Positions 1 through 64,000 of a DNA stretch of 64,000 bases are shown in pieces. The notes under the pieces are model-generated. The model did not search any database. It saw only the letters and a list, made by a program, of their open reading frames with translations, and had not been told where the DNA came from. Location: NCBI RefSeq assembly GCF_050320075.1, contig NZ_CP190018.1. One strand, given 5' to 3'. The stretch is from Escherichia coli. Its GTDB lineage: Bacteria; Pseudomonadota; Gammaproteobacteria; Enterobacterales; Enterobacteriaceae. How positions within the stretch are numbered: the stretch's first letter is position 1; each line of letters starts with the position of its first letter. A program made the position numbers and the translations under genes.

Positions 1-411
1 CGAAAACGTGGACCCGCGGCTTCAGACGTCAGGGCGATCAGATTCGGCAACGCCGCCCCCAGCCCGACACCGGTCATCAGTCGCGCAAAGACCAGTGAGG
101 GGAAATCCCAGGCAATCGCCGTTGCCAGTGAGAACAAACCAAACAGCGCAACTGAGCTAATTAAAATACGCTTACGACCATAACGGTCCGCCAGCATTCC
201 GCCAACCAGCGCGCCGGGTAGCAAACCGAGTATTCCGGCGCTGAATATCCAGCCCATTTGCATTTTATCGAGTGCGAAAGCCTGGGCGATGCCACCCGCC
301 GCAATGCCAGCCGCCTGAAGATCCAGTCCTTCCATCAGAGCGACCAAAAAACAAAGCCCGATAGTCAGCATCAGGCGGGTTGAAGATGATGAAGGGGTAC
401 GAGTCGACATA
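1..411 (-). CDS. mhpT: 3-hydroxyphenylpropionate MFS transporter, N-terminal part (gene runs off the window start)
   Basis: Reverse-strand translation from ATG at 411 gives MSTRTPSSS... with MFS-like hydrophobic segments; position downstream of mhpE matches the mhp operon. Not in the ORF track because no stop lies within the window. Confidence 0.8.
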
Positions 412-504
412 AGATGAACCTCGTTGCGAGTGCAGGTGAATCGCGGCTGATACATTGTCAGCCGCGTAATCAGAACCATTTAATGACTGCCTACGGGCGA
501 AATA

Positions 505-540
<36 letters not shown>

Positions 541-585
541 CGTGCTGGGATGGGCATACAAAATGCACGTTCTCGGCAGTCATCA

Positions 586-1595
586 TTATTTGTTGTTGCG
601 CAGATCCAGCGCCACGTCGACGATCATATCCTCCTGGCCGCCAACCATCCGGCGCTTGCCCAGCTCAACGAGAATATCCACCGCGCTTAAGCCATAACGC
701 GCCGCCGCCGTTTCACAGTGACGCAGGAAGCTGGAGTAAACACCGGCATATCCCAGCGCCAGCGTTTCGCGATCGACTCGTACCGGACGATCCTGCAACG
801 GACGCACCAGGTCGTCAGCGGCATCCATTAACGCATAGAGATCGGTCCCATGCTGCCAACCCAGTTTATCCGCGGCGGCAATAAACACTTCCAGCGGCGC
901 GTTACCTGCGCCCGCCCCCATTCCCGCGAGACTGGCATCGATTCGGTCGCAGCCCTCTTCCACCGCCGCGATAGAGTTCGCCACGCCAAGACTCAGGTTA
1001 TGGTGAGCGTGCATGCCGGTTTGCGTTTCTGGTTTCAGCACTGCTTTCAGGGCGCGGAAACGGTCACGGATATCGCTCATGTTCATCGCACCGCCAGAAT
1101 CCACCACATAAATACAGGTCGCACCGTAGCCTTCCATCAGCTTTGCCTGCTTTGCGAGATTCTCCGGCGTGGTCATATGGCTCATCATCAGAAAACCAAC
1201 GGTGTCCATTCCGAGCTCGCGGGCATACTGAATATGCTGGGCGGAAACATCGGCTTCGGTACAGTGCGTTGCCACACGAACCACCCGCGCGCCAGCCTGC
1301 CAGGCATTTTTCAAATCGTGAATAGTGCCGATTCCAGGCAGCAACAACGTCGCGATTTTGGCGTGCTTCACCACATCCGCCGCCGCTTCAATCCATTCAA
1401 GGTCGCTATGTGTGCCGAAACCATAGTTAAAGCTGGACCCCTGCAAACCGTCGCCATGGGCCACTTCAATCGAATCCACGCGGGCATCGTCCAGTGCTTT
1501 GGCAATCTGGCGGACATTTTCCAGCGAATACTGATGACGAATGGCGTGCATACCGTCACGCAACGTGACGTCCGAGATATAAAGTTTTTTACCGT

Positions 1596-1599
<4 letters not shown>
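586..1599 (-). CDS. mhpE: 4-hydroxy-2-oxovalerate aldolase
   Basis: 337-aa ORF; HMG-CoA-lyase-like aldolase sequence; 4-bp overlap with mhpF. Confidence 0.93.
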
Positions 1600-3361
<1,762 letters not shown>

Positions 3362-4228
3362 TTAAGGGCGTGCGAGGAAATTCAGCACCAGTTGATTGAA
3401 AGCGTCGGCATGTTCCCACTGCGCCCAGTGACCACAGTCGCGGAAGATATGCAGTTCAGAACCGGCAATGCCGGACAGCAGACGCAGACCCGCATCCATC
3501 GGCACAAAGCGGTCGTTGCGCCCCCAGACAATCAGGGTTTGCGCTTTGATTTCCGCCAGACGTGGGCCAAAATCCGGGAACTGTTTCGGATTGGCTTCCA
3601 GGCTCTTAACGAAGTTTTCCAGGTGATCGCGGCGCGACAGCATATTATTCAGGCGCGCTTCAAACAGGGCGTCGGTCAAATCGCTGGTATCAAAAACGAA
3701 GATATCCATCATCAGCTTCAGGTTTTCGATAGTCGGCTGACGATAAAGCTGATTCAGTCGCTTAATACCTTCGGTTGGCATCGGCGTAAACAAACTCATG
3801 CCGCCCGTACCGCCGCCCATCAGCACCAGTTTGCCGACGCGCTCCGGCCAGTTAAGAGTGAACGCCACAGAACTGTGGCCGCCCATCGAGTTGCCCAGCA
3901 GGTGGATTTTGGCGATATCCAGTTGATCCACCACGCTTTTCAGGATTCGCGCATTAAGATCCGATCGCGAACCACTATTAACGATCGAATCGCTCTTACC
4001 CCAACCCGGACAATCCAGCAGGATCACCCGATAGCCCGCCTCTACCAGCGGATCGATATTGCGGCTGAAGTTCGCCCAGCCAGTAGCACCCGGGCCGGAA
4101 CCATGCAGCAGGACAACAGTTTCGTCGCCTTGTCCGCAGTCATTAAAATGGATGCGCAGCGTTTTACCCGCTTCTTCTACATTCAGAAAACGGCTGGTGG
4201 CGGCTTCGGTTTGTGGCTGATAACTCAT
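3362..4228 (-). CDS. mhpC: 2-hydroxy-6-ketonona-2,4-dienedioate hydrolase (alpha/beta hydrolase)
   Basis: ORF 3362..4291; start placed at [14 protein letters not shown] (288 aa) by recalled K-12 N-terminus; GNSMGG nucleophile-elbow motif. Confidence 0.9.
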
Positions 4229-4245
4229 CATCTTCTCCTGCATAT

Positions 4246-5190
4246 TCAGTTCTCTGTTCTGGCGCTTAACGAGCCAAATCCGGCAATCCACTCCGGGATT
4301 GGGCGGTAATAACGCCCTTCGCTACGCCAGTTGCCAAACGCAGAAATAGCGGCAAAAGCGGCGACCCAGGTTTTGATTTCATGTGTCGACTTTCCGGCAA
4401 TGGCGGAAAGCTCTTCGTTACTGACGGCATCCAGTTCCTGTATGCGTCCCTGCTCCAGCAAAGTCATGAACTGGTTATCCCAAATCGGGTTGAGCGGATG
4501 CAGAGTTCTCTGATCCTCAACAAACTTCTCAGCGGCGCTAATCACCCGCTGCTGACGCAATTCACGCTCAGTGGCGGGTAAATCTTTCCCGCTCCCCAAC
4601 AGACGGTCGCGCATATGGGCATCGGCTTTCGCCAGTTCTGGCACCGGCGGCTGATGGGAAAGCCCACCGGACCCAAGGAACAGCACGCGTTTATTGAGAG
4701 TGCTGGTGAAACGTCCAATGGCTTCCCCCAACATGCGGGTACGCTGGAAACCGGGCAGCGGTGTGGCGACACCGTTGATGAACACAGGCAGAACCGGCAC
4801 CTTATCCAGCCCACCGAGCAGGAACTCCAGCGGCTGGGCGAACCCGTGGTCCACCTGCATACAGTAAGAAACGGCAAGATCGATCCCGCTCTTCATGACG
4901 GCATGCGCACAGGCCTCCGCCAGCTCCACAGGCACGGGCAGCTCTCCTGCCGCACTGCCGAAATCACCAATTGCCGTCGCTCCAACGCCTAAACAGAACG
5001 GTGGCATCACGTCATAGAAAAAGCCGTTGTAGTGATCTGGCGCAAACAGCACCACCAGTTCAGGGGAGAAAGCCGCAATACGCTCGCGGGCGCTGGCAAT
5101 CACGCCATTGACCTCATCGAGCACCTCTTGCGCCGGGTCGACATACCCCACCAGCGGCGAGTGGGAAAGACAGTGAAGATAAGCGTACAT
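4246..5190 (-). CDS. mhpB: 3-(2,3-dihydroxyphenyl)propionate 1,2-dioxygenase (extradiol)
   Basis: 314-aa ORF; LigB-type extradiol dioxygenase sequence. Confidence 0.92.
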
Positions 5191-5191
5191 A

Positions 5192-6856
5192 TCAGGCTAC
5201 CTTTTCGACAGAAACGTCGGCATCAGGGCGGGTCAGCGTCATCACCGACGCCAGTTTATTCAGGGTCTTGCCCAGGGTTTGCGGAATGGCGGTGGCGGCA
5301 ACAAAGCGATCCGGGCGCATCACCACCAGCGAAGCATTGTGTTGCGCGAACCAGCTACGCAGGCGACCTTGCGTATCGCCCACGCGTAGTACGCCGTCGT
5401 GGTTATCCTGTGCGGTATGAATTTGCACTTCCGGCACCACCTGAATGAAGCGTGTGCCCAACGCGCGCCACTGCTGGATTTGCTCGTCGCTCATCCCCCA
5501 CAGTGGATTGCATCCCCAGCCAATTACCGCGAAGTTCGCGCCGATCGCGTTATCGAGCAGCGTCACGTCGCCGTTTTCCAGCGTGACTTTCGGCTGAATA
5601 AACATCTTGCCGACCGGAGAGTGCTTCGCTTCGCCCTCACGCACCAGCGCACCGCCGTAATATTGCGGCATCGGCTTGAAGCGCATTTCGAGGAAGTAGC
5701 GTTTTACTGGCGGCAGATAATTCAACAGCCAGGAAACGCCGTCACGTAACGTACCCTGCCAGCGTTTCGGTGGAGCCAGCACGTTGCCCGCCGTCACGGA
5801 CAGGTCAATCATCGCTTTGGCGTGATCGCGACGTTCTTGTTGATAGGTATCGAGCAGCGCATCGCGGGCTTTCCCCTGGATAACCAACGCCAGTTTCCAT
5901 GCGAGGTTAAAGGCGTCGCGCATACCACTGTTATAGCCCTGCCCCTGCCACACCGGCATGATGTGCGCGGCATCGCCCGCCAGCAGTACGCGATCAATAC
6001 GAAAACGTTGCGCCAGTCGCGCGTTGTGGGTGTAGACACGCTGGCGAATCAATTCAACATTGTCCGGATTAGGCAGCACTTTGCTTAACAGCTTGCGCAT
6101 ATTTTGCGGCTCACGCAGCTGTTCTTCGGTTTCTCCCGGCATCACCATAAATTCAAAGCGACGTACCGCATGAGGCAGCGCGGCAGAAACATACGGGCGC
6201 ACCGGATCACAACACAAATAGATATGCGGCGTACTTAACGGATCGTTGGCGATATCTACCACAATCCACTGATTTGGCGCAGTTTTACCTTCAAACGGCA
6301 CATTCAGGGTGCGACGGACAAAACTTGCCCCACCATCACAGGCCACCAGCCACTGGGCTTTGACCGTTTCCCGCTGCCCTTCTGCCGTTTTCAGGTGCAA
6401 GGTCACTTCGTCATCTTGCTGGCTGAAGGCCTCCAGCTCGCGGGAAAACAGGCAGCGCACATTCGGAAAACGCGACAATCCTTCCAGCATCACCGCATCG
6501 ACCTGAGGCTGAATAAAGGCGTTACGGCGCGGCCAGCCAAATTCATCGGTCATTGGCTGAATATCAGCAAAACAGCGACCTTTTGGGGTGAGAAAACGCA
6601 TCGCGTGCCACGGCGTAGTGTGCGGCAGAACATTATCGACCAGGCCAACCGACTGCATGGTGCGCAGCGCCTCGTCATCAATACCAATCGCACGCGGGTA
6701 GTCGATCAACTTATCGAGTTTCTCCACCACCAGCACGTCAATGCCCATCTGGCCGAGATAGTTCGCCATCATCAGCCCGACCGGACCGGCACCAGCGATC
6801 GCCACCTGAACGCTATGGTTAACAGCAGGCTGGATGTCAGGGTGTTGTATTGCCAT
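5192..6856 (-). CDS. mhpA: 3-(3-hydroxyphenyl)propionate hydroxylase (FAD monooxygenase)
   Basis: 554-aa ORF; N-terminal FAD motif [18 protein letters not shown]. Confidence 0.93.
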
Positions 6857-7046
6857 TTCAGTACCTCACGACTCGGACAAAATGCCGTTGCGCGCACAGT
6901 ACAGCGCAACTTATTTTGTTAAAAACATGTAAATGATTTTTTATTGTGCGCTCAGTATAGGAAGGGTGTTTTCGGCTACAATCAAAACATGCCCGAATGT
7001 GCACCAGGTGCACCACGTTGTTTTAAATATATAAATGTCAATTAAT
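6857..7046. promoter_or_regulatory. mhpR-mhpA divergent promoter/operator region
   Basis: AT-rich ~190-bp spacer between divergent mhpA and mhpR; regulatory role inferred from the known mhp system, individual sites not resolved. Confidence 0.5.
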
Positions 7047-7880
7047 ATGCAGAACAATGAGCAGACGGAATACAAAACCGTGCGCGGCTTAACCCGCGGT
7101 CTAATGTTATTAAATATGTTAAATAAACTTGATGGCGGTGCCAGCGTCGGGCTACTGGCGGAACTCAGCGGCCTGCATCGCACCACTGTGCGGCGACTGC
7201 TGGAGACGCTGCAGGAAGAGGGATATGTCCGGCGTAGTCCCTCCGATGATAGTTTTCGTTTGACCATCAAAGTGCGGCAATTAAGCGAAGGATTTCGTGA
7301 CGAACAGTGGATTTCTGCACTGGCGGCCCCGCTGCTGGGCGATCTGTTGCGCGAAGTGGTTTGGCCAACAGATGTGTCCACCCTGGATGTTGATGCAATG
7401 GTGGTACGCGAAACTACCCACCGTTTCAGCCGCTTATCCTTTCACCGGGCAATGGTCGGGCGACGGTTACCGCTTCTGAAAACCGCCTCGGGCCTGACCT
7501 GGCTGGCCTTTTGCCCGGAACAAGAACGCAAGGAATTAATCGAAATGTTAGCCTCCCGCCCCGGTGATGACTATCAACTGGCACGGGAACCGTTAAAGCT
7601 GGAAGCCATTCTGGCGCGCGCGCGCAAAGAGGGTTACGGACAGAACTACCGCGGCTGGGATCAGGAGGAGAAGATCGCCTCTATTGCCGTACCGCTGCAC
7701 AGTGAACAACGGGTGATTGGCTGTCTGAATCTGGTGTATATGGCGAGCGCAATGACCATTGAACAGGCAGCGGAAAAGCATCTTCCGGCGCTGCAACGGG
7801 TGGCAAAACAGATCGAAGAAGGGGTTGAATCGCAGGCTATTCTGGTGGCCGGACGGCGAAGCGGCGTGCATTTACGTTGA
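7047..7880 (+). CDS. mhpR: IclR-family activator of the mhp operon
   Basis: ORF 7035..7880; start placed at MQNNEQTEYKTVRG (277 aa). Confidence 0.9.
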   Translation: MQNNEQTEYKTVRGLTRGLMLLNMLNKLDGGASVGLLAELSGLHRTTVRRLLETLQEEGYVRRSPSDDSFRLTIKVRQLSEGFRDEQWISALAAPLLGDLLREVVWPTDVSTLDVDAMVVRETTHRFSRLSFHRAMVGRRLPLLKTASGLTWLAFCPEQERKELIEMLASRPGDDYQLAREPLKLEAILARARKEGYGQNYRGWDQEEKIASIAVPLHSEQRVIGCLNLVYMASAMTIEQAAEKHLPALQRVAKQIEEGVESQAILVAGRRSGVHLR

Positions 7881-7956
7881 CACCATCGAATGGCGCAAAA
7901 CCTTTCGTGGTATGGCATGATAGCGCCCGGAAGAGAGTCAATTCAGGGTGGTGAAT

Positions 7957-9039
7957 GTGAAACCAGTAACGCTATACGATGTCGCAGAGTATGCCGGTGT
8001 CTCTTATCAGACCGTTTCCCGCGTGGTGAACCAGGCCAGCCACGTTTCTGCGAAAACGCGGGAAAAAGTAGAAGCGGCGATGGCGGAGCTGAATTACATT
8101 CCCAACCGCGTGGCACAACAACTGGCGGGCAAGCAGTCGTTGCTGATTGGCGTTGCCACCTCCAGTCTGGCCCTGCACGCGCCGTCGCAAATTGTCGCGG
8201 CGATTAAATCTCGCGCCGATCAACTGGGTGCCAGCGTGGTGGTGTCGATGGTAGAACGAAGCGGCGTCGAAGCCTGTAAAGCGGCGGTGCACAATCTTCT
8301 CGCGCAACGCGTCAGTGGGCTGATCATTAACTATCCGCTGGATGACCAGGATGCCATTGCTGTGGAAGCTGCCTGCACTAATGTTCCGGCTTTATTTCTT
8401 GATGTCTCTGACCAGACACCCATCAACAGTATTATTTTCTCCCATGAAGACGGTACGCGACTGGGCGTGGAGCATCTGGTCGCATTGGGTCACCAGCAAA
8501 TCGCGCTGTTAGCAGGTCCATTAAGTTCTGTCTCGGCACGTCTGCGCCTGGCGGGCTGGCATAAATATCTCACTCGCAATCAAATTCAGCCGATAGCGGA
8601 ACGGGAAGGCGACTGGAGCGCCATGTCCGGTTTTCAACAAACCATGCAAATGCTGAATGAGGGCATCGTTCCCACTGCGATGCTGGTTGCCAACGATCAG
8701 ATGGCGCTGGGCGCAATGCGCGCCATTACCGAGTCCGGGCTGCGCGTTGGTGCGGATATCTCGGTAGTGGGATACGACGATACCGAAGACAGCTCGTGTT
8801 ATATCCCGCCGTTAACCACCATCAAACAGGATTTTCGCCTGCTGGGGCAAACCAGCGTGGACCGCTTGCTGCAACTCTCTCAGGGCCAGGCGGTGAAGGG
8901 CAATCAGCTGTTGCCCGTCTCACTGGTGAAAAGAAAAACCACCCTTCCGCCCAATACGCAAACCGCCTCTCCCCGCGCGTTGGCCGATTCATTAATGCAG
9001 CTGGCACGACAAGTTTCCCGACTGGAAAGCGGGCAGTGA
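7957..9039 (+). CDS. lacI: lactose operon repressor
   Basis: GTG start giving MKPVTLYDVAEYAGVSYQTVSRVVN...; 360 aa; stop TGA at 9037..9039. One residue near the C-terminus (TTLPPNTQ) differs from the K-12 sequence as I remember it (TTLAPNTQ). Confidence 0.97.
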   Translation: MKPVTLYDVAEYAGVSYQTVSRVVNQASHVSAKTREKVEAAMAELNYIPNRVAQQLAGKQSLLIGVATSSLALHAPSQIVAAIKSRADQLGASVVVSMVERSGVEACKAAVHNLLAQRVSGLIINYPLDDQDAIAVEAACTNVPALFLDVSDQTPINSIIFSHEDGTRLGVEHLVALGHQQIALLAGPLSSVSARLRLAGWHKYLTRNQIQPIAEREGDWSAMSGFQQTMQMLNEGIVPTAMLVANDQMALGAMRAITESGLRVGADISVVGYDDTEDSSCYIPPLTTIKQDFRLLGQTSVDRLLQLSQGQAVKGNQLLPVSLVKRKTTLPPNTQTASPRALADSLMQLARQVSRLESGQ

Positions 9040-9052
9040 GCGCAACGCAATT
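9032..9052 (+). promoter_or_regulatory. lac operator O3
   Basis: ggcagtgagcgcaacgcaatt, overlapping the lacI stop, as in the canonical lac control region. Confidence 0.85.
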
Positions 9053-9074
9053 AATGTGAGTCAGCTCACTCATT
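9053..9074 (+). promoter_or_regulatory. CRP (CAP) binding site of the lac promoter
   Basis: aatgtgagtcagctcactcatt, with the TGTGA...TCACT half-sites. Confidence 0.85.
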
Positions 9075-9087
9075 AGGCACCCCAGGC

Positions 9088-9117
9088 TTTACACTTTATG
9101 CGTCCGGCTCGTATGTT
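9088..9117 (+). promoter_or_regulatory. lac promoter (-35 tttaca, 18-bp spacer, -10 tatgtt)
   Basis: Hexamers at 9088..9093 and 9112..9117 directly upstream of O1. Confidence 0.85.
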
Positions 9118-9123
9118 GTGTGG

Positions 9124-12236
<3,113 letters not shown>

Positions 12237-12242
12237 TAATAA

Positions 12243-13540
<1,298 letters not shown>

Positions 13541-13547
13541 GCAATTA

Positions 13548-13580
13548 ATGTCGGATGCGGCGCGAGCGCCTTATCCGACC
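13548..13580. repeat. REP-like palindrome in the lacY-lacA spacer
   Basis: atgtcggatgcggcgcgagcgccttatccgacc inverted repeat. Confidence 0.6.
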
Positions 13581-13605
13581 AACATATCAGGACGGAATGA
13601 TCGCA

Positions 13606-14217
13606 ATGAACATGCCAATGACCGAAAGAATAAAAGCAGGCAAGCTATTTACCGATATGTGCGAAGGCTTACCGGAAAAAAGACTTCGTGGGAAAACGTT
13701 AATGTATGAGTTTAATCACTCGCATCCATCAGAAGTTGAAAAAAGAGAAAGCCTGCTTAAAGAAATGTTTGCCACGGTAGGGGAAAACGCCTGGATAGAA
13801 CCTCCCGTCTATTTCTCTTACGGTTCCAACATCCATATAGGCCGCAATTTTTATGCAAATTTTAATTTAACCATTGTCGATGACTACACGGTAACAATCG
13901 GTGATAACGTACTGATTGCTCCCAATGTTACTCTTTCCGTTACGGGACACCCTGTACACCATGAATTGAGAAAAAACGGTGAGATGTACTCTTTTCCGAT
14001 AACGATTGGCAATAACGTCTGGATCGGAAGTCATGTGGTTATTAATCCAGGCGTCACCATCGGGGATAATTCTGTTATTGGCGCGGGTAGTGTCGTCACA
14101 AAAGACATTCCACCAAACGTCGTGGCCGCTGGCGTTCCTTGTCGGGTTATTCGCGAAATAAACGACCGGGATAAGCAATATTATTACAAAGATTATAAAG
14201 TTGAGCCTTCAGTTTAA
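13606..14217 (+). CDS. lacA: galactoside O-acetyltransferase
   Basis: ORF 13555..14217; start placed at MNMPMTERI (203 aa); hexapeptide-repeat acyltransferase. Confidence 0.95.
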   Translation: MNMPMTERIKAGKLFTDMCEGLPEKRLRGKTLMYEFNHSHPSEVEKRESLLKEMFATVGENAWIEPPVYFSYGSNIHIGRNFYANFNLTIVDDYTVTIGDNVLIAPNVTLSVTGHPVHHELRKNGEMYSFPITIGNNVWIGSHVVINPGVTIGDNSVIGAGSVVTKDIPPNVVAAGVPCRVIREINDRDKQYYYKDYKVEPSV

Positions 14218-14234
14218 ATAAGCACTGAAATAAA

Positions 14235-14264
14235 TGTCGGATGCGCCACTGGGCACATCCGACA
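14235..14264. terminator. palindromic hairpin between convergent lacA and cynX
   Basis: tgtcggatgcgccactgggcacatccgaca, REP-like inverted repeat downstream of both genes. Confidence 0.55.
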
Positions 14265-14304
14265 ATAATTTACTCTTCCATCATCTGGCGAAACAAGCGT
14301 CGCA

Positions 14305-15459
14305 TCATGCCTCTTTGACCCACAGCTGCGGAAAACGTGCTGGTGCAAAACGCAGGGTTATGATCATCAGCCCAACGACGCACAGCGCATGAAATGCCCA
14401 GCCCATCAGGTAATTGCCGCTGATACTACGCAGCACGCCAGAAAACCACGGGGCAAGCCCGGCGATGATAAAACCGATCCCCTGCATAAACGCCACCAGC
14501 TTGCCAGCAATAGTCGGTTGCACAGAGTGATCGAGAGCCAGCAGCAAACAGAGCGGAAATGCGCCACCCAGACCTAACCCACACACCATCGCCCACAATA
14601 CCGGCAATTGCAGCGGCAGCCAGATAAAGCCGCAGAACCCCACCAGTTGTAACGCCAGCGCCAGCATCAAAAGTTTGCGCCGATCCTGATGGCGAGCCAT
14701 AGCAGGCATCAGCAATGCCCCTGCGGCTTGCCCAAGCGTCATCAATGCCAGCAAGGAACCGCTGTACTGCGCGCTGGCACCAATCTCAATATAGAAAGCG
14801 GGTAACCAGGCAATCAGGCTGGCGTAACCGCCGTTAATCAGACCGAAGTAAACACCCAGCGTCCACGCGCGGGGAGTAAATACCACGCGAACCGGAGTGG
14901 TTGTTGTCTTGTGAGAAGAGGCGACCTCGCGGGCGCTTTGCCACCACCAGGCAAAGAGCGCAACAACGGCAGGCAGCGCCCACCAGGCGAGTGTTTGATA
15001 CCAGGTTTCGCTATGTTGAACTAACCAGGGCGTAATGGCGGCACCAAGTCCACCGCCGCCCATCAGAGCCGCGGACCACAGCCCCATCACCAGTGGCGTA
15101 CGGTGCTGAAACCGCCGCTTAATTACCGAAGGCATCACTGCCTGAATGATGCCGATCCCCACTCCACCAAGCAGTGCGCTGCTAAGCAGCAGCGCACTTT
15201 GGGGGTAAAGCTCACGCATCAATGCACCGACGGCAATCAGTAACAAACTGATGGCGACGCTGCGACGTTCGCTGACATGCTGATGAAGCCAGCTTCCGGC
15301 CAGCGCCAGCCCGCCCATGGTAACCACCGGCAGAGCGGTCAACAGGGCTGCCACGCTAAAGCTCATTCCACTCGCCTGACGCAATTGCGGTAGCAGTGGT
15401 CCGACGGAGGTGAGCAGTGGTCGCATATTAAGACCAATCAGCACCAGAACCAGCAGCAT
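14305..15459 (-). CDS. cynX: cyanate MFS transporter
   Basis: ORF 14305..15486; start placed at MLLVLVLIGLNMRPL (384 aa); polytopic membrane protein. Confidence 0.9.
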   Translation of the reverse strand: MLLVLVLIGLNMRPLLTSVGPLLPQLRQASGMSFSVAALLTALPVVTMGGLALAGSWLHQHVSERRSVAISLLLIAVGALMRELYPQSALLLSSALLGGVGIGIIQAVMPSVIKRRFQHRTPLVMGLWSAALMGGGGLGAAITPWLVQHSETWYQTLAWWALPAVVALFAWWWQSAREVASSHKTTTTPVRVVFTPRAWTLGVYFGLINGGYASLIAWLPAFYIEIGASAQYSGSLLALMTLGQAAGALLMPAMARHQDRRKLLMLALALQLVGFCGFIWLPLQLPVLWAMVCGLGLGGAFPLCLLLALDHSVQPTIAGKLVAFMQGIGFIIAGLAPWFSGVLRSISGNYLMGWAFHALCVVGLMIITLRFAPARFPQLWVKEA

Positions 15460-15491
15460 CGTGAACGTCTTTTGATGGTCGCGCATGGTTG

Positions 15492-15980
<489 letters not shown>

Positions 15981-15992
15981 TTAAAAATAAGG

Positions 15993-16652
15993 TTACGCTG
16001 CGATCGGTTGGCGTAGCGGTATGGCACAAACGCGAGGATTAGCGGCCAGTGGCACAAACTGGCGGGTTGCGCCGTCAAAAGCTGCGATGCTGCCGCTTTC
16101 AATGTCGTAGACCCAGCCGTGCAGGGCGATCCGCCCCTCTTCGAGCGCCAGGCGCACCGATGGATGAGTTTGCAAATTAGCCAACTGAGCAATGACGTTT
16201 TCACGTACCATCGCCGCAGCTTTTGACGGTAAATCGGGATGCGGGCGCGCCTCATTAACGACGCGGGCTGAATCGGCATAACGCAGCCAGTGAGAGACGG
16301 CAGGCATATGGTCCATGCACTGGCAGCTGGCAATAGCGGTCATTGCGCCACAGTTGGAATGACCGCAAATCACAATGTCAGATACCCGAAGCGCAGCGAC
16401 GGCATACTCCACCGAAGCAGAAACGCCACCGGGTTCCGGCCCGTAGGAAGGGACGATATTGCCCGCGTTGCGAATAACGAACAGATCGCCAGGCTCACGT
16501 TGCGTCACCAGCTCAGGGACCAGACGGCTGTCGGAGCAGGAGATAAAAAGTGTGCGCGGGCTTTGCTGTGTCGCCAGCTGTTTAAACAAGGCTTCCCGCT
16601 TCGGAAATGCCTCGCGCTGGAATTTAAGGAATCCATCAATAATCTCTTTCAC
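15993..16652 (-). CDS. cynT: beta-class carbonic anhydrase
   Basis: 219-aa ORF; CSDSR and HSNCG zinc-ligand motifs. Confidence 0.95.
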
Positions 16653-16761
16653 CGTTAACCTCTGTCTGTCTCTGGAATGAGAGGCAGACTACTCGCCGAT
16701 TGTCATAAGGTAAAAGTCTCATTTATGATGAGTTCTATTGGATTTACTTATAGGTTGGCGA

Positions 16762-17661
16762 ATGCTCTCTCGACATATCAATTACTTTCTTGCCGTGGCT
16801 GAACATGGCAGCTTCACCCGTGCCGCCAGTGCGTTGCACGTCTCCCAACCTGCGCTTTCCCAGCAGATTCGCCAGTTAGAGGAGAGTTTAGGCGTGCCGC
16901 TGTTTGACCGTAGCGGGCGAACGATTCGTCTCACTGATGCAGGAGAAGTCTGGCGACAGTACGCCAGCCGGGCGTTACAGGAACTGGGGGCGGGTAAACG
17001 GGCGATTCATGATGTTGCCGATCTGACGCGAGGATCGCTGCGTATCGCCGTCACTCCCACCTTTACAAGCTACTTTATCGGCCCTTTAATGGCGGATTTC
17101 TATGCGCGCTACCCCGGCATCACGCTCCAGCTACAGGAAATGTCGCAGGAGAAAATCGAAGATCTGCTTTGTCGCGACGAGCTGGACGTTGGGATTGCCT
17201 TCGCGCCTGTGCATTCGCCGGAGCTGGAGGCAATTCCTTTACTGACAGAAAGTTTAGCGTTAGTCGTGGCGCAACATCATCCGCTGGCTGCCTGTGAACA
17301 GGTGGCGTTGAGTCGCTTGCATGATGAAAAACTGGTCCTGCTCAGCGCGGAATTTGCCACCAGAGAGCAAATTGACCACTACTGCGAGAAAGCGGGGCTA
17401 CATCCACAGGTGGTCATTGAGGCGAACTCAATTAGCGCGGTTCTGGAGCTGATTCGCCGCACTTCCCTTTCCACATTGTTACCAGCAGCGATTGCCACAC
17501 AACATGACGGGCTTAAAGCGATTTCTCTTGCCCCGCCACTACTGGAGAGAACGGCGGTTTTGTTGCGGCGGAAAAATAGCTGGCAGACTGCCGCTGCGAA
17601 GGCATTTTTGCACATGGCGTTGGAGGAATGTGCGGATGTTGGCGGAAATGAATCGCGGTAA
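16762..17661 (+). CDS. cynR: LysR-family regulator of the cyn operon
   Basis: ORF 16738..17661; start placed at [22 protein letters not shown] (299 aa); divergent from cynT. Confidence 0.92.
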
Positions 17662-17677
17662 CCACTGACACAATTGC

Positions 17678-17755
17678 CTGATGCGCTACGCTTATCAGGC
17701 CTACGAGTTCAGTGCTCTACGTAGGCCGGATAAGGCGTTCACGCCGCATCCGGCA
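17678..17755. repeat. tandem REP elements between cynR and codA
   Basis: cctgatgcgctacgcttatcaggcctac followed by ggccggataaggcgttcacgccgcatccggc. Confidence 0.7.
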
Positions 17756-17793
17756 TAAACTACGCTCGCTTTGTCAACACACAGCCCAGCCGA

Positions 17794-19077
17794 TCACCGT
17801 TTGTAATCGATGGCTTCTGGCTGCTCCAGATATACGGTGGTTTGTGCCGGTTGTGTGCTGGCAATCACCTTGCCGCCACGTACCGAATAACGTACCGGAA
17901 CCTGACGGCGCAGCGCATCAAACCCATTTTCAGCCGGCAGGATAATCAGGTTGGCGCTGTTTCCGGCGGCAATGCCATAATCCTGCAAATTCAACGTCCT
18001 TGCGCTGTGGTGGGTGATTAAATTCAGGCCATCGTTAATCTGCCCGTAGCCCATCAACTGGCAAACATGCAGCCCCATATGCAGCACTTGCAGCATATTC
18101 GCCGTTCCCAGCGGATACCACGGATCGAAGACATCATCGTGACCAAAGCAGACGTTAATGCCGGACTCCAGCATCTCTTTAACGCGCGTGATGCCGCGAC
18201 GTTTTGGATACGTATCGAAACGTCCTTGCAGATGAATATTGACCAGCGGGTTGGCGACAAAGTTAATACCGGACATTTTCAGCAAGCGGAACAGGCGTGA
18301 GGTATACGCCCCGTTATAGGAGTGCATTGCCGTGGTGTGGCTGGCGGTGACTCGCGCGCCCATGCCTTCACGGTGCGCCAGGGCTGCAACGGTTTCGACA
18401 AAGCGCGACTGTTCGTCATCAATCTCATCACAGTGAACGTCGATGAGACGGTCGTATTTTTGCGCCAGGGCGAAGGTTTTATGCAGCGACTCCACGCCGT
18501 ATTCACGGGTAAATTCAAAATGCGGAATCGCCCCCACTACGTCTGCCCCTAAGCGTAACGCCTCTTCCAGCAACGCTTCACCGTTGGGATACGACAAAAT
18601 CCCTTCCTGCGGGAAGGCGACGATTTGCAGATCAATCCACGGCGCGACTTCCTGCTTCACTTCCAGCATTGCTTTCAGCGCAGTCAGCGTTGCATCCGAA
18701 ACATCGACATGGGTACGCACATGCTGAATGCCGTTGGCAATCTGCCATTTCAGCGTTTGCCAGGCGCGTTGTTTCACATCGTCATGGGTTAATAACGCTT
18801 TGCGCTCGGCCCAGCGTTCAATGCCTTCAAACAGCGTGCCGGACTGATTCCAGTTCGGTTGTCCGGCGGTTTGCGTGGTGTCCAGGTGAATATGTGGCTC
18901 CACAAACGGCGGTATAACTAAACCTTGTTCGGCATCCAGGCTGTTTTCAGTTATGGGCATCACCCCGGATTGCGCATCAATGGCGCTGATTTTTCCGTCC
19001 AGCAGATGAATCTGCCACAGCCCCTCTTTGCCGGGTAACCGGGCGTTAATAATTGTCTGTAAAGCGTTATTCGACAC
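17794..19077 (-). CDS. codA: cytosine deaminase
   Basis: ORF 17794..19092; GTG start at [16 protein letters not shown] (427 aa); HIHLD metal-binding motif. Confidence 0.95.
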
Positions 19078-20326
19078 TGTTAGCCTCCACATGCGTCATT
19101 GCAGCCGTCGTTTTGCGATTCAAAATCGGGTTAAGGATCAGATAGCTCAGCGCGCCACCTAATACCGCGTTGACCGGAACAATTCCCGGTAACCAGTGGC
19201 CTGCGGCAATCCCCAAGGCGACCGCCAGAATCGCCACCCAATTGACACTCATCATACGCGTGGTCGCAAAGTGCTCATAGCGGCGACGGTTCATCAGATA
19301 GTCAGCGATGATCACGCCCCCTACCGGAGGAATAGCTGCCGAAAGGAAGGTCAGCCAGCCGACAAAATTGTTATACAACCATAATGCGCAGACCGTACCG
19401 ATAATACCGTTAATCACCGAAAGGGTTTTACTCGACATACCGGTAATGTTGGCGAAACCTAAACCCGACGCATAAAGTGCGTTATCGTTGGTGGTCCAGA
19501 TATTCAGCCCCAGCACCACAATCGCAGGCAGCAGCAGACCCTGAGCAATCATCACATCAGAGATATCCGCCATCCCCAGTGCCGCCGCGCCCGCTGCACC
19601 GAAAATAAACATCAACGAGTTGCCGAGGAAAAAGGCCACCATCGCCACTAGCACCGCCAGTTTGGCATTACGACCAAACCGGACAAAGTCAGCGGTGAGC
19701 GTGCCCGCACTGATAAATGACCCCACAACCAGCGCCAGCGCGACATTGAAATCTAACGGTTGTGCGGGAACGACCGCTTTTAATGCGTCCAGGCCGCCCA
19801 TGCCGTTAACGGCCAACCACACGGAATAACCGCCAAGACAGGCGATAGCCGGAACTGCAATCACCGAAAGAACCGTTAGCGCCGAAATGCCAAAGAAGAC
19901 GGTGACGGTCATCAGTAAACCGGAAACGGCAATCAGCAAATTAATATCCAGCCCAGTTGCCTTGCCCACCGGAATGGCAAACATCGCCACGCCAACGCCA
20001 AACCAGCCAACCTGGGTGCCGCCCAGCAGCAGTGAAGGCAGCCATGAGCCTTTAACACCAAAAGAGAAGCGAGCAAGAAGATGAGTGGTCAGGCCGGTTT
20101 TTGCGCCAATGTAACCAAGAAATGAAGTGTAAATACCGAGGAGAAGATTACCGATGAGGACTGCGAGGAAGAAATCATGATAGCTAAGACCGGTTCCGAG
20201 AGTGCCGCCGGTCCACATACTGGCGGAAAAGAAGGTTAATCCCAGCATGACGAACGTTAATGCCAATACCCCTTTCCGCGCCGACTGCGGGACTGGCCCC
20301 TGGCTAAAGTTGTTATCTTGCGACAC
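19067..20326 (-). CDS. codB: cytosine permease
   Basis: 419-aa polytopic membrane ORF overlapping codA start by 11 bp. Confidence 0.93.
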
Positions 20327-20493
20327 GAAATTCCCCCTTTTTGCTGTTTGAAACCCAAAAAATCCGCCGCATTCTATTCATCTGAAGATAAAAAGCAATC
20401 GTTTTCGTGGGGAAATATATTTTTTATATGAATGAGTGCAAAAAGGTGGGGGAAAAATTATCGGTGTAAAAACAGTGGGTAGCCATAATAAGA

Positions 20494-20558
20494 CGCGGTA
20501 AGTGTCGCATCAGGCATCGGCGCATGGTGTCGGATGCGCCAGACGACGCATCCGACAA
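20494..20558. repeat. REP elements between codB and prpE
   Basis: gtcgcatcaggc...gtcggatgcgccagacgacgcatccgac palindromes. Confidence 0.6.
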
Positions 20559-20562
20559 TAAC

Positions 20563-22449
20563 CTACTCTTCCATCGCCTGGCGGATCTGATCCAACGACG
20601 CAGGATCATCAATGGTCGTCAGATCCCCAGGATCGCGTCCTTCACAAATCGCCTGGATCGTGCGGCGCAGCATTTTTCCGGATCGCGTTTTCGGCAATTG
20701 CGAGACAAACCAGACGTGCGCCGGGCGACCAAAGTTGCCAATCTGGCTGTCCACCAGCGCCATAATCGCCTTCTCTTGCGAGTGCGCCACCTCACGGTCT
20801 TCCAGACTGTCGCTCTCTTTCGGAATAACAAACGCCACCGCCACCTGCCCTTTCAGCGCATCTTTCACCCCAACCACCGCCACTTCGGCAACGCCCGGAT
20901 GACTGGAGATACTCTCTTCAATCTCGCGCGTCCCCAGCCGATGCCCGGCAACGTTAATTACATCGTCAGTGCGCCCGAGAATAAAGTGATAACCGTCAGC
21001 ATCGCGGATACCCCAGTCAAAAGTGGCGTACACCGGACGGGAAAACAGCGACCAGTACGTCTTCACAAAGCGGTCGTCGTCGCCCCAAATGGTCTGAATA
21101 CAGCCCGGCGGCAGCGGCCCTTCTACCACCAGCATCCCTTTCTCGTTGACGCCACACGGTTCGCCGGTGACTTCATTAAGCAACTGCACGTTATAGCCAT
21201 ACATCGGCACGCCGGGGCTTCCCAGACGCGTCGGCCTGTCGTCCAGACCGCGAGCAATCGCCATAATCGGCCAGCCGGATTCGGTCTGCCAGTAGTTGTC
21301 GATGACCGGCACATCCAGCGTATTGCTCACCCAACTGGCGGTCGGCTCGTCCAGCGGTTCTCCAGCCAGATAGAGCACTTCCAGCGACGAGAGATCGTGT
21401 TTGCGAATTTCAGCGGTAGGGAATTTTTTCAGCACGCGAATGGCGGTCGGCGCTGAGAACATGCGGCTAACCTGATATTTCTCGACGATTTTCCACCACA
21501 CGCCGCAGTCCGGCCAGGTCGGTAATCCTTCGTAAACGATAGTCGCCATCCCCGCCAGCAGCGGCGCGTAGACGATATACGAATGCCCCACCACCCAGCC
21601 GATATCCGAAGCACAAAAGAACACACCGCCCGCTTTGCCGCCAAAAATGGTGTCCATCGAGGTCGCCAGCGCCACCGCATATCCGCCAACGTCACGCTGC
21701 ACGCCTTTAGGTTTGCCGGTCGTGCCGGAGGTGTAGAGAATGCAGGAGGTTTCGTTGGATTCCAGCCACGCCACTGGCACCCGCGCGCCGATGTGTTGAT
21801 GGCGCAACGACGCGAAATCGACATCCCGCCCGCTGACGCGCGCCATTTTCGCCAGCCCACGATCCACCAGCAAAACATGGCGTGGCTGGTGCTGCGCCTG
21901 ACTTATCGCATCGTCGAGCAATTTTTTATACGGAATGATTTTGCCACCGCGCGCTCCGGCATCAGCCGAGACAATCAGCACCGGTTTAGCGTCATCAATT
22001 CGCGCCGCCACGCTGTGCGAGGCAAATCCCCCAAACACCACCGAGTGAATAGCGCCAATGCGCGCGCAAGCCAGCAGAGTAATATGTGCTTCGGCAATCA
22101 TCGGCATATACACCAGCACCCGATCGCCGCGCTGCACACCCAGCGAGCGCAGCATTGAGGCCACCGCATTCACTTCGTCATGTAACTGGCGGAAGGTAAA
22201 GGTGCGCTCTTCTTCTGTTTCCGAAGAGACGGCAATCAGCGCCAGCGCCTCTGGCTGTTTCTCCAGCCAGCGGTCGATAGCGTTGTGGCACAAGTTGGTT
22301 CGGCCTTCACAAAACCAACAGGCAAACGGCGGGTTGCTGTGGTCGAGCGTTTGCGTAAAGGGCGTCTGCCAGTCAATACGCCGGGCCTGCTCGGCCCAGA
22401 ACTGCTCCGGTTCGTTAATCGAACGCTGATAAAATTCGCTAAAAGACAT
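20563..22449 (-). CDS. prpE: propionyl-CoA synthetase
   Basis: 628-aa acyl-CoA synthetase ORF, last gene of prpBCDE. Confidence 0.95.
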   Translation of the reverse strand: MSFSEFYQRSINEPEQFWAEQARRIDWQTPFTQTLDHSNPPFACWFCEGRTNLCHNAIDRWLEKQPEALALIAVSSETEEERTFTFRQLHDEVNAVASMLRSLGVQRGDRVLVYMPMIAEAHITLLACARIGAIHSVVFGGFASHSVAARIDDAKPVLIVSADAGARGGKIIPYKKLLDDAISQAQHQPRHVLLVDRGLAKMARVSGRDVDFASLRHQHIGARVPVAWLESNETSCILYTSGTTGKPKGVQRDVGGYAVALATSMDTIFGGKAGGVFFCASDIGWVVGHSYIVYAPLLAGMATIVYEGLPTWPDCGVWWKIVEKYQVSRMFSAPTAIRVLKKFPTAEIRKHDLSSLEVLYLAGEPLDEPTASWVSNTLDVPVIDNYWQTESGWPIMAIARGLDDRPTRLGSPGVPMYGYNVQLLNEVTGEPCGVNEKGMLVVEGPLPPGCIQTIWGDDDRFVKTYWSLFSRPVYATFDWGIRDADGYHFILGRTDDVINVAGHRLGTREIEESISSHPGVAEVAVVGVKDALKGQVAVAFVIPKESDSLEDREVAHSQEKAIMALVDSQIGNFGRPAHVWFVSQLPKTRSGKMLRRTIQAICEGRDPGDLTTIDDPASLDQIRQAMEE

Positions 22450-22488
22450 AATGCTCTCCTGTTGAACTTACGCCTTACCGCCGTTTAC

Positions 22489-23940
22489 TTAAATGACGTA
22501 CAGGTCGAGATACTCATTGACCGGCATCTGTTCCAGGCGAGCTCTGTCGAGAGAAACCTCCAGAATGCGCTGTTGCTGGCGAGTCGGGAACTGGCGCGCG
22601 AGATTGATTTTGAATTTATCGACCAGTTTCGGAATGCCATCCTGACGGCGGCGAGCATGACCAATGGGGTACTCCACCACCACTTCTTCAAATCGCGTAC
22701 CGTCGGTGAACTCAAGGGTTATGGCATTGGCGATGGCACGTTTTTCCGGGTCGTGGTAGTCAGCGGTAAATGCCGGATCTTCAAAGCAATTGATCTTCTC
22801 GCGCAGGGCGTCGATGCGTTTATCTTGCGCAACGTTGTCCTCGTAATCTGCCGCCGTTAAGCGTCCGAACAGCAGCGGGATCGCCACCATGTACTGAATG
22901 CAGTGGTCGCGGTCTGCCGGGTTATTGAGCGGTCCTTTTTTGTCGATGATGCGAATACAGGCTTCGTGGGTGCGAATGGTCACTTTTTCGATATCTGCCG
23001 CCGTTTTGCCTGCTGCCTGCATCTGTTCATAGAGCGTCATCGCTGCTTCAACTGCCGTCTGGGAGTGGAACTCCGCCGGGAAGGAGATTTTGAACAGCAC
23101 ATTTTCCATGACGTAAGAACCGTACGGGCGCTGGAAGCGGAACGATTCACCTTTGAAGGAGACGTCGTAGAAGCCCCACACAGGCGCAGTCAGGGCTGAC
23201 GGGTAACCCATTTCGCCCGTTTTCGCCATCAGTGCCAGACGTACCGCGCGGGAAGTGGCATCGCCCGCCGCCCAGGATTTACGCGTGCCGGTGTTCGGCG
23301 CATGGCGATAGGTGCGCAGCGACTGACCGTCCACCCACGCCAGCGAAACGGCGTTGAGAATTTCCTCGCGGGTCAGGCCGAGCATTTCGGCGACCACGGC
23401 GGTGGAAGCCACTTTCACTAACAGAACGTGGTCGAGGCCGACGCGGTTAAAGGAGTTTTCCAGCGCGATGCAGCCCTGAATTTCATGGGCTTTGATCATT
23501 CCGGTCAGCACCTGCTTCATGGTCAACGGCGCTTTGCCGCTAGCGACCGCGTTGCGCGAAAGCCAGTCCGCCGTTGCCAGAATGCCGCCGAGGTTGTCGG
23601 AAGGATGCCCCCACTCCGCCGCCAGCCAGGTATCGTTGAAATCGAGCCAACGGATCATCGCGCCGATGTTAAATGCCGCCTGGACGGGGTCGAGCTGGAA
23701 CTGAGTTCCGGGGACGCGCACGCCGTTAGGGACGACAGTGCCAGGAACAATTGGCCCCAGCAGTTTTTTACAGGCCGGGTATTCGAGAGCTTCCAGACCG
23801 CAGCCGAGAGTGTCGAGCAGGCAGTAATGTGCGGTGTCGTAGGCCACTTTAGAGCTGATTTCGTAGTTCATCACGTAATCGACGATATCAACGATTTCAC
23901 GATCAAATTCCGGGCGGATGTTGTTGATTTGAGCTGACAT
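22489..23940 (-). CDS. prpD: 2-methylcitrate dehydratase
   Basis: 483-aa MmgE/PrpD-family ORF. Confidence 0.95.
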
Positions 23941-23973
23941 TGGGTACGTTTCCTTATTGTTATTCGTAGAGGT

Positions 23974-25143
23974 TTACTGGCGCTTATCCAGCGCGACAAA
24001 CTGGCGGTCTTCCGGTCCAACATAATTGGCGGAAGGACGGATAATTTTGTTGTCCTGACGTTGTTCGATAATGTGCGCCGCCCAGCCGGTGACGCGGGCG
24101 ATAACAAACAGTGGTGTGAACATCTCGGTGGGAACGCCCATCATGTTGTAGGAAACAGCGGAGAACCAGTCGAGATTGGGGAACATCTTTTTGCTCTCCC
24201 ACATCACCGTTTCAAGGCGATCGGCGATGTTGTACATCTTCAGCGAACCGCCTTCCTGCGAGAGCTGCTTCGCCACGCGTTTGATCACCTGATGACGCGG
24301 GTCGGCGATGGTGTAAACCGGATGACCAAAACCAATGACCACTTCTTTGTTTTCCACGCGCCTGCGGATATCGGCTTCGGCTTCGTCCGGTGTTTCGTAG
24401 CGTTGCTGGATCTCCAGCGACACTTCATTCGCCCCGCCGTGTTTTGGCCCGCGCAGTGCGCCAATCGCGCCAATAATCGCGGAATACATATCAGAGCCAG
24501 TGCCCGCAATCACCCGGCTGGTAAAAGTGGAGGCGTTAAACTCGTGCTCGGCGTACAGCACCAGCGAAATATGCATCGCCTTTTCCCAGCTTTGCGACGG
24601 CTTTTCGCCATGCAGCAGATGCAGGAAGTGACCGCCGATGGAATCGTCATCGGTTTCTGGCTGGATGCGTTCGCCGTTGTGGCTGTAGTGATACCAGTAG
24701 AGAAGAATCGAGCTAAGCGACGCCAACAGTTTGTCGGCAATATCCCGCGCACCAGAGACGGTATGACCCTCTTTTTCTGGCAGCGTGCAACCGAGCGCGG
24801 AGACGCCGGTGCGCATAACATCCATCGGGTGCGACGCCGCGGGTAAGGCTTCCAGCACGGTACGCACGTTAGCTGGTAAACCGCGCAGGGCTTTCAGTTT
24901 CGTTTTGTAGGCGGCGAGTTCGTCACGGGTCGGCAGTTTGCCGTGGATCAGCAGGTGCGCCACTTCTTCAAATTCGCAATGTTCCGCCAGATCAAGAATA
25001 TCGTAGCCGCGGTAATGCAGGTCGTTGCCGCTTTTACCCACGGTGCAGAGCGCCGTATTGCCCGCCGGAACGCCGGATAGTGCCACAGATTTTTTCGGTT
25101 TAATGACATGGGTACTGTTTTGCAGGATCGTTGTGTCGCTCAT
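23974..25143 (-). CDS. prpC: 2-methylcitrate synthase
   Basis: 389-aa citrate-synthase-family ORF. Confidence 0.95.
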
Positions 25144-25187
25144 GTTGTCCTCGTCATTTGTAGGGTCGAGATATTTTTCGTTGTGTT

Positions 25188-26078
25188 TTATTTCGCCTGG
25201 CTACGGGCAAACAGGTCGTCGAGCTTCTCTTCGTACTGGTAGTAGTTGATGCTTTCGTACAGCTCGTTGCGGGTTTGCATGGTGTCGATGACACTTTTCT
25301 GCGTGCCTTCCTGACGCAGGACGTTGTAGACATGTTCGGCGGCGCGGTTCATGGCGCGAAACGCTGAAAGCGGGTACAGCGCCATTGCAACATGGGCGCT
25401 GCGTAATTCGTCGGTGGTAAACAGCGGTGTTGCGCCAAATTCGGTGATGTTGGCGAGGATCGGCACCTGCACCGCATCGGCAAACTGGCGGTACATGGCG
25501 AGTTCGGTAATCGCCTCCGGGAACAACATCTCGGCACCCGCTTCAACATAGGCCTGCGCACGCTCGATCGCCGCATCCAGCCCCTCTACCGCCAGCGCAT
25601 CGGTGCGCGCCATGATCACAAAATCAGGATCGGTTTTCGCATCCACCGCCGCGCGGATCCGATCCACCATCTCCTCTTTCGAGACGATCGCTTTGTTCGG
25701 ACGATGACCGCAGCGTTTCGCACCAACCTGATCTTCAATATGCAGTCCTGCCGCACCGGCTTTAATCATCGATTTCACGGTGCGCGCCACGTTAAAAGCA
25801 GAAGAACCAAAACCGATATCCGCATCCACCAGCAGCGGCAGCGAACAAACGTCGGTGATACGGCGAATATCTGTCAGCACGTCATCAAGGGTAGAAATAC
25901 CGAGATCCGGCAGCCCCAGCGAACCTGCCGCCACGCCACCGCCGGAAAGATAAATCGCCTGATATCCGGCACGCTGCGCCAGCAGCGCATGGTTGGCGTT
26001 AATGGTGCCAACAATCTGCAATGGATTTTCTTTAGTCAGTGCAGCGCGAAACGCTTTACCTGGAGAGTGTAGAGACAT
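25188..26078 (-). CDS. prpB: 2-methylisocitrate lyase
   Basis: 296-aa PEP-mutase/isocitrate-lyase-family ORF beginning [14 protein letters not shown]. Confidence 0.95.
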
Positions 26079-26125
26079 AGCCCATCCTTTGTTATCAACT
26101 TGTTATTTGCGTTGATAAACACAAA

Positions 26126-26141
26126 GCAAGGGGTGTGCCAC
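26126..26141 (-). promoter_or_regulatory. sigma-54 (-24/-12) promoter of prpBCDE
   Basis: Reverse strand reads gTGGCACaccccTTGC, about 48 bp upstream of the prpB ATG, next to the sigma-54 activator gene prpR. Confidence 0.85.
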
Positions 26142-26316
26142 AATTGCCTTAATAAAATTAAATGTTTAATTTCAATTTGTTAGAAATATAGTCATGAAGT
26201 AATCCGCAAATATGCGTTTCAGTTAACGTTTCAGGCAATGTTTCACCGCGTTTCATTGCAACAATTATGAAACAAGACTAAACCCAATATTCGGTTTCTT
26301 AACTTTGCGGTGCGCT

Positions 26317-27903
26317 ATGGCACATCCACCACGGCTGAATGACGACAAACCGGTTATCTGGACGGTATCTGTAACGCGCCTGTTCGAGCTGTTTCGCGAT
26401 ATCAGCCTCGAGTTTGATCATCTGGCGAACATTACCCCTATCCAGCTTGGCTTTGAAAAAGCGGTGACCTACATCCGCAAGAAACTGGCCAGCGAACGCT
26501 GCGACGCCATCATCGCTGCTGGCTCTAACGGCGCGTACCTGAAAAGCCGCCTGTCAGTGCCAGTTATTTTGATTAAACCGAGCGGCTACGATGTGTTACA
26601 GGCACTGGCAAAAGCCGGAAAACTCACCTCTTCTATCGGCGTTGTCACTTATCAGGAAACTATTCCGGCGCTGGTGGCGTTTCAAAAAACCTTTAATTTG
26701 CGCCTCGACCAACGTAGCTACATTACCGAAGAAGACGCGCGCGGGCAGATTAACGAGCTGAAAGCTAACGGCACCGAAGCGGTGGTCGGCGCGGGGCTGA
26801 TTACCGATTTGGCAGAAGAAGCCGGAATGACCGGAATTTTTATCTATTCCGCCGCCACCGTGCGCCAGGCATTCAGCGATGCGCTGGATATGACGCGCAT
26901 GTCGTTACGCCATAACACTCACGATGCCACCCGTAACGCCCTGCGTACTCGTTACGTGCTGGGCGATATGCTCGGTCAATCACCACAGATGGAACAGGTG
27001 CGGCAGACTATTTTGCTGTATGCCCGCTCCAGTGCGGCGGTGTTGATTGAGGGGGAAACGGGGACGGGCAAAGAGCTGGCGGCCCAGGCGATTCATCGGG
27101 AATATTTTGCCCGCCACGATGCGCGACAGGGCAAAAAGTCGCATCCGTTTGTTGCCGTCAACTGCGGGGCGATTGCCGAATCGTTGCTGGAAGCAGAGCT
27201 GTTTGGCTATGAGGAAGGGGCGTTCACCGGCTCGCGACGCGGAGGTCGCGCCGGGCTGTTCGAAATCGCCCACGGTGGCACGCTGTTTCTTGACGAGATA
27301 GGCGAAATGCCGCTACCGTTGCAGACCCGGCTGCTGCGGGTGCTGGAAGAAAAAGAGGTCACCCGCGTCGGCGGGCATCAGCCTGTTCCGGTGGATGTGC
27401 GAGTCATTAGCGCCACTCACTGCAATCTGGAAGAAGATATGCGGCAAGGGCAGTTTCGCCGTGATCTGTTTTATCGGCTGAGTATTTTGCGTCTGCAATT
27501 GCCACCACTGCGCGAGCGGGTGGCGGATATTCTGCCGCTGGCGGAAAGCTTTTTGAAAGTGTCTCTGGCGGCGCTCTCCGCCCCGTTTTCTGCCGCATTA
27601 CGCCAGGGGTTACAGGCAAGCGAAACCGTGCTGGTACACTACGACTGGCCGGGCAATATTCGTGAACTGCGCAATATGATGGAGCGACTGGCGCTGTTTT
27701 TAAGTGTGGAACCGACGCCGGATTTAACGCCGCAATTTTTGCAGCTGCTACTGCCGGAACTAGCGCGCGAGTCAGCGAAAATTCCCGCTCCACGCTTACT
27801 GACACCACAACAGGCACTGGAGAAATTTAAAGGCGATAAAACAGCAGCGGCGAATTATTTAGGCATAAGCCGGACGACGTTCTGGCGGCGGCTGAAAAAC
27901 TGA
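26317..27903 (+). CDS. prpR: sigma-54-dependent activator of the prp operon
   Basis: ORF 26305..27903; start placed at [15 protein letters not shown] (528 aa); AAA+ motifs GETGTGKE and GAFTG, C-terminal HTH. Confidence 0.95.
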
Positions 27904-28003
27904 ACTGCCGAATGCAGCGCGAACGCTTTATCCGGCATAAATTTCAATAGATGATGATCACCGATAAACTTACGCATCGGGGATGTTTACATAGGTTTCA
28001 GAA

Positions 28004-28279
28004 TTACTTCTTCTTATAAATATTTGCCGTGCCGTGAATCTTATTGTCAGTTTGACCAGAGGTCAGCACCAACACATCAGCCCCTTTTTCATCGGCTTTT
28101 TTGATTAAATCTTCTTTTGCATCTGCAGTCGACATTTCATTACTGGTTGAAATATCACCTATTTTTTCATATTGCGATTCAACTTTTTCAAATTCCGCTT
28201 TGGTCATCAATTCAGCGGCATAGACATTGGTAACGGCAAACGCTAACGCACCGACTAACATTTTAGAGATTATTTTCAT
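28004..28279 (-). CDS. yahO: small secreted DUF1471 (YhcN-family) protein
   Basis: 91-aa ORF with signal peptide [21 protein letters not shown]. Confidence 0.85.
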
Positions 28280-28425
28280 ATTACGGCTCCAGAGTTGTTA
28301 TCACACTATCACCCACCGACATTATTGGGTTGATTAATAATTAGTTCAGTCAGGGCATAAACGCCAGTAACCGGAAATAAGACACTTTGTGATCTCTCTC
28401 GCACCCGATTATTTTTGGTAGAAAT

Positions 28426-29097
28426 ATGATGCAGTTAGTTCACTTATTTATGGATGAAATCACTATGGATCCTTTGCATGCCGTTTACCTGACCGTAGGA
28501 CTGTTCGTGATTACTTTTTTTAATCCGGGAGCCAATCTCTTTGTGGTAGTACAAACCAGCCTGGCTTCCGGTCGACGCGCAGGGGTGCTGACCGGGCTGG
28601 GCGTGGCGCTGGGCGATGCATTTTATTCCGGGTTGGGTTTGTTTGGTCTTGCAACGCTAATTACGCAGTGTGAGGAGATTTTTTCGCTTATCAGAATCGT
28701 CGGCGGCGCTTATCTCTTATGGTTTGCGTGGTGCAGCATGCGCCGCCAGTCAACACCGCAAATGAGCACACTACAACAACCGATTAACGCCCCCTGGTAT
28801 GTCTTTTTTCGCCGCGGATTAATTACCGATCTCTCTAACCCGCAAACCGTTTTATTTTTTATCAGTATTTTCTCAGTAACATTAAATGCCGAAACACCAA
28901 CATGGGCACGTTTAATGGCCTGGGCGGGGATTGTGCTCGCATCAATTATCTGGCGAGTCTTTCTTAGTCAGGCGTTTTCTTTGCCCGCAGTGCGTCGTGC
29001 TTATGGGCGTATGCAACGCGTTGCCAGTCGGGTTATTGGTGCAATTATTGGTGTATTCGCGCTACGCCTGATTTACGAAGGGGTGACGCAGCGGTGA
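28426..29097 (+). CDS. yahN: LysE/RhtB-family amino-acid exporter
   Basis: 223-aa polytopic membrane ORF. Confidence 0.85.
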   Translation: MMQLVHLFMDEITMDPLHAVYLTVGLFVITFFNPGANLFVVVQTSLASGRRAGVLTGLGVALGDAFYSGLGLFGLATLITQCEEIFSLIRIVGGAYLLWFAWCSMRRQSTPQMSTLQQPINAPWYVFFRRGLITDLSNPQTVLFFISIFSVTLNAETPTWARLMAWAGIVLASIIWRVFLSQAFSLPAVRRAYGRMQRVASRVIGAIIGVFALRLIYEGVTQR

Positions 29098-29113
29098 GCA
29101 GATAATTTACTCT

Positions 29114-29359
29114 CTACGTAATCAACCTGATTTGCCGAATCCCGACCATCGGCGATGATAGCCCCCGTAATGCGTGGTCCTTATTTCCGATAAGTTTACT
29201 TGAGTCTTTAGCTTCCCATTTCAGCCCACTCTCCCCTGTGTGGGCTTTTTTCATTGCTCTGCCCCGTCCTGAATAGCCAAACAATGGCAATGTTTCACTT
29301 TGCAGGGATGATAATAAGGGGATCTGATTCAGAAGAGTTATGAAAAGTTGGACCGCCAT
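29114..29359 (-). CDS. yahM: small uncharacterised protein
   Basis: ORF 29114..29389; start placed at MAVQLFITLLNQ (81 aa); weak call because an intrinsic-terminator-like hairpin lies inside it on the opposite strand. Confidence 0.5.
   Translation of the reverse strand: MAVQLFITLLNQIPLLSSLQSETLPLFGYSGRGRAMKKAHTGESGLKWEAKDSSKLIGNKDHALRGLSSPMVGIRQIRLIT
29223..29251 (+). terminator. intrinsic-terminator-like hairpin (agcccac...gtgggct + T6), probably the yahN terminator
   Basis: GC stem followed by tttttt on the + strand, 126 bp downstream of the yahN stop. Confidence 0.55.
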
Positions 29360-29771
29360 CGAGGCCTCGAACCCCGTACCATACAACAATCCTGGTTGTC
29401 GTCTGCTCTTCCTGATGAGCTAATGGCGGTTTTTGATATGAGCCTTACAGCATATTTTCTGTCAGGCTTGAGTGCGATGCGTAAGATACAGAAAAGACCC
29501 CACACAAACATGATGGAATTATGATTTTTTTCATATGAATGTCAACCCACACATTCACAAAACATCTGCATGAGATCATTTTTTATACACCGTATAGCTG
29601 CGAAACCACTGCTGATGCTTTTTTAAGCGAAGCGTCGCCGATCACAACAAAATATCGGCGAAAAAGGCGGTGGAATGCCATTTGGCATACGGATATACAG
29701 ATGAAATGATTACCTGCTTTGCGATTCACTCTCTGGTGGAATAACAACTCGCAGGTGGAACCCTTTCTGAA

Positions 29772-30587
29772 CTAAAGAGTGTAGCGGATTTTAACGTGCT
29801 TATTTACAGGATAATATCTGTCACCTAATTCCTGCACTCTATTAGATATCCATTGATTTAATCGCGCATCATCTCTGTATGTTTTTACGTCCAGAACAGA
29901 GAGCAATAACATCACCAGTGATTCAGGAAAAACAGGGTAGATATTTTTTAAGTGTAATAATAATCCATGCGCAAGCGCCTGCTTAATGGGTGCGTCGGTC
30001 TCCGGAATAGACGACATTTCGCGAAGCCATTTTTCCACATGCATACACTCTTTCCCTTTAGGGAAAAGTCTCAGCAAAGGCATATGGTGTTCAAGAAGAA
30101 TACATTTGCAATCTGTTCGCACTGAATCGATAAACTGCACTAATTTCTTAAGCCCGGTAAAGCGTCCAGCCTGCACGTTTGCTTTAATATCAAGAAACGC
30201 ATCGTCCTGGTCATATACCCAAACTGTCCCTTTTTGATTTTCAAGTATGCGAAAAACAAACTTAACCGGGTGATCAGGGTAATCCATCCAGTCATAAAAC
30301 CCAGGGAAATCATTAAACTGCACATTTATGGTGAGTGCGTTATCGTCTGACCACTCACAGTCTCGTACGGCAGCCATGAGATGAATGAGTTTGTCGTCAT
30401 CGACTAAATCATCACGACAATCATAAGGATAATCATAATATTGTTTAATCAAAACCTTGAATATATCGACACAGGAGACCAGGGAGCTTTTGATATCCTC
30501 TGGTAACTGATTGTTTTTTACTGTATTAAGTATGCTTTGTTGCGTATATGGCATCAAATTATTGTGCGGAGCTTTTAATGATATCAT
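29772..30587 (-). CDS. yahL: uncharacterised protein encoded in a low-GC block
   Basis: 271-aa ORF, AT-rich and codon-atypical, no recognisable domain. Confidence 0.8.
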   Translation of the reverse strand: MISLKAPHNNLMPYTQQSILNTVKNNQLPEDIKSSLVSCVDIFKVLIKQYYDYPYDCRDDLVDDDKLIHLMAAVRDCEWSDDNALTINVQFNDFPGFYDWMDYPDHPVKFVFRILENQKGTVWVYDQDDAFLDIKANVQAGRFTGLKKLVQFIDSVRTDCKCILLEHHMPLLRLFPKGKECMHVEKWLREMSSIPETDAPIKQALAHGLLLHLKNIYPVFPESLVMLLLSVLDVKTYRDDARLNQWISNRVQELGDRYYPVNKHVKIRYTL

Positions 30588-40199: not shown

Positions 40200-41150
40200 T
40201 TACGTTTTAATAATATGGGTGCCCGTTTCACCGCGCAGCGCCGCAAGCAGGCATTCCGGCGTGGTGATAATCACTTCTTTGCCGCCCTGTTCCAGGAACG
40301 TCAGGCTGGCGATGATTTTTGGCAACATGCTGCCAGGCGGAAAATGCCCTTCCTGCATATAGCGGGTCATGGTGGCAATATCCACCCGATCGAGCGCCTG
40401 CTGCTGCGGTTTGCCAAAGTGAATACACACTTTTTCGACGCCAGTGGTGATCACCAGAATGTCGGCGTGAATTTCACGGGCCAATAGCGCGGTAGAGAGA
40501 TCTTTGTCGATAACCGCGTCCACGCTTTGGTAATCCCCCGCTTCACTGCACACCACCGGAATTCCGCCACCGCCCGCGCCAATCACCACAAAGCCTTGTT
40601 GGATCAGCGCCTTAATGGCAGGTGCTTCTACAATACGTTGCGGTTCCGGCGAGGCGACCACGCGGCGATAGCCCCGTCCGGCATCTTCAACAAAACGCCA
40701 GTCAGGGTTTGCCTTTTGTAATTCGTCACGCTGGCTGTCACTAAAGAATGCGCCGATGGGCTTGGTGGGATGAGCAAAACCCGGATCGTTTTTATCCACT
40801 TCCACCTGAGTCACCACGGTGACGGCTTTTTTCTCGCCATGACGCGCCAGTCGGTTGTTCAGCGCCTGTTGGATCAAGTAGCCAATGCCGCCTTGCGTAT
40901 CCGCCACACAGTTCGCCAGCGGCGTTAAGGGCAGCCCTTCGCGCTCGTGGGCAATCTCCGCGCGGCGTAAATCCAAACCGACCTGCGGTCCGTTGCCGTG
41001 GGTCAGCACAATGTCGTAATCGGAAGCCAGCATTTCCAGCACCGTATCGGCGACGGCTTTCACCGCCTCCGCCTGATGCTCAATCGACTGGCTGGCGTTA
41101 TCTTTGATAATGCTGTTGCCACCAATGGCAACGACCACAAGTTCTTTCAT
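40200..41150 (-). CDS. yahI: carbamate kinase-like protein
   Basis: ORF 40200..41267; start placed at MKELVVVAIGGNSI (316 aa); amino-acid-kinase-family N-terminus. Confidence 0.9.
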   Translation of the reverse strand: MKELVVVAIGGNSIIKDNASQSIEHQAEAVKAVADTVLEMLASDYDIVLTHGNGPQVGLDLRRAEIAHEREGLPLTPLANCVADTQGGIGYLIQQALNNRLARHGEKKAVTVVTQVEVDKNDPGFAHPTKPIGAFFSDSQRDELQKANPDWRFVEDAGRGYRRVVASPEPQRIVEAPAIKALIQQGFVVIGAGGGGIPVVCSEAGDYQSVDAVIDKDLSTALLAREIHADILVITTGVEKVCIHFGKPQQQALDRVDIATMTRYMQEGHFPPGSMLPKIIASLTFLEQGGKEVIITTPECLLAALRGETGTHIIKT

Positions 41151-41245
41151 ATTGTTATGTCCGCTACAGAGGGTGATGGGGTTATGAGAGTGAGGTTGCC
41201 CCTCTCCCCAGAAGGAAGAAGGGATCGTAAGGTGCAGTTGGAGGG

Positions 41246-42664
41246 TCAGACGCCGTAACGTTCGCACCAGCCAAGAATGGCTTTCTCGAAGCAGGCGAAT
41301 GGTGGATGCACAATGCCCGCGCCAATCATGCCAACGCCCGCATCTTTATGGGCAATGGCGGTGTTGATCACCGGCAGAATGCCGCTACTGCCCACGCGGG
41401 TGATGTCGATTGCCGACGGCACGCCCATAAAACCGAGCAGCGGAATGGTGACGTTGGGGTTTTCACCGAGAGTGATTTCGCGCATCTGACGGGAGAAATC
41501 GATAGCCTCTTCCACCGTGCCGCCCACCAGCGCGACGATCGCGGGCGCGGTAGCCATAGCAAATCCACCAATGCCGTAGGTTTCGGTGATGGCGCTGTCG
41601 CCAATATCCAGCCCCGAATCTTCCGGCTTATAACCGGCAAACATCGGGCCGATCACCTGCTGCGCCGGACCGGTAAACCATTGCCCCGGTAATCCGCTGA
41701 CCCGCAGGCCGAACTCGACGCCGTTACGCGCCATCGTGGTGACCACGGTGCTGTATTCGATGCCGTGCGCCGCATCCATCGCCGCTTTACACATCGCCAT
41801 CCACGTCGGGCCGGAGAAGTAGTCGCTGCTGGCGACAAACTCAAACACTTCGCGCTGTTGCTCGACGGAATAACCTGCCTGAATAATCCCCGGCGTCAGC
41901 GCCTGAATCAGCAGCGTCGTCCCGGCGTTATTACGGTTATGGCATTCATCGCCCATATGCAGCGCCTGCGCCAGCATTAAGCGCAGATCGATTTCGCCGA
42001 TAATTTTCATCGCGTCGCGCAGCATTGGCCCCTGCACATCGCGCATCCAGTTGAGGCGGTCAATCACGCTCTGGTCGTTAGCGCCCATACGCAAAATCTT
42101 CGCCATCTGCTCGCTCATATTGGTGTAAGCGATGTTGCCGTAGGTTTTGTTTTTTACGATGTGCATAAACATCGAGGCCGAGGTAACACCTGCCATCGAT
42201 CCCACACAGTCGTGTTCATGGCACGGCGAGAAGGTGATCTCCCCGGAGGCCGCCAAGTCAGCCGCCTCGTCGAGATCTTTCGCCAGCCCTTCGAACACCA
42301 GCGCCCCGGTGACCGCGCCTTTCATTGCGCCGCACATTTTTTCCCAGGTCACTGGCGGCCCGGCGTGAAGAATGGTTTTCGGCGTCATTCCCGGCACCAC
42401 GTTAATCGCCTGATCAAAACCAATCAGCACCGGATGCGACTGGATAATGCGCTCCAGCGCCTGCTGGTTAGCGGCGGCGATTTTGTCTGCCAGCGGCGAA
42501 TCGGCAATGTTATCCAGCGCCTGCACCACCTGCATATTGCCCTGCCCCGGCGGCGTCCAGTCGAGTTGGGTCACTTCTACATGCTGCTTTTTCAAATCAT
42601 CGCTAAACATGGCGATGCCGACGTTAATAACGTTCAACGGTTGGCTAAACAGTGACTGGCTCAT
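41246..42664 (-). CDS. yahG: DUF1116-family protein
   Basis: 472-aa ORF; 1-bp stop/start overlap with yahF. Confidence 0.85.
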   Translation of the reverse strand: MSQSLFSQPLNVINVGIAMFSDDLKKQHVEVTQLDWTPPGQGNMQVVQALDNIADSPLADKIAAANQQALERIIQSHPVLIGFDQAINVVPGMTPKTILHAGPPVTWEKMCGAMKGAVTGALVFEGLAKDLDEAADLAASGEITFSPCHEHDCVGSMAGVTSASMFMHIVKNKTYGNIAYTNMSEQMAKILRMGANDQSVIDRLNWMRDVQGPMLRDAMKIIGEIDLRLMLAQALHMGDECHNRNNAGTTLLIQALTPGIIQAGYSVEQQREVFEFVASSDYFSGPTWMAMCKAAMDAAHGIEYSTVVTTMARNGVEFGLRVSGLPGQWFTGPAQQVIGPMFAGYKPEDSGLDIGDSAITETYGIGGFAMATAPAIVALVGGTVEEAIDFSRQMREITLGENPNVTIPLLGFMGVPSAIDITRVGSSGILPVINTAIAHKDAGVGMIGAGIVHPPFACFEKAILGWCERYGV

Positions 42665-44211
42665 CAGGCTTCCTCCCCTTTGCAGATAAATTCACGCGCC
42701 AGCAATCCGGTATTGGTGCTGCTGCTTGCCAGAATTACCCCAGCATCAAGCAGCATCTGGCTTTGTTGTTCTAACGATGGCGTATCGAGATCGGTACCCA
42801 GCACATAGGCGAGAATGATCAACTCGCGCCCTTCGGCAGCGGCGATCGCTTTCGCCTCTTTGATCGCCTCGATGGTGGAACCGACCGGATCTTCATGCGA
42901 TCCAAACCCGAGCACAAAATCCATCACGATCACCGCCACTTCTGGATCGTGCGCCTCTTCGATCAAGCGGCTGATACGGTTGGTGGGGTCAATCATTGGA
43001 TGCGGCTTGCCGTTGGTGAAGTCGTCATCGCCAAAGTCGAGGAAGGTGTGTTTGATGCTGCGGTTGATATCTTGCAGGCGGAATTCAGGATCGGGCTGAA
43101 TGTTGCTGTAGACATCGCCATGTTTTTCCATCACCGCGAACATGGTTTCGTCACACAGCGTACCGCCGCAGAACAGGCCACGAATGTATTTCTGTTGCGG
43201 CTTCAGGCGAGCGCGCACGTCAGCAATCAATGGCTGGTTCAGGGTATGCAGATCGAGATGTTCCTGTTTCACGCCGGAGAGCATCACCGCTTTCAGCGCC
43301 GCTTCTTTGCTGCCGCGGGCAAACTTTAGCCCCTGCTCATCCACTGGCGTTTCGCCACGACCGAGGAAGCAGACCACCACCGGCTTGCGGCAGGCGCGTG
43401 CGCGTTCCAGCACTTTGCGGGCCACCGCAGGCGCAGGCGGTTTGGAGATAAGCACAATAATTTCAGTTTGCGGATCGTTTTCCAGCATCCCGATGGCGTC
43501 GAGCATCATCAGGCCGCCGATTTTCTCGCTCAGGTCGCGCCCGCCGGTGCCGATCAGTTGCGAAACGCCGCCGCCAAATTCATGGATACGGACGCTCAGC
43601 TCCTGGCTACCGGTGCCGGATGCGCCAACAATGCCGATGTTGCCGCGACGCACGGCGTTACCAAAGCAGAGCGCCGCGCCGTTGATAATCGCCGTACCGC
43701 AGTCTGGCCCCATCATCAGCAGCCCTTTTTCGTGGGCCAACTGTTTGAGCGCCAGTTCATCTTCAACTGAGACGTTATCGGAAAACAGCATCACGTTAAG
43801 ATCGTTTTGCAGCGCCTGACGCGCTTCGCGAGCGGCAAACAGACCGTTGACCGAAATCACCGCCAGGTTACTTTCCGGGATATGCTTTTTGGCGCTGGCA
43901 ATAGTGGCGTAACGCGCCTCGTGCGGGCCGCTTTGCGCTTTGCTGTTGAACAGTTCTTCAATCTCCACCAGCAACTGCTCGTTGTCTGCGCCCGATTTAC
44001 CATTGATGACAATCATCAGGTCACCGTTTTTCGCCTGCTCCAGCTCCGGCGTCAGCAGCCCTAAATTCTTCAGCACGCCTTTGTTCATTTCGGTCGCCAT
44101 CGCCACAAATGCCTGCTCGACGCCGTCAAGTTTATTTGCACGCGTGGAGATAGACATCAGCGAGACAGAATCAAAATAGGTATTCGGTTTAATGACTATT
44201 TTAACTGACAT
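42664..44211 (-). CDS. yahF: FdrA-like protein (CoA-binding, succinyl-CoA-synthetase-alpha-like fold)
   Basis: 515-aa ORF with two Gly-rich CoA/nucleotide-binding-like segments. Confidence 0.85.
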   Translation of the reverse strand: MSVKIVIKPNTYFDSVSLMSISTRANKLDGVEQAFVAMATEMNKGVLKNLGLLTPELEQAKNGDLMIVINGKSGADNEQLLVEIEELFNSKAQSGPHEARYATIASAKKHIPESNLAVISVNGLFAAREARQALQNDLNVMLFSDNVSVEDELALKQLAHEKGLLMMGPDCGTAIINGAALCFGNAVRRGNIGIVGASGTGSQELSVRIHEFGGGVSQLIGTGGRDLSEKIGGLMMLDAIGMLENDPQTEIIVLISKPPAPAVARKVLERARACRKPVVVCFLGRGETPVDEQGLKFARGSKEAALKAVMLSGVKQEHLDLHTLNQPLIADVRARLKPQQKYIRGLFCGGTLCDETMFAVMEKHGDVYSNIQPDPEFRLQDINRSIKHTFLDFGDDDFTNGKPHPMIDPTNRISRLIEEAHDPEVAVIVMDFVLGFGSHEDPVGSTIEAIKEAKAIAAAEGRELIILAYVLGTDLDTPSLEQQSQMLLDAGVILASSSTNTGLLAREFICKGEEA

Positions 44212-45064
44212 AATTCCCTCCGTAGGTTTGGCTCAGCGCACAACCATCGGCCATGCCATACAGCATGTCGCAGCCGGAACTGGAGCCAATATGTTTAATT
44301 TTTTCTATTGCCTGAGTTGCGTTCCCAGGGATGTCATAAATAATGTTATGAATAAAACGATGAATATCTTCCCGGCAGCGTTGTTGTAATGCGGCTTCCA
44401 GCGTTATGGCACTTAATAACGTGGTATTATTTCTGCCGCGTTGCAGACCGAGATAAAATTCCTCTTTGTATTTTTCCGCCGGATGCCCAGGAATAAATAA
44501 AATAAGCGCCAGACCTGTTAAATAATCGTCGGCTGATGGCGTAAGGCCAATCCCTAAGCCCATCATACTGGCGACCGCTGAGGCGATATTTTGTTTATCG
44601 TTTACGGCCTGAATAACTGCCCGTCGTTTAATATGTAATTCTTTATTTAACGCCTGATAAAACGGATTATCGCCGCAATAATTAAACAGGGTTTCATTTT
44701 CCCCCAGGTGCTGATGAATAATGTCATGCCACTGTTGCCAGGCGATAAGGTGAAAATTCACAGCGGTCATTTGCAAGGTTGGGGACAGCCAACGCCGACA
44801 ACGACTCATCTCTATATGAAGATGTTGACCAACCGTAATGCCTTGATCGTCAAACTGAACCTTATCACCATGCCGGAACAGACCATCAAAGTGAGTGAGT
44901 GCCAACCGACAACTGTTTGGCGCATTGTCGTACTCTTCACAAAGCAGCGTCAGCAACTGCTGGCGGGCCGGAAGTGCGATATTTACCGCTCTGGCAAAGA
45001 CCTGTTCAACCTGTCCTTGCCCCCGCTGCGCCAGAAAATCAGCATCCGCAGTTAGCGCCCACAC
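44201..45064 (-). CDS. yahE: DUF2877-family protein
   Basis: 287-aa ORF overlapping the yahF start by 11 bp. Confidence 0.85.
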   Translation of the reverse strand: MWALTADADFLAQRGQGQVEQVFARAVNIALPARQQLLTLLCEEYDNAPNSCRLALTHFDGLFRHGDKVQFDDQGITVGQHLHIEMSRCRRWLSPTLQMTAVNFHLIAWQQWHDIIHQHLGENETLFNYCGDNPFYQALNKELHIKRRAVIQAVNDKQNIASAVASMMGLGIGLTPSADDYLTGLALILFIPGHPAEKYKEEFYLGLQRGRNNTTLLSAITLEAALQQRCREDIHRFIHNIIYDIPGNATQAIEKIKHIGSSSGCDMLYGMADGCALSQTYGGNYVS

Positions 45065-45103
45065 ACACCGTCTTTCTGGTGTGTTGATAGCAAGCCTCCC
45101 GGT

Positions 45104-45709
45104 TTATGCACCTGCGGCCATCAGTAACTGCGCAATCTCTTCAAAGCCTCGTTCCCGCGCCAGTTCCAGCGGCGTTTTGCCATATTTATCCGTCATGTGC
45201 GGGCTGGCACCGTGTTCCAGCAATAACTGGACAATCGCCTGCTGTTTAATCCCGCCATCATTAAGCACAATTGCTTCCAGTAGCGGCGTCCAGCCAACAT
45301 GGTTGGTCTGGTTAACGTTAATCTCCGTATGCGCCAAAAGCTCTTTTACAATACTTAAATGGCCTTTTTCACAGGCAGGCGTCAGGCCGACACCGCCAAA
45401 ACGGGTGACGCAATTAAGATCGGGTTTAGCCGGTAAAATAATCCGTAACAGGGTTAAATCGCCGGTCAGGCAGCTAATTAAAAAAGGATTTGAACATATT
45501 TGATCTTGCTTATTAATATCTGCTCCGGCATCAATTAATGCCTGAACGCAAGCATATTGCTGATATAAACTTGCCAGCGTAATTGCCGTTTTCCCCTGAC
45601 GATCGCAGGTATTAATATCGACACCCAGCGCAAGGCAGGTTTTTACTTTATCGATATCACCCTGTTGCGCAGCCAATAAATAGTCGGCAGGTAGATTTTT
45701 TATAGTCAT
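45104..45709 (-). CDS. yahD: ankyrin-repeat protein
   Basis: 201-aa ORF with repeated G-TPL--A---G motifs typical of ankyrin repeats. Confidence 0.88.
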   Translation of the reverse strand: MTIKNLPADYLLAAQQGDIDKVKTCLALGVDINTCDRQGKTAITLASLYQQYACVQALIDAGADINKQDQICSNPFLISCLTGDLTLLRIILPAKPDLNCVTRFGGVGLTPACEKGHLSIVKELLAHTEINVNQTNHVGWTPLLEAIVLNDGGIKQQAIVQLLLEHGASPHMTDKYGKTPLELARERGFEEIAQLLMAAGA

Positions 45710-45966
45710 TCACATTCCCCTGGTTTTTGTGGCTGTTTTCGATGAATTGAGAATAGCAACGATAATCTGATAAAAGAACCCGCTTAAATTTAATTCGCCG
45801 TATTTCGCCTTTTTGTTGAATGATGTTCAACAATCTTTTCGCAGTGTGCGGTAGTGCAATATTTGTTTCTTTGACCCGATACCCTTTCACTCAATCAGGT
45901 TTTATTTCTCTATAGTCTGCACATGTAAGAGTAGCTTTCGTCCATGTCTAACCAGAGGGGAACAAG

Positions 45967-46464
45967 ATGAACGGACTCACGGCAACGGGTGTCACCGTCG
46001 GTATTTGTGCAGGGCTTTGGCAGTTAGTGTCTTCACATGTTGGGCTCTCTCAGGGATGGGAATTATTAGGAACCATTGGCTTCGTCGCCTTTTGCAGTTT
46101 TTATGCCGCAGGCGGCGGTAAAACGGGGTTTATCAGAAGCCTGGCGGTTAATTATTCCGGGATGGTGTGGGCGTTTTTCGCCGCGCTGGCTGCCGGTTGG
46201 CTGGCCTCGGTGAGTGGATTGTCCACGTTCTGGGCGAGCGTGATTATGACTGTACCCTTCTCGGCGGTAGTGGTCTGGCAAGGACGTTTCGGTTTATTGT
46301 CTTTTATTCCCGGAGGCTTTCTCGGCATGACGCTATTTTTTGCCAGCGGGATGAACTGGACGGTGACATTACTGGGTTTTCTGGCGGGTAACTGCGTGGG
46401 GATAATTTCAGAATATGGCGGACAAAAATTAAGCGAAGCGACGACTAAACGCGACGGGTATTAA
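45967..46464 (+). CDS. yahC: small inner-membrane protein
   Basis: 165-aa ORF with four predicted hydrophobic helices; divergent from yahD. Confidence 0.8.
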   Translation: MNGLTATGVTVGICAGLWQLVSSHVGLSQGWELLGTIGFVAFCSFYAAGGGKTGFIRSLAVNYSGMVWAFFAALAAGWLASVSGLSTFWASVIMTVPFSAVVVWQGRFGLLSFIPGGFLGMTLFFASGMNWTVTLLGFLAGNCVGIISEYGGQKLSEATTKRDGY

Positions 46465-46555
46465 AAGTTATTCAAAAATGATTATCTATCTTTAACCGAT
46501 ACCTCTACAGTCATGGCTGGAGAAATTCATAGTAGATAATGGCGGGAATGGTTTA

Positions 46556-47488
46556 ATGAACTCAATTTTTACCGAAGAGAATCTGTTGGCATTTACTACC
46601 GCTGCGCGTTTTGGCAGCTTCAGTAAAGCCGCAGAAGAGTTGGGTTTAACCACTTCCGCCATTAGCTACACCATCAAGCGAATGGAAACAGGGCTGGATG
46701 TGGTGCTGTTCACTCGCAGTACCCGAAGCATTGAGTTAACGGAGTCCGGGCGTTATTTTTTCCGCAAAGCTACCGACCTGCTGAATGATTTTCACGCCAT
46801 CAAACGCAGCATCGATACTATTTCGCAGGGTATAGAAGCACGGGTGCGCATTTGTATTAACCAACTGCTTTATACGCCCAAACACACCGCACGCTTATTA
46901 CAGGTACTGAAAAAGCAGTTTCCTACCTGCCAGATTACCGTCACCACCGAAGTGTATAACGGCGTCTGGGATGCGATTATTAATAATCAGGCGAATATCG
47001 CTATCGGCGCACCCGACACGCTGCTGGACGGTGGCGGCATTGATTACACGGAGATTGGCGCGATTCGCTGGGCTTTTGCCATCGCCCCGGATCACCCGTT
47101 AGCCTTTGTGCCGGAGCCGATCGCCGAAAGCCAACTGCGTCTCTACCCTAATATCATGGTGGAGGACACCGCACATACGATTAATAAAAAAGTGGGCTGG
47201 TTGCTGCATGGGCAGGAGTCAATTCTGGTGCCAGATTTCAACACCAAATGTCAGTGCCAGATTTTAGGTGAAGGAATTGGTTTTTTGCCGGATTACATGG
47301 TCCGTGAGGCGATGGCGCAATCCCTGCTGGTTACCCGACAAATCCATAATCCGCGCCAGGATTCGCGCATGTTACTGGCGACCCAGCACTCTGCCACCGG
47401 TCAGGTGACGCAGTGGATTAAAAAACAATTTTCGCCAAATGGCATATTAACGGGGATCTATCAGGATTTACTGCATCGGGAGAATTAA
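46556..47488 (+). CDS. yahB: LysR-family transcriptional regulator
   Basis: 310-aa ORF with N-terminal HTH. Confidence 0.88.
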   Translation: MNSIFTEENLLAFTTAARFGSFSKAAEELGLTTSAISYTIKRMETGLDVVLFTRSTRSIELTESGRYFFRKATDLLNDFHAIKRSIDTISQGIEARVRICINQLLYTPKHTARLLQVLKKQFPTCQITVTTEVYNGVWDAIINNQANIAIGAPDTLLDGGGIDYTEIGAIRWAFAIAPDHPLAFVPEPIAESQLRLYPNIMVEDTAHTINKKVGWLLHGQESILVPDFNTKCQCQILGEGIGFLPDYMVREAMAQSLLVTRQIHNPRQDSRMLLATQHSATGQVTQWIKKQFSPNGILTGIYQDLLHREN

Positions 47489-47529
47489 TCGCTGCCAACT
47501 TCCCGATGCGCTGTGAATAGCGGTTTACA

Positions 47530-48624
47530 TCAACCACCTGCTTTCATTACCCATTCAGAGATAAATTTATTACCCGGTACTGGCGGAGAGTACAAATAGC
47601 CCTGCAAAAAGTGAACGCCTTTGCCGATCATTAAATCCGCCTGCTCCTGGGTTTCTACCCCTTCCGCCACGATACTCAGACCAGGCTTACGCGCCAGTTC
47701 GACAATATTGTCCACAATATGACCGGATATTTCGTCCACGCTCGCCATTTGCACAAATGACTTATCGATCTTAATAAAATCGACCGGGAACGCCTGCAAG
47801 TAACGATAGGTCGCATAACCCGTACCAAAGTCATCCAGCGCAAAGGTAATGTTGTGCTGATGAAGGCTGTCAAATATCGCTCTGGCTTCTGGCGTTACCG
47901 GAATAGGGTTACGTTCCGTTAGCTCGAGAACCAGTTTGATTTTATCGTTACCTAATTTCTTAACCAGGTTCAGGCATTCTTTTTCAAATCCCGCAGCCAA
48001 AAAACAACCCGCCGAGACGTTGATGCCAATATGGAAATTGTCCGGCAGCAAATGTTTTACCGGCATCAGAATATCCGCAGTCTGTTTCATCAACTGGCGA
48101 GTCATTATGACGATAAGACCAGATGACTCCGCCAGAGGAATAAACTGATCCGGTGGGATAATTCCCGTTTGTGGATGTTCCCAGCGGACAAGCACCTCAC
48201 AGCCCGTCAGTACCCCAGTCTGCGCGCAGAAAACCGGTTGGATCCACGGTTTAAATTCATGGTTTTCCAACGCCAGACTGATGGCTTCAGGCGTGACGAT
48301 ATGGTGATAGTGATTATCATTAATATATTTGTGACTATTATTACCCGTGGCGGATATGATCTCCGGATTGTACTGAAAGAAAATATCCCGCCAGAAAGTA
48401 ATATCGCTCTGAATCCCCAGTTTCTCAAAGAGCTGTTTCTTTTGATGTGAAATGGTCTTTGCACTGCGATTTCTGTACTGTGATATTTCTGTTACAGACA
48501 TTCCCTGCATCAGCAGCTTGAGTAGCAGTCGTTCTTTCTCGGATACGCTACCAGGCAATGACAAATGAACCGTTGTACCGAACTCTTGCAGAAAAACACG
48601 AAAATCACATGAATTCATGAACAC
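47530..48624 (-). CDS. pdeL: c-di-GMP phosphodiesterase with LuxR-type HTH and EAL domain
   Basis: 364-aa ORF; N-terminal LuxR HTH (LLKLLMQGMSVTEISQYRNRSAKTIS) and C-terminal EAL-domain motifs. Confidence 0.9.
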   Translation of the reverse strand: MFMNSCDFRVFLQEFGTTVHLSLPGSVSEKERLLLKLLMQGMSVTEISQYRNRSAKTISHQKKQLFEKLGIQSDITFWRDIFFQYNPEIISATGNNSHKYINDNHYHHIVTPEAISLALENHEFKPWIQPVFCAQTGVLTGCEVLVRWEHPQTGIIPPDQFIPLAESSGLIVIMTRQLMKQTADILMPVKHLLPDNFHIGINVSAGCFLAAGFEKECLNLVKKLGNDKIKLVLELTERNPIPVTPEARAIFDSLHQHNITFALDDFGTGYATYRYLQAFPVDFIKIDKSFVQMASVDEISGHIVDNIVELARKPGLSIVAEGVETQEQADLMIGKGVHFLQGYLYSPPVPGNKFISEWVMKAGG

Positions 48625-49450
48625 ACCTTTTATCTTTTATCGCTGTTCAGTATGAGTGATTACCTGTGGATTCCTGAGCACACATAAGGGGTAACCATAA
48701 ACATCAGCGATGCCATACGCATAACATCCCACATCACTATCAAAAAGATTATCTTTACCTCTGATGCTCGCTCAAAAACAGTTACGCTAAATACCTTAAA
48801 AAGGTAATCACAAGTCAAACTCAGGAGATAATCACGCAAGAATGCAATATTAAAATTCAGATACTCATTTTTGGTAATAAAGAAGTAGTTGGACTATTTC
48901 AATATTTATAATTTCCCACTACGTATTGACGCCCATTCATGAGTAAAGGCGCATTATATGAATTTAACAATCCAGATCAACTGAAAATACCTCAACCTCA
49001 TAAACACATAGCGTCAACATTCAATGACATAATGAGTAAAGATGTTGGTTATGCATACACGTCATTACTCTATGCCTATCCCTTAACAACCTGCTTTTTA
49101 AGGCTGAATCCATTCAGCAATAGATAGCCAACATTATAACAATGACAATAAAAACAATATTTAAAACAATCAATAAAATATCAGACACAGACAATTAAAC
49201 CTTAAACAACAAACAGTTACATTGATTTTAGTTGATTTGCGCTACGCGTTTCCCATGAATAAAGCGTCATTTCAAATTAGCACCAATATTTACATTAAAT
49301 AAGACTAAGCTTATTGAACATTCACAACAGTCCAAGCGTAGGTTTTGGGCTTCAATAGTTCTTTTCTTTTTTATTATCTGTTGCCTGGCAATCATCAATC
49401 GATACTAAGGGCTTAACTGTACACAGATATAACGTATCAAGAGGTAAGAG

Positions 49451-49482
49451 AAACCGCGCCATATGCAGACATGGCGCGGTTT
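49451..49482 (-). terminator. intrinsic terminator of betT
   Basis: GC-rich stem (ccgcgccat...atggcgcgg) 14 bp past the betT stop, followed on the transcript by a U-rich tract. Confidence 0.7.
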
Positions 49483-49495
49483 TATGCAATAACAA

Positions 49496-51529
49496 TCACG
49501 CGTCCGGGAACATCACGCTATGGCCCGGCGCTTCACGATGGAGATGGATAAAGTTAAGGTGCCGCTCGTACTGATCGAGAATATCGGTGATCACCTGCTC
49601 TTTGCTGTAGTCCATCAGGTCGTTGCCCTGGCTGCCTTCTAACAGGAAAGTTTCCAGCCGGTAGTAGGTCGATTTACCGCTACGTGCGCGGTAGGTAAAG
49701 CCCGGCACCGAATATTGCTGCGGCCAAATCTGATAGACAAAGTTTTGCTCTTCGCCCATATGCACCAACAAATCCAGATGCCCCAACTGTTGTCCCTCTT
49801 CCGGCGGCAGGCTTTTTAGCTCCACGTACGCGCCGCGCAACCGCAGCTCCTGCGCCACTTCTTCCATTGCCGGGTAACAGACCGTCTCCATCATCTGTTT
49901 AGTGTAACGCGTGCCCGGATAATTCATCAGGCGCGAGAGACGTTTTTTCCAGCTCAGGCGATCCTGAAGCCCCAGCGGTCGCGGCGCGGTATCACGGTTG
50001 GCACTTTCACGGCGGTAATCTTCTACCTTCAGAGATTTATACAACCCCGCCATCACGAAGAAAATCACAAAGCTGAACGGCAGCCCCATGATTACCGTGG
50101 TGTTTTGCAGCGCGGATATCCCGTTGGTCATCAGCATGCCGAGCGTCAGCAGGCCAATCGCCACCGACCAGAAGACGCGCAGCCAGCCGGGGGCGTCGCT
50201 GTTGATATCTTTAAGCTGCGAGGTGAAATTCCCCAGCACCAGCGCCCCGGAGTCCGCCGAGGTCACATAAAACAGCAGGCCAGTAATGGTGGCGACGGAG
50301 GCGCTAAAGGTAAACGCCGGATACTGCGCCAGCAGGCTGTAGAAGCCGCGCTCCGGATGGACCATCGCTTCCTCGGCAAATGCCGCGCCGCCGTGGATGA
50401 TTTCATACAGCGCGCTATTGCCGAACACCGAGAGCCATAACAGCGTGAAGGTAAACGGAATAATCAACGTGCCCAGCACGAACTGGCGAATGGTACGCCC
50501 ACGCGAGATACGCGCCAGGAACAGGCCGACAAACGGCGACCATGCCACCCACCATGCCCAGAAGAAGAGCGTCCAGTTATTCATCCACTCAACCGGACGG
50601 TCGAAGGCAAAACTGTTGAGCGTCATGCCCATAAAGCGATTCACATAGTCGCCAACGTTCAGCACCAGCGCATTAAGCAGGAACGAGGTGTCGCCCATAA
50701 ACAGCACGAACAGGATCAACCCCAGCGCCAGCGCAACGTTGAGTTCCGATAACACGCGAATGCCCTTATCGACACCGGAGGTGACAGAGATCGTGGCGAT
50801 GATCACCGACAAGGCGATCAGTGCCGCTTTCGCCGCCATTGAATCGGGAATATCAAACAGTACGCTCAAGCCATAGTTAAGCTGTACCACACCGATACCG
50901 AGCGTAGTGGCAATACCGAAGATGGTGCCGATTACCGCTGCAATATCCACTGAATGACCAATCGGCCCGTTAATCCGTTTACCGAAGATCGGGTACAGCG
51001 CCGAGCGGATGGTGAGCGGCAAATTATAACGATAGCTAAAGTATCCGAGCGCCATGCCCATCAGCGCATACATCGACCAGCCGGTTAAGCCGTAGTGAAA
51101 CAGCGTCCAGACCATCGCCTGACGCGCAGCCTCAATCGTCTGACCCGCGCCTTCCGGCGGCTGCATATACTGCGTTACCGGTTCGGCTACGGAGAAGAAC
51201 ATCAGGTCGATACCGATCCCGGCAGCAAACAGCATCGCCGCCCAACTCAGCAGACTGAATTCCGGTTTGGATTGTTCTGGCCCGAGCTTCACCGAACCAA
51301 AACGCGAACAAGCGATACAGACCACAAAGACAATATAGAGCGTTGCCGCCAGCAGATAGTACCAACCGAAGGTTTTAGAGACCCAGTCCAGCGTGCGTCC
51401 AATCCACAGGGCCGAGAAGTCGCGAAACAGGATCGTTGTCAGGGAAAACAACAAAATCAGTCCGGCGGAAGTGTAAAACACCACCGGATTGATTTTGTCC
51501 TTTTCCCTGCTGTGTGAAAGGTCTGTCAT
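49496..51529 (-). CDS. betT: choline transporter (BCCT family)
   Basis: 677-aa polytopic ORF, divergent from betIBA. Confidence 0.95.
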   Translation of the reverse strand: MTDLSHSREKDKINPVVFYTSAGLILLFSLTTILFRDFSALWIGRTLDWVSKTFGWYYLLAATLYIVFVVCIACSRFGSVKLGPEQSKPEFSLLSWAAMLFAAGIGIDLMFFSVAEPVTQYMQPPEGAGQTIEAARQAMVWTLFHYGLTGWSMYALMGMALGYFSYRYNLPLTIRSALYPIFGKRINGPIGHSVDIAAVIGTIFGIATTLGIGVVQLNYGLSVLFDIPDSMAAKAALIALSVIIATISVTSGVDKGIRVLSELNVALALGLILFVLFMGDTSFLLNALVLNVGDYVNRFMGMTLNSFAFDRPVEWMNNWTLFFWAWWVAWSPFVGLFLARISRGRTIRQFVLGTLIIPFTFTLLWLSVFGNSALYEIIHGGAAFAEEAMVHPERGFYSLLAQYPAFTFSASVATITGLLFYVTSADSGALVLGNFTSQLKDINSDAPGWLRVFWSVAIGLLTLGMLMTNGISALQNTTVIMGLPFSFVIFFVMAGLYKSLKVEDYRRESANRDTAPRPLGLQDRLSWKKRLSRLMNYPGTRYTKQMMETVCYPAMEEVAQELRLRGAYVELKSLPPEEGQQLGHLDLLVHMGEEQNFVYQIWPQQYSVPGFTYRARSGKSTYYRLETFLLEGSQGNDLMDYSKEQVITDILDQYERHLNFIHLHREAPGHSVMFPDA

Positions 51530-51594
51530 CCAGTATCCCCACTGTTATTGTTACCATTTAAAATCAAATTCGTAACAATTAAGACACATTTTAT

Positions 51595-51612
51595 ATTGAA
51601 CGTCCAATCAAT
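51595..51612. promoter_or_regulatory. palindrome in the betT-betI divergent promoter region, candidate BetI operator
   Basis: ATTGAacgtccaATCAAT inverted repeat centred between the two divergent start codons. Confidence 0.5.
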
Positions 51613-51657
51613 AACCGCTTTAATAGATAAACAACGCTGATGAATGGAGTGGCGAAA

Positions 51658-52245
51658 ATGCCCAAATTGGGGATGCAGTCGATCCGGCGCAGACAACTGA
51701 TCGACGCCACGCTGGAAGCAATAAATGAAGTGGGCATGCACGATGCAACGATCGCGCAGATCGCCCGCCGTGCAGGCGTTTCTACGGGGATCATCAGCCA
51801 CTATTTCAGGGACAAAAATGGTCTGCTGGAAGCAACCATGCGCGATATCACCAGTCAGCTGCGTGACGCGGTTTTGAATCGATTACATGCACTTCCGCAG
51901 GGCAGTGCAGAGCAGCGATTATAGGCGATTGTTGACGGGAATTTCGATGAAACGCAGGTCAGTAATGCTGCGATGAAAGCCTGGTTGGCGTTTTGGGCCA
52001 GCAGTATGCATCAGCCAATGCTTTACCGTTTGCAGCAGGTGAGCAGCCGCCGCTTGTTGTCGAATCTGGTGAGCGAATTTCACCGCGAGTTACCGCGCCA
52101 ACAGGCACAGGAAGCGGGCTACGGCCTTGCCGCGCTGATTGACGGATTATGGCTGCGCGCGGCACTGAGCGGCAAACCGCTGGATAAACCTCTCGCACAC
52201 TCGCTGACCCGTCACTTTATTACTCAGCATTTACCCACCGATTAA
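51658..52245 (+). pseudogene. betI: TetR-family repressor of the bet regulon, interrupted by an in-frame TAG
   Basis: Frame [41 protein letters not shown]...SAEQRL, then TAG at 51922..51924, then the same frame continues [12 protein letters not shown]... to the normal stop at 52245. Confidence 0.85.
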
Positions 52246-52258
52246 CCGAGGAGACGTG

Positions 52259-53731
52259 ATGTCCCGAATGGCAGAACAGCAGCTTTATATACATGGTGGT
52301 TATACCTCCGCCACCAGCGGTCGCACCTTCGAGACCATTAACCCGGCCAACGGTAACGTGCTGGCGACCGTGCAGGCCGCCGGGCGTGAGGATGTCGATC
52401 GCGCCGTGAAGAGTGCCCAACAGGGGCAAAAAATCTGGGCGGCGATGACCGCTATGGAACGCTCGCGTATTCTGCGTCGGGCCGTTGATATTCTGCGTGA
52501 ACGCAATAACGAACTCGCAAAACTGGAAACCCTCGACACCGGAAAAGCGTATTCGGAAACCTCAACCGTCGATATCGTTACCGGCGCGGACGTGCTCGAG
52601 TACTACGCCGGGCTGATCCCGTCGCTGGAAGGCAGCCAGATCCCATTGCGTGAGACGTCATTTGTCTATACCCGCCGCGAACCGCTGGGCGTAGTGGCAG
52701 GGATTGGCGCATGGAACTACCCGATCCAGATTGCCCTGTGGAAATCCGCCCCGGCGCTGGCGGCAGGCAATGCAATGATCTTCAAACCGAGCGAAGTCAC
52801 CCCGCTTACCGCGTTAAAGCTGGCTGAAATTTACAGCGAAGCGGGCCTGCCGGACGGTGTATTTAACGTGTTGCCGGGCGTGGGCGCGGAGACCGGGCAA
52901 TATCTGACCGATCATCCGGGCATTGCCAAAGTGTCATTTACCGGCGGTGTCGCCAGCGGCAAAAAAGTGATGGCTAACTCGGCAGCTTCCTCCCTGAAAG
53001 AAGTGACCATGGAACTGGGCGGTAAATCGCCGCTGATCGTTTTCGACGATGCAGATCTCGATCTCGCCGCTGATATCGCCATGATGGCGAACTTCTTCAG
53101 CTCCGGTCAGGTGTGTACCAACGGCACCCGCGTCTTCGTTCCGGCGAAATGCAAAGCCGCATTTGAACAAAAGATTCTGGCGCGCGTTGAGCGCATTCGC
53201 GCGGGCGACGTTTTCGATCCGCAAACTAACTTTGGCCCGCTGGTCAGCTTCCCGCATCGCGATAACGTGCTGCGTTACATCGCCAAAGGCAAAGAGGAAG
53301 GCGCGCGCGTACTGTGCGGCGGCGATGTACTGAAAGGCGATGGCTTCGATAACGGCGCATGGGTTGCACCGACCGTGTTCACCGATTGCCGCGACGAAAT
53401 GACCATCGTGCGCGAAGAGATCTTCGGTCCGGTGATGTCGCTTCTCACTTATGAATCTGAGGACGAAGTGATTCGCCGCGCCAATGATACCGACTACGGC
53501 CTGGCGGCGGGCATCGTGACGGCGGACCTGAACCGCGCGCATCGCGTCATTCATCAGCTGGAAGCGGGTATTTGCTGGATCAACACCTGGGGCGAATCCC
53601 CTGCTGAGATGCCCGTTGGCGGCTACAAACACTCCGGCATTGGTCGCGAGAACGGCGTGATGACGCTCCAGAGTTACACCCAGGTGAAGTCCATCCAGGT
53701 TGAGATGGCTAAATTCCAGTCCATATTCTAA
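52259..53731 (+). CDS. betB: betaine aldehyde dehydrogenase
   Basis: ORF 52256..53731; start placed at [15 protein letters not shown] (490 aa). Confidence 0.95.
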
Positions 53732-53744
53732 CCAGGAGGTTTAT

Positions 53745-55415
53745 TTGCAATTTGACTACATCATTATTGGTGCCGGCTCAGCCGGCAACGTTCTCGCTAC
53801 CCGTCTGACTGAAGATCCGAACACAACCGTGCTGCTGCTTGAAGCAGGCGGCCCGGACTATCGCTTTGACTTCCGCACCCAGATGCCCGCCGCGCTGGCA
53901 TTCCCGCTACAGGGTAAACGCTATAACTGGGCCTATGAGACGGAACCGGAACCGTTTATGAACAACCGTCGCATGGAGTGCGGACGCGGTAAGGGGCTTG
54001 GCGGGTCATCACTGATCAACGGCATGTGTTACATCCGTGGTAACGCGCTGGATCTCGATAACTGGGCGCAAGAACCCGGTCTGGAGAACTGGAGTTATCT
54101 CGACTGCCTGCCCTACTACCGCAAGGCCGAGACTCGCGATGTAGGCGAGAACGACTACCACGGTGGCGATGGCCCGGTGAGCGTCACTACCTCCAAACCC
54201 GGCGTCAATCCGCTGTTTGAAGCGATGATTGAAGCGGGCGTGCAGGCAGGCTACCCGCGCACGGACGATCTCAACGGCTATCAGCAGGAAGGTTTTGGCC
54301 CGATGGATCGCACCGTCACGCCGCATGGCCGTCGCGCCAGCACCGCGCGTGGCTATCTCGATCAGGCCAAATCGCGCCCTAACCTGACCATTCGTACTCA
54401 CGCCATGACCGATCACATCATTTTTGACGGCAAACGCGCGGTGGGCGTCGAGTGGCTGGAAGGCGACAGCACCATTCCAACCCGCGCGACAGCGAATAAA
54501 GAGGTGCTGTTATGTGCAGGTGCGATCGCCTCTCCGCAGATCCTGCAACGTTCCGGCGTGGGTAGCGCTGAACTGCTGGCGGAGTTTGATATTCCGCTGG
54601 TGCATGATTTACCCGGCGTCGGCGAAAATCTTCAGGATCACCTGGAGATGTACCTGCAATATGAGTGCAAAGAACCGGTTTCCCTCTACCCTGCCCTGCA
54701 GTGGTGGAATCAGCCGAAAATCGGTGCGGAGTGGCTGTTTGGCGGCACCGGCGTTGGTGCCAGCAACCACTTTGAAGCAGGCGGATTTATTCGCAGCCGT
54801 GAGGAATTTGCGTGGCCGAATATTCAGTACCATTTCCTGCCAGTGGCGATTAACTATAACGGCTCGAACGCAGTGAAAGAGCACGGCTTCCAGTGCCACG
54901 TCGGATCGATGCGCTCGCCAAGCCGTGGGCATGTGCGGATTAAATCCCGCGACCCGCACCAGCATCCAGCGATTCTGTTTAACTACATGTCGCACGAGCA
55001 GGACTGGCAGGAGTTCCGCGACGCAATTCGCATCACCCGCGAGATCATGCATCAACCGGCGCTGGATCAGTATCGTGGCCGCGAAATCAGCCCCGGTGTC
55101 GAATGCCAGACGGATGAGCAGCTCGATGAGTTCGTGCGTAACCACGCCGAAACCGCCTTCCACCCGTGCGGTACCTGCAAAATGGGTTATGACGAGATGG
55201 CAGTGGTTGACGGCGAAGGCCGCGTACACGGGCTGGAAGGCCTGCGCGTGGTGGATGCGTCAATTATGCCGCAGATTATCACCGGCAATTTGAACGCCAC
55301 GACTATTATGATTGGCGAGAAAATGGCGGATATGATTCGCGGGAAGGATGCGTTGCCGAGGAGCACGGCGGGATATTATGTGGCAAATGGGAGGCCGGTG
55401 AGAGCGAAAAAATGA
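53745..55415 (+). CDS. betA: choline dehydrogenase (GMC oxidoreductase), apparent TTG start
   Basis: FAD motif [18 protein letters not shown]; the codon aligned to the remembered K-12 N-terminus (MQFDY) is TTG at 53745, 5 nt after AGGAGG; ORF overlaps the betB 3' end. Confidence 0.9.
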
Positions 55416-55625
55416 GTCGTGATGTGAACTGACTCAGGAACCTATCAGATTGAGAGTTACCGTTCTACTATGAGGACCGAATCCTTATATAAAACACTGA
55501 GGTAACTCTCATGCTTCATATCCAGTATTCATGATGCTGGTTTTTTGCTGATATTTAACCCGAACACTCCTGATACAGCCTATTAATTCATTTATCTGCG
55601 GCAGATTTTATTTTCTGGATATATT

Positions 55626-56294
55626 ATGAGTGAACAAATCAAACAGGATATCGATCTGATTGAGATTTTATTTTATCTGAAGAAAAAGATTCGTATTATC
55701 CTTTTTATTATAACTATCTGTATGGCAATGGTGCTGTTGTTTCTGTATATCAATAAAGATAATATAAAAGTGAGTTACAGCCTAAAAATAAACCAGACAA
55801 CACCAGGCATACTTGTTAGCTGTGATAGCAATAATAACTTTGCCTGTCAGACCACAATGACTGAAGATGTTATTCAGCGAATTACTACATTTTTTCAGAC
55901 CAGCCCAGATGTCAAGAACAGAGAAATAAAGCTGGAATGGTCAGGAGATAAGAGAGATTTACCAACTGCTGAAGCGGAAATATCTCGCGTGCAGGCGTCT
56001 ATTATCAAATGGTATGCGTCAGAATATCATAATGGCAGGCAAGTTCTCGATGAGATACAAACACCTTCAGCAATTAACAGTGAGCTTTATACAAAAATGA
56101 TATACCTGACCAGGAACTGGTCATTGTATCCGAACGGTGATGGCTGTGTAACTATAAGCTCACCAGAAATAAAAAATAAATACCCTGCTGCCATTTGCCT
56201 GGCTCTGGGATTTTTTATAAGCATTGTAATTTCTGTAATGTTTTGCCTTGTCAAAAAAATGGTAGATGAATACCAACAAAACTCTGGGCAGTAA
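55626..56294 (+). CDS. ykgH: uncharacterised inner-membrane protein (low-GC gene)
   Basis: 222-aa ORF with N- and C-terminal hydrophobic helices; AT-rich. Confidence 0.8.
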   Translation: MSEQIKQDIDLIEILFYLKKKIRIILFIITICMAMVLLFLYINKDNIKVSYSLKINQTTPGILVSCDSNNNFACQTTMTEDVIQRITTFFQTSPDVKNREIKLEWSGDKRDLPTAEAEISRVQASIIKWYASEYHNGRQVLDEIQTPSAINSELYTKMIYLTRNWSLYPNGDGCVTISSPEIKNKYPAAICLALGFFISIVISVMFCLVKKMVDEYQQNSGQ

Positions 56295-56536
56295 TAAACA
56301 GCATTCTGACAGAGAGTGCCTGTATAAAACTATAGTGACAATGACCGGGAAGGGAGCCCGTCTTCAGGAATGGATTCCTGTCTTTTTCACTGTAAATATC
56401 CTGGCATTACTAATGCCAGGATATTTACAGAAGAGCAGCATAACCATGACGGAACGGGGTTAAGTCAGGTTGTCCTTAACGCTATTCACAACCTCGTATG
56501 CCGCCTTCAGGTTTATGTCCAGACTTCATATCTCTC

Positions 56537-57232
56537 TCAGCAATCCTCAATAATCAGATACACCGCTTTCACCGGGCCATGAACCCCGACGACTTTGATA
56601 AGCTCAATATCCGCCGTTGAACTAGGGCCGCTAATGATGTTAATGCAGGACGGCATTCGTTCACCGGCCTGCGCTTTCTGATGCAATTTTTCTGCGAGTT
56701 GCGCTACACGCGGCAGGATTGTGCTTTTACGCAGGATAAAAAGAGAAGATTCCGGGAGCAGGCTCAATGAACGCCCGCGCTCGGCGGCGGAAAAAAGAAC
56801 CACGCCTCCCGATTCGGTTAAACCATATTCAGCATACACGACACCCACTTTAGCCTGCTCTGCCTGCGAGATATTCTCGGCACCTTTCGCCGGATCCCAA
56901 ACAACGGCATTGCATTCCTGCTGCAAACGTTCGCTAATCCCTAATTCCTCCAGCCTCGTGTCATCGCTAATCACGACCGACTGATCTCCCAGCTCTTTAC
57001 ACAGTCGTATTGCAGCTTCTGCCGCCTGCGCCTCGCTGGTCAGTTCGCAGCGCGTCAACATAACATCGCTGGCAAACTGGATAAACGCGTCACAGCGCTG
57101 CTGTTGGTTAAGTTCGGTAAGCCGCTCGTTAGCATAGTTGTTAAGCGGCGCATCTTCTGCTTGCGGTTCAAGTCGCAGCGGGCGACCCAGTGCCTGAGCA
57201 ACGTTATTCAAAAATTCGCTCCGATTATCCAT
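56537..57232 (-). CDS. ykgG: LutC-like lactate-utilisation protein
   Basis: ORF 56537..57379; start placed at MDNRSEFLNNVAQALGRPL (231 aa). Confidence 0.85.
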   Translation of the reverse strand: MDNRSEFLNNVAQALGRPLRLEPQAEDAPLNNYANERLTELNQQQRCDAFIQFASDVMLTRCELTSEAQAAEAAIRLCKELGDQSVVISDDTRLEELGISERLQQECNAVVWDPAKGAENISQAEQAKVGVVYAEYGLTESGGVVLFSAAERGRSLSLLPESSLFILRKSTILPRVAQLAEKLHQKAQAGERMPSCINIISGPSSTADIELIKVVGVHGPVKAVYLIIEDC

Positions 57233-58652
57233 TCTTTTTCTCCTGCGCCTGATGTTTCTTAAACCAACTACGGAAACTCTCTCCGTCAGCTTCAGGAAGA
57301 TCGCGTGCTTCCATCCAGTCGCTAATCGCGCCAAATTTGAGTGGTGTTTTGCCGCCATTGATAAACCAGCTTGCCGCATGAGCGCCGGCCATCATCCCGA
57401 CTTTCCACAATCCTGGATGACTATTGGCATAAGCGAACATTTTTATCGCCCGTTGCTCTGCTTTTGCGGTGATCCCTTTTTCAGCCATCACCCGACGATG
57501 ACGCAAAATCAGTTTTGACAGCGGAATACGCACCGGACACACGCTGTCACAAGCGGTGCATAAAGAGCAGGCGTAGGGTAAATCTTTAAAATCTTTATAG
57601 CCGCCAAGTAGCGGAGAAATCACCGCACCAATTGGCCCTGGATAAATAGAGCCATATCCATGACCGCCAATATGGCGATATGCCGGACAAGTATTCATAC
57701 AAGCCCCGCAGCGAATACAGCGCAGCACATCCCGAAATTCAGAGGCCAGCACCTCAGAACGCCCGTTATCGACAATAACCAGATGAAACTCTTCAGGACC
57801 ATCAACGTGCCCCGCTTCGCGCGGTCCTGTCAGCCAGGTGTTGTATCCCGTCAAACGTGCACCAACGGCACTGCGCGCCAGCATGGTGATCAATACATCT
57901 ACCTCGGCAAACGTGGGGGCAATACGCTCCATTCCCATCACTGCAATATGCGTTTTAGGCAGCGTGGTACACATTCGCGCATTACCTTCATTGGTCACCA
58001 GGCATACCGAACCTGTCTCTGCCACCGCGAAATTACAGCCGGTAATACCTATTTCAGCACTGAGGAAATCTTCGCGGATTTTTTGCCGGATGAATAAGGT
58101 CATTGCTTCAGGCGTTTCCGACCCCTCATAGCCCAGACGTTCGTGTAGCACCCGACGGATCTGATGGCGATCTTTATGAATTGCCGGGACCACAACATGA
58201 GAGGGCGGATCTTGATCCAGCTGGAGAATGTATTCACCCAGATCGGTTTCAATCACCTGAATGCCAGCATCCTGCAACACATGATTGACACCAATCTCTT
58301 CGGTCACCATCGATTTAGATTTCACCACCTTCCGGGCATTTTTGCGTTGGGCAACCTGTAAAATGTAGCGGGTAGCGTCTTCTTTGGTTTTTGCAAAATA
58401 GACGTGACCGCCGTTTTGCGTCACTTTTTCTGAGAGCTGGTACAGATAAGCGTCGAGATTACTCAGAACATGATCACGTATCTGGGCGGCCCGATCGCGC
58501 CACTCCTCCCAGTGCCCCAATTCATCGACCATTTTTTGCCGATTTGCCCCGATACGCTGCTGCGCGTTTGCCACCGCTTTGCGCATGATCGGATCTTCAA
58601 TTTGCTGACGGATGCGTGTCTTAAAATCTGTATTACTGGTTTTGATCGACAT
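57225..58652 (-). CDS. ykgF: LutB-like iron-sulfur protein
   Basis: 475-aa ORF with CxxCxxC ferredoxin-type cysteine motifs (CIRCGACMNTCP, CSLCTACDSVCP). Confidence 0.9.
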   Translation of the reverse strand: MSIKTSNTDFKTRIRQQIEDPIMRKAVANAQQRIGANRQKMVDELGHWEEWRDRAAQIRDHVLSNLDAYLYQLSEKVTQNGGHVYFAKTKEDATRYILQVAQRKNARKVVKSKSMVTEEIGVNHVLQDAGIQVIETDLGEYILQLDQDPPSHVVVPAIHKDRHQIRRVLHERLGYEGSETPEAMTLFIRQKIREDFLSAEIGITGCNFAVAETGSVCLVTNEGNARMCTTLPKTHIAVMGMERIAPTFAEVDVLITMLARSAVGARLTGYNTWLTGPREAGHVDGPEEFHLVIVDNGRSEVLASEFRDVLRCIRCGACMNTCPAYRHIGGHGYGSIYPGPIGAVISPLLGGYKDFKDLPYACSLCTACDSVCPVRIPLSKLILRHRRVMAEKGITAKAEQRAIKMFAYANSHPGLWKVGMMAGAHAASWFINGGKTPLKFGAISDWMEARDLPEADGESFRSWFKKHQAQEKKNG

Positions 58653-58662
58653 CTTTATATCC

Positions 58663-59382
58663 TCAGCAGCTCATCAACACTTCAGCAATATGCATCACTT
58701 TGACTTTCTGCCCTTCCCGTTGTAATCGCCCACTGATGTTCAGCAGGCAACTCACGTCAGCACCTATTAAATACTCAGGGCGGACTTCCATCAGGTGCGC
58801 AACCTTTTCTTTCACCATCTCGCCGGATATTTCGGCCATTTTGACCGAGAACGTGCCGCCAAATCCGCAGCAGGTATCCTGTTCAGCAAAGGTCAACAGC
58901 TCCAGTCCACGCACATTTTTCAGCAGCGTAAGTGGCTCGTCCTTCACCCCCAGCTTACGGGCCAGGCTACAAGATGGGTGATACACCGCTCTCCCTTGCA
59001 AACTGGCACCTACATCGACTACCCCTAATGTATTAACAATAAAAGAGGTGAGATCCTGCATACGCGCGGCAACCTTTTCGGCACGTGATGCCCATTCAGG
59101 CTCATCCGCCAGATACGTTGGGTAACTTTTTACGGCATAGGTACAGGAGCCAGCCGGTGAAATAATGGGATCGTCGTTATCCTCCAGTGCGGCGATCAGA
59201 TTTTTCATCCCTGGAATCGCTTCTTTGATATAACCACTATTGATCGCAGGCTGACCGCAGCATCCTTGTTTCTCCGGGAAATTTACGCGACAGCCGAGTT
59301 TTTCCAGTAGCAGCACGGAGTCTCGTGCCATTCTTGATTTCAGGGCGTCACCAATACAGGTGACAAAGAAATTGACATTCAC
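58663..59382 (-). CDS. ykgE: LutA-like cysteine-rich oxidoreductase subunit
   Basis: 239-aa ORF with CCG-type cysteine motifs. Confidence 0.9.
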   Translation of the reverse strand: MNVNFFVTCIGDALKSRMARDSVLLLEKLGCRVNFPEKQGCCGQPAINSGYIKEAIPGMKNLIAALEDNDDPIISPAGSCTYAVKSYPTYLADEPEWASRAEKVAARMQDLTSFIVNTLGVVDVGASLQGRAVYHPSCSLARKLGVKDEPLTLLKNVRGLELLTFAEQDTCCGFGGTFSVKMAEISGEMVKEKVAHLMEVRPEYLIGADVSCLLNISGRLQREGQKVKVMHIAEVLMSC

Positions 59383-59908
59383 AACTAATACTCCATTACT
59401 TCATGCCCATTTATGCCCGATGGTTCCCCCCACCGGGGGATCAATCATCAATAAATATGGCGTTCTTTTTTAATTGGCTAGCAACATACCACCCCTCATT
59501 TGTATGACAAATGATAATCTTTCATCCAAACTTCAAATGCAATAACTAATTTTATTTCTTTCGGCATCGCTCACATTTTATAGGGAAATCGACGATCATT
59601 TTTGGCATAAGAAATCCATTTAAAAAGGCTACATCCCTTATACCTATTCAGTGCTACTTATTCAGGGGTTATTGAGATATACACTGATGGTGTACAAACA
59701 AAATCACCAACAATAATTACGTATCAAGTAATAATCGGCATTTTATTTAATTGAAGCAATTTAGTTTGCATTTTTATTTAAAAACTGAGCTAGAGTCCAT
59801 CAGAAAAAAATATATAAAGCCCAAACCACCGTTGGAAATAGAAATAGTTGAAAGGCTCACAACTCCCGGAATGCGGATTATCTTTGCCCTGATTTCTGGC
59901 GGTTTTAT

Positions 59909-60763
59909 TCAGGGTGCAAGCTGTCTGACCCTTTCCCGATATTCTCCCGGAGTACAACCAAACTCGCGGACAAACGCCTTGTGAAAAGATGATTCACTGG
60001 CATAGCCTACTGACTCAGCGATCACCACAACAGGGAGCATTTCCCGGGAAAACATCTGGGCCGCTATTTGTAGACGCAACTTTGTTAATACAGCTAGCGG
60101 CGTGGTTCCGGAAACATCACGGAAAAGCTGGGCAAAACTTGCCCGGGACATGTGGGCGATGCTGGCCAGCGATTCGACGGTCCAGGCGTGTCCTGGCATT
60201 TCCAGCATTTGCTGTATTACCGCACCAAGACGTGGATGCAGAAGCAAACTGAGAATGTTTTTCTCTGTATTAACCTGTGCAATCCACTCACGCACCGCGA
60301 GGGTAAAGAATGTAGCGCAGATCTGGCTACACAGAGCATCCACTCCCGGCATTGCCGATCTGGATTCCTGTTGTAAAAACGGGATCGCCTCCCTCAGCCA
60401 GTTATATTCCACGCTATGGTTCACTGGTGCTACAAACAGCGTTTCCGGCAAAGACGTTAAAAAATAACGCGCCGAATGTTGCAGCCGAAGAGTGCCACAG
60501 ACAATACAGGTCGATTCATTTTCGACATGACTCAGGCGATGAGCTGAATTTTGTGGTAGCAGGACCACATTTCCCGGGCGTAATGTAAAAATCTCTCCCG
60601 TCGGCATTTCCAGCTTCGCCGCTCCTTGCGTTAACGCATGCCAACGAATAACCGACAATTCCCCGGCACCATGTGGAAGTTGCCAGTCACTTCCTAACAC
60701 GCAATTCTTATCGATCGTTCCTTGTGGAGCGTTAAGCATCAACAAACGGCTAAGAGCATCCAT
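59909..60763 (-). CDS. rclR: AraC-family redox-sensing activator of rclABC
   Basis: ORF 59909..60814; start placed at MDALSRLLMLNAPQ (284 aa); C-terminal AraC HTH. Confidence 0.88.
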   Translation of the reverse strand: MDALSRLLMLNAPQGTIDKNCVLGSDWQLPHGAGELSVIRWHALTQGAAKLEMPTGEIFTLRPGNVVLLPQNSAHRLSHVENESTCIVCGTLRLQHSARYFLTSLPETLFVAPVNHSVEYNWLREAIPFLQQESRSAMPGVDALCSQICATFFTLAVREWIAQVNTEKNILSLLLHPRLGAVIQQMLEMPGHAWTVESLASIAHMSRASFAQLFRDVSGTTPLAVLTKLRLQIAAQMFSREMLPVVVIAESVGYASESSFHKAFVREFGCTPGEYRERVRQLAP

Positions 60764-60989
60764 ATCAGACTCCTGAGTAGTTTTTTGATTACAAACACCA
60801 ACAATCTTAGTCAATAATTAATCTAATACCATCAAATAGTTAATCATGATTTTTGTTTTGTGATTCTGATTAAGAAAAAGAAAATACCAGACGATAAGAC
60901 AAAACATCAAGCGTTGTGAAGAAATGTTATTTGCTCTTTTGCGTCTATAGTCATGATGTCAAATGAACGCGTTTCGACAGGAAATCATC
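60764..60989. promoter_or_regulatory. rclR-rclA divergent promoter region
   Basis: AT-rich spacer between divergent genes; role inferred from the known RclR system. Confidence 0.45.

Positions 60990-64000: not shown

Follow-up and report, generated by a model that had tools for sequence, protein, structure and literature searches.

Genomic organization of the yahN-yahM locus

The locus lies within the window, the whole 64,000-nucleotide stretch of Escherichia coli DNA analyzed here, in which the genes are arranged in the order prpR (+), yahO (−), yahN (+), yahM (−), yahL (−), and yahK (−). The window runs in the reverse orientation of K-12 and aligns with it without gaps at this locus, such that a window position equals 374763 minus the K-12 coordinate. 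Gene annotation was borrowed from strain CFSAN061763, which is 100% identical over the region. Orthologues of yahN are present in Escherichia, Citrobacter, Salmonella, and Edwardsiella. The annotated yahM frame occupies the opposite strand, its 3′ boundary lying 16 nt from the yahN stop codon. In the K-12 RefSeq annotation, a further minus-strand gene, xtpA (b4845, 345252-345434), overlaps the start of yahM and comprises 60 codons, ending at window position 29329. The features of the locus are collected in Table 1.

Table 1. Coordinates of features between yahN and the xtpA promoter (window numbering)
Feature	Position	Strand	Basis and remarks
yahN CDS, LysE-family putative amino-acid exporter	28426..29097	+	ORF and annotation; gene predicted to be served by the hairpin
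yahN 3′UTR body	29098..29222	+	Conserved non-coding block, 29114-29222
Predicted terminator stem-loop, AGCCCAC-N10-GUGGGCU	29223..29246	+	Fold and conservation
U-tract, UUUUUUCAUU	29246..29255	+	Sequence; expected yahN mRNA 3′ end ~29250-29254 (K-12 345509-345513, minus strand)
Annotated yahM ORF, 81 codons, ATG start	29114..29359	−	K-12 b0327
Centre of Rho-dependent termination region, xtpA/'yahM' transcript	29178 (K-12 345585, +)	−	Adams et al. 2021
tRNA-like element	29349..29429	−	ARAGORN, cloverleaf fold, conservation
xtpA ORF, window form of 57 codons plus stop, leaderless start	29338..29511	−	ORF list
Sigma-70 promoter, TTGACA-16-CATAAT	29518..29545	−	11/12 consensus match; transcription start 29511
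Term-seq 3′ end in T arm of tRNA-like element	29373 (K-12 345390, +)	−	Adams et al. 2021

Architecture of the hairpin downstream of yahN

The + strand hairpin, beginning 126 nt past the yahN stop codon, is composed of seven perfect base pairs, five of them G-C, formed between AGCCCAC (29223-29229) and GTGGGCT (29240-29246), and a 10-nt loop (tctcccctgt, 29230-29239). A run of six T residues (29246-29251), the first of which pairs with A29223, closes the structure and is followed by CATT. Sequence and fold both confirm the GC-rich stem with tttttt at 29223..29251 to which an earlier note on this DNA had drawn attention: the + strand hairpin reaches a ΔG of −13.3 kcal/mol against −5.8 ± 1.8 for shuffled sequences (z −4.1), and none of 200 dinucleotide shuffles folds as well. 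The note's observation that this hairpin is oriented for yahN yet lies inside the 81-codon minus-strand yahM frame also holds, with hairpin and T-run occupying codons 37-46 (KKAHTGESGL) on the opposite strand.

The T-run is present 3′ of the stem on the + strand only. On the minus strand the same segment folds with a ΔG of −12.2 (z −2.9), and the stem is followed by GAAAUGGG. A bidirectional terminator was ruled out, the upstream + strand sequence (CCCAUUUC) containing no A-tract and the minus-strand tail (GAAAUGGG) no U-run. The standard terminator scan, with loops limited to 8 nt, omitted the hairpin. A custom scan for a perfect 7-bp stem, a loop of at most 10 nt, and at least 5 T in 8 revealed 10 terminator-like hairpins on both strands of the 64-kb window, compared with 1.3 ± 1.4 in 60 dinucleotide shuffles; chance alone is unlikely to have placed such a hairpin in the 155 nt that follow a given stop codon. 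No other terminator-like site and no gene separates the hairpin from the end of yahN. Shuffled folds, the window-wide scan, and conservation together rule out a chance hairpin. An Rfam search at permissive threshold returned no family for the hairpin and 3′UTR, and a match to 'Betaproteobacteria toxic sRNA' (E 0.68) was set aside as mere terminator likeness.

The hairpin possesses the features of a Rho-independent terminator, namely a stable GC-rich stem, a + strand U-tract, a position downstream of a co-oriented gene, and pairing that is kept among variants. Anatomy and conservation thereby support the earlier note's suggestion that the hairpin would serve as the yahN terminator. No Term-seq 3′ end was recorded on either strand over K-12 345500-345579 in LB at OD 0.4 and 2.0 or in M63 (Adams et al. 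2021); because yahN is weakly expressed, the missing Term-seq end is uninformative on termination.

Conservation of the hairpin and of the yahN 3′UTR

The 49-nt hairpin region is identical in 4,340 of 5,171 complete E. coli records (84%) and at least 95% identical in the others. The stem is unbroken in 19 of 20 E. coli alleles, in the cryptic-clade sequence L004, and in E. albertii. The L004 hairpin is identical at 30/30 positions, and that of E. albertii differs at two bases, both in the loop. A frequent B2 variant, C29227U, preserves a G·U pair on the + strand and creates an A·C mismatch on the minus strand; the U-tract of B2 strains is reduced to U5. Double compensatory stem changes are absent from the sampled alleles, the changes seen being one C-to-U substitution giving G·U and two loop changes. 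In E. albertii, the alignment extends from the yahN stop region through the U-tract and is then lost until the tRNA-like element. As alignable sequence ends just after the U-tract, the hairpin travels with yahN.

The sequence between yahN and the hairpin is itself conserved. The 3′UTR block (29114-29222) is identical at 98 of 107 positions in L004 and 97 of 107 in E. albertii (91-93%), compared with 52-76% at four-fold sites of flanking genes and 72-80% in apparently neutral intergenic spacers; the yahO-yahN promoter region reaches 93% in the same comparison. A search of E. coli seeded with the cryptic-clade sequence returned nothing closer than 91.5% in the complete-genome set. In L004 and E. 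albertii the block bears 1-nt indels, which break the yahM frame. The 3′UTR also contains an internal hairpin, conserved at its base and variable in its loop. Folding of the alignment yields −28.0 with four wobble-compatible one-sided changes on the + strand and −25.9 with more broken pairs on the minus strand, a comparison drawn from a small sample in which each strand's structure was predicted from its own alignment. These one-sided changes preserve G·U pairs on the + strand only.

The minus-strand xtpA transcript

On the minus strand, the promoter −10 element CATAAT ends at 29518, 7 nt before the ATG at 29511, a spacing that makes the A of the xtpA AUG the first transcribed base. The promoter is near-invariant across Escherichia species. 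Muto and co-workers reportedly described xtpA in 2022 as a leaderless mRNA with a tRNA-like sequence. Within this transcript, ARAGORN calls a tRNA-like element whose cloverleaf is the minimum-energy fold both alone and in the 342-nt transcript; the Rfam tRNA model gives no match to the element at E ≤ 1. The element is identical at 81/81 positions across Escherichia species. It is a degenerate relative of the prophage argN tRNA-Arg(UCG) of the ileZ-argN-argO cluster in lambdoid/Stx prophages, and the argN slot of phage phiP27 has the same form with a 4-nt D-arm insertion.

In L004 and E. albertii, codon 4 of the xtpA frame reads TAG, and 3 of 20 E. coli alleles (L002, L033, and L043) have a frameshift in it. 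Such interruptions of the frame, next to an invariant tRNA-like RNA, suggest that the conserved unit is the RNA together with its promoter, more than the XtpA peptide. XtpA has no Pfam or NCBIfam match.

Published data document expression from this strand. RegulonDB v12 credits xtpA to Muto et al. 2022 (J Biochem 171:459), Reg-Seq confirmed a 'yahM' promoter that is IHF-repressed, and the 'yahM' transcript is induced by epithelial-cell contact. The 'yahM 5′UTR+ORF' construct and its cloning primer in Adams et al. 2021 start exactly at ATGTTTGTGTGGGG. In the same study, coverage at the Rho region at K-12 345585 changes from 264 to 45 without bicyclomycin (BCM) and from 480 to 510 with BCM (supplementary file 2), giving a Rho score of 6.2 (p 3e-33). 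A 3′ end at K-12 345390, supported by ~4,300 reads and with an intrinsic-terminator score of 1.28, falls within a Rho region (supplementary files 1 and 3).

With an RNA start at 29511 and a Rho stop inside 'yahM', the minus-strand RNA spans the tRNA-like element, the xtpA stop codon, and the antisense of the hairpin. The Rho region lies beyond the hairpin. Its overlap with the predicted yahN mRNA covers at least 75 nt of perfect complementarity, and ExcludonFinder counts yahM-yahN among its convergent excludons, with overlapping transcription in at least 50% of 58 MG1655 RNA-seq samples. On these published transcript data, antisense RNA overlap at yahN/'yahM' is real.

Coding tests of the yahM frame

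We examined the yahM frame in 20 E. coli alleles and in the yahN loci of other species. Among the 20 alleles, 21 of 246 nt vary in the yahM region, compared with 2 of 98 in the yahN CDS tail and 1 of 81 in the tRNA-like element. SNPs in the yahM frame comprise 3 synonymous and 16 non-synonymous changes, including one nonsense, against a neutral expectation of 24-30% synonymous; the other five frames all show more synonymous changes than yahM. The alleles contain three separate 1-nt frameshift indels in addition to the nonsense change, and all six differences between the window and K-12 alter an amino acid.

Disrupted frames are widespread. PGAP flags yahM as 'frameshifted' in five B2-type genomes, and O157:H7 carries Gln12-to-stop, the exact O157/O55 nonsense haplotype occurring in 310 of 5,170 records. 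The hairpin/T-run region is variant in 831 of 5,171 records; in each of the four examples sequenced, the variation includes loss of one T from the T-run, which puts yahM out of frame. Together, O157/O55 and B2 account for a broken yahM in at least 22% of genomes; among 29 evenly spaced records, at least seven have a broken frame. The frame is intact in ~75% of complete E. coli genomes.

Outside E. coli, no intact yahM frame was found in the other Escherichia examined. Two 1-nt deletions break the frame in L004, the N-terminal half is swapped for unrelated sequence in E. albertii, the frame is absent in Escherichia sp. E1V33 and deleted in L026, and both yahM and yahL are absent in Citrobacter, Salmonella, and Edwardsiella. 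Database 'YahM' proteins come from E. coli and Shigella only, many being truncated or frame-switched mid-protein or at the C-terminus. A HMMER pass over 1.84 billion representative proteins returned 13 matches, all self-like except one marginal, and YahM has no Pfam or NCBIfam match. Its codon score is −0.09, compared with 0.447 ± 0.152 for 81-codon pieces of real window genes, of which 0.6% score lower; nested spurious ATG ORFs score 0.004 ± 0.27, and 40 of those in the window reach 81 aa or more.

The yahM start site is embedded in RNA structure. The AUG (29359-29357) sits in the 3′ strand of the acceptor stem of the tRNA-like cloverleaf, and the sole SD-like motif, GAGG 5 nt upstream, lies within the T arm; both are paired in the cloverleaf fold. 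Apidaecin traps ribosomes at stop codons. In published data from BL21, whose yahM allele is intact and of the K-12 type, yahM shows 0.84 Ribo-seq units for 5.9 TPM of RNA, compared with 923 for 153 for thrA, a footprint-to-RNA ratio ~40-fold lower; the yahM count rises to 18 with apidaecin. This rise may belong to xtpA, the stop codon of which lies within yahM coordinates.

Four of the five hallmarks of a protein-coding gene assessed here are lacking, namely a frame kept intact at orthologous loci, purifying selection, host-like codons, and homologues outside the species, and together the results indicate that the frame is not being preserved for a protein product. We infer that YahM is not produced at any appreciable level; yahM is most likely an open frame that arose by accident in the untranslated xtpA tail rather than a true protein gene. 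The earlier note had offered two alternatives, that yahM overlaps the yahN 3′UTR in antisense or that yahM is not a real gene, and each is supported in part. The overlap stands at the level of RNA, as documented by the xtpA transcript, the Rho region, and the excludon list, and a yahM protein is poorly supported by selection, frame integrity, codon usage, and homologues. Two observations go beyond that note: 'yahM' is the tail end of the xtpA RNA with its tRNA-like element, and the yahN 3′UTR beneath it shows conservation of its own.

A proposed arrangement of two converging transcripts

We propose, with a probability of roughly 70%, that the hairpin is the Rho-independent terminator of yahN and that the xtpA RNA reads across it untranslated and is ended by Rho, leaving 'yahM' as an accidental ORF in its tail. 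RNA polymerase transcribing yahN would continue through the conserved ~155-nt 3′UTR until the 7-bp GC-rich stem forms and the RNA is released in the U-run, so that yahN transcripts are predicted to end at the hairpin at ~29250-29254. On the opposite strand, the strong promoter at 29545-29518 drives the leaderless xtpA mRNA with its tRNA-like cloverleaf. Past its own stop codon, the xtpA RNA continues over the antisense of the yahN terminator and then of the 3′UTR, untranslated on this proposal, until Rho stops it near 29178. The 81-codon 'yahM' frame would simply begin within the acceptor stem and run out close to the yahN stop. The loop, which exceeds the typical length at 10 nt, and the long 3′UTR are counterpoints to assigning the terminator to yahN.

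Three other readings bear on this arrangement. YahM could be a genuine, very young, E. coli-restricted small protein encoded by a second cistron of the xtpA transcript, with a CDS that overlaps the yahN terminator in antisense. The frame that survives in about three quarters of complete genomes, the GAGG at 5-nt spacing, a real transcript with its own IHF-repressed promoter and induction on epithelial-cell contact, and low yet non-zero Ribo-seq counts are consistent with this, and missing purifying selection is still compatible with a young, weakly expressed peptide. We nevertheless consider it rather unlikely, since purifying selection is missing and large lineages have fixed a nonsense or frameshift allele, the amino-acid sequence frame-hops among variants, codon usage is non-genic, the cloverleaf occludes the start site, Rho termination falls within the frame as is typical of RNA that is not translated, and the footprint-to-RNA ratio falls far below that of thrA. 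Alternatively, the conserved yahN 3′UTR with its hairpin might be a functional RNA in addition to terminating transcription, either a 3′UTR-derived small RNA or a cis-antisense partner of the xtpA tail. High conservation of the block despite non-coding indels, strand-asymmetric G·U changes favoring a + strand RNA, a U-rich stretch ahead of the terminator and its U-tract, both seen in Hfq-type small RNAs, the perfect complementarity to the xtpA RNA, and published 'yahM' reads in a small-RNA-enriched pool point this way. Against it stand Term-seq data from three conditions with no 3′ end at the terminator, the lack of an Rfam family, and the fact that mRNA stability or termination context alone could explain the conservation; we judge this reading quite improbable.

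After Rho termination, transcripts are often shortened back to a stable stem. The hairpin could therefore work mainly on the minus strand, as a 3′-end-protecting stem of the Rho-terminated xtpA RNA or as half of a bidirectional terminator, rather than for yahN; it folds on that strand as well and is part of the xtpA transcript, with the Rho region 45 nt downstream. This is weakened by a stem that has no U-run behind it on the minus strand and no A-tract upstream on the + strand, by the B2 variant that breaks the minus-strand pair and keeps the + strand G·U, by the absence of a Term-seq 3′ end at K-12 345530-345579, and by E. albertii, in which the hairpin stays on the yahN side and the xtpA-side spacer is replaced. 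A minus-strand role is accordingly very unlikely in our estimation, and the assignment of the hairpin to yahN is preferred.

Implications for annotation and regulation

Thousands of E. coli genomes, and omics tables as well, list b0327/yahM as a y-gene; its signal is better taken as coming from the 3′ portion of the xtpA/tRNA-like RNA, and a YahM protein should not be assumed from annotation. Induction of 'yahM' in transcriptomes would be a readout of xtpA promoter activity. For yahN, a 3′UTR and a predicted terminator are now defined, and the conserved 3′UTR with its antisense overlap is a candidate for regulation of an amino-acid exporter. GcvB is a small RNA controlling amino-acid transport, and the xtpA locus has been reported as its regulator. 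We think it unlikely that the yahN 3′UTR and the xtpA tail form a selected sense/antisense RNA pair or that the 3′UTR gives rise to a small RNA; if either were true, a LysE-type exporter would be linked to a locus reported to regulate GcvB, and 'yahM' would be a mere annotation shadow of an RNA-RNA module.

Comparison with known systems

The kinds of feature found here are already known, and nothing is at odds with the current understanding of termination. The yahN hairpin shares with canonical E. coli intrinsic terminators a GC-rich perfect stem, U6 directly 3′, a co-oriented CDS upstream, a stability of about −13 kcal/mol in the usual range, and a conserved stem with a variable loop. It differs in its loop of 10 nt (6 if the inner C-G pairs) versus the usual 3-5 and in its distance of 126 nt from the stop codon versus within a few tens of nucleotides; its 3′ end is predicted.

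Small RNAs that depend on Hfq can derive from mRNA 3′UTRs, as in CpxQ, SroC, and DapZ. The yahN 3′UTR resembles these in being a conserved mRNA 3′ end that carries the intrinsic terminator of the mRNA and a U-rich stretch before the hairpin, and differs in that a stable processed RNA, Hfq binding, and targets are all putative. Like spurious or orphan ORFs, yahM is species-restricted and family-less and shows neutral substitutions, frame-hopping, and non-genic codons; unlike these and de novo gene candidates, it lies on a real regulated transcript, where occasional translation is possible.

The convergent excludons of MG1655 listed by ExcludonFinder likewise consist of convergent units with overlapping RNAs, and the locus fits this class at the level of RNA overlap only, as one partner is probably the tail of the xtpA RNA rather than a protein gene and reciprocal regulation is putative. 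The xtpA of Muto et al. 2022 occupies the same locus, with its start on the A of the AUG, the cloverleaf inside the ORF, and 'yahM' in the 3′ part; the difference lies in the frame, which is interrupted in E. albertii, the cryptic clade, and some E. coli, whereas the tRNA-like RNA is invariant.

Conservation of the xtpA RNA and variability of its frame

The minus-strand xtpA leaderless mRNA harbors a tRNA-like cloverleaf, already known in K-12, that ARAGORN assigns to tRNA-Ser (GGA); the Rfam tRNA model gives no match to this element. All 81 of its nucleotides are identical in E. albertii, the cryptic clade and Escherichia sp. E1V33, against only 52-76% identity at neutral sites, and O157 carries one change. 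The xtpA reading frame, in contrast, is not conserved among the loci compared: codon 4 is TAG in the cryptic clade (L004) and E. albertii (L005), and a 1-nt deletion in three E. coli alleles (L002, L033 and L043) yields a 21-aa product. The frame spans 57 codons in the window vs 60 in K-12. Because the frame varies while the xtpA promoter and tRNA-like RNA are invariant, the alignments raise the question of whether selection acts on the RNA and not on the XtpA peptide.

In published Term-seq data, a 3' end supported by ~4,300 reads (K-12 345390, plus strand) lies within the element's T stem, on the 5' strand, rather than at the CCA end, and could arise from processing, pausing or Rho.

Coordinates of features in the window
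Feature	Position	Strand	Remark
REP-like naRNA4 match	27879-27937	-	between prpR and yahO
Weak promoter-like site	29021-29048	+	TTGCCA-16-AATTAT with TG, 9/12; inside yahN 3' end
yahN 3'UTR body	29114-29222	+	
Hairpin internal to yahN 3'UTR	~29132-29155	+	base conserved, loop hypervariable
xtpA reading frame	29329-29511	-	
argN-homologous segment	29345-29433	-	
tRNA-like cloverleaf	29349-29429	-	
Term-seq 3' end	29373	-	

The yahN 3'UTR and regional losses

On the opposite strand, the body of the yahN 3'UTR shows 91-92% conservation among Escherichia species, yet contains 1-nt indels that break frame; it could act as a regulatory 3'UTR or as a small RNA source. The promoter-like site could in principle drive a ~200-nt RNA terminating at the predicted yahN terminator hairpin. 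The naRNA4 match is sub-threshold, at 27 bits where the Rfam gathering score is 59.5. Three B2-type strains (L029, L031 and L032) are without yahL, with yahK directly following the xtpA region, and Escherichia sp. MOD1-EC7003 has lost the yahN 3'UTR and hairpin in a larger deletion. The whole region is missing from ~250 of 5,426 complete E. coli genomes.

Kinship with prophage tRNA genes

The segment enclosing the cloverleaf shares homology with argN, the tRNA-Arg(UCG) gene that lambdoid and Stx prophages carry in their ileZ-argN-argO cluster, with counterparts at 1497-1590 and 1498-1582 in two comparison records (L047 and L048, respectively). The xtpA-yahL region may be a prophage relic. Phage phiP27 possesses the same degenerate form of the element, with a 4-nt D-arm insertion and 85% identity, as an unannotated copy positioned between ileZ and argO.

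Follow-up and report, generated by a model that had tools for sequence, protein, structure and literature searches.

A conserved inverted repeat between yahD and yahC of Escherichia coli is a probable operator site of the LysR-type regulator YahB

Classical operators of LysR-type regulators, such as those of BenM/CatM (ATAC-N7-GTAT), CbnR, NahR, TrpI and OxyR, are built on a 15-bp, base-centred interrupted dyad that contains T-N11-A and lies in a divergent promoter region beside the regulator gene. A stronger, promoter-distal site is accompanied by a weaker one that lies about three helical turns closer to the promoter, the textbook positions being −65 and −35, and a further site can precede the regulator gene. 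The primary site is usually occupied by the regulator even without inducer. A related system in E. coli is that of AllS, the activator of allD in the allantoin regulon. AllS is a LysR-type paralogue of YahB; over 290 aa the two are 38% identical, and they have the recognition-helix motif 'ISYxIK' in common. The AllS locus encodes paralogues of YahF/G/E, namely AllF/G/H (FdrA/YlbE/YlbF), and of YahI, a carbamate kinase. YahB and most yah genes are part of the E. coli "y-ome", and the yah cluster is among the dense blocks of uncharacterised genes in this organism (PMC11551758). In the literature that we searched we found no published account of a YahB operator.

The DNA analysed here (the window, 64 kb in full) contains the yah locus of E. 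coli in the orientation opposite to that in K-12. A 2.6-kb query was 100% identical to several RefSeq E. coli chromosomes with the annotation yahE, yahD, yahC, yahB and pdeL, and by the annotation of these identical genomes the context of yahD, yahC and yahB given in the initial annotation is correct. The minus strand carries yahF (42664–44211), yahE (44201–45064) and yahD (45104–45709), for which Pfam indicated a CoA-ligase-like protein of the AllF type, an AllH match and an ankyrin-repeat protein, respectively; YahG has a Pfam match to AllG. Given these matches, YahE, YahG and YahF are paralogues of the oxamate carbamoyltransferase subunits. On the plus strand, yahC (45967–46464; DUF1097) forms the rightward member of the divergent pair with yahD, and is followed by yahB (46556–47488; HTH_1 and LysR_substrate domains), which encodes the LysR-type regulator proposed here as the binder. 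The gene pdeL (47530–48624, minus strand) lies 42 bp beyond yahB. We propose yahD as the first gene of a leftward target operon, yahD-E-F-G and onward; yahDEFGIJ was suggested previously to be one operon (PMC4765031).

Within the yahD-yahC spacer, the initial annotation had pointed to a LysR-box-like palindrome at 45815–45831, and the sequence at these positions reads gTTGAAtgatgTTCAAc, exactly as it was given. The inverted repeat is real and longer than had been noted: two arms of 8 nt, TTGTTGAA (45813–45820) and TTCAACAA (45826–45833), are 100% complementary and enclose a spacer of 5 nt (TTGTTGAA-tgatg-TTCAACAA, 45813–45833, no strand assigned, centre 45823). The K-12 allele (335156–335176 of NC_000913.3) is a perfect palindrome of 21 bp, TTGTTGAATA-A-TATTCAACAA. 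The T-N11-A motif, which had served as the argument for a LysR site, has no weight by itself, since it occurs 24 times in the 257-bp spacer; its frequency across the window is one per 17 bp. Perfect 8-nt arms separated by 3–9 nt were present in 3% of 5000 Markov simulations of the spacer, and arms separated by exactly 5 nt in 0.6%; the window contains about 15 distinct inverted repeats of the same class. Inside the 8-nt arms lies TTGAA-N5-TTCAA, an interrupted dyad of about 15 bp that is base-centred and includes T-N11-A, as is typical of LysR operators. We propose this strong dyad as the primary (recognition) site of YahB.

To compare the locus among Enterobacteriaceae, a YahC scan with one genome per species was used, which resulted in 19 loci from Escherichia, Citrobacter, Raoultella, Enterobacter, Kluyvera, Klebsiella and Pseudocitrobacter. 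All 19 have yahC-yahB on the strand opposite to that of yahF-E-D. YahB identity is 91–99% across these loci, and YahE identity is 55–63% outside Escherichia. An alignment of 20 spacer sequences revealed 1.5–2.0 bits per position (2.0 for most) for TT.TTGAA and TT.AA.AAT, and only 0.7–1.1 bits for the five central positions of the dyad, which are free to vary. Accordingly, the Escherichia alleles (TGATG, TAATA and TATCA) differ within the dyad spacer, and E. whittamii has one change in a flank. In these 20 sequences a compensatory change was seen at none of the nine symmetric pairs of the dyad, and one pair is often A-C. Fixed arms, a free spacer and zero compensation together argue that the symmetry is maintained as sequence, as in a protein-binding site, and not for base-pairing. 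The mean column identity of the whole yahD-yahC spacer is 74%; much of it is conserved, so that conservation alone is not specific to the dyad.

The core motif TTGAA-N5-TTYAA has two matches in the 64 kb, compared to 0.36 expected: the dyad of the yahD-yahC spacer and a copy that precedes yahB. The second copy (46461–46475; TTAAAAGTTATTCAA on the plus strand, TTGAA-taact-TTTAA on the minus strand) overlaps the stop codon of yahC, is located about 88 bp upstream of the yahB start, and is proposed to be an autoregulatory site. It is kept in all 19 Enterobacteriaceae loci and thus in every genus, and its distance to yahB is near-constant also where the yahC-yahB gap is longer by 100–120 bp (Citrobacter, Raoultella and Enterobacter). 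In the orthologous loci of about 10 kb each, the exact core again marks the two corresponding places and no others; two Kluyvera loci, whose first site carries a single mismatch, and a truncated contig deviate from this. RNA-seq base means of 76 for yahB and 5.6 for yahC (PMC8464067) suggest that yahB has its own promoter, which would fit an autoregulatory site upstream of it. The extra sequence in the yahC-yahB gap is GC-rich, has a REP/BIME-like look and is not present in Escherichia and Kluyvera (positions 5490–5600 of locus L005, 2396–2510 of L012, and 5490–5550 of L006, L007, L009, L016 and L018); the motif copy is unaffected by it.

A weaker partner of the strong dyad, TTAAA-tttaa-TTCGC (45784–45798, no strand assigned, centre 45791), is located 32 bp away on the yahD side, in a block that is nearly invariant in the Enterobacteriaceae alignment. 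We propose it to be an activation-type site. When a pair was defined as a strong site with at most one mismatch and a weak site with at most two mismatches, 31–33 bp apart, a single pair was present in the 64-kb window (0.06 expected). Pairs of this kind lie beside yahB orthologues in seven further lineages, eight in all. The distance between the centres is 32 bp in Aeromonas cavernicola (YahB 84% identical; centres at 5702 and 5734 of the compared locus), Cedecea neteri (78%; 5902 and 5934), Pantoea sp. A4 (77%; 5747 and 5779), Zophobihabitans entericus (74%; 7629 and 7661) and Neisseriaceae CLB008 (53%; 7925 and 7957), and 33 bp in Pragia fontium (76%; 3275 and 3308) and Pasteurella testudinis (61%; 353 and 386). 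The pair is unique within 13–17 kb, with a simulated expectation of 0–0.12 per locus, except in Pasteurella, where one extra pair was found inside the yahD coding sequence. The consensus is ATTGTTGAA-N5-TTCAAYAAT for the strong site and roughly CGyTTrAA-N5-TTCAyC for the weak site.

In Aeromonas, Zophobihabitans, Cedecea, Pantoea and Neisseriaceae CLB008, yahB directly borders the proposed operator, with yahD or an allF-like gene on the other side. Loci with a divergent yahB have the classical LysR layout, in which the strong site is on the side of the regulator gene and the weak site on that of the divergent cluster gene. All genes have the same direction in Pragia, and the weak site is proximal to yahD. 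The weak site of Pasteurella faces a divergent permease gene, which is a cluster member in other taxa, and not yahD, so the direction of control is not uniform. An orphan yahB-like gene of Providencia, which is not accompanied by a yah cluster, has no site of this kind upstream. The locus of Neisseria sp. Ec49-e6-T10 is ambiguous: the relevant spacers contain only single sites with 1–2 mismatches, and the sole pair in this AT-rich genome falls within the coding sequence of yahB itself. A long inverted repeat, ATGAAAAATTAT-tg-ATAATTTTTCAT (7772–7797), is located between yahB and the carbamate kinase gene of this strain and could represent the operator in a diverged form. The Herminiimonas locus was not informative for the motif, as the region upstream of its operon is outside the compared sequence.

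The genes linked to yahB vary between lineages. The core is the ankyrin protein YahD, joined in most loci by the amidohydrolase YahJ; AllF/G/H-like carbamoyltransferase subunits, a carbamate kinase and a permease are usually added. In Cedecea neteri and Pragia fontium the cluster comprises only yahD (ankyrin), a yahJ-like amidohydrolase gene and yahB; these YahB-linked clusters are devoid of AllF/G/H-like enzymes, and the full strong/weak operator is kept. In Aeromonas (108–1655 of the compared locus), Zophobihabitans (1283–2830), Herminiimonas (3319–4872), Pantoea (1–1096) and Pasteurella (1–247) the cluster includes a gene for a membrane protein of some 515 aa, which is probably a permease and has no recorded Pfam hit. 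No tblastn match to it was obtained in the window or in the Enterobacteriaceae loci. The counterpart position of this gene in K-12 is occupied by yahH, described as 'filled with REP23 sites' (PMC11551758).

Positions 45600–46100 were scanned for sigma-70 and terminator consensus sequences, and nothing was found. The supplements of the Cappable-seq (PMC4782308) and SMRT-Cappable-seq (PMC6131387) studies have no entry for mapped starts at this locus. Since the consensus scan was empty, the promoter positions given here are predicted from conservation only. A candidate extended −10 element of the predicted yahD promoter, TTGCTATTCTC (TGn + TATTCT), lies at 45749–45759 on the minus strand, and this block is invariant in the 20 Enterobacteriaceae sequences. 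In Aeromonas, Cedecea, Zophobihabitans and Pragia, TTGnTA(T/C)(T/G)CT is located exactly 20 nt from the weak site, and the Pantoea version, TTGCTATTCT, about 23 nt from it. Variation is limited to the 'n' and to inner positions of the hexamer, the pattern expected of an extended −10 element. Transcription of yahD would accordingly be predicted to start near 45743, which would put the strong dyad at about −80 and its weaker partner at about −48. These values, counted from the predicted −10 element, lie further upstream than the textbook −65 and −35; positions in this range are reported for LysR-type activators, NahR and CatR among them.

For yahC, the near-invariant hexamer TATAGT (45911–45916, plus strand; five of its six bases invariant) may be the −10 element of a predicted promoter; this hexamer also precedes the yahD operon in Pasteurella. 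A CRP-like site, TGTGC-ggtagt-GCAAT (45845–45860, no strand assigned, centre 45852.5), is present 29.5 bp to the right of the dyad, and its TGTG...CA is invariant across the Enterobacteriaceae alignment. It lies at about −70.5 from the start implied by TATAGT, and to judge from its sequence CRP may bind here. The equivalent in Pasteurella testudinis, TGTGAtgtttgTCACA (406–421), is a perfect TGTGA-N6-TCACA at −41.5 from TATAGT (443–448), and a second perfect CRP-like site (319–334) is found on the opposite side of the site pair.

The only regulator gene that is consistently linked to the motif is yahB. The motif occurs beside yahB orthologues with 53–99% identity, and the recognition helix T(T/P/S)SA(I/V)S(Y/H)x(I/V)KR is conserved throughout the orthologue set. 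TTGAA-N5-TTYAA is absent from the intergenic regions of the all locus. It follows that AllS and YahB do not share an operator, and that 'AllS' names on YahB orthologues are annotation transfers and should not be taken to mean shared specificity. In the K-12 region 529000–553000, the allD-fdrA spacer has the CRP-like sequence TGTGATATTCATCAC and no YahB-type dyad.

Since the primary site of a LysR regulator is usually occupied in the uninduced state, a blank in YahB ChIP-exo has to be read as a genuine negative. The one published binding study of YahB, a genome-wide YahB-8myc ChIP-exo in glucose M9, gave just three sites with a signal/noise of 1.3–2.0 (ygjD, nlpI and yhcC) and no peak at the yah locus (PMC8464067, Dataset S4). 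The signals near noise, the C-terminal tag and the low expression make a failed experiment plausible, but the result is still the main caveat to YahB as the binder. A YfeC ChIP-exo peak at 334131–334162, labelled 'yahC', was considered as a match to the dyad and rejected, as its coordinates refer to NC_000913.2 and the peak is about 230 bp away. This yahC-labelled peak has a signal/noise of 55.9 and belongs to a list of 50 sites that matches the YfeC list (PMC8464067, Dataset S4). Its corrected position in the window is about 46049–46080, inside the yahC coding sequence, and no dyad-like sequence was seen there.

The blank in the ChIP-exo data would also be understandable if the dyad were the operator of an unlinked regulator with a TGAA/TTCA-type half-site (FNR/CRP-family, ArgR, Cra or Fur), and YahB acted elsewhere or were inactive. 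The half-sites indeed resemble several known global-regulator motifs, and the conserved CRP-like site only 29.5 bp away implies that global regulators probably act on this region. The FNR site (TTGAT-N4-ATCAA), the ARG box (TGAAT-N4-ATTCA) and the Cra site (TGAA-N4-TTCA) all have an even total length, whereas the dyad is base-centred and is off the FNR/ArgR/Cra register by one base in every orthologue. This is most evident for the FNR/CRP family, whose sites are likewise palindromic with similar TTGA/TCAA half-sites: FNR has TTGA-N6-TCAA and the dyad TTGA-N7-TCAA, and the CRP-like site adjoining the dyad is a separate one. Moreover, within the window and every compared locus the motif is found at the yah locus and nowhere else, it tracks yahB across orders, and a strong/weak pair spaced by 32 bp is not a known binding mode of FNR/CRP-family proteins, ArgR, Cra or Fur. 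We therefore regard an unlinked regulator as unlikely.

Another DNA-binding protein is encoded close by, as pdeL lies just beyond yahB. PdeL, a LuxR-type regulator and c-di-GMP phosphodiesterase, is proven to bind DNA at palindromic boxes (bioRxiv 10.1101/2021.10.01.462762). Binding of PdeL to the dyad is nevertheless a reading to which we give hardly any credence, since pdeL is adjacent only in Escherichia, the dyad is kept in genera with no pdeL orthologue within about 5 kb on each side, and the promoter region of pdeL, which contains the known PdeL boxes, has no copy of the core motif. The palindrome could also work through its nucleic-acid structure, as the hairpin of a terminator, an attenuator or another RNA element, or be a functionless product of chance. 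An RNA fold predicts a stem of 9 bp (−7.3 kcal/mol, z = −2.4), followed by TCTTTT on the plus strand. This stem is weak and AT-rich, no gene ends upstream of it on either strand, the terminator scan was empty, Rfam gave no match, and the lack of compensatory change at all nine pairs, with A-C mismatches common at one of them, does not speak for pairing. The dyad thus does not have the features of an intrinsic terminator or a structured RNA, and chance is excluded by the conservation across orders together with the repeated paired layout. Taken as a whole, a hairpin or a functionless palindrome is very improbable.

The reading that we prefer, with a probability of roughly 75%, is that the dyad is an operator site of YahB and represents the high-affinity half of a two-site LysR-type operator. 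The proposal of the initial annotation, a candidate YahB operator in the divergent yahD-yahC region, gains support from the invariant arms, the copy upstream of yahB, the recurring pair and the conserved recognition helix. As in the classical systems, the dyad lies in a promoter region beside a LysR gene, with a second, weaker site a few helical turns toward the predicted regulated promoter and a further site in front of the regulator gene. Several features differ from the classical operators. The half-site ATTGTTGAA is specific to the YahB subfamily; in Enterobacteriaceae yahC separates the regulator gene from the operator, and yahB has its own upstream site; the predicted positions of −80 and −48 are further upstream; and for the yah locus binding by YahB is a prediction. 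The dyad with its symmetry, the way in which it is conserved, the pairing of strong and weak sites and their occurrence beside yahB orthologues are observations; which protein binds, where the promoters lie, which way regulation goes and that there is an inducer are predictions.

In the proposed mechanism, a YahB tetramer would bind the strong dyad together with the weak copy 32 bp away (45784–45798), which adjoins the conserved extended −10 element (TGnTATTCT) of the predicted leftward yahD promoter. Binding of an inducer, a small molecule, would let YahB switch on yahD-E-F-G and the downstream genes. Through the third site (46461–46475), in front of yahB, YahB could adjust its own synthesis by autoregulation.

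We also slightly favour a broader view, in which the three sites make up YahB's operator and its minimal regulon. The regulator would then be conserved from Enterobacteriaceae as far as Pasteurellaceae, Aeromonas and Neisseriaceae, and would activate a metabolite-responsive, uncharacterised pathway for a nitrogen compound that is also under control of CRP. The predicted regulon would include the yahD operon, yahC and yahB. The conserved three-site operator provides concrete fragments for binding assays. If our reading is correct, the operator would be a direct reporter for the inducer, and hence for the substrate of the orphan pathway, and could be used in inducer screens for this pathway, a paralogue of oxamate/oxalurate breakdown. 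The mechanism itself would be ordinary textbook LysR regulation; the new part is a handle on an uncharacterised regulator and its pathway.

Follow-up and report, generated by a model that had tools for sequence, protein, structure and literature searches.

The AT-rich gap that separates pdeL from betT in the window (the whole 64-kb stretch of Escherichia coli DNA that was analyzed) very probably controls the transcription of pdeL and has a small-protein gene, yahV, embedded in it. The H-NS silencing, the Cra and PdeL sites, and the yahV gene of this region are already known for K-12, and the AT-rich gap is real but ordinary and already explained; the functions ascribed below to the strain of the window are argued from sequence orthology to K-12. 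The gap measures 877 bp (48619..49495), from the pdeL ATG (48618) to the betT stop (49496), the pdeL start being the one assigned by PGAP in strain 746, a canine isolate whose gap sequence is 100% identical; identity to K-12-like genomes is 92.9%. The locus corresponds to the E. coli yahC-yahB-pdeL-betT-betIBA region on the strand opposite to K-12, and both the position and the orientation of the gap, between the 3′ end of betT and the 5′ end of pdeL, match those in K-12-like genomes, as judged from the annotation of strain 746 and of the K-12-like strain H8 together with alignment. PdeL in the window shares 99.2% amino acid identity with the K-12-like allele, with residues 1-70, including the HTH, unchanged, and a pdeL with an HTH domain is restricted to Escherichia. 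Elsewhere in the locus, the betI of the window contains a premature stop (TAG at 51922..51924), and the exact 66-base stretch with this stop occurs in two of 5426 genomes.

The GC content of the gap is 34.8%, as against 51.6% in the whole window, which places it in the bottom 0.2% of all 877-bp windows; no stretch of equal length in the window is more AT-rich, and it is also the longest part of the 64 kb devoid of an open reading frame of at least 100 aa. The first-pass annotation had described it as ORF-free and very AT-rich, of which the AT bias stands and the lack of open reading frames does not, as an intact yahV lies inside. The multiple A/T tracts to which it had also pointed are no feature in their own right: tracts of length at least 4 number 17 in the gap versus 14.7 ± 2.6 in dinucleotide-preserving shuffles, counts that only follow composition, and AA/TT phasing at 10–11 bp did not go beyond that of such shuffles. 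Intrinsic curvature, sought as phased A-tracts or a tract excess, was absent from the gap, leaving AT-richness alone among these properties of H-NS target DNA, and high-affinity H-NS motifs resembling TCGATAAATT were not enriched in the gap in a motif scan that was uninformative. At the distal edge of the gap, the betT terminator noted earlier was overlooked by a simple promoter/terminator scanner and confirmed by folding; its hairpin (−23.9 kcal/mol, z = −4.1 versus shuffles) is followed by a U-rich run, and the element is unchanged in K-12-like and O157 genomes.

Table 1. Features of the pdeL–betT gap and its flanking genes in window coordinates, with sequence divergence of the window from a K-12-like genome and the cryptic-clade genomes E1V33 and SCPM-O-B-8794.
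Feature	Position	Strand	Divergence K-12-like/E1V33/SCPM (%)	Basis or remark
betT	49496..51529	minus		
betT intrinsic terminator hairpin	49451..49483	minus		RNA fold; 14-bp stem, then U-rich run UUUCUCUU
Distal PdeL box CIB	49298..49315	minus		Primers 4991/4997; palindrome AATAAG-N6-CTTATT
CIB-to-yahV segment			18/38/41	
yahV homologue	49114..49188	minus	11/32/41	Position orthologous to K-12 yahV; GTG start, 24 codons, VSDILLIVLNIVFIVIVIMLAIYC
Cra (FruR) box	49104..49118	minus	0/0/0	Primer 4695; GCTGAATGGATTCAG
Cra-dependent PdeL box CDB	49090..49103	minus		Adjoins Cra box
CDB segment	49076..49103		25/61/33	
Sigma-70 promoter	48953..48980	minus	0/7/11	TTGATC-16-TATAAT; −35 at 48975..48980, −10 at 48953..48958
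Putative pdeL leader, ~328 nt	48619..48946	minus		Start near 48946 inferred from promoter match and design of K-12 RNAP fragment
Last 177 nt before pdeL ATG			2/14/14	
Proximal promoter-like site	48748..48775	minus		TTGAGC-16-GATAAT; 9/12 match; candidate second promoter
pdeL ribosome-binding region	48622..48631	minus		AAAAGGTGTG; upstream of ATG 48618
pdeL	47530..48618	minus		Annotation of identical strain 746; LuxR-type HTH and EAL c-di-GMP phosphodiesterase; gene controlled by the gap
pdeL four-fold sites			5.9/14.5/21	

In K-12, the betT>yahA spacer (yahA is pdeL) binds both RpoD holoenzyme and H-NS in vitro by genomic SELEX, and the RpoD study gives TTGATC-16-TATAAT as its best promoter (Shimada et al., 2014, PMC3946193). 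Cra binds its box with a Kd of 49 nM; PdeL binds with a Kd of 76 nM, in a Cra-dependent manner, at the CDB next to the Cra box, and with a Kd of 573 nM at the distal, Cra-independent palindrome CIB, where H-NS and PdeL compete (Reinders et al., 10.1101/2021.10.01.462762). According to the same study, loss of hns leads to strong derepression of pdeL, Cra and PdeL co-activate the gene and raise the recruitment of RNA polymerase to a fragment ending at the distal −10, and low c-di-GMP drives PdeL into tetramers, producing a cooperative, bistable switch in which control by c-di-GMP “strictly depends” on CDB (10.1101/2021.10.01.462762). Repression of pdeL by H-NS has been stated independently (10.1101/2022.01.19.477023), and a PdeL ChIP-seq peak lies at its own promoter (PMC8669472).

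These elements were located in the window by means of the published K-12 oligonucleotides, specifically EMSA primers 4991/4997 (CIB) and 4695 (Cra), and primer 4283 (RNAP fragment). The Cra box is identical at 15 of 15 positions to the K-12 EMSA site and is invariant in K-12-like, E1V33, SCPM, and O157 sequences; the CIB half-sites are the same as in K-12, with one substitution in the spacer (C for T), and CIB is kept in cryptic-clade Escherichia L004 and L005. The distal promoter, a 10/12 match and the top promoter match on the gene strand, has the hexamers and spacing of K-12, is maintained among Escherichia clades and in front of the O157 ehaA, and has the K-12 RNAP-recruitment fragment (primer 4283) stopping just beyond its −10. 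Close to pdeL, GGTGTGTT is the sole upstream block common also to the pdeL genes of E. albertii and E. whittamii. In strain E66, an IS1 insertion separates the Cra box from the promoter. Two suggestions of the first-pass annotation, silencing by a nucleoid protein and an extended upstream control region, are supported: the former by the published H-NS SELEX sites and hns derepression in K-12, carried over to the window by orthology, and the latter by the published K-12 Cra and PdeL sites, the promoter, Cra box, and CIB half-sites being unchanged in the window.

On the K-12 model, H-NS on the AT-rich DNA would keep the sigma-70 promoter (48980..48953, ∼330 bp upstream of the ATG) off, and Cra at 49104..49118, ∼165 bp upstream of the putative transcription start, would let PdeL bind the adjacent CDB. 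At low c-di-GMP, a PdeL tetramer would also contact CIB at 49298..49315, ∼195 bp farther upstream; the published K-12 model proposes DNA looping and displacement of H-NS at this step, and the outcome would be positive-feedback, switch-like expression of pdeL. The yahV gene, placed between CIB and the Cra box, would sit inside the proposed loop.

The putative CDB of the window reads CCTTAAAAAGCAGG, against TCTTAATGAGTGGG for K-12 and TCTTAAGAAGCAGG for other strains, and further haplotypes of E. coli vary at the site as well; compared with K-12, five of its 14 positions are changed with the CTTA core retained. The 28-bp segment around the box is the most variable of the gap, with 25% differences from K-12-like genomes versus 5.9% at pdeL four-fold sites. 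Because the CDB is altered at five of 14 positions and the first 70 residues of PdeL are unchanged, autoregulation of pdeL may be weaker or different in the lineage of the window; with a box that varies by lineage and a DNA-binding region that does not, the bistable switch may behave differently in extraintestinal strains like that of the window.

For the rest of the gap, the window was compared with a K-12-like genome and the two cryptic-clade genomes E1V33 and SCPM-O-B-8794, with the four-fold degenerate sites of pdeL serving as the neutral yardstick (Table 1). The phylogenetic footprints agree with the known protein-binding sites, and the DNA between the sites, including the distal gap, evolves at or above the four-fold (neutral) rate. 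Divergence is lower over the last 177 nt of the leader than farther upstream in the gap. No signal of leader structure was obtained from the minimum free energy (z = −1.2) or from the RNAalifold covariation term (−0.08 on five Escherichia sequences); the sole leader structure kept is a small hairpin with the pdeL Shine-Dalgarno in its loop, which is weak evidence. An upstream ORF in the leader (MASLMFMVTPYVCSGIHR), with a stop position common to five of five sequences, was rejected, as its substitutions are amino-acid-changing and conservation runs beyond the stop.

The better conservation of the last part of the leader, relative to the DNA immediately upstream, would also be expected if pdeL were transcribed mainly from the proximal promoter-like site and the conserved 177 bp were promoter/operator DNA, not leader, a reading that we regard as unlikely. 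The 9/12 match of the site favors it, as do two SELEX peaks of minor-sigma holoenzymes whose K-12 coordinate, 331456, falls on the site after conversion in this analysis; however, these peaks are of low intensity (3.5 and 4.9) on an array with a resolution of ∼100 bp (PMC5493296), and the hexamers are only partly retained in E1V33 and SCPM. The K-12 data also favor the distal promoter, which the RpoD study names as the best of the spacer and at whose −10 the fragment ends to which Cra and PdeL recruit RNA polymerase. Given the proximal site and the weak minor-sigma peaks, the estimate of 328 nt for the leader may be mistaken or incomplete.

An unannotated small regulatory RNA, which the first-pass annotation had thought the gap could hold, is very improbable. 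The gap is long and has orphan promoter-like matches on both strands, but these number four versus 4.4 in shuffles, the terminator scan finds none inside the gap, and the best-conserved part has no fold-energy or covariation signal; an Rfam scan of 47000..51000 at E ≤ 10 returned only two chance-level matches, with E of 3.9 and 6.4 and scores well short of the gathering cutoffs, and no small RNA is annotated in the gap in the RefSeq records examined. Still more remote is the prospect that a genuine protein is encoded by the 62-aa ORF at 48939..49127 on the plus strand. Its frame is open over 62 aa in the window and over 61 aa in K-12-like genomes, but the ORF overlaps the pdeL promoter and Cra box in antisense, is interrupted in the sister clades E1V33 and SCPM, has no NCBIfam match, and is without annotation in the RefSeq records examined; it was judged non-coding, in agreement with the first-pass annotation, which had found the ORF not credible for want of a ribosome-binding site.

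The same annotation had seen no credible ORF at all in the gap, a statement refuted by the intact 24-codon yahV, which is below the ORF sizes considered there. The gene most likely encodes a 24-residue membrane peptide, and the translation is hydrophobic throughout; an AAGG lies 11 nt from the GTG, and inspection by eye between CIB and the GTG gave no convincing or conserved yahV promoter. The frame is open in eight of eight sampled long-type haplotypes with a Cra box, and its stop codon sits within that box; in one rare variant, a C>A change in the Cra box makes the ORF one codon shorter. In K-12, YahV (b4730) has been detected by means of a chromosomal SPA tag and immunoblot (VanOrsdel et al., 2018, PMC6001520). 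Annotation follows haplotype, with “protein YahV” in 1718 K-12-like genomes, “hypothetical protein” in 293 intermediate genomes, and none in 1721 window-like genomes; NCBIfam has no YahV model, and the window variant has no exact occurrence in a collection of 15 billion proteins. The gene has been described as restricted to phylogroups A, B1, and C (PMC9976479), a claim weakened by the intact but unannotated frame in the window-like haplotype; this confinement probably reflects annotation, not biology, and yahV is intact yet without annotation in ∼1,700 complete E. coli genomes.

Compared with K-12, the yahV of the window has eight nonsynonymous and no synonymous differences, with 17 of 24 residues identical, and there was no sign of purifying selection on the gene in these comparisons, as its divergence (11/32/41%) exceeds that of the four-fold sites. 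Interruptions break the frame in the cryptic-clade genomes E1V33 and SCPM, and no counterpart was found in ehaA-type genomes. With these interruptions, no ehaA-type counterpart, differences that are all nonsynonymous, and a stop codon in the Cra box, yahV looks like a young, fast-evolving, E. coli-specific ORF within regulatory DNA.

The locus takes two forms in E. coli: among 5426 genomes, 3728 have the long gap and 1402 have an ehaA upstream region, and ∼1,400 genomes match the gap only at its terminator end. In O157:H7, the autotransporter adhesin gene ehaA stands between betT and pdeL, at 573 and 141 bp from them, respectively; an EhaA-like gene also ends just upstream of pdeL in E. albertii and E. 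whittamii, and the PdeL alleles divide along the same two locus forms. The O157 betT-ehaA spacer shares with the window the core promoter (AGTTGATTTG...CATATAATGCGC) and an identical Cra box 15-mer, which is followed after 23 nt by an AATAAG-N6-CTTAT palindrome; 135 bp separate the Cra box from the −35, versus 138 bp in the window. Three ehaA-type haplotypes retain these features. When the terminator is left out, the O157 spacer aligns locally to the gap with a best z = 3.8 versus shuffles, and the common 15-mer and 12-mer (CATATAATGCGC) are not expected by chance. An earlier value of z = 15 was discarded as an artefact of the common 42-nt terminator. The simplest reading of these sequences is that the K-12-type pdeL promoter region and the O157-type ehaA promoter region are the same ancestral region.

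If so, the long gap may be mainly an evolutionary remnant, either an ehaA upstream region orphaned by loss of ehaA or a region that was split by insertion of ehaA, and its length would reflect history more than need; we lean toward this account, which complements the control-region explanation. The gene order and counts of the two forms, the EhaA-like gene before pdeL in E. albertii and E. whittamii, the identical Cra box, the palindrome, and the core promoter, the similar distance from the Cra box to the −35, and the alignment score all argue for it, as does a distal gap that diverges as fast as four-fold sites or faster. However, tblastn recovered no EhaA coding trace in the gap, the last ∼200 nt of the leader are without a match in the O157 locus, and the spacers are ∼67% alike outside the motifs, so that the shared transcription factor sites could in principle be convergent; moreover, cryptic-clade Escherichia are of the long form and E. 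albertii and E. whittamii of the ehaA form, a distribution compatible with either loss or gain of ehaA. More tentatively, and with somewhat less than even confidence in the whole, we suggest that the gap is orthologous to the ehaA promoter region, that the Cra/PdeL/H-NS switch originally controlled an ehaA-pdeL unit and may still do so in about a quarter of genomes, that yahV is a young ORF, and that a lone GATC in the −35 explains the effect of dam on pdeL. An ehaA-pdeL unit, if real, would tie a biofilm adhesin to c-di-GMP breakdown; no link between ehaA and pdeL regulation was found in the searched literature, and the elements that ehaA has in common with the gap (Cra box, palindrome, promoter) hint at a connection between adhesin expression and control by c-di-GMP in EHEC that could be tested.

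The GATC in question, at 48975..48978, is the only one in the gap and falls within the promoter −35; in its place, the sister clades and the ehaA form have TTGATT. Among the genes reduced when K-12 lacks dam, yahA/pdeL ranks second by significance, with a log2 change of −3.08, or ∼8-fold (PMC11741368). We hypothesize that the −35 GATC directly links dam to pdeL expression, which would be a simple, testable explanation of the strong dam dependence of the gene. No report of the two-form locus, the shared ehaA upstream elements, a young yahV, or the −35 GATC was found in the searched literature.

Among known systems, the gap is closest to the K-12 pdeL (yahA) region described by Reinders et al. 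(2016, 2021), Shimada et al. (2014), and the Schnetz laboratory, with the same position, Cra box, CIB half-sites, promoter, and AT-rich composition. The two differ by ∼2% in the leader, by ∼12% in the distal 400 bp, and at five of 14 positions in the CDB; H-NS binding and hns derepression, seen in K-12, would extend to the window by orthology. K-12 YahV is a predicted single-pass membrane protein of 24 aa, and the allele in the window has the same location, strand, frame, GTG, length, stop in the Cra box, and hydrophobicity, with seven of the 24 residues different and all eight nucleotide differences amino-acid-changing. Directly after the betT terminator, O157:H7 and other ehaA-positive E. 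coli have the same Cra box and core promoter as the window, along with a palindrome of the PdeL type; in their form, however, this promoter region precedes the 3984-nt ehaA, with pdeL following 141 bp after and encoding a PdeL allele with only 93% identity, a yahV-like ORF is missing, and the palindrome is on the downstream side of the Cra box, not upstream (CIB) as in the window. The H-NS-silenced promoters of bgl, proU, and csgD resemble the gap in having several hundred bp of AT-rich DNA on either side of a competent sigma-70 promoter, a specific DNA-binding activator that competes with H-NS, and an occasional IS insertion, as in strain E66 at pdeL. Unlike in those systems, activation of pdeL requires Cra as a co-factor, and the gene under control itself encodes the anti-silencer, which is also a c-di-GMP phosphodiesterase, making the switch self-reinforcing.

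The betT-pdeL locus of E. coli occurs in two forms: in 1402 genomes, ehaA, encoding an autotransporter adhesin, lies between the two genes, and in 3728 genomes a long gap separates them, as in the window (877 bp). The region upstream of ehaA shares its core promoter and an identical Cra box with the pdeL promoter region, and it also contains a palindrome of the PdeL type. [quoted passage not shown] In strain FDAARGOS_1250, a rare single C>A substitution converts GCTGAAT of the Cra box to GATGAAT and also shortens YahV to 23 residues, so that one mutation strikes both. In strain E66, an IS1 element lies between the Cra box and CDB on one side and the core promoter on the other; rclR replaces the betT side, so that the locus has lost the bet genes together with yahV, the Cra box, and the distal Cra-independent PdeL palindrome (CIB) but retains the core promoter.

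Coordinates of features at the betT-pdeL locus and in the loci compared with it
Feature	Sequence	Position	Strand	Detail
Hairpin	window	48632..48664		
GATC	window	48975..48978		
CDB	window	49090..49103		
yahV	window	49114..49188		
betI	window	51658..52245	+	stop TAG at 51922..51924
ehaA-type spacer (L050)	NZ_CP038380.1 4326000-4336100	9491..10063		compared with window 48940..49120
IS1, strain E66 (L049)	NZ_CM173951.1	3478..4175		equivalent to window ~49055
Cra box C>A, FDAARGOS_1250 (L056)	NZ_CP069571.1	about 690..700		

The yahV open reading frame is intact in the window and is unannotated in the sampled window-like genomes, which total about 1,721. Since PGAP names yahV only where the peptide matches that of K-12, the claim that this gene occurs only in phylogroups A, B1, and C probably stems from an annotation artefact.

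On the betT side, betI of the window contains a premature stop (Q89 to TAG), whereas strain 746, otherwise the closest genome, encodes Gln at this position; the exact 66-base stretch containing the stop was common to only two of 5426 complete genomes. The BetI repressor is probably inactive, and betT, whose transcription is directed towards the pdeL gap, may therefore be derepressed.

At the pdeL end, the Shine-Dalgarno of pdeL would be displayed in the loop of a conserved, small hairpin (CUGAACAGC...GUGUGUUCA), in which the cryptic-clade Escherichia SCPM-O-B-8794 carries one C-to-U change that retains the pair; the evidence is too weak for this hairpin to be called a regulatory element. Separately, PdeL matches of 99% and 84% were recovered on short contigs of assemblies assigned to two unrelated genera, Stappia sp. 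BW2 and a Collinsella MAG, respectively; these contigs look like Escherichia contamination of the two assemblies.

The sole GATC (Dam site) of the gap falls within the −35 hexamer, TTGATC; this hexamer reads TTGATT in the sister clades and likewise in the ehaA form. When dam is mutated in K-12, pdeL ranks second by significance among the genes with reduced expression, with a log2 change of −3.08 (PMC11741368).

Follow-up and report, generated by a model that had tools for sequence, protein, structure and literature searches.

Does the amber codon that interrupts betI in this Escherichia coli DNA represent a real, inherited allele of the repressor gene, and what would such an allele mean for choline control of the neighboring bet genes? 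The window, by which we mean the whole stretch of 64,000 nucleotides that was analyzed, contains betI together with its divergent neighbor betT and the downstream genes betB and betA. We consider it very probable that a C-to-T change at position 51922 is a genuine inherited CAG-to-TAG allele, from which a null BetI and loss of choline-responsive repression are expected, with polarity on betBA as a possible further effect.

The amber codon and the ancestral state of betI

The betI frame lies on the plus strand (51658-52245) and comprises 195 codons plus a stop, from the ATG at 51658 assigned by PGAP, which is the start used for codon numbering throughout, to the TAA at 52243-52245. Instead of an uninterrupted frame of approximately 195 codons, the window has TAG at codon 89 (51922-51924) in the local sequence CAG CGA TTA TAG GCG ATT GTT, and translation through this stop continues in an open frame to the normal TAA, as the earlier note had described. 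In the list of open reading frames, a 94-aa ORF ends at this TAG, and a separate 90-aa ORF on the same strand (51973-52245, from Met106), which appears in the gene-caller lists, covers the remaining frame and encodes the C-terminal domain. By PGAP and Pfam, the locus is a betI pseudogene with an internal stop. The pseudogene status of the allele is already known, as the RefSeq/PGAP annotation flags the internal stop, while no paper on the betI Q89 amber allele, or on betI truncated naturally in E. coli, turned up in a literature search. The gene is inactivated by an ordinary nonsense substitution, which is no new kind of feature, and by itself this routine nonsense pseudogene of a well-characterized repressor matters little.

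Of the 5,181 E. coli records that matched a betI query of 621 bases, just two were identical to it. Strain 118UI has an intact betI (WP_001376735.1), which within the gene differs from the window at 51922 alone, with C in place of T. Intact betI is also present in CE2050, ECamp083, 746, and MS14384, all of which are closer to the window than 118UI and differ from it at four to five sites over 24 kb, 51922 being among them. Because all five intact relatives carry C at 51922, their sole betI difference from the window, the ancestral codon was CAG (Gln) and the event was one C-to-T transition. This bears out the proposal in the earlier note that a single nonsense substitution had replaced a glutamine codon, and K-12-like BetI fragments accordingly read ...EQRLQAIVGG... 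across this position.

Compared with E. coli K-12, the window has the same betI gene, the same divergent betT / betI-betB-betA order, and the same intergenic region including the TATTGA-N8-TCAATA palindrome, but codon 89 is TAG here and CAG there. Residues 1-88 of the window's BetI are presumably identical to those of the K-12 protein, and we take the downstream part to differ from it at seven residues (G93D, S103N, R142H, E148Q, T178P, R179L, and N181H). All seven of these lineage-specific differences are also found in the intact betI of relatives from clonal complex 38 (CC38). CE2050 and MS14384 belong to ST963, CC38, phylogroup D (PMC9429958; PMC10024524), which places the window's lineage in the same group.

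Inheritance and recurrence of the allele

The Q89 amber is inherited within a sublineage of phylogroup D, CC38-related E. coli. Two complete RefSeq genomes, YZLc1-3 (chicken faeces, China) and Ec-U3 (human urine, Burkina Faso), carry the window's haplotype together with the TAG, and in both of them PGAP annotates a pseudogene, 'transcriptional regulator BetI, internal stop', at coordinates matching betI of the window. The window differs from YZLc1-3 by three SNPs in 50 kb and is identical to neither genome, and thus represents a third isolate of the sublineage. Gene calls on NCBI, ENA, and Logan data yielded the exact 88-aa product on 145 public contigs, and 117 contigs gave the C-terminal fragment of 90 aa that is specific to the lineage; the 88-aa product fell into 191 index blocks, and the window's arrangement was seen on 21 of the 24 longest contigs. 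The betI amber is a marker of a CC38-related sublineage whose members come from poultry and from human urine on different continents.

These observations bear on the suspicion that the true codon is CAG and that TAG arose in error during sequencing or assembly. A point in favor of an error is that lacY of YZLc1-3 is also frameshifted in a T-run, the type of call that long-read homopolymer error can give. The betI change, however, is a substitution and not a homopolymer indel, the TAG recurs in independently made assemblies from China, Burkina Faso, and New Zealand and in NCBI, ENA, and Logan contigs, and the lacY frameshift is common to all three sublineage members and hence inherited too. With the Q89 amber present across so many independent assemblies, we rejected the error reading, which is almost certainly wrong and is effectively refuted for the betI allele as such.

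As to lacY itself (12288-13540), the window has a 1-bp deletion in the T-run near 12431, where it reads ATTATTTTGC; the intact LacY protein, as we take its sequence to be, implies ATTATTTTTGC at this site. The gene is annotated as 'frameshifted' in YZLc1-3, the deletion is shared by the window, YZLc1-3, and Ec-U3, and in ST963 relatives without it the match is one base longer. Since all three carriers have the deletion and the ST963 relatives lack it, the betI-amber sublineage appears to have inherited a lactose-permease defect as well.

The same amber codon is also found on a second haplotype. The complete genome of 19AR0254 (midstream urine, New Zealand) has the identical TAG, annotated as 'internal stop', and a Logan contig (L010) carries it on the same type of haplotype. 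Between this haplotype and that of the window, betI has 21 differing sites, with 97.2% identity over the 5.5 kb around it. Over 1,601 bases, the nearest neighbors of the 19AR0254 haplotype differ from it at the TAG base alone, C versus T. We considered and rejected recombination as an explanation for the TAG on the second haplotype: the two haplotypes differ on either side of the codon, at 51711 and at 51935, so that a transferred tract would need to be shorter than 224 bp, and each haplotype differs from its own neighbors at this one base only. Two independent transitions are simpler than a shared origin, which gives the betI Q89 amber no fewer than two separate origins. Such recurrence is only slightly remarkable, because a single transition can turn 20 betI codons into a stop, by 23 routes in all, and the population sampled is very large. 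A Dcm hotspot was rejected as the cause by direct reading of the sequence, as the context TTACAGGCG is not CCWGG.

Other disruptions of betI circulate in E. coli and Shigella. A stop at Q126 was found on 42 contigs of Shigella dysenteriae, a stop at E98 on 14 contigs, and there are two frameshifts following residues 86-88, of which one was seen on 50 contigs; among the matches listed, the Q89 amber, with 145, has the most contigs of all truncated betI forms. The expected result of these alleles is alike, a BetI without its C-terminal domain, although their mutations and positions differ from those of the Q89 amber. Inactivation of betI appears to be a repeated event in E. coli and Shigella, with one and the same base change responsible on two occasions.

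Several independent disruptions, including both occurrences of the Q89 amber, cluster at 51908-51924 (codons 84-89). A tandem duplication of 5 bp in GCAGAGCAGCGA would account for the frameshift after residue 86, whose 102-aa product is present on 50 contigs; a further frameshift, after residue 87, gives a 97-aa product. Short GCAG repeats in codons 84-89 may favor slippage.

Two of the three complete-genome carriers of the TAG (Ec-U3 and 19AR0254) came from urine, and the repeated inactivation of betI raises the hypothesis that loss of the repressor could be advantageous in high-osmolarity host niches. That BetI loss is recurrently selected in extraintestinal E. coli, with the Q89 change perhaps also adding a minus-strand promoter toward betT, is in our estimation an unlikely account. 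The promoter itself was suggested by a promoter scan, in which the C-to-T change at 51922 turns a minus-strand TGTAAT into a perfect -10 element, TATAAT. The resulting promoter-like site, TCGAAA-18 nt-TATAAT (51918-51947, minus strand), is a consensus match that reads toward betT. A stronger version, in which the mutation was selected as a gain plus a loss because the new -10 element drives an extra transcript toward betT, could draw on the fact that this site, with 10 of 12 consensus matches, exists only through the T at 51922, and on the recurrence of the identical base change in a second lineage. Against it, the site is known as a consensus match only, and its -35 element is weakened to three of six matches in the second TAG lineage, where position 51942 is C. 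Recurrence is moreover unsurprising given the 23 routes to a stop and the very large sampling, and the unrelated truncating alleles that also circulate indicate simple loss of function. Selection for such a gain plus loss is therefore very unlikely.

Expected consequences for BetI and bet expression

With Gln89 restored, the translated frame matches two Pfam domains, PF00440 (TetR_N, residues 14-59, E = 2e-14) and PF13977 (TetR_C_6, residues 85-192, E = 1.5e-28), and the best solved TetR-family homologue, 3e7q, aligns across residues 10-171. The TetR_C_6 domain is encoded in the betI frame downstream of the stop and hence lies outside the product, and the 88-aa sequence (51658-51924, plus strand) is matched by PF00440 only. 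The earlier note had likewise expected the helix-turn-helix (HTH) to be kept and the C-terminal half to be lost. In the TetR family, the C-terminal domain forms the ligand pocket and the dimer interface, and the repressors bind palindromic operators as dimers. As the entire C-terminal domain is lost, the fragment would be expected to have no repressor activity, and we strongly infer from this domain loss that repressor function is gone and that the 88-aa product would behave as a null repressor. Restart of translation to give a C-terminal fragment was rejected, as none of the in-frame start codons past the TAG has a Shine-Dalgarno motif ahead of it; for this reason the 90-aa ORF at 51973-52245 is probably not translated.

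The betT-betI intergenic region (51530-51657) holds the divergent bet promoters, is unchanged relative to relatives with intact betI, and contains the palindrome TATTGA-N8-TCAATA at 51594-51613. This palindrome is likely to be the core of the predicted BetI operator, because BetI is known to bind the betI-betT spacer, its single specific target (PMC5934670). The structural genes in the window are all intact. On the minus strand, the BetI target betT (49496-51529) encodes a choline transporter of 677 aa (WP_000131044.1) that is the same in carriers and non-carriers. On the plus strand, betB (52259-53731; betaine-aldehyde dehydrogenase, WP_000089106.1), which has its own GAGGAG ribosome-binding site, and betA (53745-55415; choline dehydrogenase, WP_001159140.1) are both shared with intact-betI relatives. 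Since the three genes have the same accessions as in non-carriers, the pathway shows no decay.

In 1996, Lamark and co-workers reportedly observed that both bet promoters escape control by choline in a betI mutant and stay osmotically inducible and, without oxygen, repressed by ArcA. By analogy with that mutant, the following course would be expected for the Q89 amber. With codon 89 changed from CAG (Gln) to TAG by the C-to-T transition at 51922, translation would end after residue 88, keeping the TetR-type HTH and dropping the BetI-type C-terminal domain, and a fragment without the ligand and dimer domain would be inactive as a repressor. At the divergent promoters of betT and betIBA, the repression that responds to choline would then be lost, while osmotic stress and, under anaerobiosis, ArcA would still take effect. 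In view of this residual osmotic and ArcA control, the state that the earlier note predicted as derepressed is better read as choline-independent. For betT, clear derepression would be predicted; for betB and betA, the promoter gain might be partly offset by Rho-dependent polarity over 334 untranslated bases. The expression phenotype of Q89 amber carriers that we infer, in which choline no longer controls betT and betIBA, makes for a simple, testable prediction, namely bet expression that does not need choline.

The effect on betBA admits a stronger form, in which polarity dominates over derepression and Rho termination in distal betI lowers betB and betA expression, impairing conversion of choline to glycine betaine. 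The 334 bases from the premature stop to the betB start (51925-52258, plus strand), defined by position and base composition, would be untranslated in the absence of any restart codon bearing a Shine-Dalgarno motif, and they include a C-rich, G-poor stretch of 78 nt (52170-52247; C 37%, G 14%) that is a candidate Rho entry region. These bases could partly cancel the promoter gain of betB and betA. Dominance of polarity, however, is argued from base composition alone, a scan found no intrinsic terminator-like site, and betB has its own strong ribosome-binding site. Furthermore, betB and betA remain intact, with the accessions of non-carriers, across a widely spread clone, which speaks against decay of the pathway. 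We regard dominant polarity as improbable and prefer loss of choline-responsive repression with a possible partial offset on betBA.

Leakiness of the stop is the other way in which the expected phenotype could fail: a suppressor tRNA or natural readthrough might yield enough full-length BetI for useful choline-responsive repression. The earlier note had attached this caveat to its prediction and proposed a search for supE-type alleles; our check took in glnV/X, glnU/W, tyrT-type, and serU genes. In YZLc1-3, the closest complete genome, the metT-leuW-glnUW-metU-glnVX operon was read directly and has wild-type anticodons, CUG in glnV/glnX and UUG in glnU/glnW, by which supE suppression was rejected. 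The supE query (CUA anticodon) gave 155 exact matches, and among the matches listed 60 of 60 were K-12 laboratory derivatives; C600, DH5alpha, DH1, and others, which matched at 100%, served as the positive control. Suppression by supF or supD was rejected as well, with exact matches in 0 of 5,426 genomes for the former and in one K-12-like strain only of the genome collection for the latter; these queries were validated by the wild-type genes, which match with exactly one mismatch. YZLc1-3 carries neither of these two alleles. For the genes covered, the search went against the suppressor caveat. What still favors a leaky stop is that near-cognate reading of UAG by tRNA-Gln, established knowledge on amber readthrough, would give back the wild-type residue, and that betI is autoregulated, so that derepression lifts its own mRNA level. 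Natural readthrough in E. coli is usually approximately 1% or below. Low-level readthrough inserting Gln, together with autoregulation, may make the phenotype leaky rather than null, but enough BetI for useful repression by choline response is distinctly unlikely, and a null repressor remains the preferred reading.

Loss of a local repressor by truncation follows a principle familiar from acrR, ramR, and smvR in clinical Enterobacteriaceae, in which a truncated local repressor leaves the neighboring operon constitutive. SmvR loss, for example, is reported to come with up-regulation of smvA (PMC6362122). In the acrR, ramR, and smvR cases it is efflux pumps that are derepressed, and drugs or biocides are the selective agents, whereas the target of BetI is an osmoprotectant pathway, for which no selective agent is known.

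Other loci in the window and in carriers

Some further features were noted in the window and in other carriers of the allele. ARAGORN calls a tRNA-Ser (GGA anticodon) at 29349-29429 on the minus strand; the YZLc1-3 annotation has only the yahM CDS (29114-29359) at this site and no tRNA, and the call may be spurious, or a feature may have escaped annotation. In Ec-U3, an IS1A element (L008 9078-9836; window approximately 49061-49076) separates pdeL from the 3' end of betT; neither the window nor YZLc1-3 has this insertion. An ENA metagenome scaffold with the same betI allele (L011) has 18 SNPs in approximately 150 bp of betB (window 53374-53521), which suggests a short recombination patch or a chimeric assembly, and in another scaffold from that study (L012), betB is broken into two ORFs. 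At approximately 35416-37849 of the window, IS150, an IS3-family element with a programmed-frameshift transposase, splits the gene for a substrate-binding protein of a sugar / autoinducer-2 type ABC transporter, and the YZLc1-3 annotation gives this gene as two partial pseudogene fragments.
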